Part shown: piece after piece, positions 1-64,000 of the stretch
How the letters are laid out: the number at the start of each line of letters is the position of its first letter
How positions within the stretch are numbered: position 1 is the first letter of the stretch
Assembly: GCA_963676565.1 (NCBI GenBank)
Contig: OY781089.1
Coordinates: 2,624,001 to 2,688,000, forward strand
Direction of reading: 5' to 3'
Origin: Halarcobacter sp.
Lineage (GTDB): Bacteria > Campylobacterota > Campylobacteria > Campylobacterales > Arcobacteraceae
DNA: 64,000 nt
Made by a program: the position numbers and the translations under genes
The notes under the pieces: model-generated
Database searches by the model: none
What the model was told of the DNA's origin: nothing
The model's input: only the letters and a program-made list of their open reading frames with translations

Positions 1-1173
1 GCAGAGCAGTTTGAGAAATCTTATGAACTTTTTAATAAACTTTTTTTAGAGAATAACTACAATCTAAATGTAAACTATTTTTTAGCAAAAAGTGCTTTTA
101 AAATAAAAAAGTATGATGAAGCTATGGCTGCATACGAAAGGGTTTTAATAATAAAACCTGATTTCAACCAAGCAAGATATGATTATGCTAGAATATTATA
201 TAAATTAAAACAAAAAAAAGAAGCCAAAATTGAATTTAATAAACTTCTTTCTTCTAATATAAATCCAGAAATTAAAACTGAAATATCAAAATACTTAGAA
301 GTTTTAAATAAAAAGATGAAAGGTAGTGCAAATATTATTGTAGGCTTTAGTAGAAGTACAAATATAAATAATGGCCTAGTATCTCCTGAATATAGACTTC
401 CTGGACTAAATGATATATTAGTTAAAGGGGAGGATCCAATTTCAGATACTGCACATAATGAAATATTAGATTTAAACTTCTATAATTATTTTAAAGATGA
501 TGAAATGAGATTAAAAAACTCATTTTTAGTTTACAATAAAAGCTATTTTAATGAAAAAGATGAAAACATAACTTTACTATCATATAAACCTTCTTTATCT
601 TATTTAGACAAAAACTACCTATATGCATTAGGTTTTGGTGTTGAAAGGATAATAAAATCAAACGAAGATTTTAATTCTTTTTTTATTAGCCCTCAAATTA
701 CAAATAAAGACTTCTTAATATATTTAAAATACCAAAAAGTACAATATATAAGTGAAGAAAACAAAGAAAAAGACTTTAATAAAATTCAATTATTTGGAAA
801 AATAAATTTGTTTAAATATATGAACTATTATACAAATCTATATAAAAATATGCGAGATAAAAATATACGAACAGATATAGATAAATATACAATAGGAAAT
901 GGATTAAATCTTTTTTATATGATTGACAAAGATAATAAAATTAATTTAAAATATCAATTTAACTATAGTAAATATAAATACGAAAATGATTTCTTTGGAA
1001 CAAAAAGAGAAGACAAACAACATTTAGTTGAATTATCTTTAAACCATGCACTAAATAAGAGTAGTTTTATAAATATAAATACTTCATATATGAAAAATAA
1101 TTCAAATCAAGATGCATATGTCTATGATGAAACAGCGATTAACTTAAATTACCTTAAAGCTTTCAGGTGGTAA
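1..1173 (+). CDS. TPR + DUF560 (Slam/type 11 secretion-like) outer-membrane protein, 5' truncated by window edge
   Basis: Frame is open from base 1. TPR helices (AYERVLIIKPDFNQARYDYARILY) are followed by an STNINNG motif and an aromatic-rich beta-strand region ending ...LNYLKAFRW. Confidence 0.7.
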   Translation, partial: AEQFEKSYELFNKLFLENNYNLNVNYFLAKSAFKIKKYDEAMAAYERVLIIKPDFNQARYDYARILYKLKQKKEAKIEFNKLLSSNINPEIKTEISKYLEVLNKKMKGSANIIVGFSRSTNINNGLVSPEYRLPGLNDILVKGEDPISDTAHNEILDLNFYNYFKDDEMRLKNSFLVYNKSYFNEKDENITLLSYKPSLSYLDKNYLYALGFGVERIIKSNEDFNSFFISPQITNKDFLIYLKYQKVQYISEENKEKDFNKIQLFGKINLFKYMNYYTNLYKNMRDKNIRTDIDKYTIGNGLNLFYMIDKDNKINLKYQFNYSKYKYENDFFGTKREDKQHLVELSLNHALNKSSFININTSYMKNNSNQDAYVYDETAINLNYLKAFRW

Positions 1174-1197
1174 AATAATTTCTATAAGGACATTAAT

Positions 1198-2556
1198 ATG
1201 AGTACTTTACCTATTAAAATAATTTTTTTAACCCTGTTGTTCTTTTCAACATCTGTTTTTGCAAATGTTGCAAAAGTTGTAGCTCTTGTAGGTAATGCCA
1301 CAATTGAGCGTGAAGGGAAAACAATTGATCTTACAAAAAAATCTATACTTTTAAAACATGATGAGATAAAAACATCAGATAACACAAAGGTACAATTATT
1401 ATTTAAAGACAATACCATTATTTCTATAGGAAACAACTCTACATTTCAAATATATAACTATCTTTTTGATGAAAAGAATAATAAATTTGAAGCAAAATTT
1501 AATATGTTAAAAGGAACATTTAAAACAATCACAGGAAAAATCGGGAAAAAAGCTCCTGAAAATTTTCTACTTAAAACAAAAACTGCATCTATTGGAATTA
1601 GAGGTACACAAATTGTATTAAGTATTAAAGATGGTCAAGAAAAGATTTTTTGTACAGAAGGTAGAATTTTTGTTCAAAAAAATAATTCAAATTTAAGTAC
1701 ATCTGTAAATGCTGGTCAATTTATATCAGTTAGTGAAAATACAAATAAACTTGAAGTAAAAACTATAAAACCAAGTGATATTAAAAATATAAATAAAAGT
1801 ATTACAATTAAAAGTAATCTAGCTGTAGATAATATCACTGTAAAAGATGAGACGCCTGAAAAAGCAGAAAAAGCAGAAAAAGCAGAAAAAGCAGAAAAAG
1901 CAGAAAAAGCAGAAAAAGCAGAAAAAGCAGAAAAAGCAGAAAAAGCAGAAAAAGCAGAAAAAGCAGAAAAAGCAGAAAAAGCAGAAAAGCCTGAGAAAAT
2001 TGAATCAACTGAATCAACTGAATCAACTGAATCAACTGAATCAACTGAATCAACTGAATCAACTGAATCAACTGAATCAGCGGAATCAGCAGAGTCTACC
2101 ATAGAAAATAGTATAGATGATGATTTATCTGAACTTACTCCAAAATCATATTTTGAAAACAATAACTCAACGGCAACATATAAAGGGGATTTTAATAGTT
2201 ATGGTTTTAATAATGGACAACAATATCTAAAAAATGTTAATAATAGAAAAGTTGAAATTCCAACTGATACCACTATTAACATGGATATAGATTTTGGGAA
2301 AACAAGTGATCAAATATCAAATGGTGAAATTAAAATAAATGATGTTGGAGATAGTACCTCTAGGACATTAACATTTGATGGAAGTATTGATACTTCAAAA
2401 TCAACTTTTGATTTATCACCAACTGGAACTACAGAAGGAAGTGGTGGCTCTGGTAAAATTTATGGAAATGAAGCAGACTTAATCAAAGGTGAAGTAAATA
2501 TGAGTTCATCTGATAATATTCAAATCAAAGGTAACTTCGACGCAGAAAAACAGTAA
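1198..2556 (+). CDS. Secreted FecR-domain protein with low-complexity linker and TbpB-like C-terminal beta-barrel
   Basis: Signal peptide ending SVFA; FecR-like FKDNTIISIG...KTKTASIGIRGT; (KAE)14/(EST)8 linker; C-terminus GKIYGNEADLIKG...IKGNFDAEKQ. Confidence 0.7.
   Translation: MSTLPIKIIFLTLLFFSTSVFANVAKVVALVGNATIEREGKTIDLTKKSILLKHDEIKTSDNTKVQLLFKDNTIISIGNNSTFQIYNYLFDEKNNKFEAKFNMLKGTFKTITGKIGKKAPENFLLKTKTASIGIRGTQIVLSIKDGQEKIFCTEGRIFVQKNNSNLSTSVNAGQFISVSENTNKLEVKTIKPSDIKNINKSITIKSNLAVDNITVKDETPEKAEKAEKAEKAEKAEKAEKAEKAEKAEKAEKAEKAEKAEKAEKPEKIESTESTESTESTESTESTESTESTESAESAESTIENSIDDDLSELTPKSYFENNNSTATYKGDFNSYGFNNGQQYLKNVNNRKVEIPTDTTINMDIDFGKTSDQISNGEIKINDVGDSTSRTLTFDGSIDTSKSTFDLSPTGTTEGSGGSGKIYGNEADLIKGEVNMSSSDNIQIKGNFDAEKQ
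1861..1986 (+). repeat. Perfect 9-bp tandem repeat (aaagcagaa)x14 encoding (KAE)14
   Basis: Read directly from sequence. Confidence 0.97.
2002..2073 (+). repeat. Perfect 9-bp tandem repeat (gaatcaact)x8 encoding (EST)8, followed by degenerate copies
   Basis: Read directly from sequence; followed by gaatcagcg, gaatcagca, gagtctacc. Confidence 0.97.
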
Positions 2557-2720
2557 ATAAGATTTATTATATTATTCAATTAATTTACAACATAAATTAG
2601 ATACAATTTATACTTAACTGAATGTACTTTATTATTGTATAGACAAAATTATCTTATACTTATTTAATAGTCTAATACAAACTACTCAAGAAACATTATC
2701 TAAGGAATTAATTAAATAAA

Positions 2721-4673
2721 ATGGCACTAATAGACTTACAAAACATTACAAAACAATATGATATAAAAGTTATTTTAAAAGATGCAAACTTCACTCTAAC
2801 TCAAGGTCAAAGAATTGCAGTTATTGGGCAAAATGGACAAGGAAAATCTACACTTTTTAAGATAATTATGGGACAAACTGAACCAGATTATGGTGAGATT
2901 TCAATTGATAAATCTTTAAAAATTGAGATGCTTGACCAACAACCAAAATTTGAAGCAAACCTAAAAGTTAGAGATGCAATTGAAGCACAACTTACTGAAT
3001 TAAAAGCTGCAAAAAAAGAGTATGAAGATATAACAGCTCAAGTTGCCTCAGATTATGAAAATCAAGATTTATTAAAAAGACAAAGTGAACTTGCAACCTT
3101 TATTGATTTTCACAATGCTTGGGATTTAGATAATACTATTGAAAGAGTTTTAAAAGAGTTCAAACTAAAAGAGTATGAAAATAAAGATGTAAATCTTTTA
3201 AGTGGAGGGGAACAACGAAGAGTTAGTCTTGCTGGCTTACTTTTAAAAAAACCAGATGTTTTATTATTAGATGAACCTACAAACCACCTTGATGTTTATA
3301 TGGTTGAGTTTTTAGAAAGTTTACTTTTAAAAAACAACTTTACCCTACTTTTCATCTCTCACGATAGATACTTTATTGATAATATCGCAACTTCAATCGT
3401 AGAAGTTGAAGGGGGAAATCTTAAAAAATTTAATGGTGGATATTCTTCATATTTAGAACAAAAGCAACAACTTCTCGAAAATATGCAAAAAGACCATGAA
3501 AACTTACTAAGACTTGTAAAAAGAGAAGCCCACTGGATGCAACGTGGTGTTACAGCTAGAAGAAAAAGAAATGAAAGAAGAAAATCTGAATACTTTGATT
3601 TAAAGAAAAAAGCTAAATCTAATCCTGCAGCTATTAAAAAGATGTCGCTAGAACTTCAAAGGGAACAAAAAGCATTTAATAGTGAAGAGAAACAACAAAA
3701 CAAAAGAAAAATGCTTTATGAACTAGACAATATCAAAAAATCTTTAGGTGACAAAGAACTAATAAACGACTTTACAACAAGAATTTTACAAAAAGATACA
3801 ATAGCAATTGTTGGTCCAAATGGAAGTGGAAAATCAACTCTTCTTAAAATCTTTATGGAAAAACTAAAAGTTGATGCTGGAAGATTTAAAAAAGGTGATT
3901 TTAACATTGGATACTTTGACCAACAAAGAGAGATGTTAAATGATGACAAAAACCTAATGGAAACTTTTTGCCCAAATGGTGGAGATAGAGTTGTCTTAGA
4001 TGATGGGCGAAACATGCATGTTTATGGCTACTTGAAGAACTTCTTATTTCCAAGAGAATACCTTGATAAAAAAATTGGCGTATTAAGTGGTGGAGAAAAA
4101 AACAGAGTTGCCCTTGCCCTACTTTTTACAAAAAAAGTTGATTGTTTAATTCTTGATGAGCCTACAAATGACTTAGATATCCCAACAATCAATATTTTGG
4201 AAGAGTACTTACAAAACTTTCAAGGTGCCTTAATTTTTGTATCTCACGATAGGTATTTTGTAGATAAAATAGCAAAAAAACTTTTTGTTTTTAAAGGTTA
4301 CGGAGTTGTTGAAGAGAGTTTCCAAGCATATACTGAATATTTAGAAATTGAAAAAGAATTAAAAGATTTAGAAGATTTAGAAAAAGAATCATTAAAAAGT
4401 GAAAATAATACTAAGCAAATAAATACTCCTAAAAAACAAAATAAACTTTCTTATAAAGACCAAAGAGAATATGATAGTTTACCAAAAGAGATTGAAGAAC
4501 TTGAAGAAAAAATTGAAGAGATTAATCAATGTCTTTCTAATCCTGAATGTTACGAACAAAGAGGTATCGTAGCAGTCTCTAAAGAGTTAGAAGAGACAGA
4601 AGCTATTTATGAAGTAAAAGTTGAAAGGTTTTTGGAATTGGAAGAACTAGTTGAAAGCTTTAATTCCAAATAA
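2721..4673 (+). CDS. uup: ABC-F family ATPase (Uup-like)
   Basis: Two ABC domains (GQNGQGKS, LSGGE, DEPTNHLD; GPNGSGKS), no TM segments, C-terminal KLSYKDQRE coiled coil. Confidence 0.85.
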   Translation: MALIDLQNITKQYDIKVILKDANFTLTQGQRIAVIGQNGQGKSTLFKIIMGQTEPDYGEISIDKSLKIEMLDQQPKFEANLKVRDAIEAQLTELKAAKKEYEDITAQVASDYENQDLLKRQSELATFIDFHNAWDLDNTIERVLKEFKLKEYENKDVNLLSGGEQRRVSLAGLLLKKPDVLLLDEPTNHLDVYMVEFLESLLLKNNFTLLFISHDRYFIDNIATSIVEVEGGNLKKFNGGYSSYLEQKQQLLENMQKDHENLLRLVKREAHWMQRGVTARRKRNERRKSEYFDLKKKAKSNPAAIKKMSLELQREQKAFNSEEKQQNKRKMLYELDNIKKSLGDKELINDFTTRILQKDTIAIVGPNGSGKSTLLKIFMEKLKVDAGRFKKGDFNIGYFDQQREMLNDDKNLMETFCPNGGDRVVLDDGRNMHVYGYLKNFLFPREYLDKKIGVLSGGEKNRVALALLFTKKVDCLILDEPTNDLDIPTINILEEYLQNFQGALIFVSHDRYFVDKIAKKLFVFKGYGVVEESFQAYTEYLEIEKELKDLEDLEKESLKSENNTKQINTPKKQNKLSYKDQREYDSLPKEIEELEEKIEEINQCLSNPECYEQRGIVAVSKELEETEAIYEVKVERFLELEELVESFNSK

Positions 4674-4706
4674 GCTATAATTTAAAATAATTTAAAAAGG
4701 TTATAA

Positions 4707-5150
4707 ATGAGTTTAAAACAAACATTAAAAGATGATTTAAAAACAGCAATGAGAGAAAAAAACATTGTAAAAAGAGATTCTATTAGAGCGATTAATACAA
4801 TGATAAAACAAATTGAAGTTGATGAAAGAAAAGAATTAGATGATTCAGAGGTTTTAAAACTTATTCAAAAGGGAATAAAACAAAGAGAAGAAGCAGTAGT
4901 TCAATATAAAGAGGCTTCAAGAGATGACTTAGTTCAAAAAGAACAAGAGCAAATTGATGTTTTCAAAGAATATATGCCAAAACAATTATCTGATGAGGAA
5001 CTTGAAGCAGGTATGAAAGAGCTTATTGCAGAACTTGGTGCAACATCAATGAAAGAGATGGGTAAAATCATGGGGCAAGCAAGTAAAAAGTTTGCAGGTA
5101 TTGCCGATGGTAAAAGAATAAATGAAATGACTAAAAAACTTTTAGGTTAA
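4707..5150 (+). CDS. GatB/YqeY domain protein
   Basis: MSLKQTLKDDLKTAMR...YMPKQLS...MKEMGKIMG...ADGK. Confidence 0.92.
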   Translation: MSLKQTLKDDLKTAMREKNIVKRDSIRAINTMIKQIEVDERKELDDSEVLKLIQKGIKQREEAVVQYKEASRDDLVQKEQEQIDVFKEYMPKQLSDEELEAGMKELIAELGATSMKEMGKIMGQASKKFAGIADGKRINEMTKKLLG

Positions 5151-5159
5151 AAATTTAAA

Positions 5160-6419
5160 ATGGATACTAATAAAGTAAATGAGATTGTAAAAGAGACTTT
5201 AATAAGTCTTCATAAAAAGAATATTCTAGCAACACCAAATGAATACCATAAAGAGTTTTGCAAAATTTCTAATGTGTATGATTTTACTGTTGAAGAGTGT
5301 GAACAATTCAAAAAACTTGTTAAAAAATTAAGTAGAAATGAACAACTGGAAATAAAATCAAAAAATATTACAACTATTGAAGATATGATTCCAATATTAC
5401 TTAATAGAATTTCTAAAGAAAATATTAACAACCTTGCACTTCTTTTTAATAACTCTTTAAAACCCTCAATTAGTATTGATATAGACAAAGACTTAGAAAA
5501 ATTTACTATAAAAATTGGTGATTCACCAGCATTGTTATTTGAAGATGATATTCAAAAAGAGATGCAAGACTTTATCACAAAAAGATTTGAAGCTGATAAA
5601 AATGTTGTAAAACAAAAAACATCAGAGATTGCAAAACTATTAACCTTGATGGGACAATATTTTAGTGATGCTATTCATAGTAGTGATAAAGGCTCAAATG
5701 AAGTTTCAAATATCAAATCTAAAATTCAATCTATAGATATGAAAGATGGTATGCAAAGCCTTAGTGACTTGCAAAGTCAATTAATTGATGCCGCTAAATC
5801 TATTGAAAATGAGATGTCAAATGTAGGAGAAAAGTTAAATTCTGGTAAATCAAAAGTTGAAACTTTAGAACAAAAAGTGAAAAAATTAGAAGTAGAATTA
5901 GAAAAAACAAGAAAACAAAGTTTGATAGACCACTTAACAGGTGTTTTAAGTAGAGGAGCATACGAAAACGCCGTAAAAAAAATAGAAAATACTTTTATGA
6001 GAAATAATACTCAATATGCAATTGTTTTCTTTGATCTAGACCACTTTAAAAAAGTTAATGACACATACGGTCATGATGCTGGAGATATTATTTTATCTAC
6101 CTTTGCAAAAGTTTTGAGTAAAAACACTAGAGAACTTGATATTGTTGGAAGATATGGTGGGGAAGAGTTTGTTGCAATTATCCATTTTAATCTAAAAAGA
6201 GAACTTTTAAAATATCTAAAAAGAATCAAAGCAATTATAAAAGATAATGACTTTATATATAAGAATCAAAAGATACATTTAACTTTTTCTGCTGGTGTTT
6301 CAATTAGAAATAATCATAATAGCTATGATAGCACTATTCAAAAAGCAGATATGCTTTTATATGAAGCAAAAGAAACAGGTAGAGATAAGATTATACTGGA
6401 GGATGGTACTATAATTTAA
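5160..6419 (+). CDS. Diguanylate cyclase (GGDEF)
   Basis: DHLTG, DLDHFKKVNDTYGH, RELD I-site, RYGGEEF; helical/coiled-coil N-terminus. Confidence 0.92.
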   Translation: MDTNKVNEIVKETLISLHKKNILATPNEYHKEFCKISNVYDFTVEECEQFKKLVKKLSRNEQLEIKSKNITTIEDMIPILLNRISKENINNLALLFNNSLKPSISIDIDKDLEKFTIKIGDSPALLFEDDIQKEMQDFITKRFEADKNVVKQKTSEIAKLLTLMGQYFSDAIHSSDKGSNEVSNIKSKIQSIDMKDGMQSLSDLQSQLIDAAKSIENEMSNVGEKLNSGKSKVETLEQKVKKLEVELEKTRKQSLIDHLTGVLSRGAYENAVKKIENTFMRNNTQYAIVFFDLDHFKKVNDTYGHDAGDIILSTFAKVLSKNTRELDIVGRYGGEEFVAIIHFNLKRELLKYLKRIKAIIKDNDFIYKNQKIHLTFSAGVSIRNNHNSYDSTIQKADMLLYEAKETGRDKIILEDGTII

Positions 6420-6428
6420 GGAGTCCCT

Positions 6429-6857
6429 ATGAAAGCCTTATTAATGTTTTTGGTTGTTGGTTTTTTTTCTAACTTATTGGCTATTGAAAGTTCAGGTTTT
6501 ATAAAAAAACTGACAGGTGAGGCGATTATAAAAAGAGATAACAAAACTATTATAGTAAAAACTGGAGTTAAAATATACCCAAAAGATATAATCATTACAA
6601 AAAACAACAGCTCTGTTGGGATTATATTTAAAGATAATACTCTAATCTCCCTTGGAAAAAATACTGAATTTATTATTGAAGAATATAAATTTAATCCAGA
6701 AGAAAAACACGAAGCTTTTATATCAAGAATTACAAAAGGAACACTATCCTGTTTAACAGGATTAATGCCAAAATTAAATCCTGATGCTATGAAAATAAAA
6801 GCAAAAACAGCTTCTATAGGTATAAGAGGTACACATTTTTTAATTAGCGTAGACTAA
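6429..6857 (+). CDS. Small secreted FecR-like domain protein
   Basis: Signal peptide; FKDNTLISLG and KTASIGIRGT motifs. Confidence 0.8.
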   Translation: MKALLMFLVVGFFSNLLAIESSGFIKKLTGEAIIKRDNKTIIVKTGVKIYPKDIIITKNNSSVGIIFKDNTLISLGKNTEFIIEEYKFNPEEKHEAFISRITKGTLSCLTGLMPKLNPDAMKIKAKTASIGIRGTHFLISVD

Positions 6858-6867
6858 AAGGGTATTT

Positions 6868-7443
6868 ATGAAAATTTTTATTACTATTATTTTACCATTA
6901 TTCTTTTTTACAGCCTGTTCAAAAGTAAACGTTGTCCTACTTCCAGAAGATGGAGATAAAATTGGGAAAATAGAGATCCAAAATGAAGACAAAAAATTTG
7001 TTATAGATAAACCATTTGAGCAAGTAAATGCTATTGATGGAGACTCATCAATTCTAACCAAAGAAGAGGTTCAAGAAAAGTTTAAAGACTCAATTGCAGC
7101 ACTACCTAAAAAACCAAAAAGTTATCTAATCTATTTTGAATGGGATTCAACAAAAGTTGTTCCAAAATCAAAAAAAGAAATTAAGAAAATCATCGAAAAT
7201 ATAAAAAAAGAAAACACAAACTATATACATATTATTGGTCATACTGATAGAGCAGGAGATAACCAATACAATAAAAAATTATCACTAAAAAGAGCAAACT
7301 ATATTAAAAAAATACTTATTAAAAACAAAATACCAAAAGAGATAATTGAAATAGACTATTATGGAGAATCTGCACCTTTAGTCAAAACACGAGATGACGT
7401 GCCAAGAAAAATAAATAGAAGAGTAGAAGTAACTGTAAAATAA
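6868..7443 (+). CDS. OmpA-family (peptidoglycan-binding) lipoprotein
   Basis: Lipobox FTAC; GHTD...YNKKLSLKRA...YGE...NRRVEV. Confidence 0.88.
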   Translation: MKIFITIILPLFFFTACSKVNVVLLPEDGDKIGKIEIQNEDKKFVIDKPFEQVNAIDGDSSILTKEEVQEKFKDSIAALPKKPKSYLIYFEWDSTKVVPKSKKEIKKIIENIKKENTNYIHIIGHTDRAGDNQYNKKLSLKRANYIKKILIKNKIPKEIIEIDYYGESAPLVKTRDDVPRKINRRVEVTVK

Positions 7444-7452
7444 TATTAAAGA

Positions 7453-7484
7453 CTAAATAAGTTTCTCTTGTCCAATTCTATATA
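7453..7484 (-). other. Displaced original 3' end of the TIGR02757 gene (YRIGQEKLI*), element junction
   Basis: Minus strand reads ta tat aga att gga caa gag aaa ctt att tag, matching the C-terminus of the 13628-14410 protein. Confidence 0.88.
7472..7484. repeat. att core copy (left)
   Basis: ccaattctatata, identical to 13647-13659. Confidence 0.85.
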
Positions 7485-7555
7485 GGGGAAGAAACACTTT
7501 AAATAAGTACTTGTAGAAGTTATATAATTAAAAGTGTCCTATTATGTGTACATAT

Positions 7556-8215
7556 TTACTTAAAGTTCCTAATTACACGATATGTAATACTACTATTATT
7601 TGCATTTATAACTTCAATCAAAGCACCTTTATAACCAATAGTTTTTGACTCTGATAAATCATATTCTACATCATTATTAAAAGCTGGTCTTGCTCTATTA
7701 TTAGAAAACTCTCTATAACTTATATTAATTTTATTACCTACCTTTCCACTATATATTAATGTTTGTTGAAAAGATTTTCCTCTTTCTGAAACTTTTTCTA
7801 CTAATTCCCAATCACCATCATAACAAGCAGTACCACCAAATACTGTTACAACACATAATTGCTTTTTGTCAGTTTTCTGCAAGGCTAAAGATTCAAAAGG
7901 GTCAAATATAGCTCCACGAACAACTCCTGTAGGGTTGAAAAATAAATATTTATCATCATAACCAATTGGTGGATAATATTTAGGTGGAATATCATATGCA
8001 ACTCCATCAATTAATTGGTTTACTCTTAAGCCTTTTTCTTGATAAACAACTCCTTTTTCCAACAAATGGTCACCTATAAATGCAGTAACTTCATTATTAA
8101 GTTTAGGATAGTTTACATTTTTTACAACAGATGCACCTCCATTATACTTTGTACTTGCACAACCACTAAATAAAATAACAAATCCTATTGACATTAATAT
8201 CCATATTCTTTTCAT
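7556..8215 (-). CDS. Hypothetical lipoprotein (element cargo)
   Basis: Lipobox FSGC; conserved-looking C-terminus FQQTLIYSGKVGNKINISYREF...ARPAF..DVEYDL. Confidence 0.8.
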   Translation of the reverse strand: MKRIWILMSIGFVILFSGCASTKYNGGASVVKNVNYPKLNNEVTAFIGDHLLEKGVVYQEKGLRVNQLIDGVAYDIPPKYYPPIGYDDKYLFFNPTGVVRGAIFDPFESLALQKTDKKQLCVVTVFGGTACYDGDWELVEKVSERGKSFQQTLIYSGKVGNKINISYREFSNNRARPAFNNDVEYDLSESKTIGYKGALIEVINANNSSITYRVIRNFK

Positions 8216-8261
8216 AGTAATCCCCTTATAATATAAAAGTTTATCAAAAAAAAATGAAATG

Positions 8262-8516
8262 TTAATTAATATACTTATAAAAGTTATTATTCTTTATTAT
8301 TGAATTTAGCTCTTTTTGTTTTCTCAATAAAATATCTAACTCTTTCATTAAACCATGCAAAACTAAATCATTCTTAAGTGCATTCATTTTTGACTTTTCT
8401 TTACCCTCTTTTGTTTTAGCTCCAGTAGATTTTAACCACGGTTTATGTTTATGTATTTCTTCTCTTGCTTTCTGTTTTGCTTCATCATTCCAAGCTAACT
8501 TATGATATTTACTCAT
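8262..8516 (-). CDS. Small basic protein with KPW-x-x-STG motif (HGGxSTG-related)
   Basis: W...KPWLKSTGAKTKEGKEKSKMNALK; its start overlaps the stop of the upstream 272-aa gene. Confidence 0.65.
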   Translation of the reverse strand: MSKYHKLAWNDEAKQKAREEIHKHKPWLKSTGAKTKEGKEKSKMNALKNDLVLHGLMKELDILLRKQKELNSIIKNNNFYKYIN

Positions 8517-9327
8517 TAAGTGCCTTTTCTTTTAAAGTTGTGACTTCTACCTCATCATTTGTTTTATCCTCTATAAGCTTAGTTTCATTTTGTAGTTCGT
8601 TTTCTTTTTCTATTTTTTTTGGTGAATTTTGATGAAGATGATTATGTTGTGAAGCTTCTTTTATAAATGTTGTTCTTTTAGGATTAACTATCTCATTAAT
8701 TGCCATAATGCTCTTTCTTGTCTCTTGCATAACTTTTATCTGCATATTAGATAACCTTTCAAAATTAACTATTTGTTTTCCTGCTTCACCAGTTATATTA
8801 TTAGTAATGGTGCTATTAAAAACTTGAAGTTGCAACACATTAGTTGTAAGTATAGTAATTAAATGAGAAGTATCACCCTCTTTTACTTTCTTTACCATTT
8901 CCAAAATATCATCACCTAAAATTTGTTGTGAAATTGGTATATCTTTGTTTGGATTTTGATTTAATATATTAATCATTCCACTATATAAAGGATTACTCAT
9001 TTGTTTTGTTGCGTGTTTCTCTGCATCATTCTTTTTTTGTTTAGCTTCTTGAATATCCTCTTTATACTGTTCTTTCCATTGGATACATTGACTTAAACTA
9101 ATTTCATAGCTTTCTATGATTTCCTTATCACTAATACCACTTGAAGATAAATAAATATAGTTTTTTATCAAACCTCTTTCATAAGCTCTTAAAATTTGTT
9201 CATCTTTTTTTAATCTTTTTGAGATACTTAATTCTTCAAATAGTTCATCTAAGCTATACTGGTCTTGTGCATAATCTTCTATATCTTGTAACATTTCATC
9301 TGTGATTTTATATCTTCCCATTATCAT
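8509..9327 (-). CDS. Hypothetical protein with N-terminal HTH-like repeats (possibly terminase-small-subunit-like)
   Basis: GISDKEIIESYEISLSQCIQWKEQY HTH-like segment; C-terminal QETRKSIMAINEIVNPKRTTFIKEA motif. Confidence 0.55.
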   Translation of the reverse strand: MIMGRYKITDEMLQDIEDYAQDQYSLDELFEELSISKRLKKDEQILRAYERGLIKNYIYLSSSGISDKEIIESYEISLSQCIQWKEQYKEDIQEAKQKKNDAEKHATKQMSNPLYSGMINILNQNPNKDIPISQQILGDDILEMVKKVKEGDTSHLITILTTNVLQLQVFNSTITNNITGEAGKQIVNFERLSNMQIKVMQETRKSIMAINEIVNPKRTTFIKEASQHNHLHQNSPKKIEKENELQNETKLIEDKTNDEVEVTTLKEKALNE

Positions 9328-9338
9328 TTCCTTTTTTA

Positions 9339-9452
9339 AAAAGTGTAAAATTAGCTATTGCATATATTAAACCAATACTTTTTATTTTTTTCATACTCTA
9401 TACCCTCCTATATATCGTCGTTCTGTTAAAAGTGTAAAGTTAGCTATTACAT
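9339..9452. repeat. Two 25-bp direct repeats (23/25 identical), candidate replication origin
   Basis: aaaagtgtaaaattagctattgcat (9339-9363) and aaaagtgtaaagttagctattacat (9428-9452), flanking the stop of the Rep-like gene. Confidence 0.65.
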
Positions 9453-10290
9453 TATGGTACTTATACTCATAAGCTAAAAGATGGCTATACAAATATACAT
9501 ATGAAACAAAAAAAAGAGGAAGAATAGAAAAAATGCTTTCTTTTATTAGCTTTGTTACTGTTGGTCTTGATAAATTTAGTTCCTCTGCTATTGCCTTTAT
9601 ATTTGGTTTTCCATTTAGCTTTATATAACTACCTTCATTTATCAACTTTAATATCATTCTTGTATTTTGTTGTTTCTGCTTCTTCATTTGCTTCCCTCTC
9701 ATTTCTCCACCTTTCTTATATGCCTTTTTTAACTCAATAGGTGTTAGTTGTTGTTTTAAATTGTTTTTGTTCTTTAAAATAAAGCTATATACTCTATTTG
9801 ACATATTTAATAACTCTTTATAGCTATATGGTTTATTTAATTTGTCATTTATCTTATGTCCTGCATATATAATCATTTCAAGTGATAATATTTTGTGGTA
9901 GTACAAATTTTTTGCATAGATACATAGTCTTTGATACATATCTTTTTTATTTTGCGCAAATAGTATTATTGGATATTTTGTATTTATTGATTTATAGTGA
10001 TTTGATAAGTCATCTAAAGAGTATTTTTTGTATTCAACCTCATCAATATCTGTACTTTCTACAAATTCAAAATTTACTTTTATATGATGTTTCATTGAGT
10101 GCTTTATATTTGCTAACCATTTAAGCTGTTTAGGTGAACTTATAGAGTGTTTTAGTTCATAAGTAATACAAACATAGCCTTGATGATTAAACTTCGTTAG
10201 AGTCTTTATATGAGTTGGTATTAATAAAGAGTATGCAACCTTTTCATAATCATTAAAAAGAAATTGTAACGATATTTTATTTAGTTGCAT
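9391..10290 (-). CDS. Putative replication initiator (ColE2-type replicase-like, C-terminal HTH)
   Basis: KKGG..RG basic patch followed by HTH NIKAIAEELNLSRPTVTKLI; position within the element. Confidence 0.55.
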   Translation of the reverse strand: MQLNKISLQFLFNDYEKVAYSLLIPTHIKTLTKFNHQGYVCITYELKHSISSPKQLKWLANIKHSMKHHIKVNFEFVESTDIDEVEYKKYSLDDLSNHYKSINTKYPIILFAQNKKDMYQRLCIYAKNLYYHKILSLEMIIYAGHKINDKLNKPYSYKELLNMSNRVYSFILKNKNNLKQQLTPIELKKAYKKGGEMRGKQMKKQKQQNTRMILKLINEGSYIKLNGKPNIKAIAEELNLSRPTVTKLIKESIFSILPLFFVSYVYLYSHLLAYEYKYHNVIANFTLLTERRYIGGYRV

Positions 10291-10304
10291 ACTACTATTT
10301 AAAC

Positions 10305-10589
10305 CTATTTTCTAACTAACTTTTTCTTAGGTTTATTAACTTCTCTAAAATCCAAGTGAGGATTTTCTTCAAGTAGTTTATTTTTCATTCTACTAACTGC
10401 AACACTATTACTTATAGTCTCAAAAGTTAAATCTTCAACTTTAGTTTTTGGATTAAACTCCATTAAATACTGTTTTATAATTGCAGGATTTCCAATATCT
10501 CCACCAAATAAAAAAGGGTCATCTTCTATCTTTGAAAATGTCCACTTTTTAATATCATTGTCAATTGCATTTACATAATTCTTTTTCAT
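10305..10589 (-). CDS. Hypothetical protein (element)
   Basis: 94-aa ORF with an aagga RBS, co-oriented with the other element genes. Confidence 0.7.
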   Translation of the reverse strand: MKKNYVNAIDNDIKKWTFSKIEDDPFLFGGDIGNPAIIKQYLMEFNPKTKVEDLTFETISNSVAVSRMKNKLLEENPHLDFREVNKPKKKLVRK

Positions 10590-10772
10590 AATCTTCCTTT
10601 TTTAGGCATTACTTTATTGACCCATTATTTCAGAGCAACCTTTTTTTACTTCACTATTTAAAACTTTGTTGAATAAAACAAATTATGATAGAATTCTATT
10701 GCGATATAGCCTTATCAATTTGATTATTCATTTTGATAGGGTTTTAACTACTATTCATTTTATTACCTCCTT

Positions 10773-10985
10773 TTATAGATTTACTTTTACTGTTCTATCT
10801 TCTAAGTATCTGATTAATTCAGTTCTTGAAACATGAAGTTTGTTTCCAATTTTTACTGCTTCAAGTTTTCCATTGTAGATTAGTTTTTTTGCTGTTGGGG
10901 TTTTTATAATATGGTAGTCTTGTAGTTGTGCTAAATTAAATAACACACCTTTTGGGATTATGTTGTTATAGTCTGTTATTGCCAT
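10773..10985 (-). CDS. Excisionase/AlpA-like helix-turn-helix DNA-binding protein
   Basis: 70 aa; KKLIYNGKLEAVKIGNKLHVSRTELIRYLE resembles the HTH_17/Xis pattern. Confidence 0.8.
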   Translation of the reverse strand: MAITDYNNIIPKGVLFNLAQLQDYHIIKTPTAKKLIYNGKLEAVKIGNKLHVSRTELIRYLEDRTVKVNL

Positions 10986-11115
10986 TATAATTACTCCTAT
11001 ATGGTTATAAGTGTAAGTATAATATATATTTAGAAGTTTGGTATATTACATTTTTATAAAAATATTGATCTTTTGTATTGTTATATATTATGTATTAAGA
11101 AGTAAAAATATATAC

Positions 11116-12225
11116 CTAAAAAAAACTCTGAAGTTTTGATTGGAAGTCTTTAAATATTTTAGGTTTTAGTTCTAAAGGAGTTAGTGTTTCAAAATATTTA
11201 TTCATTGTAGCTTTAGAGACATCAAAATCCGTAGCTGATTTAATATATGAAGTTATTTTACTTGTTTCAATATTAAGTACAATTGATAGAGGTTTAAAAA
11301 TCATAAGTTTATGACAAGTTTTTGGAATAGAACAAATTTCTATTTTTTTTGATAATAATTTTATATGTCTTTCATTACCTTCATATCTTTTTAATACTTC
11401 TAAATCTTTTTTATACTCATTAATCTCTGTTCTACTTATATTACTTAGAAAAAGATAATGAGTGTAGCCATCAATCAAAGCATTTGTAAATTCAAAATAA
11501 ATATCCTTATTCTCACCTTCTGGCTTACATATTTTACATTTATATAAAAAACTCATATAATGGTTATTGCTTTTAAGTTGATATTGTCTCTTTTTGCTAT
11601 TGTCAAAAATCATATGTGTTCTATATTTCTCTGCTTCTAAGAAACTTACAACATCGTCTGAATTACTAATTTTACTTACTTCTCTTATTATAAGTTCATA
11701 ACTATTTTCAAGAATTCTTTGATTATCTTTTTGACTATTAACTAATATATTAGAATTAACCTCATGATATATTTCATGCCATAAGTTTATCTCAGCAAAT
11801 GAATGACTATCTAAATTAACAAAAAGTGTACTATAGTCTGTTAATGTATATTTATTCAATGGTATCTCTTTAATATTATCCTCATAGTCATCATATTTAT
11901 CAAAATCTATACTATCACTAAGTACATACTCCTCTTTTAATCTATCAAAAAAATCATCATTTATACAAAATTCAATTCCTGTTGTATCTAAAATATCAAC
12001 ACTATAATCGGAAGAACGACCATACCTTATAAATTCAATTACAGGCTCTATCATTTCAAGTAAATGTTCTTTATACTCATAATTAGTATGATTTACTATA
12101 GTTTGTACAAAATGTTTTTCAAATTTTTTTATTCGAATATCATCGAATATATAGCTTGATACTTCTTCATCAGTGTCAAAATCAATTTCAGTACCATAAA
12201 AAAAATCATCTATATAAAAAGTCAT
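11116..12225 (-). CDS. Hypothetical protein, acidic N-terminal half (element)
   Basis: 369-aa ORF directly downstream of the integrase; no recognised motif. Confidence 0.75.
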   Translation of the reverse strand: MTFYIDDFFYGTEIDFDTDEEVSSYIFDDIRIKKFEKHFVQTIVNHTNYEYKEHLLEMIEPVIEFIRYGRSSDYSVDILDTTGIEFCINDDFFDRLKEEYVLSDSIDFDKYDDYEDNIKEIPLNKYTLTDYSTLFVNLDSHSFAEINLWHEIYHEVNSNILVNSQKDNQRILENSYELIIREVSKISNSDDVVSFLEAEKYRTHMIFDNSKKRQYQLKSNNHYMSFLYKCKICKPEGENKDIYFEFTNALIDGYTHYLFLSNISRTEINEYKKDLEVLKRYEGNERHIKLLSKKIEICSIPKTCHKLMIFKPLSIVLNIETSKITSYIKSATDFDVSKATMNKYFETLTPLELKPKIFKDFQSKLQSFF

Positions 12226-12234
12226 TCAATATCC

Positions 12235-13476
12235 TTATCTCATTAAACCATTAAAGGCATTAATTGCCCTACTTGCTTGTTCTTTACTTGTTTTAGCGTA
12301 CCTTTGTTCTGTTATAGTGATACTACTATGTCCTAACATTCTACTTATATCTTGTATAGGCACTCCATTTTGCACTAATGTAGTTCCTAACATATGTCTT
12401 ATATCATGTAATCTTAATTTAGGTAAACCTAAAGCCTTTAATATATTTTGAAAATGTACTCTTGGTGTTTCTCTTGTATATGTAAATATCTTGGCTTCAC
12501 TTTTAGAATATAAATCAATATTTCTCAATCTTGATTGACTCTTTAAAGCTTCTAAAATATATTCATCAATTTCAAAATCAAGCTCTTTTTTTCCCTTTGT
12601 ATTTGTAGAGACTATTTTAAAAGAATTTGACTCAAAATTTAAATCACAAAATCTTAAATTTAGTATTTCATTTATTCTTCTTCCAGTCAAAGAAAAAGCA
12701 AATATATTTTTGATTTCTTCATATTGATAAAATACTTCATCACCTATATCAATTCGTGAATATTCTCTTAAAACTTTTATTATCTTCTTTGTATCATCTA
12801 AAGATAAAGTATATTCAACCTTGTTATCAACTTCGGGTAATTCTAAATCATCAAAATCAAGCGATATTTCTTTTTTATATGTTTTAAAAAAAGCCCTTAA
12901 TGTCCTTGCATATAAGGCTACTGTTGCAGGTGCTTTTTTAGAATCTAATAATCTATGAATAATCTTTTGAATATCTTTTATTGTAATAGCTGAAAAATTT
13001 TTATCATGTAATTCTCTTGAGTGAGTTCTTAGTGTAGTTTCATAGTTTTGTAAAGTTGATTTTCTTGCAGATACTTCTTTGTCTTTTAAAAAGTCATCAA
13101 CTTTATCTAAAAATGTTTCTTTTTCTTTTATATCTATTTTATCTATTTTTTTCTTTTTTCGTAGACTTTCACCTGCTTTTAGTTTTTCTTTTATATCAAG
13201 TCTAATAGAGTCTACAATATCAAGTAAGTCTTTGAAGGATTTAACAAAAAGTAGTTCTTTATTTGTCTTTGTTTCATGATAGTTAAAAATGAGATTCTTT
13301 TTACCTCTTTTTCCTTCTATCTTTACTCTAAGTTGTACTTTGATTTCTTTCTTCTTTTTGAGTAATTCATTACCTTGTTTAACTGTTGTTATATCATCTT
13401 TAAAAGTATCATCAAACTCTAAAAACAATCCTACACAATTTCTATTTGTAATATTAATTAATCTAAATTCACTCAT
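12235..13476 (-). CDS. int: Tyrosine recombinase / phage integrase
   Basis: Catalytic set TGRRINEI (R), TKGK (K), LRLHDIRH (HxxR), LGHSS, QRYA (Y). Confidence 0.95.
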   Translation of the reverse strand: MSEFRLINITNRNCVGLFLEFDDTFKDDITTVKQGNELLKKKKEIKVQLRVKIEGKRGKKNLIFNYHETKTNKELLFVKSFKDLLDIVDSIRLDIKEKLKAGESLRKKKKIDKIDIKEKETFLDKVDDFLKDKEVSARKSTLQNYETTLRTHSRELHDKNFSAITIKDIQKIIHRLLDSKKAPATVALYARTLRAFFKTYKKEISLDFDDLELPEVDNKVEYTLSLDDTKKIIKVLREYSRIDIGDEVFYQYEEIKNIFAFSLTGRRINEILNLRFCDLNFESNSFKIVSTNTKGKKELDFEIDEYILEALKSQSRLRNIDLYSKSEAKIFTYTRETPRVHFQNILKALGLPKLRLHDIRHMLGTTLVQNGVPIQDISRMLGHSSITITEQRYAKTSKEQASRAINAFNGLMR

Positions 13477-13627
13477 TCTAATATATCCTTAGATAAAAAA
13501 TGTCCTTTAAAGTACCCTTTTTAGTGTCCTAATATTTGATTTATCTATGAATAATCATATCTATTTGTATATATAGTTTAGATTAAAACCACTAATTAAA
13601 GGTACATATAGAAGTATTAGTATATAT

Positions 13628-14410
13628 TTAGATTATCTTTTCCTGACCAATTCTATATAAAGCAAAATCATATTTTATAGGATCTTCTTTATCAAAATGT
13701 TTTAATTTTTCAGTTATATCAATTGCACTTTTTAAATCATAAGTTTTTCTATCTAAAAGCCCTATTCTTTTTGAAACATTAAAAGTATGAGTATCGAGGG
13801 GCAAGATTAAATCTTTTTTATCAATTCCATGCCAAAGACCTAAATCTAGATTATCTTCTCTAATCATCCATCTAAGATACATAAACCATCTTTTATAAGG
13901 TGCATTTCCTATGTGCTTAATCTTTCCATCTTTATCCCTTTTAAATGGGCTTGAAACTAAAAATTTAAATCCTTGTGATTCATAATTTGCTAGCTGATGT
14001 ATTTTTAATATAAGAGCATCTAAAGCTTCTAGTATTGAGTTTGTATCTATATAAGTTTTTTTAAAAATCTCATTTAAACTGTATTCTTGTTTCATATTTC
14101 TAAAGGTTTGAAATATTTTTATAACATCCTCACTATTTTGAAATCTATAATAATGATTAGACAACTCTTTTTTTATAGTATCTTCATTTTTATCAAGTAA
14201 ATCAAAATCTAATGAATCTAAAAACTTAACTATTAAACTAGCTTTTCCATATCCAAACAAAGCACAAAGTAAAATTGCATATTCATCTTTATATCTACTT
14301 GCAACTAACAAAGGATCGGGTTTTTCATAGCTTAGTTCACAGGAAGAGTCTCTACATAAAACCTCTTGGTCTAAAAGTTGTTTTAATTCTAAATCTTTTT
14401 TAGTCATCAT
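13628..14410 (-). CDS. TIGR02757/DUF2400 family protein (integration target, restored by element-encoded tail)
   Basis: KPDP...ALFGYG...KRWFMYLRWMIR..D.GLW...PLDTH...DPIKYDFALY. Confidence 0.9.
   Translation of the reverse strand: MMTKKDLELKQLLDQEVLCRDSSCELSYEKPDPLLVASRYKDEYAILLCALFGYGKASLIVKFLDSLDFDLLDKNEDTIKKELSNHYYRFQNSEDVIKIFQTFRNMKQEYSLNEIFKKTYIDTNSILEALDALILKIHQLANYESQGFKFLVSSPFKRDKDGKIKHIGNAPYKRWFMYLRWMIREDNLDLGLWHGIDKKDLILPLDTHTFNVSKRIGLLDRKTYDLKSAIDITEKLKHFDKEDPIKYDFALYRIGQEKII
13647..13659. repeat. att core copy (right, integrase-proximal)
   Basis: ccaattctatata within the last codons of the TIGR02757 gene. Confidence 0.85.
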
Positions 14411-15113
14411 TTCTCATATCAATTAACTCTTCTAAATCCTCTTCAATTTTTGCATATGCATTATTGGCATCTTCATAATAAATTTTGTTAAAGTTTTCTT
14501 CATATATCAAGTGGTTTGCTTCAAGATTATTCAATATAGAATAATTTGCAAATGAAGACAAATAATTAACATCAATCACATTTCCACTTGTACCAATAAC
14601 CACCAAAATATCACATTGTTCTAAAATATTATACATAAGTTCATACTTAGGAGCAGCTTCTCCAAAAAATACAATATTTGGCCTCATTTTTGAACCACAA
14701 ATTTTACATTGGCTATTTGTTTCATCTTGCAGTTTATAATCAATATTTACTATATTCTCACATTTGGTACATTTAATCTCTTTTAAAAAACCATGTAAAT
14801 GTATCACATCTTTACAATTTGCTTTTTCAAGTAAGTCATCAACATTTTGAGTAATAACTTCTATTTTTTCGGGATATTTATCTTTTAATCTTGCAATCAT
14901 TTTGTGAGCATTATTAGGTAGTTTTTCTTCAATATCTTTTCTTCTTAAATTATAAAAGTTAATTGTATTTTCATAATTCCAATCTAAGCACCCTGCACTA
15001 CATATCTCATTTATATCATGATTTTCCCACAATCCATCACTATCTCTAAAAGTTGAAATACCACTACTAGCACTAAGTCCTGCACCACTAAAAATTATGA
15101 TTTTATCTCTCAT
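14400..15113 (-). CDS. cobB: NAD-dependent protein deacylase, Sir2/CobB family
   Basis: GAGLSASSGISTFRD, ITQNVDDL, HLHG, Zn-binding Cys pairs, RPNIVFFGE, GTSG. Confidence 0.9.
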   Translation of the reverse strand: MRDKIIIFSGAGLSASSGISTFRDSDGLWENHDINEICSAGCLDWNYENTINFYNLRRKDIEEKLPNNAHKMIARLKDKYPEKIEVITQNVDDLLEKANCKDVIHLHGFLKEIKCTKCENIVNIDYKLQDETNSQCKICGSKMRPNIVFFGEAAPKYELMYNILEQCDILVVIGTSGNVIDVNYLSSFANYSILNNLEANHLIYEENFNKIYYEDANNAYAKIEEDLEELIDMRNDD

Positions 15114-15180
15114 AATACCTTCTATTTTTTCTGATATAATACCATTTTTAAAAAATGATATTGTTTAATTAGGATTACAC

Positions 15181-16002
15181 ATGAGAAATATACTTATAAC
15201 TGGATGCTCAAGCGGGATAGGCTTAGAAACTGCAAAAATATTAAAAAAAGAAGGTATAAAAGTATATGCAAGTGCTAGAAAAGAAGAAGATGTAAAAATT
15301 TTAGAAACATTAGGTTTTACTACTTTTTTATTAGATGTTAGAAACAAAGAACAAATTGCTAATGCCTTAGATTCTATTTACAAAAATGACGGAAAAATTG
15401 ATGCAGTTTTTAATAATGCAGGTTTCGGACAACCAGGAGCTGTTGAAGATGTAAGTGTCCCTGTTTTAAGAGAGCAGTTTGAAACAAATGTATTTGGTAT
15501 GCATGAAGTTACATGTCAGGTTCTTCCATATATGAGAAAACAAGGGTACGGAAAAATCATTCAACATAGTTCAGTTTTAGGGATAATTTCACTAAAATTT
15601 AGAGGTGCATACAATGCCTCAAAATATGCTATTGAAGGCTTGGCTGATACCTTGCGACTTGAATTAGCCAATACAAAAATTTTTATCTCTACAATAAATA
15701 CTGGCCCTGTTACAAGTAAGTTTAGGGAAAATGCAGTTAAGAAATTCCAAGAAAATATTAATCAAGAAAATAGTGCTTTTAAAAAAGATTATGAGACACA
15801 GTTAAATGAAAGATTAAATAATGACAAAGATGACACACCATTTAACCTACCCCCATCAGCTGTAGCTGAAAAGATTTTAAAAATAATGAATACAGATAAA
15901 CCAAAACCTAGATACTATGTTACAAAAGCAACATATATCTTAGGTTTTTTCAAAAGAGTTTTATCAACATCCCTTTTAGATTCAATACTAAAAAGAATAT
16001 AA
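15181..16002 (+). CDS. Short-chain dehydrogenase/reductase
   Basis: TGCSSGIG, NNAG, YNASK. Confidence 0.92.
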   Translation: MRNILITGCSSGIGLETAKILKKEGIKVYASARKEEDVKILETLGFTTFLLDVRNKEQIANALDSIYKNDGKIDAVFNNAGFGQPGAVEDVSVPVLREQFETNVFGMHEVTCQVLPYMRKQGYGKIIQHSSVLGIISLKFRGAYNASKYAIEGLADTLRLELANTKIFISTINTGPVTSKFRENAVKKFQENINQENSAFKKDYETQLNERLNNDKDDTPFNLPPSAVAEKILKIMNTDKPKPRYYVTKATYILGFFKRVLSTSLLDSILKRI

Positions 16003-16024
16003 AAAGAGAAAAATCTCTTTTTAT
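15999..16024. terminator. Bidirectional intrinsic terminator
   Basis: ataaaaagaga-aaaa-tctctttttat between convergent genes. Confidence 0.7.
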
Positions 16025-17734
16025 CTATTTAGAAAGATATGGTTTACCATAAAATCTAATTGTTAAGAATACCACAGCCAAACTGATTGGTAAAAGGATA
16101 TAAACTGATACACCAAATGCAGCAGGTAAATACCCACAAACTACAGCAACAACACCAACAAATAATGCATAATATAGCTGTGTAGAGATATGGTCCATAT
16201 GATCACAAGAAGAAGCCATAGATGATAAAATTGAAGTATCTGAAATAGGAGAACAATGATCACCAAAAATTGCTCCTGTTAAAACAGCTCCCACATTTAA
16301 AACTATATAGTTATGTAAATCAACACCCTCAAGTCCTGTATTTATTCCAATAGCATTTGCTAAAGGGATTGTAAGAGGCATTAAAATACCCATTGTTCCA
16401 TATGAAGTTCCAGTTGAAAAAGAGATTATAGAACCTAAAATAAAAATCACTGTAGGTAAAATAACTTGTGGTGTTGAATCAGATAATAATTGAACTAAAT
16501 AAGTTGCAGTTCCTAACTCTTTCATTACAGCACTTAAAGACCATGCTAAAATTAAAATAACAGCAGTAATAACAAGTGCCTTTACACCATAAACCCAAGT
16601 TTCAATTGCTTCATGTAAAGAAAATAGTTTTTGTTTAAGTCCCATTGCAATTGCAACAATTGAAGCTAATAATGCCGCTTCGAAAATTACTATAGAAGCA
16701 TCAGCAGCACCAAAAGCATCTCTAATTGAAGCAAAAGAGTATGGATCTGCCTGAACAGCCTTTAAAGCTTCCCCTTCTAAACCAGATACCCCATTTACAT
16801 AAAATCCAACAAAAGCAACAACAATTAAAATTGCAATTGGAATTATCGCATTATACATAGAGTATTTAATACCCTCTTTTGGTAACATATATGAGTTTTC
16901 TTGATTCATTAATTCATTTAATGCTGAATTAGGGTCAGTAACTTCACCTTTATGATGGGCTCTAGTTGCTGCTTTATGCATTGGTCCAAATTCTCTTAAT
17001 GTAATTGCAGAAAATAAAACAAATGCAAGCATTAAAATGTTGTAAAATCTATAAGGTAAAGTTTCTACAAAAATAGCAAAAGCATTTATTTCTGGTTGAC
17101 CAATTACACTATAAGCATCTTTAATCAGCGATAACTCATAACCAACCCAAGTTGAAATCAATGCAAGACCAGCAATAGGAGCAGCAGTAGCATCAATAAT
17201 AAATGCTAATTTTTCCCTTGCAATCTTTAACTTATCTGTAACAGGTCTCATAATTGGCCCAACTACAAGTGAGTTCGCATAATCATCAAAGAATATAAAA
17301 AACCCCATAACCCAAGTATAAAGTTGCGCACTTGCAGGAGTCTTTGCTTTTTTTGCTAGTTTTTCAGCAATAGCCCTAGGACCACCCATTTTAGTTATAA
17401 CTGCAATCATACCACCAATTGTAAGTACTTGTAAAACAATACCTGCATTCCAAGAATCAGCAAGTGAACCTACCATTTTTGATGAAATATCTACAAAAAT
17501 ATTAAAAAATGAAGAAAAGATATTCTCTCCACTAATATTTACAATAAAAGTCCCAGTAAAAATTCCCATAAATAGTGAAAATACTACATTTCTTGTAACA
17601 AAAGCTAATACAATTGCAACAAGAGGAGGAAGTAAGGTAAAAGCTCCATAAACAGATGTACTATCTTTAGTTTCTGCAAAAGATATAAGTGGAACAATAG
17701 CTAATAATAAAAAGATTTTTAGAAATCTACTCAA
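16025..17734 (-). CDS. NhaC-family Na+/H+ antiporter / transporter
   Basis: FFDDYAN, DATAAP, SFSTGTSYGT, GDHCSPISD; many TM helices. Confidence 0.9.
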   Translation of the reverse strand: MSRFLKIFLLLAIVPLISFAETKDSTSVYGAFTLLPPLVAIVLAFVTRNVVFSLFMGIFTGTFIVNISGENIFSSFFNIFVDISSKMVGSLADSWNAGIVLQVLTIGGMIAVITKMGGPRAIAEKLAKKAKTPASAQLYTWVMGFFIFFDDYANSLVVGPIMRPVTDKLKIAREKLAFIIDATAAPIAGLALISTWVGYELSLIKDAYSVIGQPEINAFAIFVETLPYRFYNILMLAFVLFSAITLREFGPMHKAATRAHHKGEVTDPNSALNELMNQENSYMLPKEGIKYSMYNAIIPIAILIVVAFVGFYVNGVSGLEGEALKAVQADPYSFASIRDAFGAADASIVIFEAALLASIVAIAMGLKQKLFSLHEAIETWVYGVKALVITAVILILAWSLSAVMKELGTATYLVQLLSDSTPQVILPTVIFILGSIISFSTGTSYGTMGILMPLTIPLANAIGINTGLEGVDLHNYIVLNVGAVLTGAIFGDHCSPISDTSILSSMASSCDHMDHISTQLYYALFVGVVAVVCGYLPAAFGVSVYILLPISLAVVFLTIRFYGKPYLSK

Positions 17735-17826
17735 TTTAAATCCTTCAATAAAATTTTGAAGGTGAAATTATATAAAAAAATTGCTTTAAAGTTTCATATA
17801 AATTACATTTGTGTTTAAAGTATTTA

Positions 17827-18627
17827 TTAAGTTTGTTGAATCTCTTTTGTATTTGCTTTTTGTTGTAAAAAATCAGATATTTGCATTAAACAAAAAGTAA
17901 CTATAAATATCATCAGACCAGGGAAAAAACTAACCCACCAAGCAATATCAATTACAGCTTTCCCATCACTTAATAAACTACCCCAAGACATTTGAGGAGG
18001 ATTAATTCCAAGACCTAAAAAAGAAAGCCCTGATTCAGCTAAAATTGCCCCTCCAACTCCAAAGGTAAAAGATATCAAAAATATTGGAGCTAAAAGTGGT
18101 GCAAAATATTTGAAGATTATTTTGATTTTTGAAACATTTGCAAGTTTTAAAATCTTTATAAAAGGTTTATTTCCAATTGCAAAACTCTCACTTCTAATAA
18201 GTCTAGCCATCCCCATCCAGCCAGTTATTGAAATCACTATTATCAAAACTAAAGCTGATGCTTGTATATATGAAACAAGTGCAAGAAGTAAAAAGAAAGT
18301 TGGAAACGTTAAGAAAAGATCAATTAATATTGTAATCCCTTTATCAATATTTCCTCTGAAATACCCTGCATTAATTCCAATAAAAAGTCCAACTAGTGAA
18401 GCAATAGCTGCACTTAAGAAACCTATTATAAGTGAAGTTTGACCCCCATTTAAGATTCTAGCAAGAACATCACGCCCAAGTCTATCAGTACCAAAAAGGT
18501 GGTTAAAAGAAGGTGCTTCAAGTATTCTTGCAGGATTTAATTCATAGGGTGATACAGTATAAAAAAACGGCATAAAAAATACCAATAAAATCAAAGATAT
18601 TAAAATATATGATGCCGCTTTTACCAT
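17827..18627 (-). CDS. Peptide/nickel ABC transporter permease (DppC/OppC-like)
   Basis: HLFGTDRLGRDV, AESGLSFLGLG..PP..SWG. Confidence 0.9.
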   Translation of the reverse strand: MVKAASYILISLILLVFFMPFFYTVSPYELNPARILEAPSFNHLFGTDRLGRDVLARILNGGQTSLIIGFLSAAIASLVGLFIGINAGYFRGNIDKGITILIDLFLTFPTFFLLLALVSYIQASALVLIIVISITGWMGMARLIRSESFAIGNKPFIKILKLANVSKIKIIFKYFAPLLAPIFLISFTFGVGGAILAESGLSFLGLGINPPQMSWGSLLSDGKAVIDIAWWVSFFPGLMIFIVTFCLMQISDFLQQKANTKEIQQT

Positions 18628-18629
18628 TT

Positions 18630-19226
18630 TTATTCTTCTCTTAAACTAAAGTATGAAAGTGAGCTCTTACCAAATTTTTTCGTTTTATCAAGTGAAAACT
18701 TACCTAAAGTTTCTGGTATTTCTAAAGTACTTACATGTTCAACTATTATCATATAAATATTTTCATTTTCAAAATTTTCAATCATTTCAAATGATTTCTT
18801 ATAAATATCTTCCATGCCATCTCGAAAATCAAATGGTGGATCGATATAAACGATAAGTTCATCATCACTGTTTTTTAAACTATTTATAATAGAAGGTGTT
18901 TGAACAAAAGTATCACCCATCATAGTTTGACATGATTCAGGCTCAATTGCTTTACAGTTTTTTGTTAATATTTTATATGAGTTTTTATCAAGTTCTACAA
19001 AAAATGATTTTTTTGCACCTCTACTAATAGCTTCAAGTCCAATGCTTCCACTTCCAGCAAAGCTTTCTATAAAAATTTTTTCTATTATGTCAAATTGCAA
19101 AACATTAAAAAGTGACTCTTTTAACCTTGCTTTTGAGCTTCTAGTAACATCTAATGAAGGTAATTCTAAAACTTTACCTTTATATTTTCCTGCAATAATT
19201 TTTGTAGTTGGTTTATTGTTTTTCAT
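18630..19226 (-). CDS. rsmD: 16S rRNA m2G966 methyltransferase
   Basis: IIAGKYKG, KESLFN, FAGSGSIGLEAISRGA, DPPF. Confidence 0.92.
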   Translation of the reverse strand: MKNNKPTTKIIAGKYKGKVLELPSLDVTRSSKARLKESLFNVLQFDIIEKIFIESFAGSGSIGLEAISRGAKKSFFVELDKNSYKILTKNCKAIEPESCQTMMGDTFVQTPSIINSLKNSDDELIVYIDPPFDFRDGMEDIYKKSFEMIENFENENIYMIIVEHVSTLEIPETLGKFSLDKTKKFGKSSLSYFSLREE

Positions 19227-19296
19227 AATTCTCTTATTGTATAAATTTTTTCGTATTATAGTTAAACTTTGTTGAGGGTTTAATTTGAAATGATTA

Positions 19297-19329
19297 TTGT
19301 TAAACTTGAGTTAATATTGAGTTTAACTT
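19297..19329 (+). promoter_or_regulatory. Three tandem 11-bp units upstream of the DUF4405 gene (OmpR/PhoB-type box candidate)
   Basis: ttgttaaactt / gagttaatatt / gagtttaactt. Confidence 0.4.
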
Positions 19330-19379
19330 TCGTAATTTTAATAATATAGAATTTTATCATTAAAAAAGGAAGGACTATA

Positions 19380-19868
19380 ATGAAAAATTTTAAGATAAGA
19401 GACTATGCAACATCTTTTACAACATTGATGTTTTTGGTAATTGGGATAAGTGGAATTATGATGTATTTTCACTTTTATGATAAATATATAAAAGAATTAC
19501 ATGAGATTATAGGTTTAGTTTTTGTTACCGTTGCTTTATTCCATGTTTTAGCAAATTGGAAAGCTATGAAAAACTATTTTTCAAAAAAGGTGTTTTTATT
19601 TGCTGTAGCAAGTACTATTGTAGTTAGTTCAGTATTTGTAATAAATAGTTTAGGGAAGGGAGATAACCCAAAAAAAATGTTAATCGGAAAAGTTTTAAAT
19701 ACTCCAACAACTATCTCTTTTAAACTATTAAATGGGGATTATGAAAAAGCCATTGAAAAATTGAAAGCTCAAAATATAATTGTAAGTGAAGGAAAATCGA
19801 TAAACGCTATAGCAAAAGAAAACAATACTAGTCCATTTAGAATAGTTTCAATTATCACAACTAACTAA
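19380..19868 (+). CDS. DUF4405 membrane protein
   Basis: ISGI...LHEIIG...HVLANWK helices. Confidence 0.75.
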   Translation: MKNFKIRDYATSFTTLMFLVIGISGIMMYFHFYDKYIKELHEIIGLVFVTVALFHVLANWKAMKNYFSKKVFLFAVASTIVVSSVFVINSLGKGDNPKKMLIGKVLNTPTTISFKLLNGDYEKAIEKLKAQNIIVSEGKSINAIAKENNTSPFRIVSIITTN

Positions 19869-19932
19869 ATTTTGTAATCAAACCCATACCTTTTTTAGAT
19901 AAAATTACGCGATTTTATACAAAAGGTTATTC

Positions 19933-20445
19933 TTGCCAAAAAAAAGATTGAAAAAGATTTTACCAAGTCATGAAAAAATAAAAGGACAAAGATTTTTAAA
20001 AATATTTGGAAAACTTTTAGATAATAAAGATTTATGGAGTTTGTCTAGAAAAAAGGTTTTAGGTGGAGTTTTTATTGGAATTTTCGTAGCTTGTTTACCA
20101 ATGCCCTTACAAATGGTACTTGCTACATTTTTAGCAATTATATTTAGTGTAAACCTTCCCCTAAGCTTTGCACTAATATTTATTAGTAATCCAATTACAA
20201 TGCCTCCATTATTTTATTTTGAATACCAAATTGGAAAACTATTAATAAATCCACAAAACCCTGTAAAATTTGAGTTTGATTCTATGTATGATAACTTTGG
20301 AGATATTGCATTATGCCTTTGGAGTGGAGCTTTAGTTGTAGGAATATTTTCAAGTGTTGTATGTGTTGTAATTGTCAATTTTCTTTGGATTTATACTGTT
20401 AAAAAGAATAGGAAAAATGGTTTTAAATTAGTGTCAAAAAAATAA
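19933..20445 (+). CDS. DUF2062 membrane protein
   Basis: LWSLSR, PMPLQM, NLP, SNPITMPP. Confidence 0.85.
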   Translation: MPKKRLKKILPSHEKIKGQRFLKIFGKLLDNKDLWSLSRKKVLGGVFIGIFVACLPMPLQMVLATFLAIIFSVNLPLSFALIFISNPITMPPLFYFEYQIGKLLINPQNPVKFEFDSMYDNFGDIALCLWSGALVVGIFSSVVCVVIVNFLWIYTVKKNRKNGFKLVSKK

Positions 20446-20451
20446 GTTTTT

Positions 20452-20595
20452 TATAGGCAAGAGAAGCTTTAAATTTTTGTTTTAATTAAGGCGAATGAAA
20501 AAATTTAAGTGGGAGCTTACATCAAGTAAGTGAGTACTTAAATTTTTTCGTTCAACGCAAAGTAAAGCTAAAAGATGAAGCTTATCTTGCGTATG
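20452..20595. repeat. ERIC-like imperfect palindromic element (~140 bp)
   Basis: Nested inverted repeats 20457-20469/20578-20590 and 20493-20510/20536-20553; core ggagcttacat-c-aagtaagtga. Confidence 0.75.
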
Positions 20596-22129
20596 ATTGA
20601 GCTCGTAGCTCTCGAATTACATTAACTTTAATTTCCCCTGGATATTGAACTTTTTCTTCAATCTCTTGGGCAATCTCTGTTGCTAGTAACACAGCTTCGT
20701 CATCATTTACTAACTCAGCTTTTACTATTACTCTAACTTCTCTTCCAGCGTTAATTGCATAGGCATTAATAACACCAGTTTTACTAGTTGAAATATTTTC
20801 AACCTCTTCTACTCTTTTTAAGAAGCTTTCTAAAACTTCTCTTCTCGCACCTGGTCTTGCTGCACTAAGTGCATCAGCAGCACATACAGCAGCTGATTCT
20901 ACATTGATTGGTTCCTCATGACCATGGTGAGCATAAACTGCATTAATAACAGTTGGTGGCTCATCATATCTTTTACAGATTTCTGCACCTAAATCAACAT
21001 GGCTACCTGGCATATCATGAGTTAATGCTTTACCAATATCATGTAAAATACCAGCACGTCTAGCTAATACAGTATCTCCTCCCATTTGAGCGGCAATAAG
21101 TCCAGCTAAGTTTGCAACTTCTAAAGTATGTTTTAATGCGTTTTGACCATAAGAAGCTCTATATCTTAATCTACCAATTAATTTAATAAGTTCTGGATGC
21201 ATAGATTTAATTCCTAGCTCCATAATAACATCTTCACCCTCTTTTAAGATGTTTTTATCAAATTCCGTTTTAACCTTATTATAAATCTCTTCGATTCTTG
21301 CAGGTTGAATTCTTCCATCTTCAAGTAATTCTTGAATAGTTCTTGTTGCAATAGCTCTTCTATATAGATTAAATGAAGAGATTGTGATTGTATTTGGAGT
21401 ATCATCGATAATAATATCAACACCTAATAACATCTCTAGAGCTTTTATATTTCGCCCCTCTTTACCAATAATTTTACCTTTTGTTTCTTCATCAGATAAT
21501 GGTAGATTATTGATAAGTCTTTCAGCTGCAAATTCACCAGCATATCTTGTAACAGCTTGAGAAAGGATATTGTTAATTTCCTCTTTAGATTTTTGCTCTG
21601 CTAGTTTATATTTTTTTCTGAAAATCGATGCAATTTGAGCCCTTGAGTCTTCTTTTACTTTCTCAATCATCAGCTCTTTTGCTTCCTCTTGAGTAAGACC
21701 TGAAGAGTTTTCTAATACTTTAATTGCCTTAGCAATCTTTTCTTCAAAAGTTTTTTGCTGTCTTTTTAAACCCTCTTTTAAAGTAGTTATTTTTTCATTT
21801 TTTTCAACAATTTCCGCTTTTTGTTCTTTGATTATTCTTAGCTCAGATTCTAAATGATGATTTAATTCTTTCTCTTTCTTCTCTATTTGAGAAAGCATCT
21901 CATCATATTCTCTCTTTGCAGCCTTAAATTCCCTGTCGTAATCTTTTTTAGCTTTAATTTGTGCATCTTTTAAAACAACTTCAGCTTCATGCTCAATCAC
22001 TTTTGCTTTTGCTTTTGCTTGTTCAATATAGATGTCAAATTTTGCTTTGTTTATTTTCTTTAATACATATATTGTTATTGCTACACTTAGTATTGCAACA
22101 ACTATAGCGACTATCACTGTTGTCATCAT
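20582..22129 (-). CDS. rny: Ribonuclease Y
   Basis: N-terminal TM, coiled coil, KH (GKIIGKEGRNI), HD (LHDIGK), SAARPGAR. Confidence 0.97.
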   Translation of the reverse strand: MMTTVIVAIVVAILSVAITIYVLKKINKAKFDIYIEQAKAKAKVIEHEAEVVLKDAQIKAKKDYDREFKAAKREYDEMLSQIEKKEKELNHHLESELRIIKEQKAEIVEKNEKITTLKEGLKRQQKTFEEKIAKAIKVLENSSGLTQEEAKELMIEKVKEDSRAQIASIFRKKYKLAEQKSKEEINNILSQAVTRYAGEFAAERLINNLPLSDEETKGKIIGKEGRNIKALEMLLGVDIIIDDTPNTITISSFNLYRRAIATRTIQELLEDGRIQPARIEEIYNKVKTEFDKNILKEGEDVIMELGIKSMHPELIKLIGRLRYRASYGQNALKHTLEVANLAGLIAAQMGGDTVLARRAGILHDIGKALTHDMPGSHVDLGAEICKRYDEPPTVINAVYAHHGHEEPINVESAAVCAADALSAARPGARREVLESFLKRVEEVENISTSKTGVINAYAINAGREVRVIVKAELVNDDEAVLLATEIAQEIEEKVQYPGEIKVNVIRELRAQSYAR

Positions 22130-22139
22130 GGTATTTACC

Positions 22140-22676
22140 TTAACTTGTAATTATATAGTCGGCTTGAATATCGTATTGATTAGATAGTTTTTTATCTGAT
22201 TTACAAAGTGTTAATTGAGTAAAAACAATTACAGGTTTATAGTCCAACCTATCGAAAAACCTGTCATACATTCCTTTTCCAAAACCAATTCTTTTACACT
22301 CTTTATCAACTCCAACAACAGGCACTATTGCTAGATCGATTTTAAAATTTTTGCAAAATGAATTATTTGGTTCTTTAATACCAAACTTTTTTTTATGTAA
22401 TGGTAATCTATATCTTACTAATTTAAAACTGTCCTCAACCATAAAGGGAACAAAAACATTAGTTTTTGTTTTCCTTAGTTCGTTTATTAATGGAAGTACG
22501 TTTACTTCCATACCCATTGGAATATATAACAAAATGTTTTTAGGTTTATAACTATTTATAAAACTTTTAATTTTTTTTACTGTTTTTTTATCTTTGTAGA
22601 ATTTTAAAAAACGGCTTTGAAATTCTAATCTTTTAATACACGATTTTCTAAAATCACTCTTGTGATCCCTCATCAT
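22140..22676 (-). CDS. 5-formyltetrahydrofolate cyclo-ligase
   Basis: FGIKEP, DLAIVP, RIGFGKGMYDR. Confidence 0.92.
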   Translation of the reverse strand: MMRDHKSDFRKSCIKRLEFQSRFLKFYKDKKTVKKIKSFINSYKPKNILLYIPMGMEVNVLPLINELRKTKTNVFVPFMVEDSFKLVRYRLPLHKKKFGIKEPNNSFCKNFKIDLAIVPVVGVDKECKRIGFGKGMYDRFFDRLDYKPVIVFTQLTLCKSDKKLSNQYDIQADYIITS

Positions 22677-22683
22677 ATTTAAG

Positions 22684-22730
22684 CCTTACTTGGGTAAAAT
22701 TCTTACCTTAAAATATTTTACCCATAAGGA
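22684..22730. promoter_or_regulatory. Symmetric divergent promoter region with inverted extended -10 boxes
   Basis: tgggtaaaat (22691-22700) and its reverse complement attttaccca (22715-22724), flanked by cctta/taagg RBS-like motifs. Confidence 0.55.
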
Positions 22731-22736
22731 ATTAAA

Positions 22737-23309
22737 ATGCAGTTTAAAAAATTACTTTTTTTAATAATTTCTGCCACGCTGCTACTAATTGGATGCGACT
22801 CTAAAGATGAAAATACAAGTAAGGCTGGAACTGAAACATCAACTCAAAAAGAGATACAAACAAAATATCAACTAGAAACATTAGGTGAAGCACCTATCAA
22901 TTTAACTTATAAAAATGAAACACTAAAAATTGATGAGATTCAAGGAAAAGTTATACTTGTTAATTTTTTTGCTACTTGGTGTCCACCTTGTAAAGCAGAG
23001 ATTCCACATTTAATAAATTTAAAAAATAAGTATAAAGATAATTTTGAAATTATTGCTGTAAATGTAGGTGAAAAAAGTGGACAATTAACAGAGAAAACAA
23101 CTCTAACTAATTTTGTAAATGAATATAAAATTAATTACACAGTTACAAACTCTGAAAACAATTTTAAAATTGCAGAATTAATGGGTGGAGTTAGAATAAT
23201 TCCAACTATGTATCTTTTTGATCCAAAGGGAACTATTGTTCAAAAATATGTAGGTATTGTTCCAGAAGAGATGCTAGAAACAGATATTATAAAAGCTTTA
23301 GGAAAATAA
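22737..23309 (+). CDS. TlpA-family thioredoxin-like lipoprotein
   Basis: Lipobox LIGC; NFFATWCPPC; IPT. Confidence 0.9.
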   Translation: MQFKKLLFLIISATLLLIGCDSKDENTSKAGTETSTQKEIQTKYQLETLGEAPINLTYKNETLKIDEIQGKVILVNFFATWCPPCKAEIPHLINLKNKYKDNFEIIAVNVGEKSGQLTEKTTLTNFVNEYKINYTVTNSENNFKIAELMGGVRIIPTMYLFDPKGTIVQKYVGIVPEEMLETDIIKALGK

Positions 23310-23311
23310 AT

Positions 23312-24397
23312 ATGTTTAGTTTTTTCAAGAAAAAAGATAAAAAAGATGAAGAGATTGTTGAGAAAGAACTTCAAGAAAAAGAACTAAAAGAGCAAGAGTC
23401 TAAACAAGATGAACTTCCAGAAGAAAAAGTTGTAGAGACAATTGAAGAAATTATTCAAGAAGAACCAAAACAAGAAGAGATTAAAGAAGAGACGCAAAAA
23501 GAAGAAGAGAATGTAGCTTCAAAGAGCTTTTTCTCAAGAGCTTTATCAAAAACCTTTGAAAATATTAAATCTGTAGTACCACAAAGACAAGAAAAAATTG
23601 CCTTTGATGATATTGAAGAGCTTTTAATTGAATCAGATATGGAATATGAAATCATCGAAAAAGCGATGGATGGACTTCCTGAAATGATTACAAGAAAACA
23701 ATTAAGACACAGACTTGTAATGTTATTTGAACATGCTCCTGATGTAGATCTTTCAAATTTACCTAAACCTTTTGTAAGATTAATCATTGGTGTTAATGGT
23801 GCAGGAAAAACAACAACAATTGCAAAACTTGCTAATAAAAGTAAAAAAGAAGGTAAATCTGTACTTCTTGGAGCGGGCGATACATTTAGAGCTGCTGCCA
23901 TTGAACAATTAGATACTTGGGCAACAAAATTAAATGTTCCAATTGTAAAAACTAAACAAGGTCATGATGCAAGTGCTGTTGCATATGATACTATTTCTTC
24001 AGCTATAGCAAAAGATATTGACAATGTTATTATTGACACAGCTGGGAGATTACAAACACAAACAAATTTAAGTAATGAGCTTAAAAAGATTGTAAAAGTT
24101 TGTGGAAAAGCTATGGAAAATGCACCCCACCAAAAACTAATGATTTTAGATGGAACTCAAGGAAACTCAGCAATAGCACAAGCTAAAGCTTTTAATGAGA
24201 TGATAGGGATTGATGGAATTATTGTTACAAAACTTGATGGTACAGCAAAAGGTGGAGCACTTTTCTCTATTTCAAATCAGTTAGAACTTCCTATCTTTTT
24301 TGTAGGTACTGGTGAAACTGCTGATGACTTAATGCAATTTAGTCCTGATAACTTTGTTGATTCAATATTAGATGAAATATATCCAGAAGAAAACTAA
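23312..24397 (+). CDS. ftsY: Signal recognition particle receptor
   Basis: Acidic N-terminus; GVNGAGKTTT, DTFRAAA, DTAGR, TKLDGTAKGG. Confidence 0.97.
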   Translation: MFSFFKKKDKKDEEIVEKELQEKELKEQESKQDELPEEKVVETIEEIIQEEPKQEEIKEETQKEEENVASKSFFSRALSKTFENIKSVVPQRQEKIAFDDIEELLIESDMEYEIIEKAMDGLPEMITRKQLRHRLVMLFEHAPDVDLSNLPKPFVRLIIGVNGAGKTTTIAKLANKSKKEGKSVLLGAGDTFRAAAIEQLDTWATKLNVPIVKTKQGHDASAVAYDTISSAIAKDIDNVIIDTAGRLQTQTNLSNELKKIVKVCGKAMENAPHQKLMILDGTQGNSAIAQAKAFNEMIGIDGIIVTKLDGTAKGGALFSISNQLELPIFFVGTGETADDLMQFSPDNFVDSILDEIYPEEN

Positions 24398-24402
24398 GAT
24401 AT

Positions 24403-25191
24403 ATGGATAAAACTATTAACTTTTTTGTTACAAAAGAACTTGAAGAATCTGTTCTAAATGAAATAAAAGTTAACAATAAAGAGATAATAAAACACACATA
24501 TAATGATGAAACCATTTGGATAAAAAGACCAAGGGCAACTAAATCAAATATCTTTCACAAAATGGCATATTCTTTAACAAATATAAAAGGACTTATGCCA
24601 GTTGAAAGTAAAACAAAAGAACAAACTTTAATCCATGAGGTTTCAAAACTACAAAGACTAAAAGAAAAAAGAATCAATGTTCCTAAAGTTTTAGGATGTA
24701 ATAGTGAAGTTTTTGTTTTAGAAGATAATGGTATAACAATAAAAAGTTTTTTAAGAAATAAAGAACTTGAAAAAACTGTTTTTGAAAATAGATTAAAAGA
24801 TACACTAAACCTACTAATAAAAATCCACAATAATGATGAATACCACGGTGGTCCACAAGTAAAAAACTACACTTTTAAAGATGGTGTTGTAAGTGCTATT
24901 GACTTTGAAGATAGCTTTGATAAAAGCTTTAAACTAGAATATATTCAATTTAGAGATTTCTTCTTGTTTTTATTCTCACTTACAGAATTAAAAAAAGATA
25001 TTGACTACAAAGAGATTATTGATATTTACATGAAAGAAACAAAAAAAGAAGGTATTGATAAAGAGTTAAAATCAATTGCTTTAAAATTAAGATTTTTAAC
25101 TAAAATTATTGAAAACAAACTCTTTTATAATCTATTTTTTGATGATGTAATTAATACTTATAAATTAGTGAAAACCTTACAGAAACTTTAA
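24403..25191 (+). CDS. Kinase-like protein (Kdo/InaA/RIO-like fold)
   Basis: WIKR, VPKVL, VLED, HGGPQVKN, AIDFE. Confidence 0.6.
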   Translation: MDKTINFFVTKELEESVLNEIKVNNKEIIKHTYNDETIWIKRPRATKSNIFHKMAYSLTNIKGLMPVESKTKEQTLIHEVSKLQRLKEKRINVPKVLGCNSEVFVLEDNGITIKSFLRNKELEKTVFENRLKDTLNLLIKIHNNDEYHGGPQVKNYTFKDGVVSAIDFEDSFDKSFKLEYIQFRDFFLFLFSLTELKKDIDYKEIIDIYMKETKKEGIDKELKSIALKLRFLTKIIENKLFYNLFFDDVINTYKLVKTLQKL

Positions 25192-25384
25192 AGATATTAT
25201 TAAACTCCTTGCTATTTGAATTTTTTTCAGATATAGTGTACTCACTTAAAGAAAAAATTAGTACTTATTCATTGTTTGCTTTTTATTAACATCTATGTTG
25301 ACACTTATCTCTCATATAATTTACAATCTGGTTTAACTTTACTAAAACTTCACATATGAAGTAAACATATATAAAAGGATTTCT

Positions 25385-25603
25385 ATGTCAAATAGATACA
25401 ATGGAACAGTAAAATGGTTCAATAATGAAAAAGGTTTTGGATTTATCCAATTAGAAGATAATAGCAAAGATTTATTTATTCATCACAGTGAAATTAATAA
25501 TAGAGGTTATGGAAAGTCATCATTAGATGATGGACAAAAAGTTACTTTTAATATTGGTGTAAATCAAAAAGGTGAACATGCAACGAGTGTAGAAGCTCTA
25601 TAA
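25385..25603 (+). CDS. Cold-shock protein
   Basis: GTVKWFNNEKGFGFI...LFIHHS. Confidence 0.95.
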   Translation: MSNRYNGTVKWFNNEKGFGFIQLEDNSKDLFIHHSEINNRGYGKSSLDDGQKVTFNIGVNQKGEHATSVEAL

Positions 25604-25607
25604 TCTT

Positions 25608-26258
25608 TTGTCTAATATAAGATATAAATATCAAACAATAGAGTTTGATAATGTTGATATCCATTTAAAAACACTTAAAGATACTCAACAATTTTATGAC
25701 AAAAACAATGAAGCACAAGATTTAGGGATAAACTCTGCATCTTGGGCCTTATTTGGTGTCTTATGGCCTTCAAGCCAAATCTTAGCTGAATATGTTTATC
25801 AATCTGATACAACTTCAAAAAGAATTCTTGAAGTTGGATGTGGTATTGGTTTAAGCAGTTTACTTTTAAATCATTTAGACCAAGATATAACAGCAACAGA
25901 CTATCACCCTGAAGTAAAAGCCTTTCTTTTAAAAAACTCAAACTTAAATAATGATGAAGAGATTCCTTTTTATAGGTTAGACTGGGAAGATGACGCTATA
26001 AAGAAAATTGGAAAATTTGATTTAATAATAGGAAGCGATTTACTTTATCAACAAAACCATGGAGAGTTACTATCTCATTTTATTAACAACTATGCTAATA
26101 AAGTATGTGAAGTAATAATTGTCGACCCAAGTAGAGGTAATCATTCAAAATTTAAAAAAGCTATGATAAGTTTTGGATTTGAATATGAAAAAGTAGATAC
26201 AGTAAAATATTCTGAAACAAACTACAAAGGCTCTATCCATAAATACAATAAGGAATAA
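25608..26258 (+). CDS. Class I SAM-dependent methyltransferase (Methyltransf_16-like)
   Basis: GVLWPSS, ILEVGCGIG, TDYHP, LDW, DLIIGSDLLY. Confidence 0.85.
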   Translation: MSNIRYKYQTIEFDNVDIHLKTLKDTQQFYDKNNEAQDLGINSASWALFGVLWPSSQILAEYVYQSDTTSKRILEVGCGIGLSSLLLNHLDQDITATDYHPEVKAFLLKNSNLNNDEEIPFYRLDWEDDAIKKIGKFDLIIGSDLLYQQNHGELLSHFINNYANKVCEVIIVDPSRGNHSKFKKAMISFGFEYEKVDTVKYSETNYKGSIHKYNKE

Positions 26259-26457
26259 AACTTTTACTAAAAATTCAAGTTAAAAACTACCAATTTCTCT
26301 AAAATATCTTTCTATATTTTCAAAAAATATACCATCATTATAATTCATAACGATACAAAACAAAAAAATTTAAAAAATTTTATATTTTCTATTTACCCCA
26401 TGTTTTAGGGCTTTTTATTTATAAAAAACTCTATCCATATCACTCTTTAATGTAATT

Positions 26458-26476
26458 TACTTTGCATTACAAAGTA
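26458..26476. promoter_or_regulatory. Palindromic operator, probable PadR autoregulatory site
   Basis: tactttg-N5-caaagta just upstream of an extended -10 (tg-a-tatact, 26482-26490). Confidence 0.65.
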
Positions 26477-26534
26477 TATTGTGATATACTTTCATATGTT
26501 AAAAGATTGAAAATAAATAAATGAAAGGCAAACT

Positions 26535-26879
26535 ATGGAAGAAGATTATAAAAAGTGGTTAGCTCAATTTCGTAAAGGATACATTGAATTATGTACTCTT
26601 ATTACTTTAAAGCAAAATGGGGCACATCATGGTGTTGCACTTATAAAAGCTTTTGAAGAAGTTGAACTAAGTATAAATGAGGGGACATTATATCCCTTAC
26701 TAAATAGAATGGAACAAAACGGTTGGTTAGAGTCTTCTTGGAACATGCCTAAAACAAGTGGGCATCCAAAAAGGGAGTATAAAATCAGTAAAAAAGGTCA
26801 AGAACTTTTACCTAGATTAATAGAAACCTTCGATTCACATAATAAAAGTTTAGAAAATCTAAAAGGAAAGAAAAAATGA
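26535..26879 (+). CDS. PadR-family transcriptional regulator
   Basis: QFRKG..ELC.L, EGTLYPLLNRME..GW, P.REY..S..G. Confidence 0.92.
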   Translation: MEEDYKKWLAQFRKGYIELCTLITLKQNGAHHGVALIKAFEEVELSINEGTLYPLLNRMEQNGWLESSWNMPKTSGHPKREYKISKKGQELLPRLIETFDSHNKSLENLKGKKK

Positions 26880-27640
26880 AAACAAATGACTACATAAAAC
26901 AGTTAAAAAAACATTTATCTGTTCTTGAAAATAATAAAAAAGAAGAGATAGTAAAAGAGATAGAAAGTTACATTGAAGAAAGCGATGCTAGTTATTCTTT
27001 ACTTGTTGAAAGATTTGGAACACCCCAAGAGCTTGCAAACAGTTATTTAGAAGATATGCCAATTAATGAATCTAAAAGTAAAAAGATATGGTCAAAAACT
27101 AAAAAGGCTGTTTTTACAATTATTATTTTCCTTATTGTAGTTTCTATTGCTGTTGGAATTTTTATTTATAATATAATAAAAGACCCATTCGACTATGCAG
27201 AGTTTGATGCTAATACAATTGATACAAAAATTGAAGCCAAATGGGAAAAAATCGATAATATAGACTCTATAGATATTGAACAAGCAAAAGTTGTACTTTA
27301 TGGGAGTGATAAAAATGTATTTGAAGTAAGTTGTGAAGGGAATAAAAATGGGCAAAACGAAAATACTTTTGTAATAAAACAATCAAGATGCTTTTTGAAA
27401 GTACCAAAACAAAAACTAAATATAAAATCTATTCAATCTGAAATTGTATTTGTTGAACCAAAAGATGAGATACAATTTAATTCAAGACAAAGTAGAATAA
27501 GAGTTGCTTCTAAGAAGACCCAATATAAATATGAATTAAATGGGGAAGAGAGTGATTTTAAAAAGATAAAATCAAATGAAAATGGTATACTAATAAAAGG
27601 TAAATTTTATCAAAGTGAAGTTATACCATACGAGTATTAA
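26876..27640 (+). CDS. HAAS/DUF1700-domain membrane protein
   Basis: YIKQLKKHL...EI.SYI...FGTPQELA, single TM; overlaps the padR stop. Confidence 0.75.
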   Translation: MKTNDYIKQLKKHLSVLENNKKEEIVKEIESYIEESDASYSLLVERFGTPQELANSYLEDMPINESKSKKIWSKTKKAVFTIIIFLIVVSIAVGIFIYNIIKDPFDYAEFDANTIDTKIEAKWEKIDNIDSIDIEQAKVVLYGSDKNVFEVSCEGNKNGQNENTFVIKQSRCFLKVPKQKLNIKSIQSEIVFVEPKDEIQFNSRQSRIRVASKKTQYKYELNGEESDFKKIKSNENGILIKGKFYQSEVIPYEY

Positions 27641-27641
27641 A

Positions 27642-27670
27642 TTTTAGGGGAAGAATTTATTCCCCTAAAA
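27642..27670. terminator. Hairpin/terminator between convergent genes
   Basis: ttttaggggaa...ttcccctaaaa. Confidence 0.65.
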
Positions 27671-28211
27671 AACTACCAATTTTTCTAAAGTAGCTTTCAA
27701 TATTTTCAAAAGAATGATTACCACCCTCTTCTATTACAAGTTCACTTTCACTTAACTTTTCTTCTGCTTCTGTGTAATCTAATACCTCATCTTCAGTTTG
27801 AAGTAGTGTTAAAAAATTTTCTTGGTTTTCTATCTCATTTACTTCTAAAGCTTTTAGTTGTTGAATATGTTCAGTTGTAACTTCAAAAGATGTACTATCA
27901 TAATAATTTATCGCCATTCCAACTTTATCTAAAGTTTTATACGGGTAAACAGCTGGATTAATTAGAACTGCTTTCAAATCATATTTGTTTGCTAAATATA
28001 TTGAATAATACCCACCTAAAGATGAACCTACTAAACCTACATTTTCATTTTTTTCTAAAAGTAATTCAATTAGTTGTTCTAAAGTATCTATTGCTAAATT
28101 AGGTACATATGATAAAGATGGTGCGATCACCTCTTCCTCAAAGTATTCCCTAAAAAGCATTGCTTTACCACCATGTCCACTACTTCCAAAACCATGTATA
28201 TATATAATCAT
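27657..28211 (-). CDS. YqiA/YcfP-family alpha/beta esterase
   Basis: YIHGFGSS, GSSLGG, LINPA, DEVLD, GGNH. Confidence 0.92.
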   Translation of the reverse strand: MIIYIHGFGSSGHGGKAMLFREYFEEEVIAPSLSYVPNLAIDTLEQLIELLLEKNENVGLVGSSLGGYYSIYLANKYDLKAVLINPAVYPYKTLDKVGMAINYYDSTSFEVTTEHIQQLKALEVNEIENQENFLTLLQTEDEVLDYTEAEEKLSESELVIEEGGNHSFENIESYFRKIGSFLGE

Positions 28212-28678
28212 ATTTTCTCTTTTTTATTAAATTCTCTAAGTGCTTTTCTAGATGCTTTATCAACCAAATTAAAAAGCTTGTCAATATCATCTTTCAAAGC
28301 TGTTTTTTTGTGACCTTTTATTTTAACAAAGTTCAAATTTAGTTTCTGCATTTCTGAATAAAACTTTTTATAAAGCTCTTCGTTTTTAACTTTTTTACCA
28401 CTACTTGTTAAAAAATCATTTTTAAATAGTTTTTCTTTTCTTTTTTCAAGTTGCAAAATGTTTTGACAATCTGTATATACTGTAACTTCCAACTCACTCA
28501 AATCTTCTAAAGCCCAAAGTAAAACCTCTAGTTCAAGTTTTGTTGAAGAGGTGTTTTCAAACTTTTTTACAAATATATTTTGATCTTCTAAAGTTTCATC
28601 ATATATAAAATAAGCTCCAAAACCAATTTTACTTTGTGGATTTACACTACCATCACAAAAGAGTTTTATCCCACTCAT
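28208..28678 (-). CDS. Ribonuclease HI family protein
   Basis: FCDGS, ELE, YTDCQ, KIKGH, VDK. Confidence 0.85.
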   Translation of the reverse strand: MSGIKLFCDGSVNPQSKIGFGAYFIYDETLEDQNIFVKKFENTSSTKLELEVLLWALEDLSELEVTVYTDCQNILQLEKRKEKLFKNDFLTSSGKKVKNEELYKKFYSEMQKLNLNFVKIKGHKKTALKDDIDKLFNLVDKASRKALREFNKKEKI

Positions 28679-29310
28679 TTATATCTAATCTCTTTATTTA
28701 AAGAACAATTTATCTGATACTCAACCATTTTTGAAAATGGCTTTAAAAAATTCTCAAACTCTTTTTTTGAAATATCTTCTAACTTGTGTTGGTTTAACAA
28801 TTTAAGAACACAAAGTGTTGATTCAATAGTAGATAAACAATATTGATTAGGTTGTGTTTTAATTTTAAAATCTGATTTTTTTGTATATTGAAAACTAACT
28901 TTTGGCAAGGTCTTTAGATTTTTACTTAGTCTTAACATCTTTTTAGAACAAGGCCAAGTAGAATCTATGATAAATATTACATTTTCTTTTTTACTACTTC
29001 CAATTGGTTTTGTATTTAAATCAATGCTATCAAGGCCAGGATATAGAACATAAGAGTTTATGTTTCTATTTTCAATTATTTCATTTACTCTTTTATGATT
29101 GGTAAAATCTATCCCTATATGTATCTCTGAGTTTGGTAATGAAAGATTAGTAAAATGCCCTGTCCCATTTTTTGTTTTTCTAAACTCTTTTGGATGCATC
29201 AAAATCACAAATTTAGTTTTAGTTTTAATTCTTTTTATGTACGAACACATACAAGAACTTTTTGGTCTATAACATTTGAAGCAAACTTCCCTTGAATCTA
29301 TTATCATCAA
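28675..29310 (-). CDS. DTW-domain tRNA-uridine aminocarboxypropyltransferase
   Basis: CxxC..CxC, HPKE, IDSTW, LSTIE. Confidence 0.9.
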   Translation of the reverse strand: MMIIDSREVCFKCYRPKSSCMCSYIKRIKTKTKFVILMHPKEFRKTKNGTGHFTNLSLPNSEIHIGIDFTNHKRVNEIIENRNINSYVLYPGLDSIDLNTKPIGSSKKENVIFIIDSTWPCSKKMLRLSKNLKTLPKVSFQYTKKSDFKIKTQPNQYCLSTIESTLCVLKLLNQHKLEDISKKEFENFLKPFSKMVEYQINCSLNKEIRYK

Positions 29311-29358
29311 TCCTTTAATTAAAAAGGAATTTTATTCACTTATTACTTAAATAACATC

Positions 29359-29655
29359 TTAATACTTACTTTCCCCACAATTCCAACATACTAAAAATTG
29401 CCCTTCATGAACTTCATTACAGTTTTTGCATCTCCATGAAGGTAGATTATCATTTGTTTTTTCTAAAATTGACTTAGCAAAATCAAGATCTTTTTCTTTT
29501 ACTAATACCTTAACACCCGTAGTTGCTTGTAGATGTGGATGCATTCCACCAGCATCATCTTTATCAATTATAGATTCTATATTTCTATCTTTTAACATAG
29601 AAACTAAAATCTGTGCTTCGATTTCACTATATAATGTTTTTAACTCAACAAACAT
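29359..29655 (-). CDS. DUF2007 domain + C-terminal zinc-finger protein
   Basis: EAQILVSML; WRCKNCNE..EGQF..CWNCG. Confidence 0.85.
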   Translation of the reverse strand: MFVELKTLYSEIEAQILVSMLKDRNIESIIDKDDAGGMHPHLQATTGVKVLVKEKDLDFAKSILEKTNDNLPSWRCKNCNEVHEGQFLVCWNCGESKY

Positions 29656-29785
29656 ATTAATCCTTTATATTATAATTCTAATATAGCTTTTTTCTAAAAT
29701 AAATTAAATTTTTAATTTTGATATATTATTTAATCTCTTAAATATATTTGATTATAATTGCACTTTAAATTTAAAGGTAACCTAA

Positions 29786-30634
29786 ATGGCAAAAAACATT
29801 ATCTCAATACTTACATTAACTGTTGTTTTTTTCTCTCTTACTTTTTTTGCTTTCAACTCATATAAAAATGCAAAAATCTATGAAAATACTTACAAACAAT
29901 ATGCCCAAGAACAAACTATAAAAAATAGTGTAGAAGAAAACACAAAAGAGATGCTAAATGATCTTATTGGAGCACTCTTAGGAGAAAAACCAACTAAAAA
30001 TAAAAATGATATAGCATCAAAACAATTAGAACTAGAAAAACTAAAAGAAAAGCCAATAGAGTATGTGATTATCTTTGCAACTATAATCACCCTATCTCTT
30101 TTGAGTTTCTTTATTGTCTCAAAAAAAATATTTCTAACATACTTACATAGTGTTACACTTTTAAGTCTTGTATTTGGTCTTATAAGCCCTATTTTTATGA
30201 TGTATATTTTACTTGACTATAATTTTCAGAATATAGTAAATATAAAAGATGCAATTTTGCAGTTTGAATCCCTTACTATAATAGAATCTATAAATAAACT
30301 TATCTATATCCAAGAAAAATATTTCGTAGGAATAATTATCTTACTTTTTTCAGTGATTTTCCCTCTTATTAAAACCCTACTTTCATTTGTAAATGTATTT
30401 ATAGGTCATATTTCTATACTAAATAAAAGTACTAAACTACTTTCAGCTCTTAGTAAATGGTCTATGACTGATGTATTTGTTTTATCAATATTTTTAGTAT
30501 ATTTATCATCTGTTAGTAGTGGAATGTCAAAAATAGTAACCCAAATTGAAGTTGGATTTTATTTCTTTTTTATATATGTAATTCTTTCTATAATTCTTAG
30601 CTTTTTTAATAAGATTAAAATTGGTGTAAATTAG
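29786..30634 (+). CDS. Paraquat-inducible protein A (PqiA)-like membrane protein
   Basis: LFSVIFPLIK...SKWSMTDVFV...GFYFF. Confidence 0.82.
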   Translation: MAKNIISILTLTVVFFSLTFFAFNSYKNAKIYENTYKQYAQEQTIKNSVEENTKEMLNDLIGALLGEKPTKNKNDIASKQLELEKLKEKPIEYVIIFATIITLSLLSFFIVSKKIFLTYLHSVTLLSLVFGLISPIFMMYILLDYNFQNIVNIKDAILQFESLTIIESINKLIYIQEKYFVGIIILLFSVIFPLIKTLLSFVNVFIGHISILNKSTKLLSALSKWSMTDVFVLSIFLVYLSSVSSGMSKIVTQIEVGFYFFFIYVILSIILSFFNKIKIGVN

Positions 30635-30687
30635 AAAAAAGAATTTACTTTATATTTATTGATATTTTTTTCATTTAATATCCAATC

Positions 30688-31185
30688 TTATTTCTTATGA
30701 GCTATTACTTTAATCTCTAATTCTTCACTTTCTAAAGGTATTTCAAAATACTTAGTTACATGATAAAACATCTCTTCTGTATCAAAAGCTGGACGATCAG
30801 GTTGTTCAAGTCGTCTTTTAGCTATTTGTTTTAAACATTGTTCGTCACTAACTTCCAAATATATCAATAGGTGTAAAGCATCAATCTCTTTTGAAATACT
30901 TTTAAGCCAAGCTCTTTGTTTAAGTGTATTTGCAGGGAAATCTAAAACTACATTTGTTCCTGTTAAAAGAATTTTTTGAACATGTGATTTAATCAATGGT
31001 CTTAATAATGCAGAATATTTTATATAGTCATCAAAAGATGAAATTTGCTGAGGATACAAAGCGGACAACCACTCATCTTCTGATATTAACACTGCATTAT
31101 TTTCTATAGCATATTCTTTTGATTTTGTGGACTTTCCAGCACCCATTTTTCCGCAAAAAAATATTAAAGTTCCTATTTTTTTCAT
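30688..31185 (-). CDS. P-loop ATP-binding protein (AAA_33-like)
   Basis: CGKMGAGKST, DEW, VVLDF. Confidence 0.85.
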   Translation of the reverse strand: MKKIGTLIFFCGKMGAGKSTKSKEYAIENNAVLISEDEWLSALYPQQISSFDDYIKYSALLRPLIKSHVQKILLTGTNVVLDFPANTLKQRAWLKSISKEIDALHLLIYLEVSDEQCLKQIAKRRLEQPDRPAFDTEEMFYHVTKYFEIPLESEELEIKVIAHKK

Positions 31186-31273
31186 CTAATTTGTTCTTCT
31201 CTTTCAATATGCTTATTATTTGGTTTCATAAATTATAAAGCAATAATTAATTCACCAAAATATTTTGTAGGAG

Positions 31274-31771
31274 TTAGTATAAAAACTTAACCTTATAAAG
31301 TGTAATATTTGAACTCCCTTTATATGACTTCAATAACTTATTTCCTGAATAAAAATCTACAGTACAACCAATAATTTTTACACTATCTTTGCCACGGAAA
31401 AAATTAAATTTAGCCGTTAGATTAGAGTTTTCTTTAGCTGTAAGTTCTAATGTAGCTCCACATGAAGATGAAAAACCACCGCCACCTTGCATTAAATTCA
31501 ACGTGAACATAAGCTCTTCTTTTGCTGGTATTGTAAATGAATATTTAGGCTGATCATTTTTAATCAGTTGCTCTCCACCCCAACTTTCATCTGCATTCTT
31601 AAGAGTTAAGTAAACATTTTCAGTATTAGTTATACTTCTTTCTTCTGCAAAATTAGTGACTTCTACATTTAATTTTGAGGTTGCTCCTGTTGAAGGGGCT
31701 GTAATCTTAGCTGCACAGCCAGCTAGAAAAGCAGACAAAATAAATGTAATAATAATATTTGAATATTTCAA
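31274..31771 (-). CDS. Hypothetical lipoprotein
   Basis: Lipobox LAGC. Confidence 0.75.
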   Translation of the reverse strand: MKYSNIIITFILSAFLAGCAAKITAPSTGATSKLNVEVTNFAEERSITNTENVYLTLKNADESWGGEQLIKNDQPKYSFTIPAKEELMFTLNLMQGGGGFSSSCGATLELTAKENSNLTAKFNFFRGKDSVKIIGCTVDFYSGNKLLKSYKGSSNITLYKVKFLY

Positions 31772-31906
31772 TTCTTATCCTTTTATTGATTATTTGAACT
31801 TTTATTTTAGCTTTTTTGTTCTAAAAAGATAAAATAATAAAGAGTATAAATTTACATTTATTTTGTTATAATATTCATTATTTTTTAAATAAGCAAGGAG
31901 TCTTTT

Positions 31907-32338
31907 ATGTCTTCAATTGATAATATAGTAGATAAATTTAATATTGGTTTTCTTAGTACTGTTATTGATTCAAATAATTCTCTTATGAATCAATTTAGTC
32001 AATTTGATAAACCAACAGATTTTAATGCCACCCTTAAAGAAATAAGTAGTGAAGCTTATACTCCACCCCCATCACAATTAGTACAACTTGATGGTTACAC
32101 TTTAGATCAAAACAATAACAAAATACCTACTAAAATAACTATAGATGGAGTTTATGCACAAGATTCATTTTTAGATGAAGATGGTAACTGGGATAAAGAA
32201 GCTGAGGCAGAAGCTTATAAACAAAGAGAACTAAAGTATAAAAAAGAAGTAATTGAAGACTGGCTAAAAAATATAGATTATGATTTGCAATCTAAAGCTG
32301 AATTAATGAAAGCGTTATTAGCAAAAACAGAATCTTAA
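31907..32338 (+). CDS. Hypothetical protein
   Basis: 143-aa ORF with aaggag RBS. Confidence 0.7.
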   Translation: MSSIDNIVDKFNIGFLSTVIDSNNSLMNQFSQFDKPTDFNATLKEISSEAYTPPPSQLVQLDGYTLDQNNNKIPTKITIDGVYAQDSFLDEDGNWDKEAEAEAYKQRELKYKKEVIEDWLKNIDYDLQSKAELMKALLAKTES

Positions 32339-32348
32339 GAGAATAAAT

Positions 32349-33098
32349 ATGATTATTAATGAATTAAATTCATTACAACATACTAATAATGTGACTCAAC
32401 AAATAAAACAAGTTCAAAAACTTGAAGAGAGCCAAAAAGACAATAATAGTATTGAAGAAAGCAACCTTCCTTCAGAATATATAGAAGAGTCTCAAATGAG
32501 TGAAGAACAGCTCATAGAAAAAAAGATTTTTGAACAAATTTTAAATACTTATTCAAGTTCACCTTTAGAAGATTCTGATTTTTGGAAATTTCATCATAAT
32601 AATGACAACAGTGGTATTGATGAAGCTAAAAACAAGATGGAAAGTCTTGCTAAGGAGCTTAAATCAGGAGAACAAACCCAAAGAGTTAAAGCCTTGTTAA
32701 ATCCTACAATGGATGATCTTGTCAAAGAAAGAAACACTTACAAAACAGAAATTGGTTTTTCAAAATCCTTTAACATCTCAATGCCAAATGGACAATATAG
32801 TGTCGATATCTCATTCTCTTTTATGCAAAGTTATAATAAAATTAATGAAAATGACAGCAGTACGGAAGCTTCAAATATATTAAATCTTATCAATCAAGTA
32901 GACTATAAAAATATGTCCATAAAAGTCTCTCAAGAAGAACAAAATAGTACATTAAATTCAACTCTTGAAGACTTAAATGATTGGCTTCATACACAAGGTC
33001 ATACTTTTAATGAAGTATACACAAGTAGTGAAACAAAGGAAGACTTTAAAATATTAAATCACTTTCAATCAAAAACAATATTATATAGCTACTTATAA
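32349..33098 (+). CDS. Hypothetical protein (acidic, S/N/Q-rich)
   Basis: 249-aa ORF co-oriented with the upstream ORF. Confidence 0.7.
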   Translation: MIINELNSLQHTNNVTQQIKQVQKLEESQKDNNSIEESNLPSEYIEESQMSEEQLIEKKIFEQILNTYSSSPLEDSDFWKFHHNNDNSGIDEAKNKMESLAKELKSGEQTQRVKALLNPTMDDLVKERNTYKTEIGFSKSFNISMPNGQYSVDISFSFMQSYNKINENDSSTEASNILNLINQVDYKNMSIKVSQEEQNSTLNSTLEDLNDWLHTQGHTFNEVYTSSETKEDFKILNHFQSKTILYSYL

Positions 33099-33151
33099 AT
33101 GCTTTTTCATGCAATCTTATAGTTAATATTTCATTTCCTCCTTAAATTCTA

Positions 33152-33943
33152 TCAAATATATATTTGCCCTTGCATATATAATACTGCAAAACCTGAAATA
33201 AAAACTCGTTCATTTTTAATTTCACAATATAAAATACCACCTCTACTTGAAGCTTGATATGCAATCAAATTTGTTTTTGATAATTTTTTAGCCCAATAAG
33301 GAGCTAATCCTGAGTGAATGGAACCAGTAACAGGGTCTTCATCCCCTCCATTTGCAGGCCAAAAATATCTAGATATAAAATCAAAATTTGAAGAAGAAGC
33401 AGTAACAACAACATCATAAGGAGCTAATTGCTTTAACTTTATTGAATCATATTCAATATTTTTTACATCATCTTCATTATCCATGATAGCAAAATATGCT
33501 TGCCTATTTTGTAACACTTTAGTTGGTTTGATTGATAAACCATCAAGTAAATTTTGTGGAGTATCTTCAATTTCTACTGGTTCTTGATTAGGGAAGCTCA
33601 TTTGTATTTTTCCATCATCATTTTGATAAACATATAACGAACCAACTTTTAATGTTGAAAACTCAATTTCATCTTTGCATTTAAAATGATTAAAAATTAT
33701 AAAAGAAGATGCCAAGGTTGCATGTCCACAGAAATCTATTTCGGATATTGGAGAGAACCATCTTATCTCATATTTATTTGGAGCAGTTTCTTTTATAAAT
33801 GCAGTTTCAGATAAATTATTTTCCATTGCAATTTTTTGCATTTGCTCTGGTTCTAACCACTCTTTTAGTGGAACTACCGCAGCTTGATTACCTTGAAATT
33901 GTTTTTGCGTAAATGCATCAACAATATATATGTCTAGAGTCAT
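33152..33943 (-). CDS. PhzF-family epimerase-like protein
   Basis: VDAF..GN.A, ENNLSETAF, IRWF.P..EIDFCGHATL, EDPVTGS. Confidence 0.93.
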   Translation of the reverse strand: MTLDIYIVDAFTQKQFQGNQAAVVPLKEWLEPEQMQKIAMENNLSETAFIKETAPNKYEIRWFSPISEIDFCGHATLASSFIIFNHFKCKDEIEFSTLKVGSLYVYQNDDGKIQMSFPNQEPVEIEDTPQNLLDGLSIKPTKVLQNRQAYFAIMDNEDDVKNIEYDSIKLKQLAPYDVVVTASSSNFDFISRYFWPANGGDEDPVTGSIHSGLAPYWAKKLSKTNLIAYQASSRGGILYCEIKNERVFISGFAVLYMQGQIYI

Positions 33944-33947
33944 TTAT

Positions 33948-35009
33948 TTATTCCTTTAATTTTAAACGTTGTACATTTTGTTGTTTATTCCACTTTTCTG
34001 CTTCTTCTTTAATAATTTCATTTTCAATTTCACTAAACTTATTTGCGATTCTATTGATTTTATAATATAAATCAATCAAAAGCATCAAATCTTCTTCTGT
34101 TGGTGCAACACTTAAAAAAGCTAAAGTTGAATTAAAATAACTCAAGGCACATAGTTGAGCAGGATCAGTAAATCCAATATTTGACGAAGATGCGATGGTG
34201 CTCTCTCCTAGAACTCCATCTATATATCCCAAGTTGTAAAATAGAGATTTTGCACCACCATGAATATAGTTATTAGAAAATTTATAAAATGGCTTCATAT
34301 ATTGAGAATTTGTAAAATCCATTAAATTATGCAAATTCGGTTTCTTATTTTTAAGAACCTTTGAAGCCCATCCATAATCATTTTTAAAATTTTCCCCGTA
34401 TGTTTTCAATATTTCATCATATCTTGCATTTATTTCATCAATTTCATGCTCAGGTATTTTTTCGAATCCAAGATAGCAGTTATTTTCAAGATATGAATTT
34501 AGCTCTTTTCTTGATTCTATAATTGAATAATCAATATACCTTTTAGCTACTTCATCATCATTAATAGCTAAAAAAATGGCGACTACACTTGTTTCGAATA
34601 AAGTTCGCCATCTTGAAAGTGCTGCAGCAGGATATCCTCCCTTTATTAAATAGATAATCTCTGAACATATTAAGGTAGACTTTTGATGTAATCTGCGTAT
34701 TGCTTCTTCTTTATTATCAGCTTCTAATTCTAGTCTATTAAAAGTATTGTGTCCGATGGTCTTGCAAAGTTCAGAAAAAATTTCTAGTTCTTGAATTGGT
34801 TTGCTGTAACGATAAAGTAAACGATTTGTAAAACCCTGTGTATATTCACGAATTTGAATAAGCTGACTATAATCTGTAGCTTCAAAATCTTTGTCTGTTT
34901 TAATTTCATCATTTTCTAGATTAGTAAAGCTAACATCATTATCAATTTTAAGATTTTTTAAAATTTCTTCAATTAGTTTCTTATTTAACAAGATTCCTCC
35001 GTAGTTCAC
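33948..35009 (-). CDS. DUF5677-like protein
   Basis: RLHQKS...EI..L...GY..AA.SRWRTLFE, DYGWA, YKFSNNYIHGG. Confidence 0.7.
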   Translation of the reverse strand: MNYGGILLNKKLIEEILKNLKIDNDVSFTNLENDEIKTDKDFEATDYSQLIQIREYTQGFTNRLLYRYSKPIQELEIFSELCKTIGHNTFNRLELEADNKEEAIRRLHQKSTLICSEIIYLIKGGYPAAALSRWRTLFETSVVAIFLAINDDEVAKRYIDYSIIESRKELNSYLENNCYLGFEKIPEHEIDEINARYDEILKTYGENFKNDYGWASKVLKNKKPNLHNLMDFTNSQYMKPFYKFSNNYIHGGAKSLFYNLGYIDGVLGESTIASSSNIGFTDPAQLCALSYFNSTLAFLSVAPTEEDLMLLIDLYYKINRIANKFSEIENEIIKEEAEKWNKQQNVQRLKLKE

Positions 35010-35331
35010 AAGTAAGTATTTAAATTTGTAATTGCATATAACTATTTATTTAATATACATTATATAAATAAAGTACTTAAATCCATTTATTTATTATATA
35101 TTTCTAAAGGTGCTTATTTTAGTGCTATGTAGAAAAAATATTAGAAAATGTGATGATTTTTATCTATATTTTTATTATTTGTTATAACTCTTATGTTTAT
35201 TTTATATCGATATATGGAATTTTAATATGTATAGTGTATGCTAAATATAAAAAATTACAAAATGACATATTTTTCATCCCTTTAAATTTATTTTATTATA
35301 ATTCCAACATAAAATAAAAAGGTTATAGAAA

Positions 35332-36681
35332 ATGGCTAAAAAGAAAACATCACTTTTTGAGTGTCAACACTGCGGGGAGCAAAGTACAAAATGGCTTGGA
35401 AAATGTCCAAACTGTGGAAGTTGGGATAGTTTTATAGAATTAAATCAAGAGCAACAAGAAGTACTAAAACAAACAGCAAAAGTAGTAAACTCTACTTCAA
35501 AAGCAACTCCAATAACCCAAATAAAACAAGATGATGTTACAAGATTCTCATCAAACAATGATGAATTTGATTTAGTTTTAGGTGGAGGGATAGTTCCAGG
35601 AAGCTTAACACTTATTGGTGGAAGCCCAGGGGTTGGTAAATCTACACTTCTACTTAAAGTTGCAGGTAGTATAGCCTCAAGTGGGAAAAAAGTTTTATAT
35701 GTATCAGGAGAAGAGAGTTCAGGACAAATAAAACTTAGAGCAAATAGACTTGATGCAAACCATGAAGATCTTTTTTTACTTTCAGAAATAAAACTTGAAG
35801 AGATACAAGATGAGCTATTAAGAGCTGATTATGAAGTTTGTATTATTGACTCTATTCAAACTATTTATTCTAGTGCTTTAACTTCTGCTCCAGGAAGTGT
35901 ATCGCAAGTGAGAGAAATTACCTTTGAACTTATGAGAAAAGCAAAAGAGAGTGATATAGCTATGTTTATAATTGGTCATATCACAAAAGATGGTTCAATA
36001 GCGGGACCAAGGGTTTTAGAGCATATGGTTGATACAGTTTTATATTTTGAAGGGGAAGCTAGCAGGGAACTTCGTATGCTTCGAGGATTTAAAAATAGAT
36101 TTGGTTCAACTTCTGAAATTGGAATTTTTGAGATGACAGGAGAAGGTTTGATAAGTGCAAAAGATATTGCCTCAAAATTCTTTGATAAGAGTAAAGCTCA
36201 AAGTGGTTCAGCTTTAAGTGTAGTTATGGAAGGAAGTCGTGCTTTGATTATAGAAGTTCAAGCCTTAGTTACTGAATCAACCTACCCTAATCCAAAAAGA
36301 AGTGCCACTGGTTTTGATGCAAATAGATTAAATATGCTTTTAGCCCTACTTGAAAAAAAGATTGATTTACCACTAAACCATTATGATGTTTTTATAAATA
36401 TAAGTGGTGGTATAAAAATCAAAGAAAGTTCTGCAGATTTAGCTGTTATTGCAGCAATTATATCAAGCTTTAGGGATAGACCTATTTCAAAAGAGTCCGT
36501 ATTTATTGGAGAAGTTTCATTAACTGGTGAGATTAAAGATGTATATTCTGTAGATATGAGATTAAAAGAAGCCCAAGCACAAGGTATAAAAAAAGCTGTT
36601 GTAGCACAAAAACCAAATCTAAAACTTGACCTTAAAACTTTTAGTGTAGATGAAGTACCTAAAATGATTGAGCTATTTTAA
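35332..36681 (+). CDS. radA: DNA repair protein RadA/Sms
   Basis: C4 zinc finger, GSPGVGKST, KNRFG, Lon-like C-terminus. Confidence 0.97.
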   Translation: MAKKKTSLFECQHCGEQSTKWLGKCPNCGSWDSFIELNQEQQEVLKQTAKVVNSTSKATPITQIKQDDVTRFSSNNDEFDLVLGGGIVPGSLTLIGGSPGVGKSTLLLKVAGSIASSGKKVLYVSGEESSGQIKLRANRLDANHEDLFLLSEIKLEEIQDELLRADYEVCIIDSIQTIYSSALTSAPGSVSQVREITFELMRKAKESDIAMFIIGHITKDGSIAGPRVLEHMVDTVLYFEGEASRELRMLRGFKNRFGSTSEIGIFEMTGEGLISAKDIASKFFDKSKAQSGSALSVVMEGSRALIIEVQALVTESTYPNPKRSATGFDANRLNMLLALLEKKIDLPLNHYDVFINISGGIKIKESSADLAVIAAIISSFRDRPISKESVFIGEVSLTGEIKDVYSVDMRLKEAQAQGIKKAVVAQKPNLKLDLKTFSVDEVPKMIELF

Positions 36682-36704
36682 TAGAGCTTTTAAAAGCTCT
36701 ATTA
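36679..36704. terminator. Perfect 26-bp palindrome spanning both convergent stop codons
   Basis: taatagagcttttaaaagctctatta. Confidence 0.75.
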
Positions 36705-37106
36705 TTTCTCTACTCTTTTTGTAGCACCTGCCATAAGCCTATCTTCACTTACAACTGCTCTTGTATGAACACAAGTTCCAATTACTCCACCTGAATCTTT
36801 TGCTTCAATTTCAAACTTATATAGTTTTCCTTCCATACCAACAAAAGTTGCAGTAGAAATAGCAATATCACCCTCAAGTGTTGGAGCCATATGCTTCACA
36901 TTTACTTCCACACCAACAGACAATTTCCCATCACCTAGAAGTGGCTTCATTGCCTTTGCAGCAGAACACTCCATTAGTGCTACCATTCTAGCAGTTGCCA
37001 TAACAGGTGGAAAGTTATCATCAACTGAAATCTCTAAATTTTTTGCTAAATCTTTTTCTAAAACTTTATATTCTATTGTTGCCTTTGTACCAACTTCTAA
37101 TTCCAT
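36702..37106 (-). CDS. Thioesterase (FlK-like hotdog fold)
   Basis: VMATARMVALME, SVG..VNVKHMAPT, HTRAVV; start moved to MELEV, which follows a gggag RBS. Confidence 0.88.
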   Translation of the reverse strand: MELEVGTKATIEYKVLEKDLAKNLEISVDDNFPPVMATARMVALMECSAAKAMKPLLGDGKLSVGVEVNVKHMAPTLEGDIAISTATFVGMEGKLYKFEIEAKDSGGVIGTCVHTRAVVSEDRLMAGATKRVEK

Positions 37107-37213
37107 GTGTACTCCCAATTTGTAATTTGTATCCAATATAATAATGAAATTTAACTTTTTATCTTCTAATATGAAAAGTTTAGATATAATCCGCAAAATT
37201 TTATTGGAAAATC

Positions 37214-37633
37214 ATGATTGAACTTGAAAATAACACTGATATAAATATAGATATAAAAGAGCTTGAAGTTATAAAAAATAATTTAACTTCAAAAGATATT
37301 GAACTGATATTTGTTGAGAATGAACAAATGAGAGAAATCAATAAAGAGCATAGAAATATTGATAAAGCAACAGACGTTTTATCTTTCCCTTTGGAGTTTG
37401 ATTTGCCAAATATGCCATTAGGTTCAATTATTATCTCTACTGATTTTATAAGTGAAAAAGCCAGTGAATATAATCATAGTTTTGAAGATGAAATGAAACT
37501 TTTGTTTATTCATGGAATTTTACACCTACTTGGATTTGACCATGAGGTTGATAATGGTGAACATAGACAAAAAGAGGAAGAGCTTATAAAAAAATATAAT
37601 CTTCCTAATAGTTTGATAGTTAGAAACTCTTAA
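37214..37633 (+). CDS. ybeY: rRNA maturation endoribonuclease YbeY
   Basis: TDVLSFP, HGILHLLGFDH. Confidence 0.95.
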   Translation: MIELENNTDINIDIKELEVIKNNLTSKDIELIFVENEQMREINKEHRNIDKATDVLSFPLEFDLPNMPLGSIIISTDFISEKASEYNHSFEDEMKLLFIHGILHLLGFDHEVDNGEHRQKEEELIKKYNLPNSLIVRNS

Positions 37634-37645
37634 GAAAGGTTTTAG

Positions 37646-38563
37646 ATGGATATTTTAATATTTGTAGTATCAATGACAGCACTAATTTATGGAGCTGATT
37701 TTATTATTGAAGAGAGTGAAAAAATCGCACTTCATTATAATATTTCACCTTTTGTGATTGGTGCAACATTAGTAGCACTTGGAACCTCTTTACCTGAAAT
37801 GGCTGTTTCAATGTCAGCTTCTTTAAAAGGGAGTGGAGATATTGCAGTTGCAAATGTAATTGGTAGTACAATTTTTAATATTGCTTTAGTTTTAGGTGCT
37901 GTATTTATAGTATCAAAGAAAATCAATCCAGATAGAGATCTTTTTGCCCAAGATTCTGCTTGGGCTTTATTTCCTATTTTAGTATTCATTTTAATGGGTA
38001 TTGATGGAAAACTAAACATAGTTGATGGAATTTTATTTTTAATTTTAATGGTTGCTTACTTAACCTTTCTTATTAGCTCAAATCAGGTTGAAGAGATTGA
38101 AAGTGATATAGATAAAGAAAAATTTGCCTGGGGCAAAACAATTGGACTTTTACTAGTTGGTTTTGTTTTAACAATAGGTGGAGCAGATTTTGCAATTGAT
38201 AGTGCAGGAAACATAGCAAGAGAATTTGGTATTAGTGAATGGATTATTGGTTTATTCCTTGTAGCATTTGGAACATCTTTACCTGAACTTACTATTTCAA
38301 TAAAAGCAGCATTAAACAACAATGCAGATTTAGCAATTGGAAATATCATAGGTTCAAATGTAGCAAACTTTACTATGGTATTAGGACTTTCATCTATTGT
38401 AAATACACTAAATGTAGATTTATCAGCAAACTTTTTTGATATAACAGCAGCATTTATTCTTTCACTAATGTTAGTATTTATAACTGCAAATAAATTATAT
38501 AATAAAAGTGCAGGTATTGTATTATTAGTAGTTTTAGGGTTAGTTATTCAAAATAGCCTATAG
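37646..38563 (+). CDS. Calcium/sodium antiporter (YrbG-like)
   Basis: Two GTSLPE alpha-repeats, GNIIGSN. Confidence 0.93.
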   Translation: MDILIFVVSMTALIYGADFIIEESEKIALHYNISPFVIGATLVALGTSLPEMAVSMSASLKGSGDIAVANVIGSTIFNIALVLGAVFIVSKKINPDRDLFAQDSAWALFPILVFILMGIDGKLNIVDGILFLILMVAYLTFLISSNQVEEIESDIDKEKFAWGKTIGLLLVGFVLTIGGADFAIDSAGNIAREFGISEWIIGLFLVAFGTSLPELTISIKAALNNNADLAIGNIIGSNVANFTMVLGLSSIVNTLNVDLSANFFDITAAFILSLMLVFITANKLYNKSAGIVLLVVLGLVIQNSL

Positions 38564-38574
38564 GCTATCTTGAA

Positions 38575-38976
38575 TTATTGACATTTTTCACATGTTCCTT
38601 GGAACACAACTTCTGTATTATCAATTTTAAAATTTGATACAGAAGCTAAACTATTGTTTAAAACAGATGTATCAATTATGATATCTTCAATTTTTCCACA
38701 TGAAGAACAAACTAAATGTGAATGTTCCTCTTTTACTAATTCATAAACTGTTTTAGCATCTGGAACTTTAACTTCATTTAAAAATATTTTTTCAACCATT
38801 GCATTTACATTTTTATATATTGTTGCCAATGAGATTGAAGGAAATTTTTCTAAAAGATTCTTATAAAGATCATCAATATTCATATGTCCATTTTTATACA
38901 ATTCCTCAACAATAGCTACTCTTTGAGGAGTAACTTTTAAATTGTACTCTTTTAATAGAATCGAACTATTAAACAT
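38575..38976 (-). CDS. perR: Fur-family regulator, probably PerR
   Basis: LKVTPQR, ISLATIYKN, HSHLVCSSC, CEKC; divergent from rubrerythrin; start at MFNSS after an aagga RBS. Confidence 0.8.
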   Translation of the reverse strand: MFNSSILLKEYNLKVTPQRVAIVEELYKNGHMNIDDLYKNLLEKFPSISLATIYKNVNAMVEKIFLNEVKVPDAKTVYELVKEEHSHLVCSSCGKIEDIIIDTSVLNNSLASVSNFKIDNTEVVFQGTCEKCQ

Positions 38977-39087
38977 TTTATTTCCTTTCCTGCTCATAAA
39001 TATTTCAAAGATAGTATGTGCAGATTCTTTACGATTATGTAATATTATTAAAAAAACCTTTGATTTTTATTTATTAATGTAAATTAG

Positions 39088-39105
39088 TAATTGATAATTA
39101 TTTTC
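39088..39105. promoter_or_regulatory. Fur/Per-box-like sequence
   Basis: taattgataattattttc in the divergent intergenic region. Confidence 0.4.
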
Positions 39106-39207
39106 CTTTAAGCTAAATCATATCTTTTAGCTATATAATTAATGTAAATTATTCTATTGATTCAATTCAATATTAACAATAAATATCAATCTTAACAAGG
39201 AGTAAAA

Positions 39208-39861
39208 ATGAGACAGTATGAATCATATAAATGTAACAAGTGCGGTAATATAGTGGAAGTTCAAAATGTTGGTGGAGGTAAACTAACATGTTGTGACGAA
39301 GAGATGGAGATGATTACTGAAAATCTTACTGCTGTTAACCTAATGAAAGCATTTGCAGGTGAATCAATGGCAAGAAATAAGTATGAATACTATGCAAAAG
39401 TTGCCCAAAAAGAAGGCTACAGAGATATAGCTGAACACTTCCAAAGAGCCGCTAACAATGAAAAGAAACACGCTAATCTTGAACTTAAAGCTTATAATGA
39501 GATGATTAAAGGTAAAGAGTTAGGCGATACAGTTGAAAACTTAAAAGATGCAATTGCTGGTGAATCTTATGAGAATGTAACAATGTATCCAGATTTTGCA
39601 GCAATAGCAAAAGAAGAAGGAAGAGAACAACTTGCAAAAATGCTTGAGATGATTGGAAAAATTGAAATTGAGCATGAAAATATGTATAGATCACTTCTTG
39701 AAAGACTTCAAACTGGAAAAGAGTTTGAAAGTGACAATGAAGAGGAAGAATGGATTTGTGAAGTTTGTGGTCATGTTCACAGAGGTAAGAAAGCTCTTAA
39801 AATGTGTCCAGTATGTAAACACCCTCAAGAGTATCAATCAAGACTTAATAGTAAAAAATAA
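39208..39861 (+). CDS. Desulforubrerythrin (desulforedoxin-rubrerythrin-rubredoxin)
   Basis: YKCNKCGN...CC N-domain, AFAGES, ExxH pairs, WICEVCG...CPVC. Confidence 0.92.
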
Positions 39862-39875
39862 AACTTATTAAAAAG

Positions 39876-39900
39876 CAAGAGTAGAATTCATCTACTCTTG
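39876..39900 (+). terminator. Hairpin downstream of rubrerythrin
   Basis: caagagtaga-attca-tctactcttg. Confidence 0.65.
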
Positions 39901-39954
39901 TAAAAAAAACGATAAAATACAAAATTATAAGATATCAATAATTTTGGAGAACTT

Positions 39955-41496
39955 TTGCAAAAACTATTGCTAATAATACTTCTTGGCATATCTCTTTATG
40001 CAAAACAATTTACAGTTGCCTCATACAATGTTGAAAACCTCTTTGATTTAAATAAAAACAAAAGTGATTATAAAGAATATATTCCAAATACAAAAAGTAA
40101 TTGGAATAAAAAAACCTTTGAAATAAAACTAAACAACTTAGTAAAAGTCTTAAATGATTTAGATGCAGATATAATTGCCTTACAAGAGATAGAATCAAAA
40201 GAATTAATGAAACTTCTTTTAAAAAAAATACCAAAATATAAATACTACTCTTTTGACAAGTATAAAAACTCTTCAGTTGGACTTGGTTTTTTAAGTAAAA
40301 TTAAAATTGTTTCAAATGATAGTTTAAATATAAGATTTTCAAAAAAGATTTATAGACCAATCTTAGAAACAACCTTTGAGATTGAAAATATCCAATTCAA
40401 AATATTTAACAACCATTGGCCTTCAAAAAGAGTTGCTGAAAGCTATAGAATAAAATATGCAAAAAACCTATTTGATAGAGTTGCTAATCTTCCTAGAGAT
40501 TATGACTATATTTTATTAGGTGATTTTAATTCAAACTACAATGAATTTGAAACTATATATAAAGAACCAAAATTAAATAATGCAAATGGAATTACAGGAA
40601 TTAATCAAGTTCTAAATACAACTATTGAAAAAAGATTTGTAAGTCTTGATGATATTTTAAAAAAAGAGGAAAGAAGCCATTATAATCTTTGGCTTGATTT
40701 AGATTTCAATGAAAGATTTTCAAATAAATATAAAGGAAAAAATACTACTCCTGATAATATGATTCTCTCCCCTGCTCTATTTGATAATAAAAAAATTTCA
40801 TATTTACTAAATAGTTTTGATGTCTTTAAACCTGAATATTTATATAAAAATAAAAAAATCATACGATGGGAAATGAAAAACAAAGTTCATAAAGGAAAAG
40901 GTTTTTCAGATCACTTACCAATAATTGCAAAATTTTCCACTGAAAAAGTAGAAAGAAACCCTTTAAAAGAACAAAAAAATTTAGAGATAAATAAAATCTC
41001 TCAACTTTATGAAAAAGTAAAATTACAAGATTCGATTGAACTTAAAAATATAGTTGTGATTTATAAAAATGGCAACAACGCAATAATAAAACAAAAAGAT
41101 GATAGAGCAATTTATCTTTACAACAATGCAAAAGATTTATCAGAAGGTTTTTCTTATGATATAGAAGTTTCAAAAATTAAGGATTATTTCGGATTAAAAG
41201 AGATAATCGAATTTAAAATTAAAAAATATAGAGGAAAATATCCTAACTATAAATCTTTTTATTTAAATCAAGAAGAAACTGATATTTTTAATTTTAAAAA
41301 CCAAAATGAGATAATAAAAAACTTGAAAGGATATTACAAAAAAGGTTATTTATACCTTGATAAAGGTAAAATTAGAGTTTACACATTAAAAAAAGAAAAC
41401 TTGCCAAAAGAGAATAAAAATATTGTTATACCAAAAGCACACCTATCATATTATAAAAATCAATTCCAAATACTGTTACATGAGAAAATAGACTAA
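39955..41496 (+). CDS. Secreted endonuclease/exonuclease/phosphatase
   Basis: Signal peptide; SYNVENLFD, LQEIE, NHWPS, GDFN, SDHLP. Confidence 0.88.
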   Translation: MQKLLLIILLGISLYAKQFTVASYNVENLFDLNKNKSDYKEYIPNTKSNWNKKTFEIKLNNLVKVLNDLDADIIALQEIESKELMKLLLKKIPKYKYYSFDKYKNSSVGLGFLSKIKIVSNDSLNIRFSKKIYRPILETTFEIENIQFKIFNNHWPSKRVAESYRIKYAKNLFDRVANLPRDYDYILLGDFNSNYNEFETIYKEPKLNNANGITGINQVLNTTIEKRFVSLDDILKKEERSHYNLWLDLDFNERFSNKYKGKNTTPDNMILSPALFDNKKISYLLNSFDVFKPEYLYKNKKIIRWEMKNKVHKGKGFSDHLPIIAKFSTEKVERNPLKEQKNLEINKISQLYEKVKLQDSIELKNIVVIYKNGNNAIIKQKDDRAIYLYNNAKDLSEGFSYDIEVSKIKDYFGLKEIIEFKIKKYRGKYPNYKSFYLNQEETDIFNFKNQNEIIKNLKGYYKKGYLYLDKGKIRVYTLKKENLPKENKNIVIPKAHLSYYKNQFQILLHEKID

Positions 41497-42803
41497 TGTT
41501 AATCAAATCAATCTTTACCAACAGTAGTGGAATTTTAGTTTCAAGAATTTTAGGTTTTTTAAGGGACTTACTAACTGCTTCAATCTTAGGGGCAAATATC
41601 TACTCAGATATTTTCTTTGTAGCCTTTAAATTACCAAATCTATTTAGAAGAATTTTTGCGGAAGGGGCTTTCACACAAGCATTTATCCCCTCATATGCAA
41701 AGGCAAAACATAAGATTAGATTCTCTTCAATGATTTTTTTACAATTGATTGGATTTTTGATTGTTTTATCATTATTTGTAAGCCTATTTTCTTCACTTAT
41801 TACTAAAGCAATTGCTTTAGGATTTGATGCAGAAACTGTTGAACTAGCAGCCCCTTTAGTTGCTATAAACTTTTATTATCTACCTTTGATTTTTATAGTT
41901 ACTTTTATGGCTGCATTACTTCAATATAAACACCATTTTGCCACAACTGCATTTTCAACAGCCCTTTTAAATCTTGCGCTAATAGGTGCACTTTTAATCT
42001 CAAAAGGAATGGATAAATATGAAATAACCTATTACCTTTCTTATGGGGTTTTAGTAGGTGGATTACTTCAAGTTTTAGTTCATGTAATTGCCATAAAAAA
42101 CAAAAATCTTTGTAAAATTTTCACCTTTAGAAAACATAATAAAAAAGAGGAAAATAGATTTTATAAAAGCTTTTTTGGTGCAACATTAGGTAGCTCAACT
42201 GCTCATATTTCTGCTTTTTTAGATACTTGGTTAGCATCATTTTTAGTAACTGGCTCAATCTCCTATTTATATTATGCAAATAGAGTTTTTCAGCTTCCCT
42301 TAGCACTTTTTGCAATTGCAACTTCAGTTGCTCTGTTTCCTATGATAGCAAGGGCTATAAAAAATAAAGATGAAAACAAAGCTTTACATCTAATGAGAAA
42401 GTCATCACTTATATTAACTGCCTTATTATCAATTGCTACACTAATAGGAATTGTTTTAAATGATGAAATAATATGGCTTTTGTTTGAAAGGGGTGCCTTT
42501 GGTGAAAATGACACTTCAAATACTGCTTTAATTTTAACAATGTATTTAATTGGTTTAATACCATATGGACTAGCTAAAATATTTTCACTTTGGCTTTATG
42601 CTCACGAAAAACAATTTTTAGCTGCTAAAATATCAATGAAAGCCTTGGGAGCTAACATTGTATTTTCATTAATACTTATTGTTCCTTACGAAGCTGCAGG
42701 TCTTGCATTTGCGAGTACTTTAAGTGGTTTTATTTTATTAATCTTAACTTTAAAAGAGTTTGGTATGGGAAATTTTAAAACTCTGTATTTTAGTAAAGAT
42801 TAG
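41496..42803 (+). CDS. murJ: Lipid II flippase MurJ
   Basis: SRILGFLRD, PNLFRRIFAEGAF, YYANRVFQLP. Confidence 0.95.
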   Translation: MLIKSIFTNSSGILVSRILGFLRDLLTASILGANIYSDIFFVAFKLPNLFRRIFAEGAFTQAFIPSYAKAKHKIRFSSMIFLQLIGFLIVLSLFVSLFSSLITKAIALGFDAETVELAAPLVAINFYYLPLIFIVTFMAALLQYKHHFATTAFSTALLNLALIGALLISKGMDKYEITYYLSYGVLVGGLLQVLVHVIAIKNKNLCKIFTFRKHNKKEENRFYKSFFGATLGSSTAHISAFLDTWLASFLVTGSISYLYYANRVFQLPLALFAIATSVALFPMIARAIKNKDENKALHLMRKSSLILTALLSIATLIGIVLNDEIIWLLFERGAFGENDTSNTALILTMYLIGLIPYGLAKIFSLWLYAHEKQFLAAKISMKALGANIVFSLILIVPYEAAGLAFASTLSGFILLILTLKEFGMGNFKTLYFSKD

Positions 42804-42840
42804 ATATAATATTGCCTTTTTAAAATAAACTAGGACTAAT

Positions 42841-44547
42841 ATGAGAGATTTTTTTAAACAATATGTACCCTATTATAAAAACTATATAAATAGATTTATT
42901 TATGCCTTTATTGGTATGGCATTAGCTGCTGTTGGAACATCAGGAACAGCTTATGCAGTTAAACCTTTACTAGATGATATCTTTGTAAATAAAGATTTAG
43001 AGATGTTAAAAATACTTCCAATAGCAATTATTATTTTATATTTTGGAAAAGCAGCAGGAACTTATATACAAGCAATAAACATGGCTTTTATTGGTCAAGA
43101 TATTGTAAGACTTGTTAGAGATAAATTATTAGGTCATATTCTAAAATTAGATGTTGACTTTTTTTACAAAAAAAATAATGGTGAATTAATCTCTAGAATT
43201 ACAAACGATATAAATAGAATTCAAGCAGCTGTTTCTCAAAAAATAGGTGAATTTATTAGGGAATTTTTAACTGTAATTGGTTTAGTTGTAGTTGTAATTT
43301 ATCAAAGCCCTGAACTTGCATTTTATGGACTTATTGTTATGCCACTTTCAATGTGGCCATTATCTATCTTAGCTAAAAAGATGAAAAAACTTTCGTTTAG
43401 ATCACAAGAATCAATTTCAGATATTACTACACACCTAAGTGAAATATTTAACAATATTGAGATTATCAAAGCTAATACATCTGAAAAATTTGAACTAAAA
43501 AAATTCTCTGACTTTAATATGAATTTTTTTAAAATCAACCTAAAAACTGTAAAAACAAATGAGTTAGTAAATCCACTTATGGAAACAGTTGGGGCAATTG
43601 CTTTTTCCCTTGTAATTGTAATTGGAGGGAAACAAGTAATTGATGGAGAGTTAACTGTTGGTGCCTTTTTCTCATTTTTAACAGCCCTATTTTTACTTTA
43701 TCCACCAATTAAAAGATTATCTTCAATCTTTAACTTTATGCAAGATGCAATTGCAGCAAATGAAAGAATAAATCAACTACTTGATTTAAGAGCGACTATT
43801 CTTTCAGGTAAAAATAATTTCCCTGAAAATATTCAAAAAATAGAATTTAAAAATGTTACATTAAGATATGATGAAAAAGTTGCTTTGAAAAATATAAATC
43901 TTGAAGCTAAACTTGGACAGAAAGTTGCCTTAGTTGGGGATAGTGGTGGAGGAAAAAGTTCCTTAGTTAACTTAATTGCAAGATTTTATGATGCAAGTAG
44001 TGGTGAGATTAATATAGACTCATTAAACATCAAAGATTTAGATATTAAACAACTAAAAGAGAATATTGCAATTGTTACCCAACGGGTATATATTTTTAGT
44101 GATTCTATTGCAAAAAATGTAGCATATGGAAAAGAAGTTGATGAACAAAGGGTTATAGAAAGTTTAAAACAAGCCCATGCTTATGATTTTGTATCTAAAC
44201 TACCTGAAGGGATAAACACTGACCTTGATGAATTTGGTACAAATTTAAGTGGTGGTCAAAGACAAAGAATTGCAATTGCAAGAGCTTTATATAAAAACCC
44301 AAAAATACTTATTTTAGATGAAGCAACATCAGCATTAGATAATAAAAGTGAATCAGTTATCTCAGATATAATTGATGAGATTTCAAAAGATAAAATCATA
44401 TTTATCATTGCACATAGACTTTCAACAATTAGAACAGCTGATAAAATAGCTGTATTTAAAGAAGGTGAAATCATTGCTCAAGATACCGAAGAGAACCTTT
44501 TACTAAATTGTGATGAATATAAAAGATTAAAAACTTTATCTAACTAA
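42841..44547 (+). CDS. msbA: ABC exporter, MsbA-like
   Basis: TMD+NBD; GDSGGGKSS, LSGGQRQR, DEATSALD. Confidence 0.8.
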   Translation: MRDFFKQYVPYYKNYINRFIYAFIGMALAAVGTSGTAYAVKPLLDDIFVNKDLEMLKILPIAIIILYFGKAAGTYIQAINMAFIGQDIVRLVRDKLLGHILKLDVDFFYKKNNGELISRITNDINRIQAAVSQKIGEFIREFLTVIGLVVVVIYQSPELAFYGLIVMPLSMWPLSILAKKMKKLSFRSQESISDITTHLSEIFNNIEIIKANTSEKFELKKFSDFNMNFFKINLKTVKTNELVNPLMETVGAIAFSLVIVIGGKQVIDGELTVGAFFSFLTALFLLYPPIKRLSSIFNFMQDAIAANERINQLLDLRATILSGKNNFPENIQKIEFKNVTLRYDEKVALKNINLEAKLGQKVALVGDSGGGKSSLVNLIARFYDASSGEINIDSLNIKDLDIKQLKENIAIVTQRVYIFSDSIAKNVAYGKEVDEQRVIESLKQAHAYDFVSKLPEGINTDLDEFGTNLSGGQRQRIAIARALYKNPKILILDEATSALDNKSESVISDIIDEISKDKIIFIIAHRLSTIRTADKIAVFKEGEIIAQDTEENLLLNCDEYKRLKTLSN

Positions 44548-44552
44548 GGATT

Positions 44553-45239
44553 TTGATGTCACAAAAAAACAAATGGAATATCAATAACCCTAAAGAAAGA
44601 CGTGAAGCATGGATGCATGCTTTATTTTATAAAGATCACAATTTTATAAACTATTTTAGAGATAATTTATATCAAATAGCTCCTGGAGTTTACAGAGGAG
44701 CCCAGCCAACTATGGGGCAACTAAAAAAATTAAGAGATAAGTTTGGTATTAAAACAATTGTAAATTTAAAAAATGAAAATAGAGATAGTGCTTATTTTTT
44801 ATTTGAAGAAGAACGATGTAAAGAGCTTGGTTTAAAACTTGTAAATGTACGAATAAGTTCAAGAAGTGTACCAAATACTGATCAATTAATAGAATATAAA
44901 AGAGTATTAGAAGAAGAGATTGAAAAACCTGTATTAATCCACTGTAAAGCTGGAGCTGATAGAACTAGTCATTTTTGTACACTATATCAATATTTCATTG
45001 AAAAAAGAAAAATGAAAAATACAGATCAACTAAGATTCTTTCCATATGGATATATGAAAAGCTCAGGTGCTGGAATTTTAAAATGTTACTATGACTTATT
45101 TAGTGACTACGAAGAAAAAAATCCAGATGCTAATTTAATTGAATGGTCAAAAAGAATTGATCCTCAAAAATTTAGAGCAGAATTTAAAGCAAATAAGCTT
45201 GCAAACTTCCTATATGATAATGTCTTAAGAAGAGAATAA
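44553..45239 (+). CDS. Cys-based (PTP/dual-specificity) phosphatase
   Basis: VYRGAQP, IKTIVNL, HCKAGADRT. Confidence 0.88.
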   Translation: MMSQKNKWNINNPKERREAWMHALFYKDHNFINYFRDNLYQIAPGVYRGAQPTMGQLKKLRDKFGIKTIVNLKNENRDSAYFLFEEERCKELGLKLVNVRISSRSVPNTDQLIEYKRVLEEEIEKPVLIHCKAGADRTSHFCTLYQYFIEKRKMKNTDQLRFFPYGYMKSSGAGILKCYYDLFSDYEEKNPDANLIEWSKRIDPQKFRAEFKANKLANFLYDNVLRRE

Positions 45240-45294
45240 CCACTTCTTTACAATTATTTAGATAAAATGTTGAAATTTTTAAAAAAGGATAAGT

Positions 45295-46353
45295 GTGTTT
45301 AACTACCAAAACTTAAAAAAAATACTTTTTTTATTTAATCCAGAAACTGCACACGGTATTGCTGAGTTAGGATTAAGAATCCTACCAAATTGTAGAATAA
45401 TTAATAATTACATGGTTAAAAGAAACTTTGTAATGGATCATAGACTAACTCAAAATATTTTAGGAATAAATTTTCCAAACCCTGTAGGACTTGCTGCTGG
45501 TTATGATAAAAATGCTACTATGATTAAAGCGATGCCAGCATTAGGATTTGGATGTACAGAAATTGGAACAATGACTCCAAAAGCACAACCTGGGAATGCT
45601 AAACCAAGATTATTTAGATATCCTGAAATAAAGTCTGTACAAAATGCTATGGGATTTAATAATGAGGGTTCGGCAAAGGTATTAAGCAATCTAAAAAAAG
45701 TTTATCCTTTTTCAATTCCAGTTGGTGCAAATATTGGTAAAAATAAAACAACACCAGAAGAGTTTGCTTTACAAGATTATAAAACTTTAATTAGAAAGTT
45801 TAAGGATACAAGTGATTATTTAGTTATAAATATATCTAGTCCTAATACACCAAATTTAAGAGATTTACAAAATGAAAAGTTTATTACTGAACTTTTTACT
45901 ATGGCTAAAGATTTAACTTCAAAACCAATTTTCTTGAAAATTGCTCCTGATATGGAGATTGAAGCAGCTATAAATCTTTGTAAGACAGCTATAGATTCAG
46001 GTGCTGCAGGGATTATTGCAACAAACACAACAATTGATTATTCACTAGTTCCAAATGCACAAGATTTTGGTGGCTTAAGTGGTGCATGCTTAACTCAAAA
46101 ATCATGTGAATTTTTTAAAGAGATTGCTAAAGAACTTTTTGGTAAAACAATTTTAGTTTCAGTTGGTGGTATCTATACAGCTGAAGAGACATACAAAAGA
46201 CTAAAAGCTGGTGCATCCCTAGTTCAAGTTTATACTGGGATGATATTTGAAGGTCCTTCTATGGTTAAAAATATCAATGAAGGTCTTTTAGAACTTATGC
46301 AAAGAGATGGATTTAAAAACATTTCTGAAGTTATAGGTTCAGATTTAAAATAA
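45295..46353 (+). CDS. pyrD: Dihydroorotate dehydrogenase (quinone)
   Basis: GLAAGYDKN, NAMGFNN, NISSPNTP, KIAPD, GGLSG. Confidence 0.96.
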   Translation: MFNYQNLKKILFLFNPETAHGIAELGLRILPNCRIINNYMVKRNFVMDHRLTQNILGINFPNPVGLAAGYDKNATMIKAMPALGFGCTEIGTMTPKAQPGNAKPRLFRYPEIKSVQNAMGFNNEGSAKVLSNLKKVYPFSIPVGANIGKNKTTPEEFALQDYKTLIRKFKDTSDYLVINISSPNTPNLRDLQNEKFITELFTMAKDLTSKPIFLKIAPDMEIEAAINLCKTAIDSGAAGIIATNTTIDYSLVPNAQDFGGLSGACLTQKSCEFFKEIAKELFGKTILVSVGGIYTAEETYKRLKAGASLVQVYTGMIFEGPSMVKNINEGLLELMQRDGFKNISEVIGSDLK

Positions 46354-46373
46354 ATTTTAAATAAGGAACATTC

Positions 46374-47687
46374 ATGAAAAAAAATCTACTTTTAATTATG
46401 TTCTTTTTATTATTCTTAGGAGAATCGATGGGTCAAAGTTTACCTAAATTTTATACTAAAACATTAAATAATGGTTTACAAATTGTTGCCATTCCAATGG
46501 ACAATGGTTCAAATGTAGTTTCTACAAATATTTTTTATAATGTTGGTAGTAGAAATGAAATCATGGGTAAATCTGGTATTGCGCATATGCTTGAGCATTT
46601 AAATTTTAAATCAACAAAAAATTTAGATGCGGGAGAATTTGATGAGATTGTAAAAGGATTTGGTGGAGTTAATAATGCCTCAACATCTTTTGACTATACA
46701 AAATACTTCATAAAATCTAGTTCAAAAAACATGGACAAATCTTTAGAGTTATTTGCAGAATTAATGCAAAATCTTACTTTAAAAGATGAAGAGTTCCAAC
46801 CTGAACGTGATGTTGTAACAGAAGAAAGAAGATGGCGAACAGATAATAACCCAATGGGATATTTACAATATAGATTATTCAATAATGCATATTTATATCA
46901 TCCATATCACTGGACTCCTATTGGATTTATGAATGATATTAGAAATTGGACAATTGAAGATATAAGAGATTTCCATTCTACATATTATCAGCCAAAAAAT
47001 GCTGTAGTTGTAGTTGCAGGAGATATCTCAAAAGAGGACGTTTTTTCTTCTACTGAAAAGTATTTTAAAGATATTAAAAATGAAAAAGAACTTCCTGGGA
47101 AAATCCATACAGTTGAACCAAAGCAAGATGGTGAAAAAGAGATAACTGTTTATAAAGATTCTCAAGTTGAGATGCTAGCAATAGCATACCATATTCCAAA
47201 TTATGAGCATGAGGATCAAGTTGCACTATCTGCATTAAGTGAGTTACTAAGTTCAGGTAAGAGTTCGATTCTACATAAAGTACTTGTAGATGAGAAAAGA
47301 ATGGTAAACTCAGTATATGCTTATAATCTTGAACTTACAGATCCAGGACTATTTATGTTCATGGCTGTTTGTAATGAAGGGGTAAAAGCAAAGGATGTTA
47401 AAAAAGAGATTAACAAAATAATAAAAGATATCAAAGATGGAAAGATTGATAAAAAAGAGATAAACAAAATCAAGATTAATACAAAAGCTGATTTTATCTT
47501 CTCATTGGAAAGTTCAAGTTCTGTAGCATCTTTATATGGAAGCTATTTTGTTAGAGGAAATACAAAACCTTTATTTGATTATGAAAAAAATATTGAAAAG
47601 TTAAAAAAAGGTGATATTGTAAAAGTTGCTAAAAAATATTTAGCAAAAGAAAATTCAACAACATTAATTTTAAAAAACAATAAATAA
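46374..47687 (+). CDS. M16-family zinc peptidase
   Basis: HMLEH inverted zincin motif, NASTSFDYT; alternative start at 46428. Confidence 0.92.
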   Translation: MKKNLLLIMFFLLFLGESMGQSLPKFYTKTLNNGLQIVAIPMDNGSNVVSTNIFYNVGSRNEIMGKSGIAHMLEHLNFKSTKNLDAGEFDEIVKGFGGVNNASTSFDYTKYFIKSSSKNMDKSLELFAELMQNLTLKDEEFQPERDVVTEERRWRTDNNPMGYLQYRLFNNAYLYHPYHWTPIGFMNDIRNWTIEDIRDFHSTYYQPKNAVVVVAGDISKEDVFSSTEKYFKDIKNEKELPGKIHTVEPKQDGEKEITVYKDSQVEMLAIAYHIPNYEHEDQVALSALSELLSSGKSSILHKVLVDEKRMVNSVYAYNLELTDPGLFMFMAVCNEGVKAKDVKKEINKIIKDIKDGKIDKKEINKIKINTKADFIFSLESSSSVASLYGSYFVRGNTKPLFDYEKNIEKLKKGDIVKVAKKYLAKENSTTLILKNNK

Positions 47688-47729
47688 TAAATTTAAAAAA
47701 GTAAAAGTTTGAAAGGGAGAAGATAGTAT

Positions 47730-48617
47730 ATGAATATTATTACCGGTGCAATGACTGCACTAATTACACCATTTAAAGATGGGAAACTTGATTTAGAAAA
47801 ATATGAATCATTAATCAAAAGACAAATTGAACAAGGTATTGATGTAGTTGTTCCAGTTGGAACTACAGGGGAGAGTGCAACTTTATCTCATAGTGAACAT
47901 AAACAATGTATTGAAGTTGCAGTAGCAACTTGTAAAAATACTAATACAAAAGTTATTGCTGGAGCTGGTTCTAATGCTACACATGAAGCATGTGATATAG
48001 CAAAACATGCCCAAGGAGTTGGGGCAGATGGGATATTATCTGTAACTCCATATTACAATAAGCCAACTCAAGAAGGATTATATCAGCACTATAAAGCTAT
48101 TGCTCAATCTGTTGATATCCCATTTATGATGTATAACGTTCCAGGAAGAACTGGGGTTGCTATTGATACAGAAACAATAATTAAGTTATATGATGATGTA
48201 GAAAATATCTATGCAATTAAAGAAGCAAGTGGAGATATTAACAAAATCGTTGAGATTCAAAGTCTTAGAAAAGATTTAGTTTTAATTTCAGGAGAAGATG
48301 CGATAGACTTCCCTATTTTAGCAAGTGGAGGGAAAGGTATTATCTCTGTAACAGCTAACTTACTTCCTAATCTAAAATCAAAACTAGTTCATGATATTGA
48401 AAAAGGTGATTACCAGAGCGCTAAAAAAATAAATGAAGATTTATTTGAGTTAAATAGAGTACTATTCTGTGAAAGTAACCCTATTCCAATTAAAGCTGCT
48501 ATGTATTTATCTGGATTACTAGACACTTTAGAGTTTAGATTACCATTAACTGCTCCAAGTGCAGAAACTATGAAAAAACTTGAAGAAACTTTAAAAAATT
48601 ATGAGGTAATAAAATAA
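47730..48617 (+). CDS. dapA: 4-hydroxy-tetrahydrodipicolinate synthase
   Basis: GTTGES, YNVPGRT, IKEASG, NPIPIK. Confidence 0.97.
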   Translation: MNIITGAMTALITPFKDGKLDLEKYESLIKRQIEQGIDVVVPVGTTGESATLSHSEHKQCIEVAVATCKNTNTKVIAGAGSNATHEACDIAKHAQGVGADGILSVTPYYNKPTQEGLYQHYKAIAQSVDIPFMMYNVPGRTGVAIDTETIIKLYDDVENIYAIKEASGDINKIVEIQSLRKDLVLISGEDAIDFPILASGGKGIISVTANLLPNLKSKLVHDIEKGDYQSAKKINEDLFELNRVLFCESNPIPIKAAMYLSGLLDTLEFRLPLTAPSAETMKKLEETLKNYEVIK

Positions 48618-49396
48618 TGAGTAACGAAATGAAGGGGAAGACACTAGTAATTACTGGTGGAACAAAAGGTATTGGTAAAGAGTGTGTTTATAAATTTGCT
48701 TCAAATGGAGTAAATGTGGCATTTACTTATAACTCAAATGCGCAAATTGCAGAAGATATTTGTAAAGATGTTGAAGAGAAATTTGGTGTAAAATGTAAAT
48801 GTTATCCATACAATATCTTAGAGCCAGAAACTGCAAAAGAGCTATTTTTAGAAATCGACAAAGATTTTGATAGAATCGACTTCTTTATTTCGAATGCTAT
48901 GATTTATGGAAGAGCTGTAGTTGGTGGATATGGTAAATTCATGAAGTTAAAACCAAGAGGATTAAACAATATCTATACTGCAACAGTTAATGCCTTTGTT
49001 TGTGGTGCACAACAAGCTGCTAAAAGAATGGAAAAAGTTGGAGGTGGTTCAATTGTATCACTTTCTTCAACTGGTAATTTAGTTTATATTGAAAACTATT
49101 CAGGACATGGTACAAATAAAGCTGCTGTAGAAGCTATGGTTAGATATGCTGCTACTGAATTAGGTTCTATGGGAATTAGAGTAAATGCAGTTTCAGGTGG
49201 TCCTATTGATACTGATGCATTAAAAGCATTTACAAACTATGAAGAAGTGAAACAAAAAACTGCTGAATATTCTCCATTAAACAGAATTGGACAACCAGAA
49301 GATTTAGCACAATCTTGTTATTTCTTATGTACCAAAGATGCTTCATGGATCACTGGACATACATTAATTGTTGATGGTGGGACTACTTTTAAATAA
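48617..49396 (+). CDS. SDR family enoyl-ACP reductase (FabL-like)
   Basis: TGGTKGIG, Y(x6)K (YSGHGTNK), VSGGPIDTDAL. Confidence 0.8.
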   Translation: MSNEMKGKTLVITGGTKGIGKECVYKFASNGVNVAFTYNSNAQIAEDICKDVEEKFGVKCKCYPYNILEPETAKELFLEIDKDFDRIDFFISNAMIYGRAVVGGYGKFMKLKPRGLNNIYTATVNAFVCGAQQAAKRMEKVGGGSIVSLSSTGNLVYIENYSGHGTNKAAVEAMVRYAATELGSMGIRVNAVSGGPIDTDALKAFTNYEEVKQKTAEYSPLNRIGQPEDLAQSCYFLCTKDASWITGHTLIVDGGTTFK

Positions 49397-49938
49397 TGAC
49401 TAAATCATTAAACCTTCCAAATGCACTTGCCCTTTTTAGAATAGCATTAGCTCCGCTAATGCTATGGTTTTTAGTTGATAGAGATTCTGCAATTTTTGCA
49501 AACTTTCACCCATCATGGCTTGATTATTTTGCTGGACTTATTTTTGTTATTGCTTCTGTTACTGACTTTTTTGATGGATACATAGCAAGAGCATGGAATC
49601 AAATGACAAAATTAGGTGGGATATTAGACCCACTTGCAGATAAAATGTTAATGCTTGCAGGCTTTTTAGGTCTAATGGTGATTGATAGGGCAAGTGCTTG
49701 GGCTGTATTCTTAATACTTTCAAGGGAATTCTTTATTACAGGTCTTAGAGTTGTTGCGGTTGCAGAGGGGAAGAGTGTAGCTTCAACAATGGCAGGAAAA
49801 GTAAAAACTGTGGTACAGATGATTGCAATTGGTTTTCTAATAATGAATTGGCCATTTGCCACTGAACTTTTATGGCTAGCTGTGGTTTTAACAATCTACT
49901 CTGGATATGAATATACAAGAGATTATTTTAAGATATAA
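49396..49938 (+). CDS. pgsA: CDP-diacylglycerol--glycerol-3-phosphate 3-phosphatidyltransferase
   Basis: TDFFDGYIAR...G..LDPLADK. Confidence 0.95.
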   Translation: MTKSLNLPNALALFRIALAPLMLWFLVDRDSAIFANFHPSWLDYFAGLIFVIASVTDFFDGYIARAWNQMTKLGGILDPLADKMLMLAGFLGLMVIDRASAWAVFLILSREFFITGLRVVAVAEGKSVASTMAGKVKTVVQMIAIGFLIMNWPFATELLWLAVVLTIYSGYEYTRDYFKI

Positions 49939-49947
49939 AGGTATATT

Positions 49948-51000
49948 GTGGGAACTATAACATTTTTATTAGTACTTTCTTTTTTAGTATTTTTCCATGA
50001 ATTGGGACATTTTTTAGCTGCAAGATTTTTTGGAGTAAAAGTTCATGTATTCTCTATTGGTTTTGGGAAAAGACTTTTTTCAAAGGAATGGAAAGGTACA
50101 ACTTGGCAATTTGCATTAATACCACTTGGTGGATATGTAAAAATGAAGGGTCAAGATGATACTAAACCTGGTTTAGAAGAAGAAGGAAACGACTCTTATA
50201 ACAACAAAACACCATGGCAAAGAATTGTAATACTTTTTGCAGGTCCTTTTGCAAACTTTATACTTGCAGCGATTCTTTACTTTGTAATAGCCCTTGGAGG
50301 AGCAAATTCTTTAAGTCCTACAATTGGTAATGTTCAAGAAAATTCACCTGCAATGAGAGCTGGAATAAAAGAAGGCGACGTAATTATTAGGATCAATGAT
50401 GTTGAGATCAAAACGTGGGATCAAATAGGAAAAACTATTATCTCTTCACAAGGTGCTCTTAAATTTTTTATTCAAAGGGATGGAAAAGTTATTGCAAAAA
50501 CAATAAATCCACATATCTCAGATGCACAAAATATATTTAGAGAAACAATTAAAAAAAGAATGGTAGGTATATCTCCCGCACCAAAACTTGTAACAATATA
50601 TCATGATCCAATCTCTGCAGTCTCTTACGCTTGGGATAAAACAATTGAATCATCAAAAATGATTTTCCAAGGTGTACAAAAATTAATACAAGGTGTTGTG
50701 CCTAGTTCTGAAGTTGGTGGAGTTATTACTATTGGAAAAGTTATATCAGATGCTAGTGAATCTAGTATAATTGCCCTACTTGCAATTACAGCTTTAATTT
50801 CTGTTAACCTTGGAGTTTTAAATCTACTTCCAATTCCAGCACTTGATGGTGGACATATAATGTTTAATTTATATGAAATTATTGCAAGAAGGAAACCAAG
50901 TGACCAAGTATTTATGTATTTGACTATTGCTGGATGGGTTGTATTAGCTTCATTGATGTTACTTGGAATTTATAACGATATTAATAGATTATTAGGATAA
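49948..51000 (+). CDS. rseP: RIP metalloprotease RseP
   Basis: HELGH, PDZ domain, NLLPIPALDGG. Confidence 0.95.
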   Translation: MGTITFLLVLSFLVFFHELGHFLAARFFGVKVHVFSIGFGKRLFSKEWKGTTWQFALIPLGGYVKMKGQDDTKPGLEEEGNDSYNNKTPWQRIVILFAGPFANFILAAILYFVIALGGANSLSPTIGNVQENSPAMRAGIKEGDVIIRINDVEIKTWDQIGKTIISSQGALKFFIQRDGKVIAKTINPHISDAQNIFRETIKKRMVGISPAPKLVTIYHDPISAVSYAWDKTIESSKMIFQGVQKLIQGVVPSSEVGGVITIGKVISDASESSIIALLAITALISVNLGVLNLLPIPALDGGHIMFNLYEIIARRKPSDQVFMYLTIAGWVVLASLMLLGIYNDINRLLG

Positions 51001-51003
51001 TAA

Positions 51004-51681
51004 ATGGATAATAAAAAAGCAGTTGAAAACCTTGATAAGGTTATTTCAAAAGTTGAAGCAGCAAGACTTAGAGTATCAGAACACCATATAGTAAAAATTG
51101 TTGGTATTTCTAAATATTCAAGTTCCCAAGATGTGAAATTTTTATATGAAGCAGGTCAGCGAGCTTTTGGGGAAAATAAGGTTCAAGATTTAAAACAAAA
51201 AAGTGCTGAATTAGAAGACTTACCTTTAGAATGGCACTTTGTTGGAAGACTACAAAAAAATAAAATCAATAACCTTATTGATTTAAACCCAACATTAATT
51301 CAATCACTTGATTCTTTAGAATTAGCAGAAGAGCTAAATAAAAAATTAGAGGCAAAAGATAAAAAACTATCTTGTCTTTTACAAATTAACTCAGCAAAAG
51401 AGGATAGTAAAACTGGTGTTATGCCAGAAGATGCAATTGAAATTTATAAAAAAATACTTGAAACTTGTCCAAATATCAGATTAAAAGGTGTTATGAGTAT
51501 TGGTGCACATGTTGAAGAAAGAGAAACTATTAAAAATTCATTTAAGATTACAAAAGATATTTTTGATTCTTTAAAAGTTCATGGCGCTAAATATTGTTCA
51601 ATGGGAATGAGTAATGATTTTGAACTTGCAATTTCATGTGGGTCTAATATGATTAGAGTGGGTTCTAGTTTATTTAAATAA
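51004..51681 (+). CDS. yggS: PLP homeostasis protein YggS
   Basis: FGENKVQ, WHFVGRLQKNK, SMGMSND, IRVGS. Confidence 0.95.
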   Translation: MDNKKAVENLDKVISKVEAARLRVSEHHIVKIVGISKYSSSQDVKFLYEAGQRAFGENKVQDLKQKSAELEDLPLEWHFVGRLQKNKINNLIDLNPTLIQSLDSLELAEELNKKLEAKDKKLSCLLQINSAKEDSKTGVMPEDAIEIYKKILETCPNIRLKGVMSIGAHVEERETIKNSFKITKDIFDSLKVHGAKYCSMGMSNDFELAISCGSNMIRVGSSLFK

Positions 51682-51750
51682 GTTTATTTATTATTTAGAT
51701 ATTTACAGTAAATTTTCTATATAATATAACAATTCAAAAAAAGGTTTTAT

Positions 51751-53250
51751 TTGAATAGTATAAAAGAAATTGAAAAATGGTTAAATAAACACGAAATTAC
51801 AAACTACACAATTTTTTCCAATTTAAACATTGCAGTTGATGGTAATGTAAATCTTAGAAATAAACTAGAAGAAGATATGCTTCCTGTTAAATTTGAAAAA
51901 GTTACAGGATATTTTGATATAGCAGAAAATAATCTTATCTCACTTGAAGGCTGTCCACAAATTGTTTTAAAAGATTTTGATTGTTCTAGTAATAATCTTA
52001 CTTCACTATTTGGAGCACCTAATAGTGTTTTAGATTTTGATTGCTCAAATAATAAACTAACTTCACTATCTTATGCGCCTAAAGATGTTGATGGATTTTT
52101 TAATTGTTCAAATAATTTATTAACTTCTATAGAAGGATCACCAAGACATATCCAAGGTTATTTCAAATGTTCAAACAATAAATTAGTCTCTTTAAAAGGA
52201 GCCCCTAAACAAATAAAAGATTATTTTGATTGTTCTAACAACAATATCTCATCATTAAAAGATGGTCCAATGAGTGTTGGTCAAGATTATATTTGCCACT
52301 TAAATGAACTAAGAAGCTTAGATGATATTGCAGATGATATTGGTTGGGATGTAATAACAGATATAAACCTTAATAATATAGAATCAAGTGTTTTTGATGA
52401 AGATAACAAATACTGGAAATACAAAGGTACTGAAGTTATTAAACACATTTACAAACCTATTGTAGTGTTTGAGACAAAAGATGATATTATGAAATGGCTT
52501 CGTTCAAATAGTATTAAAGATTTTAAAATTTTAGATGATAATTCTGTAGATGTAACAGGGGATGTTAGATTATCAGGAGCTCTTGAAAACTTCCAAAAAC
52601 TACCAATTAATTTCCATGAGATAAAAGGGAACTTTGATATTAGTGATAATGTCTTAACTTCTTTAGAAGGAAGCCCTAAAATAGTACATGGTGATTTTTT
52701 AGCCCACAAAAATGAATTAGTTTCTTTAAAAGGTGGTCCTAAAGAGGTTTCTAAAAACTTTGTTGTATTAAAAAATAATCTCACTTCACTTCAGTTTTCA
52801 CCCTCTTTCGTTGGAGAAGATTATATATGTTCAAACAATCCTATTAAATCTTTAGAAGGTATTGTAGATGTAGGTGGTTCAATTTTTACAAGCTTATATA
52901 TATCTTCTATAAAATCAAAAGAGTTTAACTTTCATTCAATAAAAACGTATAGATATGATGGAAGTTTAGTTTTAAACTATTTAGAAAAAGAGTATGTTAC
53001 ATTAACTGAAGAGGAAAAAATCTATAACAAAACAAGGGACAATCTAGAAAAAGTTGTCAAAAAAATGATAAGAGATAAATCATTAAAACCTGAGATGATT
53101 AATGATAACTTTTTAAAAAATTTAACAAAATACAATTTATTAAATCTTAAAAAACAAGTTTTAGAAATAAAATCTCCAAAACAAAAAGATAGCAAAAAAG
53201 AGCTAAGTGAAGCTGAGATTTTAGAATCAGTTTTTAACAAGGAGATTTAA
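51751..53250 (+). CDS. Leucine-rich-repeat-like protein with internally duplicated module
   Basis: Repeats of F.CSNN.L.SL.G.P; the N-terminal cap (KWL...I....I.....V.G.V.L) occurs twice. Confidence 0.75.
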   Translation: MNSIKEIEKWLNKHEITNYTIFSNLNIAVDGNVNLRNKLEEDMLPVKFEKVTGYFDIAENNLISLEGCPQIVLKDFDCSSNNLTSLFGAPNSVLDFDCSNNKLTSLSYAPKDVDGFFNCSNNLLTSIEGSPRHIQGYFKCSNNKLVSLKGAPKQIKDYFDCSNNNISSLKDGPMSVGQDYICHLNELRSLDDIADDIGWDVITDINLNNIESSVFDEDNKYWKYKGTEVIKHIYKPIVVFETKDDIMKWLRSNSIKDFKILDDNSVDVTGDVRLSGALENFQKLPINFHEIKGNFDISDNVLTSLEGSPKIVHGDFLAHKNELVSLKGGPKEVSKNFVVLKNNLTSLQFSPSFVGEDYICSNNPIKSLEGIVDVGGSIFTSLYISSIKSKEFNFHSIKTYRYDGSLVLNYLEKEYVTLTEEEKIYNKTRDNLEKVVKKMIRDKSLKPEMINDNFLKNLTKYNLLNLKKQVLEIKSPKQKDSKKELSEAEILESVFNKEI

Positions 53251-53492
53251 TGGAAGTTTCTAAAAACTTTAATAGATATGATTCTACAATATCACCAAAT
53301 TATGATGTTCAAAGAAATTCAAGAACTAACAATGTTAGTACTATTAAAAGTTTTTTAGAAGCTTTTAGAATAGATTTAAGTCCTAGAGCTCGTGCAAGTA
53401 GTGAAATCAATGATCCTTCAATTAAATTTCCTACTTACAATGAAGATGTTCTACAATATAATCAAAATTTAAAGTTAACTTATAAGCCTTAA
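53250..53492 (+). CDS. Hypothetical protein
   Basis: 80 aa; aaggag RBS; start overlaps the LRR gene stop. Confidence 0.6.
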
Positions 53493-54283
53493 ATATCTAA
53501 AGAGTTTTTAAATTTTTTCAACTCTTCTTCTATAGAAGGAACTCTCATAAAATGTTCCCCAATTAAAAATGCATCTGCACCAATTGAGCTTAAGTTTTTT
53601 ATAATCTCTGTATTACTTACACCACTTTCAGCAACTATAATCTTCCCATTTGGAATCATTGGAATTAATCTTTCACATAAAGACATATCCATTTCCATTG
53701 TTTCAAGATTTCTATGGTTTATACCAACAATATGTGCTCCACATTTCATTGCTTTTGTTAAGTCTTCTTTATCATGAACTTCAACTAAAACTTCAAGCCC
53801 TAAGTGTAGTGCATACTCATATAACTCTTTTAAATCTTTAGTACTTAAACTCTTTGCAATAAGTAAAATAAAATCTGCTCCATATACTAATGCTTCAACA
53901 ATTTGATACTTATCTAAAATAAAATCTTTTCTTAAAAGTGGAGTTGGAACATATCTTCTAATTTGAGTTAAATACTCTAAATTACCTTGAAAATAGTGAG
54001 GTTCAGTTAAAACAGAAATTGCATTTGCACCATTGTTTGAATACTCTTGTGCAATTACTAATGGATCAAAATCCTCTTTAATCACACCCTTACTAGGACT
54101 AGCTTTTTTAACCTCAGCAATAATTCTAATAGGTTCTTCTTTTGTTGAAGTCAAGTAAGGTTTTACATCCCTAGGTGCAAATGGATTTGCACTTAAACTT
54201 CTACCAAGTAAGTCTAAAGGCATATCCTTTTTTCTTTTTTCAACATCCTCTAATGTTCTTTTATTAATTTCATCTAAAATCAC
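53489..54283 (-). CDS. trpC: Indole-3-glycerol phosphate synthase
   Basis: [32 protein letters not shown]. Confidence 0.97.
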
Positions 54284-55590
54284 TTACTACACTCCTTAAT
54301 TTTTTCCCAATGTAATTTTATCTCTTCATCATTTAATCCAGCGCTATCAACAACCTTTTTCATGTTTTTATAGGCATTTTTACAATCTTTTAATTTATAT
54401 TGACCCCAAGCAAGGGAATCAATATATGCTAAGTTATGTGGTGCTTTTTCCAATGCTTTTTTAACAAGAGTAATACCTCTGTCAATATCAATGTCAAAAT
54501 CAATTAAAATATACCCTAGGTAGTTTTGATAAACATGATTATCTAAAATAATTAACACATCTTCAAACTTTTTTATAACATCTTTTAAAACATCTTTTTT
54601 ATTTTTAGCCATCTCAAACTCAATTATTGCAATTTGAGCTAGATAATCTATACTTGAACTTTCTTTATATAATTTATTTGCTAAATCATAAGCTTTTTTA
54701 TAATTATTAGAACTTCTATAAAGAGTTAGTAATTTTTCATTATCTGCATTACTTTCTTCTAAAAACTTTATCGCTTCATTAATATCTTTTTTCTCTAAAT
54801 AATACATCAATAGTTTATAAACCCTGTCTAAAGATAGATTATTTTCTAAATTTTTTGCTTTATTATACGTATTCTTTAAAACTCTTATTATTCCATCAAT
54901 GTTTTTTTCTTCTTGATAAAAAGTTAATAATCTTGAGCAAACTTGTTCTTCACATCCATTCATTTGAGTATAAGTTTCTAAAAGATTTATCGCTTCTTTT
55001 TTCTCATCTAAATATATATACATTACATTTACTAAAGAGAGTAGATATTTTGAGTCTAAATCTTTTTTATAAAGCGTTTCATAAAGTTTTTTTGCTTTCT
55101 CATATTGCTCTTTTTGAATATAAATATTTCCTAATAAGTCATAATTTTTATCATTCTCTTCAAGTTTTAAAAGTTCTTTTGTTTCCTCTAATGCTTTATC
55201 CAAATTAGCTGATTGCATTAGAGATAAGATATAAACCTTTTTTATCTGAATTTCTTTATTTTCTATATTTTTAATATTTGAATCAACAATCGATAAAACA
55301 TCATTATAATCTTTCAAAGCAAATGATATTTTAATATATTCTAATAGGTACTCATCATTTAAAGTTTTTTCATATAACCTTTTATATAGTTCCCTTGCTT
55401 CATCTTTTTGACCTTGTCTATCAAATTCTAAGGCAAACATAACATATTTATCTTCATGTTCAAAAGCTTTATATTTAAACTTCTTTTTTATTAAGTTTTC
55501 AGAATATGGCTGTGGTGAATTAACTTTTTCACATCCAGTAATAAACAAAAATAAAAATAATAATACTAAAATACTTTTATAGCTGGACAC
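54280..55590 (-). CDS. TPR-repeat lipoprotein
   Basis: Lipobox [17 protein letters not shown]. Confidence 0.85.
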
Positions 55591-55946
55591 TCTTTTATTA
55601 CCTCTTCTTTATGATTTTTAAAATAATCCCAAAAAGGGAAAGTTCTACATTGTATCGGTCTTGCCTCATAAATAGAACATTGTTTCTTTTCTAAGTTAAA
55701 AAAAACACATGCATAATTATCACTTGAGAGTTTTACCTCTTTAATACTATACTTATACCCTCTTTTTTCTAAAAATCTAACTCTTAATTCTTCTAATGGA
55801 ATATCTAAATGACTACTTAAGTTTTCTATTTCCTGTTTATTAATCCAAATATTTCCACTTTCACCAATACAGCAGTTTCCTTCACAAGTATCGCAACCTT
55901 GTGTATCAAAACCAAAATCAAAACCTTCTTTTTTTATTATATTCAT
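55566..55946 (-). CDS. YkgJ-family cysteine-cluster protein
   Basis: CxxCxGxCC...CVFF...CSIYEARPIQCRTFPFW. Confidence 0.92.
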   Translation of the reverse strand: MNIIKKEGFDFGFDTQGCDTCEGNCCIGESGNIWINKQEIENLSSHLDIPLEELRVRFLEKRGYKYSIKEVKLSSDNYACVFFNLEKKQCSIYEARPIQCRTFPFWDYFKNHKEEVIKECPAIKVF

Positions 55947-56653
55947 ATCTCTACTTTTATACTATGAGTTGATGACTTTTTATAAATCTCTTTTACATCA
56001 TGGGTAAAATCATCATTTTCAAAAACTATCAAAGGACTTAAAACCCTAAGTAATGATTTTGAATTTTTCCTTGCATATACTAAAACTAAAGTAGCATCTT
56101 TACTTTGTTTTGGATGAACAAATTGTAATGATTCAATATTTAATTTTACTTCATTTAAAATTTCTATTATTTCATTTAACTGTTTTGCATCATAACAAAA
56201 GAAAAATTTTCCATTTGATTTTAATATCTTTGAAGTTTTTCTTACAAACTCTTTCAAAGGAAATTTATCATTATATCTAGCCACTTTGATATTTTCATTT
56301 TCACTTTTTATTACATTACTATGGTAAAATGGTGGGTTTGATACGCACATATCAAACTGCTTTTCAAAGTCCATATCTAAAAATGAGCCTTTAAACATAG
56401 TTGTACTAATCTTATTACACTGTGAATTTCTCAATGAAAACTCTTGGAAACTTGTTTGTATTTCACATTGATTAAGATTTACTTTTTCATACTCCCTTGC
56501 AACTAATAAACCTAAAATACCGCTTCCACTTCCAATATCTAGAAGCTCACCATTTATGTTTTTAAATTTAGCAAGATTTTGTGTTATAAAATTATATAAA
56601 AAATGTGTGTCACTATTATAGCAATAACCATTACTTGGTTGATATAATACCAA
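55943..56653 (-). CDS. tRNA1(Val) (adenine37-N6)-methyltransferase-like
   Basis: YQP..GY.YNSD, LDIGSGSGIL, SNPPFY. Confidence 0.85.
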   Translation of the reverse strand: MVLYQPSNGYCYNSDTHFLYNFITQNLAKFKNINGELLDIGSGSGILGLLVAREYEKVNLNQCEIQTSFQEFSLRNSQCNKISTTMFKGSFLDMDFEKQFDMCVSNPPFYHSNVIKSENENIKVARYNDKFPLKEFVRKTSKILKSNGKFFFCYDAKQLNEIIEILNEVKLNIESLQFVHPKQSKDATLVLVYARKNSKSLLRVLSPLIVFENDDFTHDVKEIYKKSSTHSIKVEI

Positions 56654-56929
56654 AGAAAGACCTCCAAAAAAATTACAAGATTATATCTAATTTATCATTA
56701 ATAAAAATTTCTATTAGTCACGATTACTTCACGTTGATTTTGTAAACTTCGTAAATAAATTTTCAAATGAATTTACGTAAGTTCATGTTTCATTATAAAA
56801 CAAACATATTTTGAATAATTTATTTTTATAAGATTAAATTAACTTTATTTATTAGTTTTAGTTAGTATAATTAAATTGTGTTTGAGATTAAATTGATAAT
56901 TTCAAAGAAAAATTTACAAGGGGAAAACA

Positions 56930-57253
56930 ATGGCAATAAAAGAAGCTCCAGCGAATACTCCAGTATGGGTAGATGAAACAAGATGTAAAGCATGTGACGT
57001 TTGTGTTTCTGTATGTCCTGCAGGTGTTTTAGCTATGAGACAAGAGCCTACTTCTACACTTGGTGCAATGGTATCAATCATTGCTAAAGACTCATGTATT
57101 GGTTGTATGGATTGTGAATTATCATGTCCTGACTTTGCTATTTATGTTGCAGATAAAAAAGAATTTAAGTTTGCAAAATTAACAGAAGACGCAAAATCAA
57201 GAGGTGAAGCCATCAAGAAAAATAATTACAGAGTTCTAAGTGAAGGGGTATAA
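56930..57253 (+). CDS. oorD: 2-oxoglutarate:acceptor oxidoreductase delta subunit (2x[4Fe-4S])
   Basis: CKACDVCVSVCP and CIGCMDCELSCP. Confidence 0.93.
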   Translation: MAIKEAPANTPVWVDETRCKACDVCVSVCPAGVLAMRQEPTSTLGAMVSIIAKDSCIGCMDCELSCPDFAIYVADKKEFKFAKLTEDAKSRGEAIKKNNYRVLSEGV

Positions 57254-58384
57254 ATGGCAAGGGAATTAATATCAACAGGAAATGACTTAGCTGCAATTGC
57301 TGCAGTTGATGCAGGATGTGAATTTTTTGCAGGATATCCAATCACACCATCATCAGAAGTTATGCATACTATCTCTGATTTATTACCAAAACAAGGTAGC
57401 GCAGCAATCCAAATGGAAGATGAGATTGCAGGAGTATGTGCTGCTTTGGGTGCTGCAATGTCAGGGAAAAGATCATTAACAGCAACTAGTGGACCAGGAA
57501 TATCTTTAAAGGCTGAAAATATTGGTCTTGGATATATTGCAGAAGTCCCATTAGTAATTATAAATGTAATGAGAGGTGGACCATCAACTGGACTTCCTAC
57601 ACGTGTTCAACAAGGTGATGTTCTTCAAGCAAAGGCACCAACACATGGAGATTATAAATCAATTACAGTTTGTGCTGGAAACCTAGAAGAGTGTTATACT
57701 GAAACTGTTAGAGCTTTTAATCTAGCAGATAGATTTATGCAACCTGTATTTGTACTTTTAGATGAAACTATTGGACATATGTCTGGAAAAGCTGTACTTC
57801 CTGATTTAGAAGAGATAAAAGCAGGAATAAAGCCAAGAAGAGTTTTTGAAGGTGACCCAAAAGAATACAAACCTTATGAGGTTCCACAAGATGAACCAGC
57901 AATTTTAAATCCAATGTTTCAAGGTTACAGGTACCACTTTACTGGATTACACCATGATGCAAATGGTCACCCAACTGAAGATGCAAAAAAATGTGAAGAT
58001 TTAATTGAGCGATTATTTAATAAAGTTGAAGCACATGTAGATGAGATTGATTCATATGAAGAATATAAACTTGATGATGCAGATATTATGATTATTGCTT
58101 ATGGTTCAGTTTCACTTTCAGTTCGAGAAGCAATTAGTAGACTTAGAGAAGAAGGGATTAAAGTTGGTATGTTTAGACCAATTACTCTTTGGCCAAGTCC
58201 TGAAGCAAAAATTGAAGAATTATGTAATAAATTTGACAAGGTGTTAGTTACTGAACTTAATATGGGACAATATATTCAAGAGATTGAAAGAGCAAGTGGA
58301 AGAAGAGATTTCCATAAACTTTTTAAAGCGAATGGTAGGCCAATAGCTCCACTTGAAATTATAGAAAAAATAAAAGGGATGTAA
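57254..58384 (+). CDS. oorA: 2-oxoglutarate:acceptor oxidoreductase alpha subunit
   Basis: GYPITPSSE, QMEDEI, TSGPG, RGGPSTGLPT. Confidence 0.94.
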   Translation: MARELISTGNDLAAIAAVDAGCEFFAGYPITPSSEVMHTISDLLPKQGSAAIQMEDEIAGVCAALGAAMSGKRSLTATSGPGISLKAENIGLGYIAEVPLVIINVMRGGPSTGLPTRVQQGDVLQAKAPTHGDYKSITVCAGNLEECYTETVRAFNLADRFMQPVFVLLDETIGHMSGKAVLPDLEEIKAGIKPRRVFEGDPKEYKPYEVPQDEPAILNPMFQGYRYHFTGLHHDANGHPTEDAKKCEDLIERLFNKVEAHVDEIDSYEEYKLDDADIMIIAYGSVSLSVREAISRLREEGIKVGMFRPITLWPSPEAKIEELCNKFDKVLVTELNMGQYIQEIERASGRRDFHKLFKANGRPIAPLEIIEKIKGM

Positions 58385-58385
58385 G

Positions 58386-59225
58386 ATGGCTTTTAACTAT
58401 GACGAATATTTAAGAACAAACAAAATGCCAACATTATGGTGTTGGGGTTGTGGTGATGGTGTTATATTAAAAGCACTAATTAGGGCAATTGATAAACTTG
58501 GATGGAACATGGATGATGTTTGTGTTGTATCTGGAATTGGTTGTTCAGGAAGATTTTCATCTTATATAAATTGTAATACAGTTCATACAACTCATGGTAG
58601 AACTATTGCTTATGCTACAGGGATTAAATTAGCTAATCCAGATAAGCATGTAATCTGTGTTACAGGTGATGGTGATGGTTTAGCAATTGGTGGAAATCAT
58701 ACAATTCATGGTTGTAGAAGAAATATTGATATTAATCATATTGTAATTAATAACTTCATCTATGGTCTTACAAACTCTCAAACAAGTCCAACAACACCAC
58801 AAGGAATGTGGACAGTTACTATGAAAAGAGGTAATATAGACCCAACTTTTGATGCTTGTAACTTAGCAATTGGTGCAGGAGCAACTTTTGTAGCTAGAGA
58901 AACTATGCTAGATCCTAAAAAACTTGAAAAAGTTTTTGTGAAAGGTTTAGAGCATAAGGGATATTCATTTTTCGATATTTTTTCAAATTGCCATGTTAAC
59001 TTAGGTAGAAAAAATAAAATGAACTCTGCTATGGCAAATTTAGAATGGATTGATTCAATCACTATGGCAAAAACTAAATTTGAAAAATTAGAAGAGGATG
59101 ATAAAAAGAATTTATTCCCTACTGGAATATTAAAACAAGATACAACAAAAGCTGAATATACAGATTCATATAAAAAAGTGCAAGAAGCTCATCAAAATAA
59201 AACAATGGTTCAATTACAGGAGTAA
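58386..59225 (+). CDS. oorB: 2-oxoglutarate:acceptor oxidoreductase beta subunit
   Basis: WCWGCG, SGIGCS, HGR, GDGD...NN TPP-binding motif. Confidence 0.94.
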   Translation: MAFNYDEYLRTNKMPTLWCWGCGDGVILKALIRAIDKLGWNMDDVCVVSGIGCSGRFSSYINCNTVHTTHGRTIAYATGIKLANPDKHVICVTGDGDGLAIGGNHTIHGCRRNIDINHIVINNFIYGLTNSQTSPTTPQGMWTVTMKRGNIDPTFDACNLAIGAGATFVARETMLDPKKLEKVFVKGLEHKGYSFFDIFSNCHVNLGRKNKMNSAMANLEWIDSITMAKTKFEKLEEDDKKNLFPTGILKQDTTKAEYTDSYKKVQEAHQNKTMVQLQE

Positions 59226-59228
59226 ATC

Positions 59229-59786
59229 ATGGCTAGAACATTAATGAGATTTACAGGAGTAGGAGGACAAGGTGTTCTTCTTGCTGGAGCAATTTTTGCT
59301 GCAGCTAAAATAAAAGCAGGTGGTTATGGTCTAAAAACAGCAACTTATACTTCACAAGTTAGAGGTGGACCAACTGTTGTTGATATTACATTAGAGGATG
59401 AACCAATTTTATATCCATATGCAAATGATGGAGAGATTGACTTTATGCTATCTGTTGCACAAGTTTCTTATGACCAATTTAAAGGTGGGGTAAAACCTGG
59501 GGGAACTATTGTAGTTGAACCTAATTTAGTAACTCCAACTGAAGAGGACAGAAAAAAATGGAATATCTATGAGATTCCAATTATTACAATTGCAAAAGAA
59601 GAAGTTGGAAATGTTATTACTCAATCGGTTTTAGCACTTTCTATTGCAAATTTAATGACAGGAAATATTGTAGATAATGAAACATTAAGAGAAACAATGC
59701 TTTCTAAAGTTCCAGCAAAAGTTCATGAATTAAACAATAAAGCTTTTGATTTGGGATTAAAATACGCAAAAGAAGCAATTTCGTAA
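59229..59786 (+). CDS. oorC: 2-oxoglutarate:acceptor oxidoreductase gamma subunit
   Basis: GVGGQGV, YTSQVRGG. Confidence 0.94.
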   Translation: MARTLMRFTGVGGQGVLLAGAIFAAAKIKAGGYGLKTATYTSQVRGGPTVVDITLEDEPILYPYANDGEIDFMLSVAQVSYDQFKGGVKPGGTIVVEPNLVTPTEEDRKKWNIYEIPIITIAKEEVGNVITQSVLALSIANLMTGNIVDNETLRETMLSKVPAKVHELNNKAFDLGLKYAKEAIS

Positions 59787-59814
59787 ATAATTAGCTCTTT
59801 TGAGCTAATTATTT
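59785..59814. terminator. Bidirectional terminator
   Basis: aaataattagctc-tttt-gagctaattattt between convergent genes. Confidence 0.75.
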
Positions 59815-60351
59815 GATATAAACTATATAGTTATTGATTTTTTCTTCTAATCTTTTTGAAAGATGTAGATTTGAGTTTTTTAAACAAGATAAAATAAACT
59901 TAGCCTCTTTATGATAGTTAAATATTTTTTGACCATCCCAAGACTCAGGTGGTTTTTGCATATTTGTAATTCTATCTGCTAATTTAACCATTTGAATCTC
60001 ATAACCTTGAGTTAATAATTTATTAATACTATCTTCCATTTGTTCTTTTTTTGTTGGAAGTGTTTTATCTTTTGTTAAAGCATCAACACCTTCAGCAACT
60101 TCAGCACTAAAAGTTGTATATAAATCATCATAAGTTACATCAGTATCTTCAATAGTATCATGTAATAAAGCAACTGTAATTGCTAAATCTGCTTTTTTAT
60201 CTTCAATCTTTCCCTCTTGGCATGCATGCATTACCTCCATAGCAACTGAAACTAAATGGGTAATGTATGGCTCACCATCTGGAGTTTTTTGTTCACCATG
60301 AGCTTTTGCAGCATAATGTAAAGCTTTTAAATATTTTTCTTGAGAAAACAT
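59809..60351 (-). CDS. HD-domain protein (Mesh1/small alarmone hydrolase-like)
   Basis: AH..Q, PYITH, ALLHDTIEDT, VKLADRITN. Confidence 0.85.
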   Translation of the reverse strand: MFSQEKYLKALHYAAKAHGEQKTPDGEPYITHLVSVAMEVMHACQEGKIEDKKADLAITVALLHDTIEDTDVTYDDLYTTFSAEVAEGVDALTKDKTLPTKKEQMEDSINKLLTQGYEIQMVKLADRITNMQKPPESWDGQKIFNYHKEAKFILSCLKNSNLHLSKRLEEKINNYIVYIK

Positions 60352-61169
60352 TATTTATTCTCCTCTTTCTTTTCATTTCTTTTTTTACCATTGTTAACTT
60401 CCATTCTTGGCATAACAGGTTTAGCATTTTTTGAAAAATCAATTAAGTCTTCAACAGTTTTTACACTTTCGTTTAAACATTTAAAGGATTTTTCTAAAAT
60501 ATATGTAGTACTTAATGCATCACTATAAGCTCTATGATGATTATCTATGTTTATATTTAAATCCTCTTTTAAATATTTTAAACCATATCTATTTGCTTTA
60601 ATTGTTCTTCTTGCTAAATCAATGGTACATAATTTTCTATTTTGCAATCTTCCTAAATCATATTTTTGTAAAGATGCTGAGATAAAATTATAGTCAAATT
60701 TAATATCATGGGCAACAAATACATCATCACCTAAAAAAAGCTTGAACTCCTCTAATACTTTTTTAATAGTTGGAGCATCTTCAAGCATACAAGGTGTGAT
60801 TTTTGTAACCTCTTGGATATATTCTGGGATAAATTTTTCATATACTAAGGTTTCATACTTATCAATTATTTCACCATTTTTATATTTTACTGCACCAATT
60901 TCTATAATTTGATGCCCTTTTTTAACATTTCCACCATTTGTTTCAATATCAACAATACAAAATGTTTGATCTTTTATTAAAGTATTAGTTGTTAGTAAAA
61001 TAACCTTATCATCAACTATATCTAGTGGCATCCCATTTGATAGTAAAAGTTCAAATTCCAATTGAGGGTTATCAAAAAATCTATCTTTATTTTTTGATAA
61101 TAAATCTAGAAACTCTTCATAGTCAATGGGACTTTTTTTAAGTTTATCTACTAACCTTTGAAAAAACAT
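60351..61169 (-). CDS. 3'-5' exonuclease (DEDDh, DNA Pol III epsilon-like)
   Basis: VDIETNG, VAHD..FD, HHRAYSDA. Confidence 0.9.
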   Translation of the reverse strand: MFFQRLVDKLKKSPIDYEEFLDLLSKNKDRFFDNPQLEFELLLSNGMPLDIVDDKVILLTTNTLIKDQTFCIVDIETNGGNVKKGHQIIEIGAVKYKNGEIIDKYETLVYEKFIPEYIQEVTKITPCMLEDAPTIKKVLEEFKLFLGDDVFVAHDIKFDYNFISASLQKYDLGRLQNRKLCTIDLARRTIKANRYGLKYLKEDLNINIDNHHRAYSDALSTTYILEKSFKCLNESVKTVEDLIDFSKNAKPVMPRMEVNNGKKRNEKKEENK

Positions 61170-61173
61170 ATTA

Positions 61174-61764
61174 TTATATTTCTTTTACAGCTTTTACAAA
61201 ATTAATCATTTTAGTTTTATCCTTCTTCCCTTTAGAAACTTCAACACCAGAACTTACATCAACACCAAAAAAGTTATATCCTTTTAACTCTTTTAAATTT
61301 GATTCATTTAATCCACCAGCTAAAATCATTTGTGAACAGTCTATATTTTCAAACCATTCAAGGGCAACTCTTTTTCCAGCTCCACCAAAATCTTCAACAA
61401 AAGCATCTACTAAAACATAGTTTCCTTGATTTTCAATAAGGTCTTTTTTTTCTTTTGCTCTAACAACCTTAATATATTTAAAATTTAAAATATTAAAGTC
61501 TGTATAGTTATCATCATCAATAACTTGAGCTAATTGCATTTTTGCATTTGTACAAACTTGGTTTATAAAACTACTGTTTTCATTTACAAAAAGTGCAACA
61601 GTTTGAACAAAAGGAGGTAATTGCTCTACAATCTCCCTAGCTTTAAATGGATCAATATATCTTGGGCTTTTTTCATAAAAAACAAACCCTAAGGCATCAG
61701 CACCAGCATCAATTGCATCTAGAGCATCTTCTAAATTAGTAATTCCACAAATTTTAATTTTCAT
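61174..61764 (-). CDS. trpF: Phosphoribosylanthranilate isomerase
   Basis: KIKICGIT, GFVF..KSPR, LAGGL, DVSSGVE. Confidence 0.96.
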   Translation of the reverse strand: MKIKICGITNLEDALDAIDAGADALGFVFYEKSPRYIDPFKAREIVEQLPPFVQTVALFVNENSSFINQVCTNAKMQLAQVIDDDNYTDFNILNFKYIKVVRAKEKKDLIENQGNYVLVDAFVEDFGGAGKRVALEWFENIDCSQMILAGGLNESNLKELKGYNFFGVDVSSGVEVSKGKKDKTKMINFVKAVKEI

Positions 61765-61777
61765 ATAAATTTATCTT

Positions 61778-62419
61778 CTAGATTTGTAAAGATTTAATTG
61801 CTTTTGAATAATCTTCATTTCCAAATACATAAGACCCAGCAACGACAACATCAACTCCAGCATCTTTAAGTTCTTGGATATTTTTGTCATTTACTCCACC
61901 ATCAACTTCAATTAAACAATTTGGATTTCTTTTGTTAATTAACTCTTTTAATTTTTTAGCTTTTTCAACAACTGATGAAATAAACTTTTGTCCACCAAAA
62001 CCAGGATTTACAGACATAAGTAAAACAATATCTAAATCTTCAAGTAGATACTCTATTGATTCAGGTGTAGTGTGAGGATTTAAAACAATACCTGGTTTAA
62101 TTCCTAAACTTCTAATTTTTTGAATAAGTCTATGTGGGTGTTTTTCACTCTCAATATGAAATGTAATATATTCTGGTTTTAAAGGAGCAAAAAGCTCAAC
62201 AAAAAAAGTATTATTCTCAACCATTAAATGAATATCAAGAGGTTTTGTTGCTGCTTTAGCAACAGGATTAACCACAACCGGACCAATTGTCATATTTGGA
62301 ACAAAATGCCCATCCATTACATCAACATGAATTAAATCACATCCACCATCACAGATAGCTTTTATCTCTTCAGCTAAGTTTCCAAAATCTGCTGAAAGGA
62401 TTGAAGGAGCTACTAGCAT
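61778..62419 (-). CDS. rpe: Ribulose-phosphate 3-epimerase
   Basis: APSILSADF, HVDVMDGHFVPN, MSVNPGFGGQ, EVDGG. Confidence 0.97.
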   Translation of the reverse strand: MLVAPSILSADFGNLAEEIKAICDGGCDLIHVDVMDGHFVPNMTIGPVVVNPVAKAATKPLDIHLMVENNTFFVELFAPLKPEYITFHIESEKHPHRLIQKIRSLGIKPGIVLNPHTTPESIEYLLEDLDIVLLMSVNPGFGGQKFISSVVEKAKKLKELINKRNPNCLIEVDGGVNDKNIQELKDAGVDVVVAGSYVFGNEDYSKAIKSLQI

Positions 62420-62513
62420 ATATTAACCTTTAAAATAATTTTTCGCGATTATACCTACTTTATAGTTTTATTTTGCTTTTTTAGATACTATTTCAAGAGC
62501 AAAAGGATACATA

Positions 62514-63500
62514 ATGAAATTAATGATTATTACGTTAACAATATTTTTTACAACATTTTTAAATGCACAAAATATTGAAGAATTATATATAAAAGCAAAA
62601 GAGTATGAGCAAAATGGAAATTTCAAAGAGGCTATGCTTACATACAAAGAGATTGCTAAAAAAGAAAGAGATATAAATAAAACTTACATAGATGAAGAGA
62701 TTAAAATTACAAATGAAGTTATAACTGAGAATCTTGATCCAATTGAAAATGAGGAAACAGTTGAAACAATAGAACAAATACTTGCTTCAAATTTCAACCT
62801 TTACCCTTACCATGAAAACTACTTATTTCCTTTCTCATACGATACAAAAAAAAGAAGTGATGGCCGAAATCAAATGGAAACAAAATTTCAACTAAGTGTA
62901 AAAAAACCAATACTTACCAATTTTTTTAATCTAAATGAAACTATCTATTTTGGATATACCCATACTTCATGGTGGCAACTATACAATGATTCAGCCCCTT
63001 TTAGAGAAACAAACTATAGACCAGAAATATTTGTAAATATCCCTTATATAAGAGCAGATAAAACAGCATTAAAGGGTTTTAAATTTGGGTTTTTACATGA
63101 ATCTAATGGTCAAGATAAACCAAAATCAAGATCTTGGAATAGATTATATTTAGAAAGCTACTTTCAACTTGGAAACCTTTTTGCTATTCCAAAAGTTTGG
63201 TATAGAATCCCTGAAAAAGAGGTAGATGATGATAACCCTGATATTCAAGATTTCTTAGGTTATGGAGATTTAACTTTAGTATATCCATATAAAAGACACA
63301 CTTTAAAATTACTTCTTAGAAATAATATGAAGTTTGATGATGATAACAAAGGGTTTGCTCAACTTGATTGGACTTTCCCATTTTTTGGTTCTAAAAACAC
63401 TTTTGGTTATATCCAACTTTCAAATGGTTATGGTGATAGTTTAATAGATTATGATAAAGAGATTAGTAGAATAAACTTTGGTATATCTTTATCTAGATAA
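62514..63500 (+). CDS. pldA: Outer-membrane phospholipase A
   Basis: KFQLS, PFRETNYRPE, HESNG, SRSWNR, GYGDSLIDY. Confidence 0.94.
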   Translation: MKLMIITLTIFFTTFLNAQNIEELYIKAKEYEQNGNFKEAMLTYKEIAKKERDINKTYIDEEIKITNEVITENLDPIENEETVETIEQILASNFNLYPYHENYLFPFSYDTKKRSDGRNQMETKFQLSVKKPILTNFFNLNETIYFGYTHTSWWQLYNDSAPFRETNYRPEIFVNIPYIRADKTALKGFKFGFLHESNGQDKPKSRSWNRLYLESYFQLGNLFAIPKVWYRIPEKEVDDDNPDIQDFLGYGDLTLVYPYKRHTLKLLLRNNMKFDDDNKGFAQLDWTFPFFGSKNTFGYIQLSNGYGDSLIDYDKEISRINFGISLSR

Positions 63501-63981
63501 GAGTTAGACCATCTTTGGAGTTTTTATAGGTACTTTTTAAAAAGTCGTTTAAAAACTCTTTATCAAAGGTTTTCACTCCATTTAGACAAATATCTAAATA
63601 ATCTAAATTTGGCAAAATTTCATGGTTTCTTTTCTCCTCTTTACCCATATATAAAAAACTATCTCCCAACTTTTTCCCACAATAAGTTTCTATATAATCT
63701 GATGAAACAATATTTCTGTTATAACCTTTTTCTCTAATATCTAAAGTATCAAAATAGTTTGAAGATAAGTTTTTGATTAGTATGGCATTAAACCAAGAGT
63801 TTTTATCTTTTTGCACATTTAAAACAGCTCTGTCAATTGAGTTTTTAAATCTATAAGAGGGTTCTTGGTTAAAAACCCTTTTAAAACCATAAACCTTTAT
63901 AATTTCAACATCAACAAGATTAATATTTTCTTTTTCAAGTTCTTTTTTATTTATAAGACTTCCATAAACAATTAAGTTCAT
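63493..63981 (-). CDS. Gamma-glutamylcyclotransferase-like protein
   Basis: VYGSL, G.KRVF, LDIREKGYNR, YLDIC. Confidence 0.75.
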   Translation of the reverse strand: MNLIVYGSLINKKELEKENINLVDVEIIKVYGFKRVFNQEPSYRFKNSIDRAVLNVQKDKNSWFNAILIKNLSSNYFDTLDIREKGYNRNIVSSDYIETYCGKKLGDSFLYMGKEEKRNHEILPNLDYLDICLNGVKTFDKEFLNDFLKSTYKNSKDGLTLI

Positions 63982-64000
63982 TATTGTCTTTTTTCCATAA

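Follow-up and report, generated by a model that had tools for sequence, protein, structure and literature searches.

Gammaproteobacteria and Bacillota are well known as hosts of phage satellites and other 'hitcher' elements. Gram-negative PICIs and P4-like satellites are small, carry their genes in the order int, alpA, replication and accessory genes, occupy tRNA genes or other gene 3' ends and bear defence cargo. For the PICMIs (phage-inducible chromosomal minimalist islands) of Vibrionaceae, a model with four criteria has been described, which include a colocalised integrase and AlpA protein (PF05930/PF12728), a primase with DUF3987 (PF13148) or DUF5906 (PF19263) and a site at fis; one of these elements, PICMI115, has a length of 6,110 bp (PMC10803314). 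Integrase-only islands transduced by jumbo phages are described as having direct repeats, a tyrosine integrase and defence cargo, and as lying downstream of tmRNA (PMC12595487).

The island analysed here lies in a 64-kb stretch of Halarcobacter sp. DNA (the window, to which all coordinates refer). With Gram-negative PICIs and P4-like satellites it shares the gene order, the small size and the gene 3'-end site, and its family shares the tRNA sites and the defence cargo, whereas no packaging or capsid-hijack genes were found in it and it is half the usual size of those satellites. The original prediction had likened the island to PICMIs, and at the level of layout this likeness holds: int, an ORF in the iolg position, an AlpA-type HTH gene, a replication gene and cargo are combined in ~6 kb. 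As in the description of PICMIs, the genes run in one direction, an ORF directly follows int, an AlpA-type HTH gene is accompanied by replication and unknown genes, capsid-remodelling and terS genes are absent, and integration is at a gene 3' end with a direct repeat (PMC10803314). The integrase and AlpA genes are colocalised as in the PICMI model (PF00589 and PF12728), but the island departs from the model in two of its four points: none of its eight proteins matches the DUF3987 or DUF5906 primase families, a putatively AEP-like/HTH protein being present instead, and its target is a TIGR02757/DUF2400 gene (tRNA genes in sibling elements), not fis. It also comes from another phylum, its ORF after int (p369) does not overlap int, and its gene pair p272-p84 has no stated PICMI counterpart, as judged from the descriptions (PMC10803314). 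The islands transduced by jumbo phages resemble it in having direct repeats, a tyrosine integrase and no recognised autonomous-transfer genes; unlike them, it is not located at tmRNA, and their description states neither a replication module nor a p272-p84 pair (PMC12595487).

Boundaries, target gene and empty site

Exactly two copies of the 13-bp core CCAATTCTATATA, which had been predicted to bound the island, were recovered by repeat search in the window, both on the same strand: the attL core at 7472-7484 and the attR core, within the TIGR02757 coding sequence, at 13647-13659. Their spacing defines a unit of 6,175 bp with eight co-oriented intact genes, in agreement with the predicted size. 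When at most one mismatch was allowed, at least two matches to the 13-mer were found in 4 of 100 shuffled controls, and therefore the 13-mer on its own is weak evidence. The core lies in a longer repeat of 31 nt with 77% identity and the same 6175-nt spacing. In addition, the 9-mer TAGGACACT has two exact copies in the window, on the same strand and one at each end of the element: at 7533-7541 in the left arm (7485-7555) and at 13523-13531 in the right arm (13477-13646), which also contains the int promoter region and the last codons and stop of TIGR02757 (13628-13646). This pair represents candidate arm-type integrase sites. Base composition showed no clear step at the island borders, Rfam gave no match over 6000-15000, and promoter and terminator scans were uninformative in this AT-rich DNA (40 sites vs 44.7 expected).

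The left flank of the island is chromosomal and contains an OmpA-family gene (6868-7443, plus strand; PF00691, 2.3e-20). Next to it, the TIGR02757 gene has left its displaced native 3' end at attL (7453-7471, minus strand), which translates as …LYRIGQEKLI*, with the stop at 7453-7455. The TIGR02757/DUF2400 gene itself, a housekeeping gene (13628-14410, minus strand; 8.8e-71), has a hybrid 3' end and now terminates in …LYRIGQEKII*, the last codons being derived from island DNA. Since the element brings these replacement codons, the target gene remains whole, and its match in NCBIfam spans model positions 2-229 of 229. The OmpA/TIGR02757 junction that would be left without the island had been described as native-looking, and comparison with related genomes revealed precisely this junction, intact and empty, in a sister species (G014, locus L003). 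There, a single core copy lies between the left flank, which extends to position 1484, and the right flank, which begins at 1501; the TIGR02757 gene ends in …LYRIGQEKLV*. The left flanks of the two species are 95% identical up to window position 7470. This exact empty junction was found in 1 of the 19 relatives' loci; three others contain a related integrase at the same site, and at the remaining 15 the 1.5 kb examined show different neighbours.

Acting on the 13-bp core in attP, the tyrosine integrase of the island recombined it with the TIGR02757 3' end. The segment of 6,175 bp is certainly a site-specific integrative element, with the integrase at one end, the direct att repeats and the empty site of a generic tyrosine-recombinase integrative element. 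It is intact and probably still active.

Genes of the island

The eight genes occur in the predicted order as minus-strand ORFs of 413, 369, 70, 94, 299, 272, 84 and 219 aa. The tyrosine integrase (12235-13476; PF00589, 5e-22; phrog_1, 4.3e-45) has the catalytic residues R…HxxR…H…Y, as read by eye, and integrases 48-54% identical to it occupy the same site in three further species (G003, G015 and G005) and in the metagenome contig L120. The 70-aa Xis/AlpA-type HTH protein (10773-10985) matches HTH_17 (PF12728, 6.3e-7) with 30 bits at a cut-off of 27, and the TIGR01764 excisionase domain at 3.2e-5, below the cut-off of that model; its homologues, 40-69% identical, adjoin related integrases. The variable ORF p369 (11116-12225), which is assigned to the PICMI iolg position by its location 9 nt past the int stop, has 17 relatives among 1.84 billion representatives, aligned over the C-terminal half only. 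No Pfam family was found for p369 and 14 relatives, and p369 showed no similarity to the same-position ORF of L120.

The 299-aa protein p299 (9391-10290) is a putative replication initiator, as judged from its predicted fold (AF2 pLDDT 82) and from a match to HTH_24 in Pfam (2.7e-4). It putatively comprises an AEP-like N-terminal domain, a ColE2-Rep-like helical domain and a C-terminal winged HTH; conservation is poor over the last ~45 residues. It has 15 relatives. A lead from the Atlas pointed to PF03090 (Replicase) and PriCT_1, and VIA-align matched the model to 6zp9_B (PrimPol; Z 7.3, 92 aa) and 3vw4_B (ColE2 Rep; Z 7.3, 67 aa). With ColE2-type Rep and PF03090 proteins p299 appears to share the AEP-like N-terminal fold, a helical domain like that of ColE2-P9 Rep and the C-terminal HTH. 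However, the 17 p299-family sequences have no Pfam match to PF03090, PriCT_1, DUF3987 or DUF5906 and lack an invariant DxD or acidic primase motif, and the Z score is only 7.3. The predicted 'Rep-like' character thus received support from modest fold matches (Z below 8) but not from conserved primase catalytic residues. C23-type replication-slot proteins were ruled out as kin of p299 (hhalign probability 0.5%).

The small ORF p94 (10305-10589), which has no family in Pfam, PHROGs or NCBIfam, travels with p299-type replication genes. Its relatives are found in L116 (88%), a metagenome copy 83-91% identical to the island, in L117 (41%) and in L120 (39%), and its dN/dS versus L116 is 0.15. A repeat search revealed two 35-nt direct repeats, 83% identical and 89 nt apart, in the 3' tail of p299 and the p299-p272 spacer (9329-9452). 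This region, non-coding spacer included, is 90-95% conserved versus L116 and is a candidate origin or operator.

Alignment of relatives defined two core proteins, the signature protein p272 (8509-9327) and the small basic p84 (8262-8516). The former consists of an N-terminal HTH, a helical hairpin and a near-invariant C-terminal motif, and has 100 relatives at 37-88% identity; its HTH matches are weak (NF001066, 6e-4; 1s7o, 0.0074), the AF2 pLDDT is 74, and dN/dS versus L116 is 0.15. The latter has 51 relatives, carries the motif KPWLKSTGAKTxEGKxxSKMNALK and always follows p272 with an overlap of 4-8 nt. The pair has no Pfam or PHROG family, and prediction of a complex of the two proteins scored 0.02, which speaks neither for nor against one. 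Because p272 has no relative among 50,697 phage records and none confirmed in IMG/VR, it is not a recognisable phage-derived TerS. Structure comparison likewise gave no specific match to support a TerS assignment: Foldseek against PDB and BFVD found nothing at E ≤ 0.001, with two 'small terminase' rows at E 0.5-1.0, and VIA-align gave only helical-hairpin look-alikes (Z ≤ 10.1, within noise for helical proteins).

The last gene encodes the cargo lipoprotein (7556-8215; 219 aa), in which a lipobox was read by eye and which matches the prophage-type phrog_1353 over its full length (1.5e-62). Members of its family are present in 33 phage records and 73 IMG/VR loci and occupy accessory-gene slots of Fels-2 and Acinetobacter phage Ab1656-2; dN/dS versus L116 is 0.08. 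PADLOC detected no defence family among the eight island proteins, with one weak match to mad1 (0.0059).

As anticipated in the original prediction, Pfam, PHROGs and NCBIfam revealed no capsid, tail, terminase, relaxase or T4SS family among the eight proteins, nor was there any match to terS, ppi, rpp, cpm, sid, psu, delta-type or PHROG 'head and packaging' families. A filamentous or tailless prophage was rejected for want of assembly ATPase, coat and capsid genes: Pfam and PHROGs gave no match to a Zot-like assembly ATPase or coat proteins in the eight proteins, and when the translations were inspected by eye, p369 had no Walker A motif and none of the eight ORFs was hydrophobic and coat-like.

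Related elements in Campylobacterota

The island belongs to a modular family in Campylobacterota, whose elements are 5.4-9.0 kb long and in which int is followed by a variable ORF, an HTH_17/AlpA-like gene, a small ORF, a replication module, p272-p84 and cargo. In 9 of 10 genome loci, and in several from metagenomes, the p272-p84 pair is preceded by an integrase gene and an HTH_17/AlpA gene; the att-bounded units measure 5419, 6402, 7212 and 7258 bp, most of them at tRNA genes. The replication module is of an interchangeable type, with unrelated modules across the family, including a DUF5906/VapE primase-helicase; a PICMI-type DUF5906 primase is present in L107, L109 and L113. Five of 11 elements have an ORF that overlaps the int stop, by 4 or 8 nt, as the iolg of PICMIs does (PMC10803314). 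The family is rare and patchy (2 of 401 sampled Campylobacterota genomes), and some copies are decayed: L115 is a remnant with a p272 fragment and no int, and the integrase of G003 is split. A full-text literature search found no description of phage satellites or 'hitcher' elements in Campylobacterota; the original prediction had likewise not recognised the type as described there. The family is previously undescribed, and its members look like phage satellites.

The variable cargo slot contains a restriction-modification enzyme (Type ISP/IIG in L120), Mrr or PD-(D/E)XK nucleases (both in L106) or lipoproteins; such defence functions in variants are a further likeness to PICMIs (PMC10803314). 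Cargo proteins of Sulfurovum siblings match tail-fibre PHROGs (5e-10 to 6.6e-16) and 71 IMG/VR loci. This 'tail-fibre-like' family was rejected as a virion link: it has 18 matches in five chromosomal clusters of a Sulfurovum genome with no TerL match, and is therefore weak evidence for such a link, and none of the viral loci with this family holds p272 or p84.

In the metagenome contig L120, a unit of 8976 bp is present 2.1 times in head-to-tail arrangement, and the copies do not differ over 9173 bp. They are joined by a 459-bp junction with a DUF2400-like gene end, …LYIMGKRRR*, located ~160 nt upstream of int; the corresponding spacing in the window is ~151 nt. This tandem with its attP-like junction suggests a circular or concatemeric form and recalls the concatemers described for PICMIs (PMC10803314), but L120 could instead result from an assembly that ran round a cycle of the graph, or from a tandem array in a chromosome, and not from a free concatemer. 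A circularity check of 23 contigs found no terminal overlaps. All of the island's sampled words were present in one sequencing run, and shares of 0.39 and 0.07 in two others.

Possible lifestyles of the element

Without virion or conjugation genes, the element would have to hitch a ride. Judged by the architecture of the island, the life of a phage satellite is our best single guess, with a chance that falls somewhat short of even. In such a life, the AlpA/Xis-type HTH protein, perhaps together with the ORF after int, would direct excision to a 6,175-bp circle, which would be amplified by its own initiator p299 at the nearby repeat-bearing region. Transfer would occur by packaging into particles of an infecting helper phage, as for the Vibrio PICMI satellites. 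The helper would probably not be resident: the host genome has no match to TerL_ATPase, Terminase_6N or the HK97 capsid family, i.e. no detectable hallmarks of tailed prophages, and therefore any helper must come from outside. Searches identified no helper phage, packaging gene or pac/cos site. The p272-p84 pair is a candidate module for linking the element to its helper, by redirected packaging or late regulation, and the last slot may hold exchangeable cargo that pays the host, such as the restriction and nuclease genes of siblings; the prophage-type lipoprotein of the island is possibly a surface exclusion factor. The complete proposal, a first phage-satellite family of Campylobacterota with 5.4-9 kb members in Arcobacteraceae, Sulfurovum, Sulfuricurvum and uncultured relatives, in which p272-p84, as a new kind of module, captures the packaging of a probably virulent helper and the last slot bears anti-phage cargo, is tentative when all its parts are taken jointly.

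The lack of any packaging or transfer gene in all libraries, and of p272 in every phage, plasmid and IMG/VR record searched, would also suit an integrative, self-replicating episome without a dedicated partner, in which p272-p84 would serve maintenance or regulation, e.g. partition or copy control. Such an episome would excise, replicate in the manner of a small plasmid and integrate again; it would spread by natural transformation, vesicles or occasional generalised transduction. The island has its own integrase, Xis-type gene and putative initiator, the tandem or circular form of L120 lacks virion context, and natural competence is present in many Campylobacterota. However, the absence of p272 from 72,556 plasmid records counts against an episome as well, and the spread over several families (37-88% identity), although so few sampled genomes have the element, speaks for efficient horizontal transfer. 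Moreover, satellites typically show the int-ORF-alpA-rep order and exchangeable defence cargo, and we consider the episome unlikely, though worth keeping in view.

A small integrase island without transfer genes could also be an integrative mobilizable element, with a cryptic oriT on which, after excision, a conjugative plasmid or ICE in the same cell would act through its relaxase and T4SS; p272, with its HTH and coiled coil, and the basic p84 could, speculatively, be relaxosome accessory proteins. This is improbable, given that no relaxase, coupling protein or T4SS family was found in the island and no VirB4 or VirD4 family match in the whole host genome, and that neither p272 nor p299 has relatives in the plasmid collection. 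That the island is an immobile, decayed remnant of a larger prophage or plasmid, as its small size, the six of eight proteins without named function and the decayed family copies might suggest, is very improbable, since all eight ORFs are open, four genes have equal lengths in L116 and are under purifying selection (dN/dS 0.08-0.24), the compact layout with clean att repeats recurs in distant hosts, L120 has an attP-like junction and no larger relative with structural genes was found.

Campylobacterota include food-borne and environmental Arcobacteraceae as well as sulfur-oxidisers of vents and sediments. For this phylum, the analysis yields a cleanly bounded, apparently active element with a predicted excision product, a family-defining gene pair, p272-p84, which comprises more than 100 sequence clusters and is covered by no Pfam or PHROG model, and a natural slot for cargo, occupied by restriction and nuclease genes. 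If dependence on a helper is true, the idea of minimalist satellites would extend beyond Vibrio and would point to unknown phages of Campylobacterota; if it is not, the family still offers a compact integrase/att/replication toolkit for a phylum with few genetic tools.

Island ends, target gene and empty site

Two exact copies of the 13-mer CCAATTCTATATA are present in the window on the same strand (7472-7484 and 13647-13659), precisely where identical cores had been noted. When one mismatch was allowed, at least two matches were obtained in 4 of 100 shuffles, and the 13-mer alone is not strong evidence; it is the surrounding context that makes the att reading convincing. The repeat extends to 31 nt with 77% identity, at a spacing of 6175 nt. 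The right core falls within the 3' end of TIGR02757/DUF2400, a gene of full length on the minus strand (13628-14410; 8.8e-71, model positions 2-229 of 229), which as it stands ends …DPIKYDFALYRIGQEKII*. Directly outside the left core there is a short orphan reading, …LYRIGQEKLI*, with its stop at 7453-7455, which is the displaced native end of the TIGR02757 gene. The stop of the OmpA-family gene in the left flank (6868-7443) is 9 nt from this orphan gene end, the same spacing that had been proposed for the uninterrupted locus. The 9-mer TAGGACACT has only two exact copies in the 64-kb window (7533-7541 and 13523-13531), both on the minus strand and just within the two island ends, and in the junction of L120, a metagenome contig with tandem units, five copies of AAAGTACACC, found by eye, flank the gene-end mimic on both sides. 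Copies of both motifs are candidate arm-type integrase sites.

The right flank was searched in 41 genomes, and both flanks were blasted on the 19 relatives' loci returned. In the sister species G014 (locus L003), identity with the left flank is 95% and reaches to the base preceding the core (L003:1484), and the right flank resumes at L003:1501, with a single core copy in between in the alignment; the TIGR02757 gene of this genome ends …FALYRIGQEKLV*. By this alignment, the G014 junction is the predicted attB. The comparison for an empty site suggested with the original prediction thus yielded a precise empty junction, in one of the 19 loci. In three others (G003, G015 and G005), DNA similar to the integrase gene adjoins the same TIGR02757 gene end; the encoded integrases are 50-54% identical to that of the island at the protein level and are accompanied by Xis-type genes, and the further content is quite different. 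The remaining 15 loci have other neighbours within the 1.5 kb compared, and in the closest relative, G010 (90% identity), these are unrelated chromosomal genes. The empty site in G014, together with the related integrases at the same gene end, indicates that the island is an insertion and that in this genus the 3' end of TIGR02757 serves repeatedly as an attachment site. A tyrosine recombinase integrated the element at a defined core, and the last codons of the target were replaced in the process.

The three other occupants of this site are diverse: in G003 (L025) a similar int-ORF-xis layout comes after a split integrase, G015 (L026) has phage-like early genes (DUF932, Gp157, Rad52, YagK/YfjJ), and G005 (L027) has a defence-type island with C5 methylase, AAA_5, HATPase and patatin. 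Outside the window, the source genome contains a second integrase-bearing element (L207, G000:C1 ~2377-2388 kb), with a 430-aa integrase, two Xis-like HTH genes, a 1003-aa ORF resembling the DUF5906-type primase-helicases of sibling elements, and a DUF932/Gp157/Rad52-like module in common with the G015 island.

Genes of the island

Eight co-oriented ORFs, as originally described, fill the unit; they lie on the minus strand. The int gene (12235-13476) encodes a tyrosine recombinase (PF00589 5e-22, phrog_1 4.3e-45), in which the catalytic R, HxxR, H and Y were identified by eye. The gene for p369 (11116-12225) begins 9 nt past int; 17 relatives were found among 1.84 billion representatives, matching the C-terminal half only, and no domain was found in p369 or in 14 relatives. 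It is followed by a 70-aa Xis/AlpA-type HTH ORF (10773-10985; HTH_17 above the Pfam cut-off, with weaker excisionase matches) and by p94 (10305-10589), which has no family match.

For p299 (9391-10290), a putative replication initiator with 15 relatives, sequence comparison gave only a weak winged-HTH match. An AlphaFold model built from 17 sequences (pLDDT 82) suggested three regions. In this predicted model, residues 1-100 resemble AEP/PrimPol (6zp9_B, Z 7.3, rmsd 3.1, 92 residues) and also match Prim-PolC, CAPP, LigD polymerase and RepB' at Z 5.2-5.4; residues 113-180 have a fold like that of the ColE2-P9 Rep primase DNA-binding domain (3vw4_B, Z 7.3, rmsd 2.7, 67 residues); and residues 205-256 form a winged HTH. 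Independently, a protein-atlas search led from p299 to clusters of Replicase (PF03090), PriCT_1 and HTH. Since the Z values, all under 8, are middling, and the alignment contains no invariant DxD-type acidic motif, p299 is probably an origin-binding replication initiator rather than a proven primase. Conservation is poor over the last ~45 residues, and it is the stretch coding for these that overlaps two 35-nt direct repeats (9329-9363 and 9418-9452) that are 83% identical. The repeat-bearing stretch is 90-95% identical to that of a relative, and because this conservation persists even in the non-coding spacer, the stretch is a candidate origin or operator.

The adjacent genes for p272 (8509-9327) and p84 (8262-8516) overlap by 8 nt and form the signature core of the element. 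The 100 relatives of p272, at 37-88% identity, are annotated merely as hypothetical proteins of Sulfuricurvum, Sulfurovum, Campylobacterales or 'Epsilonproteobacteria'; no relative was found in the phage and plasmid collections searched, and none was confirmed in IMG/VR. The N-terminal part of p272 is weakly similar to HTH domains (NF001066 6e-4; PDB 1s7o 0.0074), its middle part is a long helical hairpin, and its C-terminal motif, …RKSIMAINEI.NPKRTTFIKEA.QHNHLHQNS…, is almost invariant in the alignment of relatives. By fold searches, the fold of p272 is generic. The 51 relatives of p84 share the invariant core KPWLKSTGAKT.EGK..SKMNALK. Neither protein matched a Pfam, PHROG, NCBIfam or PADLOC family.

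The last gene (7556-8215) encodes a 219-aa lipoprotein that matches phrog_1353 over its full length (1.5e-62). Lipoproteins of this type occur in 73 IMG/VR loci and in 33 phage records, the phages being those of Acinetobacter and Moraxella and P2-like ones infecting Salmonella and Klebsiella. The homologue in Fels-2 lies at a variable position flanked by the replication gene A/tum and the portal gene Q, and that in Acinetobacter phage Ab1656-2 adjoins a DUF4258/HTH pair. The lipoprotein is an accessory, moron-type gene, which may act in surface exclusion. A 183-nt segment in the 3' part of the gene (7595-7777) has ~75% DNA identity to Acinetobacter and Moraxella phages, and likewise to plasmids, or chromosomes catalogued as plasmids, of Acinetobacter and Vibrio; for a comparison across phyla, such conservation is unusually high.

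On the metagenome contig L116, a copy of the five genes p94-p299-p272-p84-lipoprotein is found, with protein identities of 72-91%. The lengths of p94, p299, p272 and the lipoprotein are equal in the two copies and their dN/dS ratios are low (0.15, 0.24, 0.15 and 0.08, respectively), indicating maintained genes and not debris. The possibility raised at the outset, that the ORFs are decayed fragments of a larger element, does not hold for these four.

The p272-p84 element family

A p272 profile scan over one genome per species returned 10 loci from 6 records, where one genome, that of Sulfurovum sp. CS9, accounts for five, and 20 further loci were found in JGI/ENA metagenomes. Among 401 sampled Campylobacterota genomes, p272 is present in two, that of the island included; among genomes the element has a sparse, scattered distribution, but in metagenomes it is diverse. 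The common gene order is int, often an ORF, an HTH_17/AlpA gene, one or two small ORFs, a replication slot, p272, p84 and cargo, with a p272-p84 overlap of 4-8 nt. Four integrated units were delimited by direct repeats at tRNA genes: 5419 bp at tRNA-Leu (L108), 6402 bp at tRNA-Arg (L109), 7212 bp at tRNA-Met (L107) and 7258 bp at tRNA-Leu (L111). The integrases are of at least two unrelated types, one with a P4-like Arm-DNA-bind_3 domain. The ORF directly after int, 150-450 aa and unrelated between elements, overlaps the int stop by 4 or 8 nt in 5 of 11 elements, lies 2, 9 or 253 nt away in three and is absent in three. The replication slot holds a p299-like protein in the window, L106, L116 and L120, a 223-243-aa protein unrelated to p299 (hhalign probability 0.5%) in L108 and L111, and in L107, L109 and L113 a three-gene set ending in a DUF5906/VapE primase-helicase (1.4e-18), with PHROG 'DNA primase' matches as well. 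The cargo varies from a 1055-aa Type ISP/IIG restriction-modification enzyme (L120) and Mrr and PD-(D/E)XK nucleases (L106) to a KTSC-domain protein (L108), lipoproteins (the window and the L120 variant) and Peptidase_S74 'tail-fibre-like' proteins (L111, L114). Identity between the window and L116 falls to 52-67% from the 3' half of p84 onward, and the variant copy in L120 departs there too, which places the backbone-cargo joint at the end of p84. The island belongs to a mobile, modular family, and its genes are under selection.

Sulfurovum sp. CS9 (NZ_CP180410.1) carries five p272-p84 elements (L106 and L111-L114) and a large family of 'tail-fibre-like' Peptidase_S74 paralogues, with 18 matches in 5 clusters, some of them alternating with p84-like mini-genes; its genome has no TerL match by PF03237 or PF03354. 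A decayed member, L115:9947-10558, consists of a 113-aa p272 fragment and p84 beside an OmpA-like flank, without an integrase.

L120, possibly an excised form of such an element, is an 18,949-bp assembly contig with 2.1 head-to-tail units of 8976 bp, in the order p272', p84, R-M gene, junction, int (48% identical to the island integrase), 391-aa ORF, HTH_17, p94-like, p299-like, p272, p84. Copies 1 and 2 are identical over 9173 bp, and the third diverges inside p84 into different cargo. The 459-bp cargo-int junction holds a short reading, …AQLYIMGKRRR*, that ends ~160 nt before int; the island-supplied TIGR02757 end in the window lies ~151 nt before int. Given this gene-end reading at an island-like distance, the junction resembles attP or the boundary between two units of a tandem array. 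It implies reads joining the cargo end to the int end, and the contig shows an assembly-graph cycle, not necessarily a physical concatemer, since short reads cannot resolve identical 9-kb repeats. The longest contig is 6.0-6.5 kb in 7 of 101 p272 clusters (6087, 6108, 6174, 6281, 6426, 6479 and 6494), a hint that assembly often yields the element as a separate contig of unit length; L110, among the ~6-kb p272 contigs, is integrated.

Lifestyle and relation to known satellites

The element is real and intact, and very probably mobile. In the proposed cycle, excision would be helped by the AlpA/Xis-type protein, the excised circle of 6,175 bp would be replicated by p299, and the element would be transferred by hitch-hiking. 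A phage-satellite lifestyle ranks first among the readings, tentatively, because the layout closely resembles that of the PICMI satellites of Vibrio; the case for it is architectural only. According to their description, PICMIs are 6.1 kb long, comprise int, iolg, alpA, a primase and two unknown genes, have no packaging genes, and are packaged as concatemers by virulent helper phages (PMC10803314); AlpA triggers their excision, and 135 elements within and beyond Vibrionaceae are listed. The island departs from the PICMI model, as given there, in the primase family and the fis site, whereas sibling elements agree with it in the primase. Searches of the eight island proteins against Pfam, PHROGs and NCBIfam revealed no TerS, capsid, portal or tail gene, in line, for capsid and tail, with the earlier reading of the gene content, and the source genome had no match to the TerL_ATPase, Terminase_6N or HK97 capsid families, so any helper phage would need to enter from outside. 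The rival that remains, an integrative episome with no vehicle of its own, is almost as compatible with these data as the satellite reading. Mobilisation by conjugation is weakened by the lack of a VirB4 or VirD4 match in the source genome and of a relaxase in the island, the latter as first noted.

The original observation stands, and the interpretation given with it has partial support. The island has no hijack gene of any kind, which sets it apart from PICIs, P4-like satellites and PLEs. In full-text searches of non-subscription journals, we found no paper joining 'phage satellite' with Campylobacterota and none joining Arcobacter with 'genomic island', 'integrase' and 'satellite' together; in the same scope, the titles and abstracts on SatelliteFinder and Campylobacter included none on such elements. 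The island is most closely described as a new, Campylobacterota-specific variant of the minimalist integrative satellite-like island, with the p272-p84 pair as its defining trait. It provides a cleanly delimited element open to experiment, and its conserved gene pair marks a family not described before.
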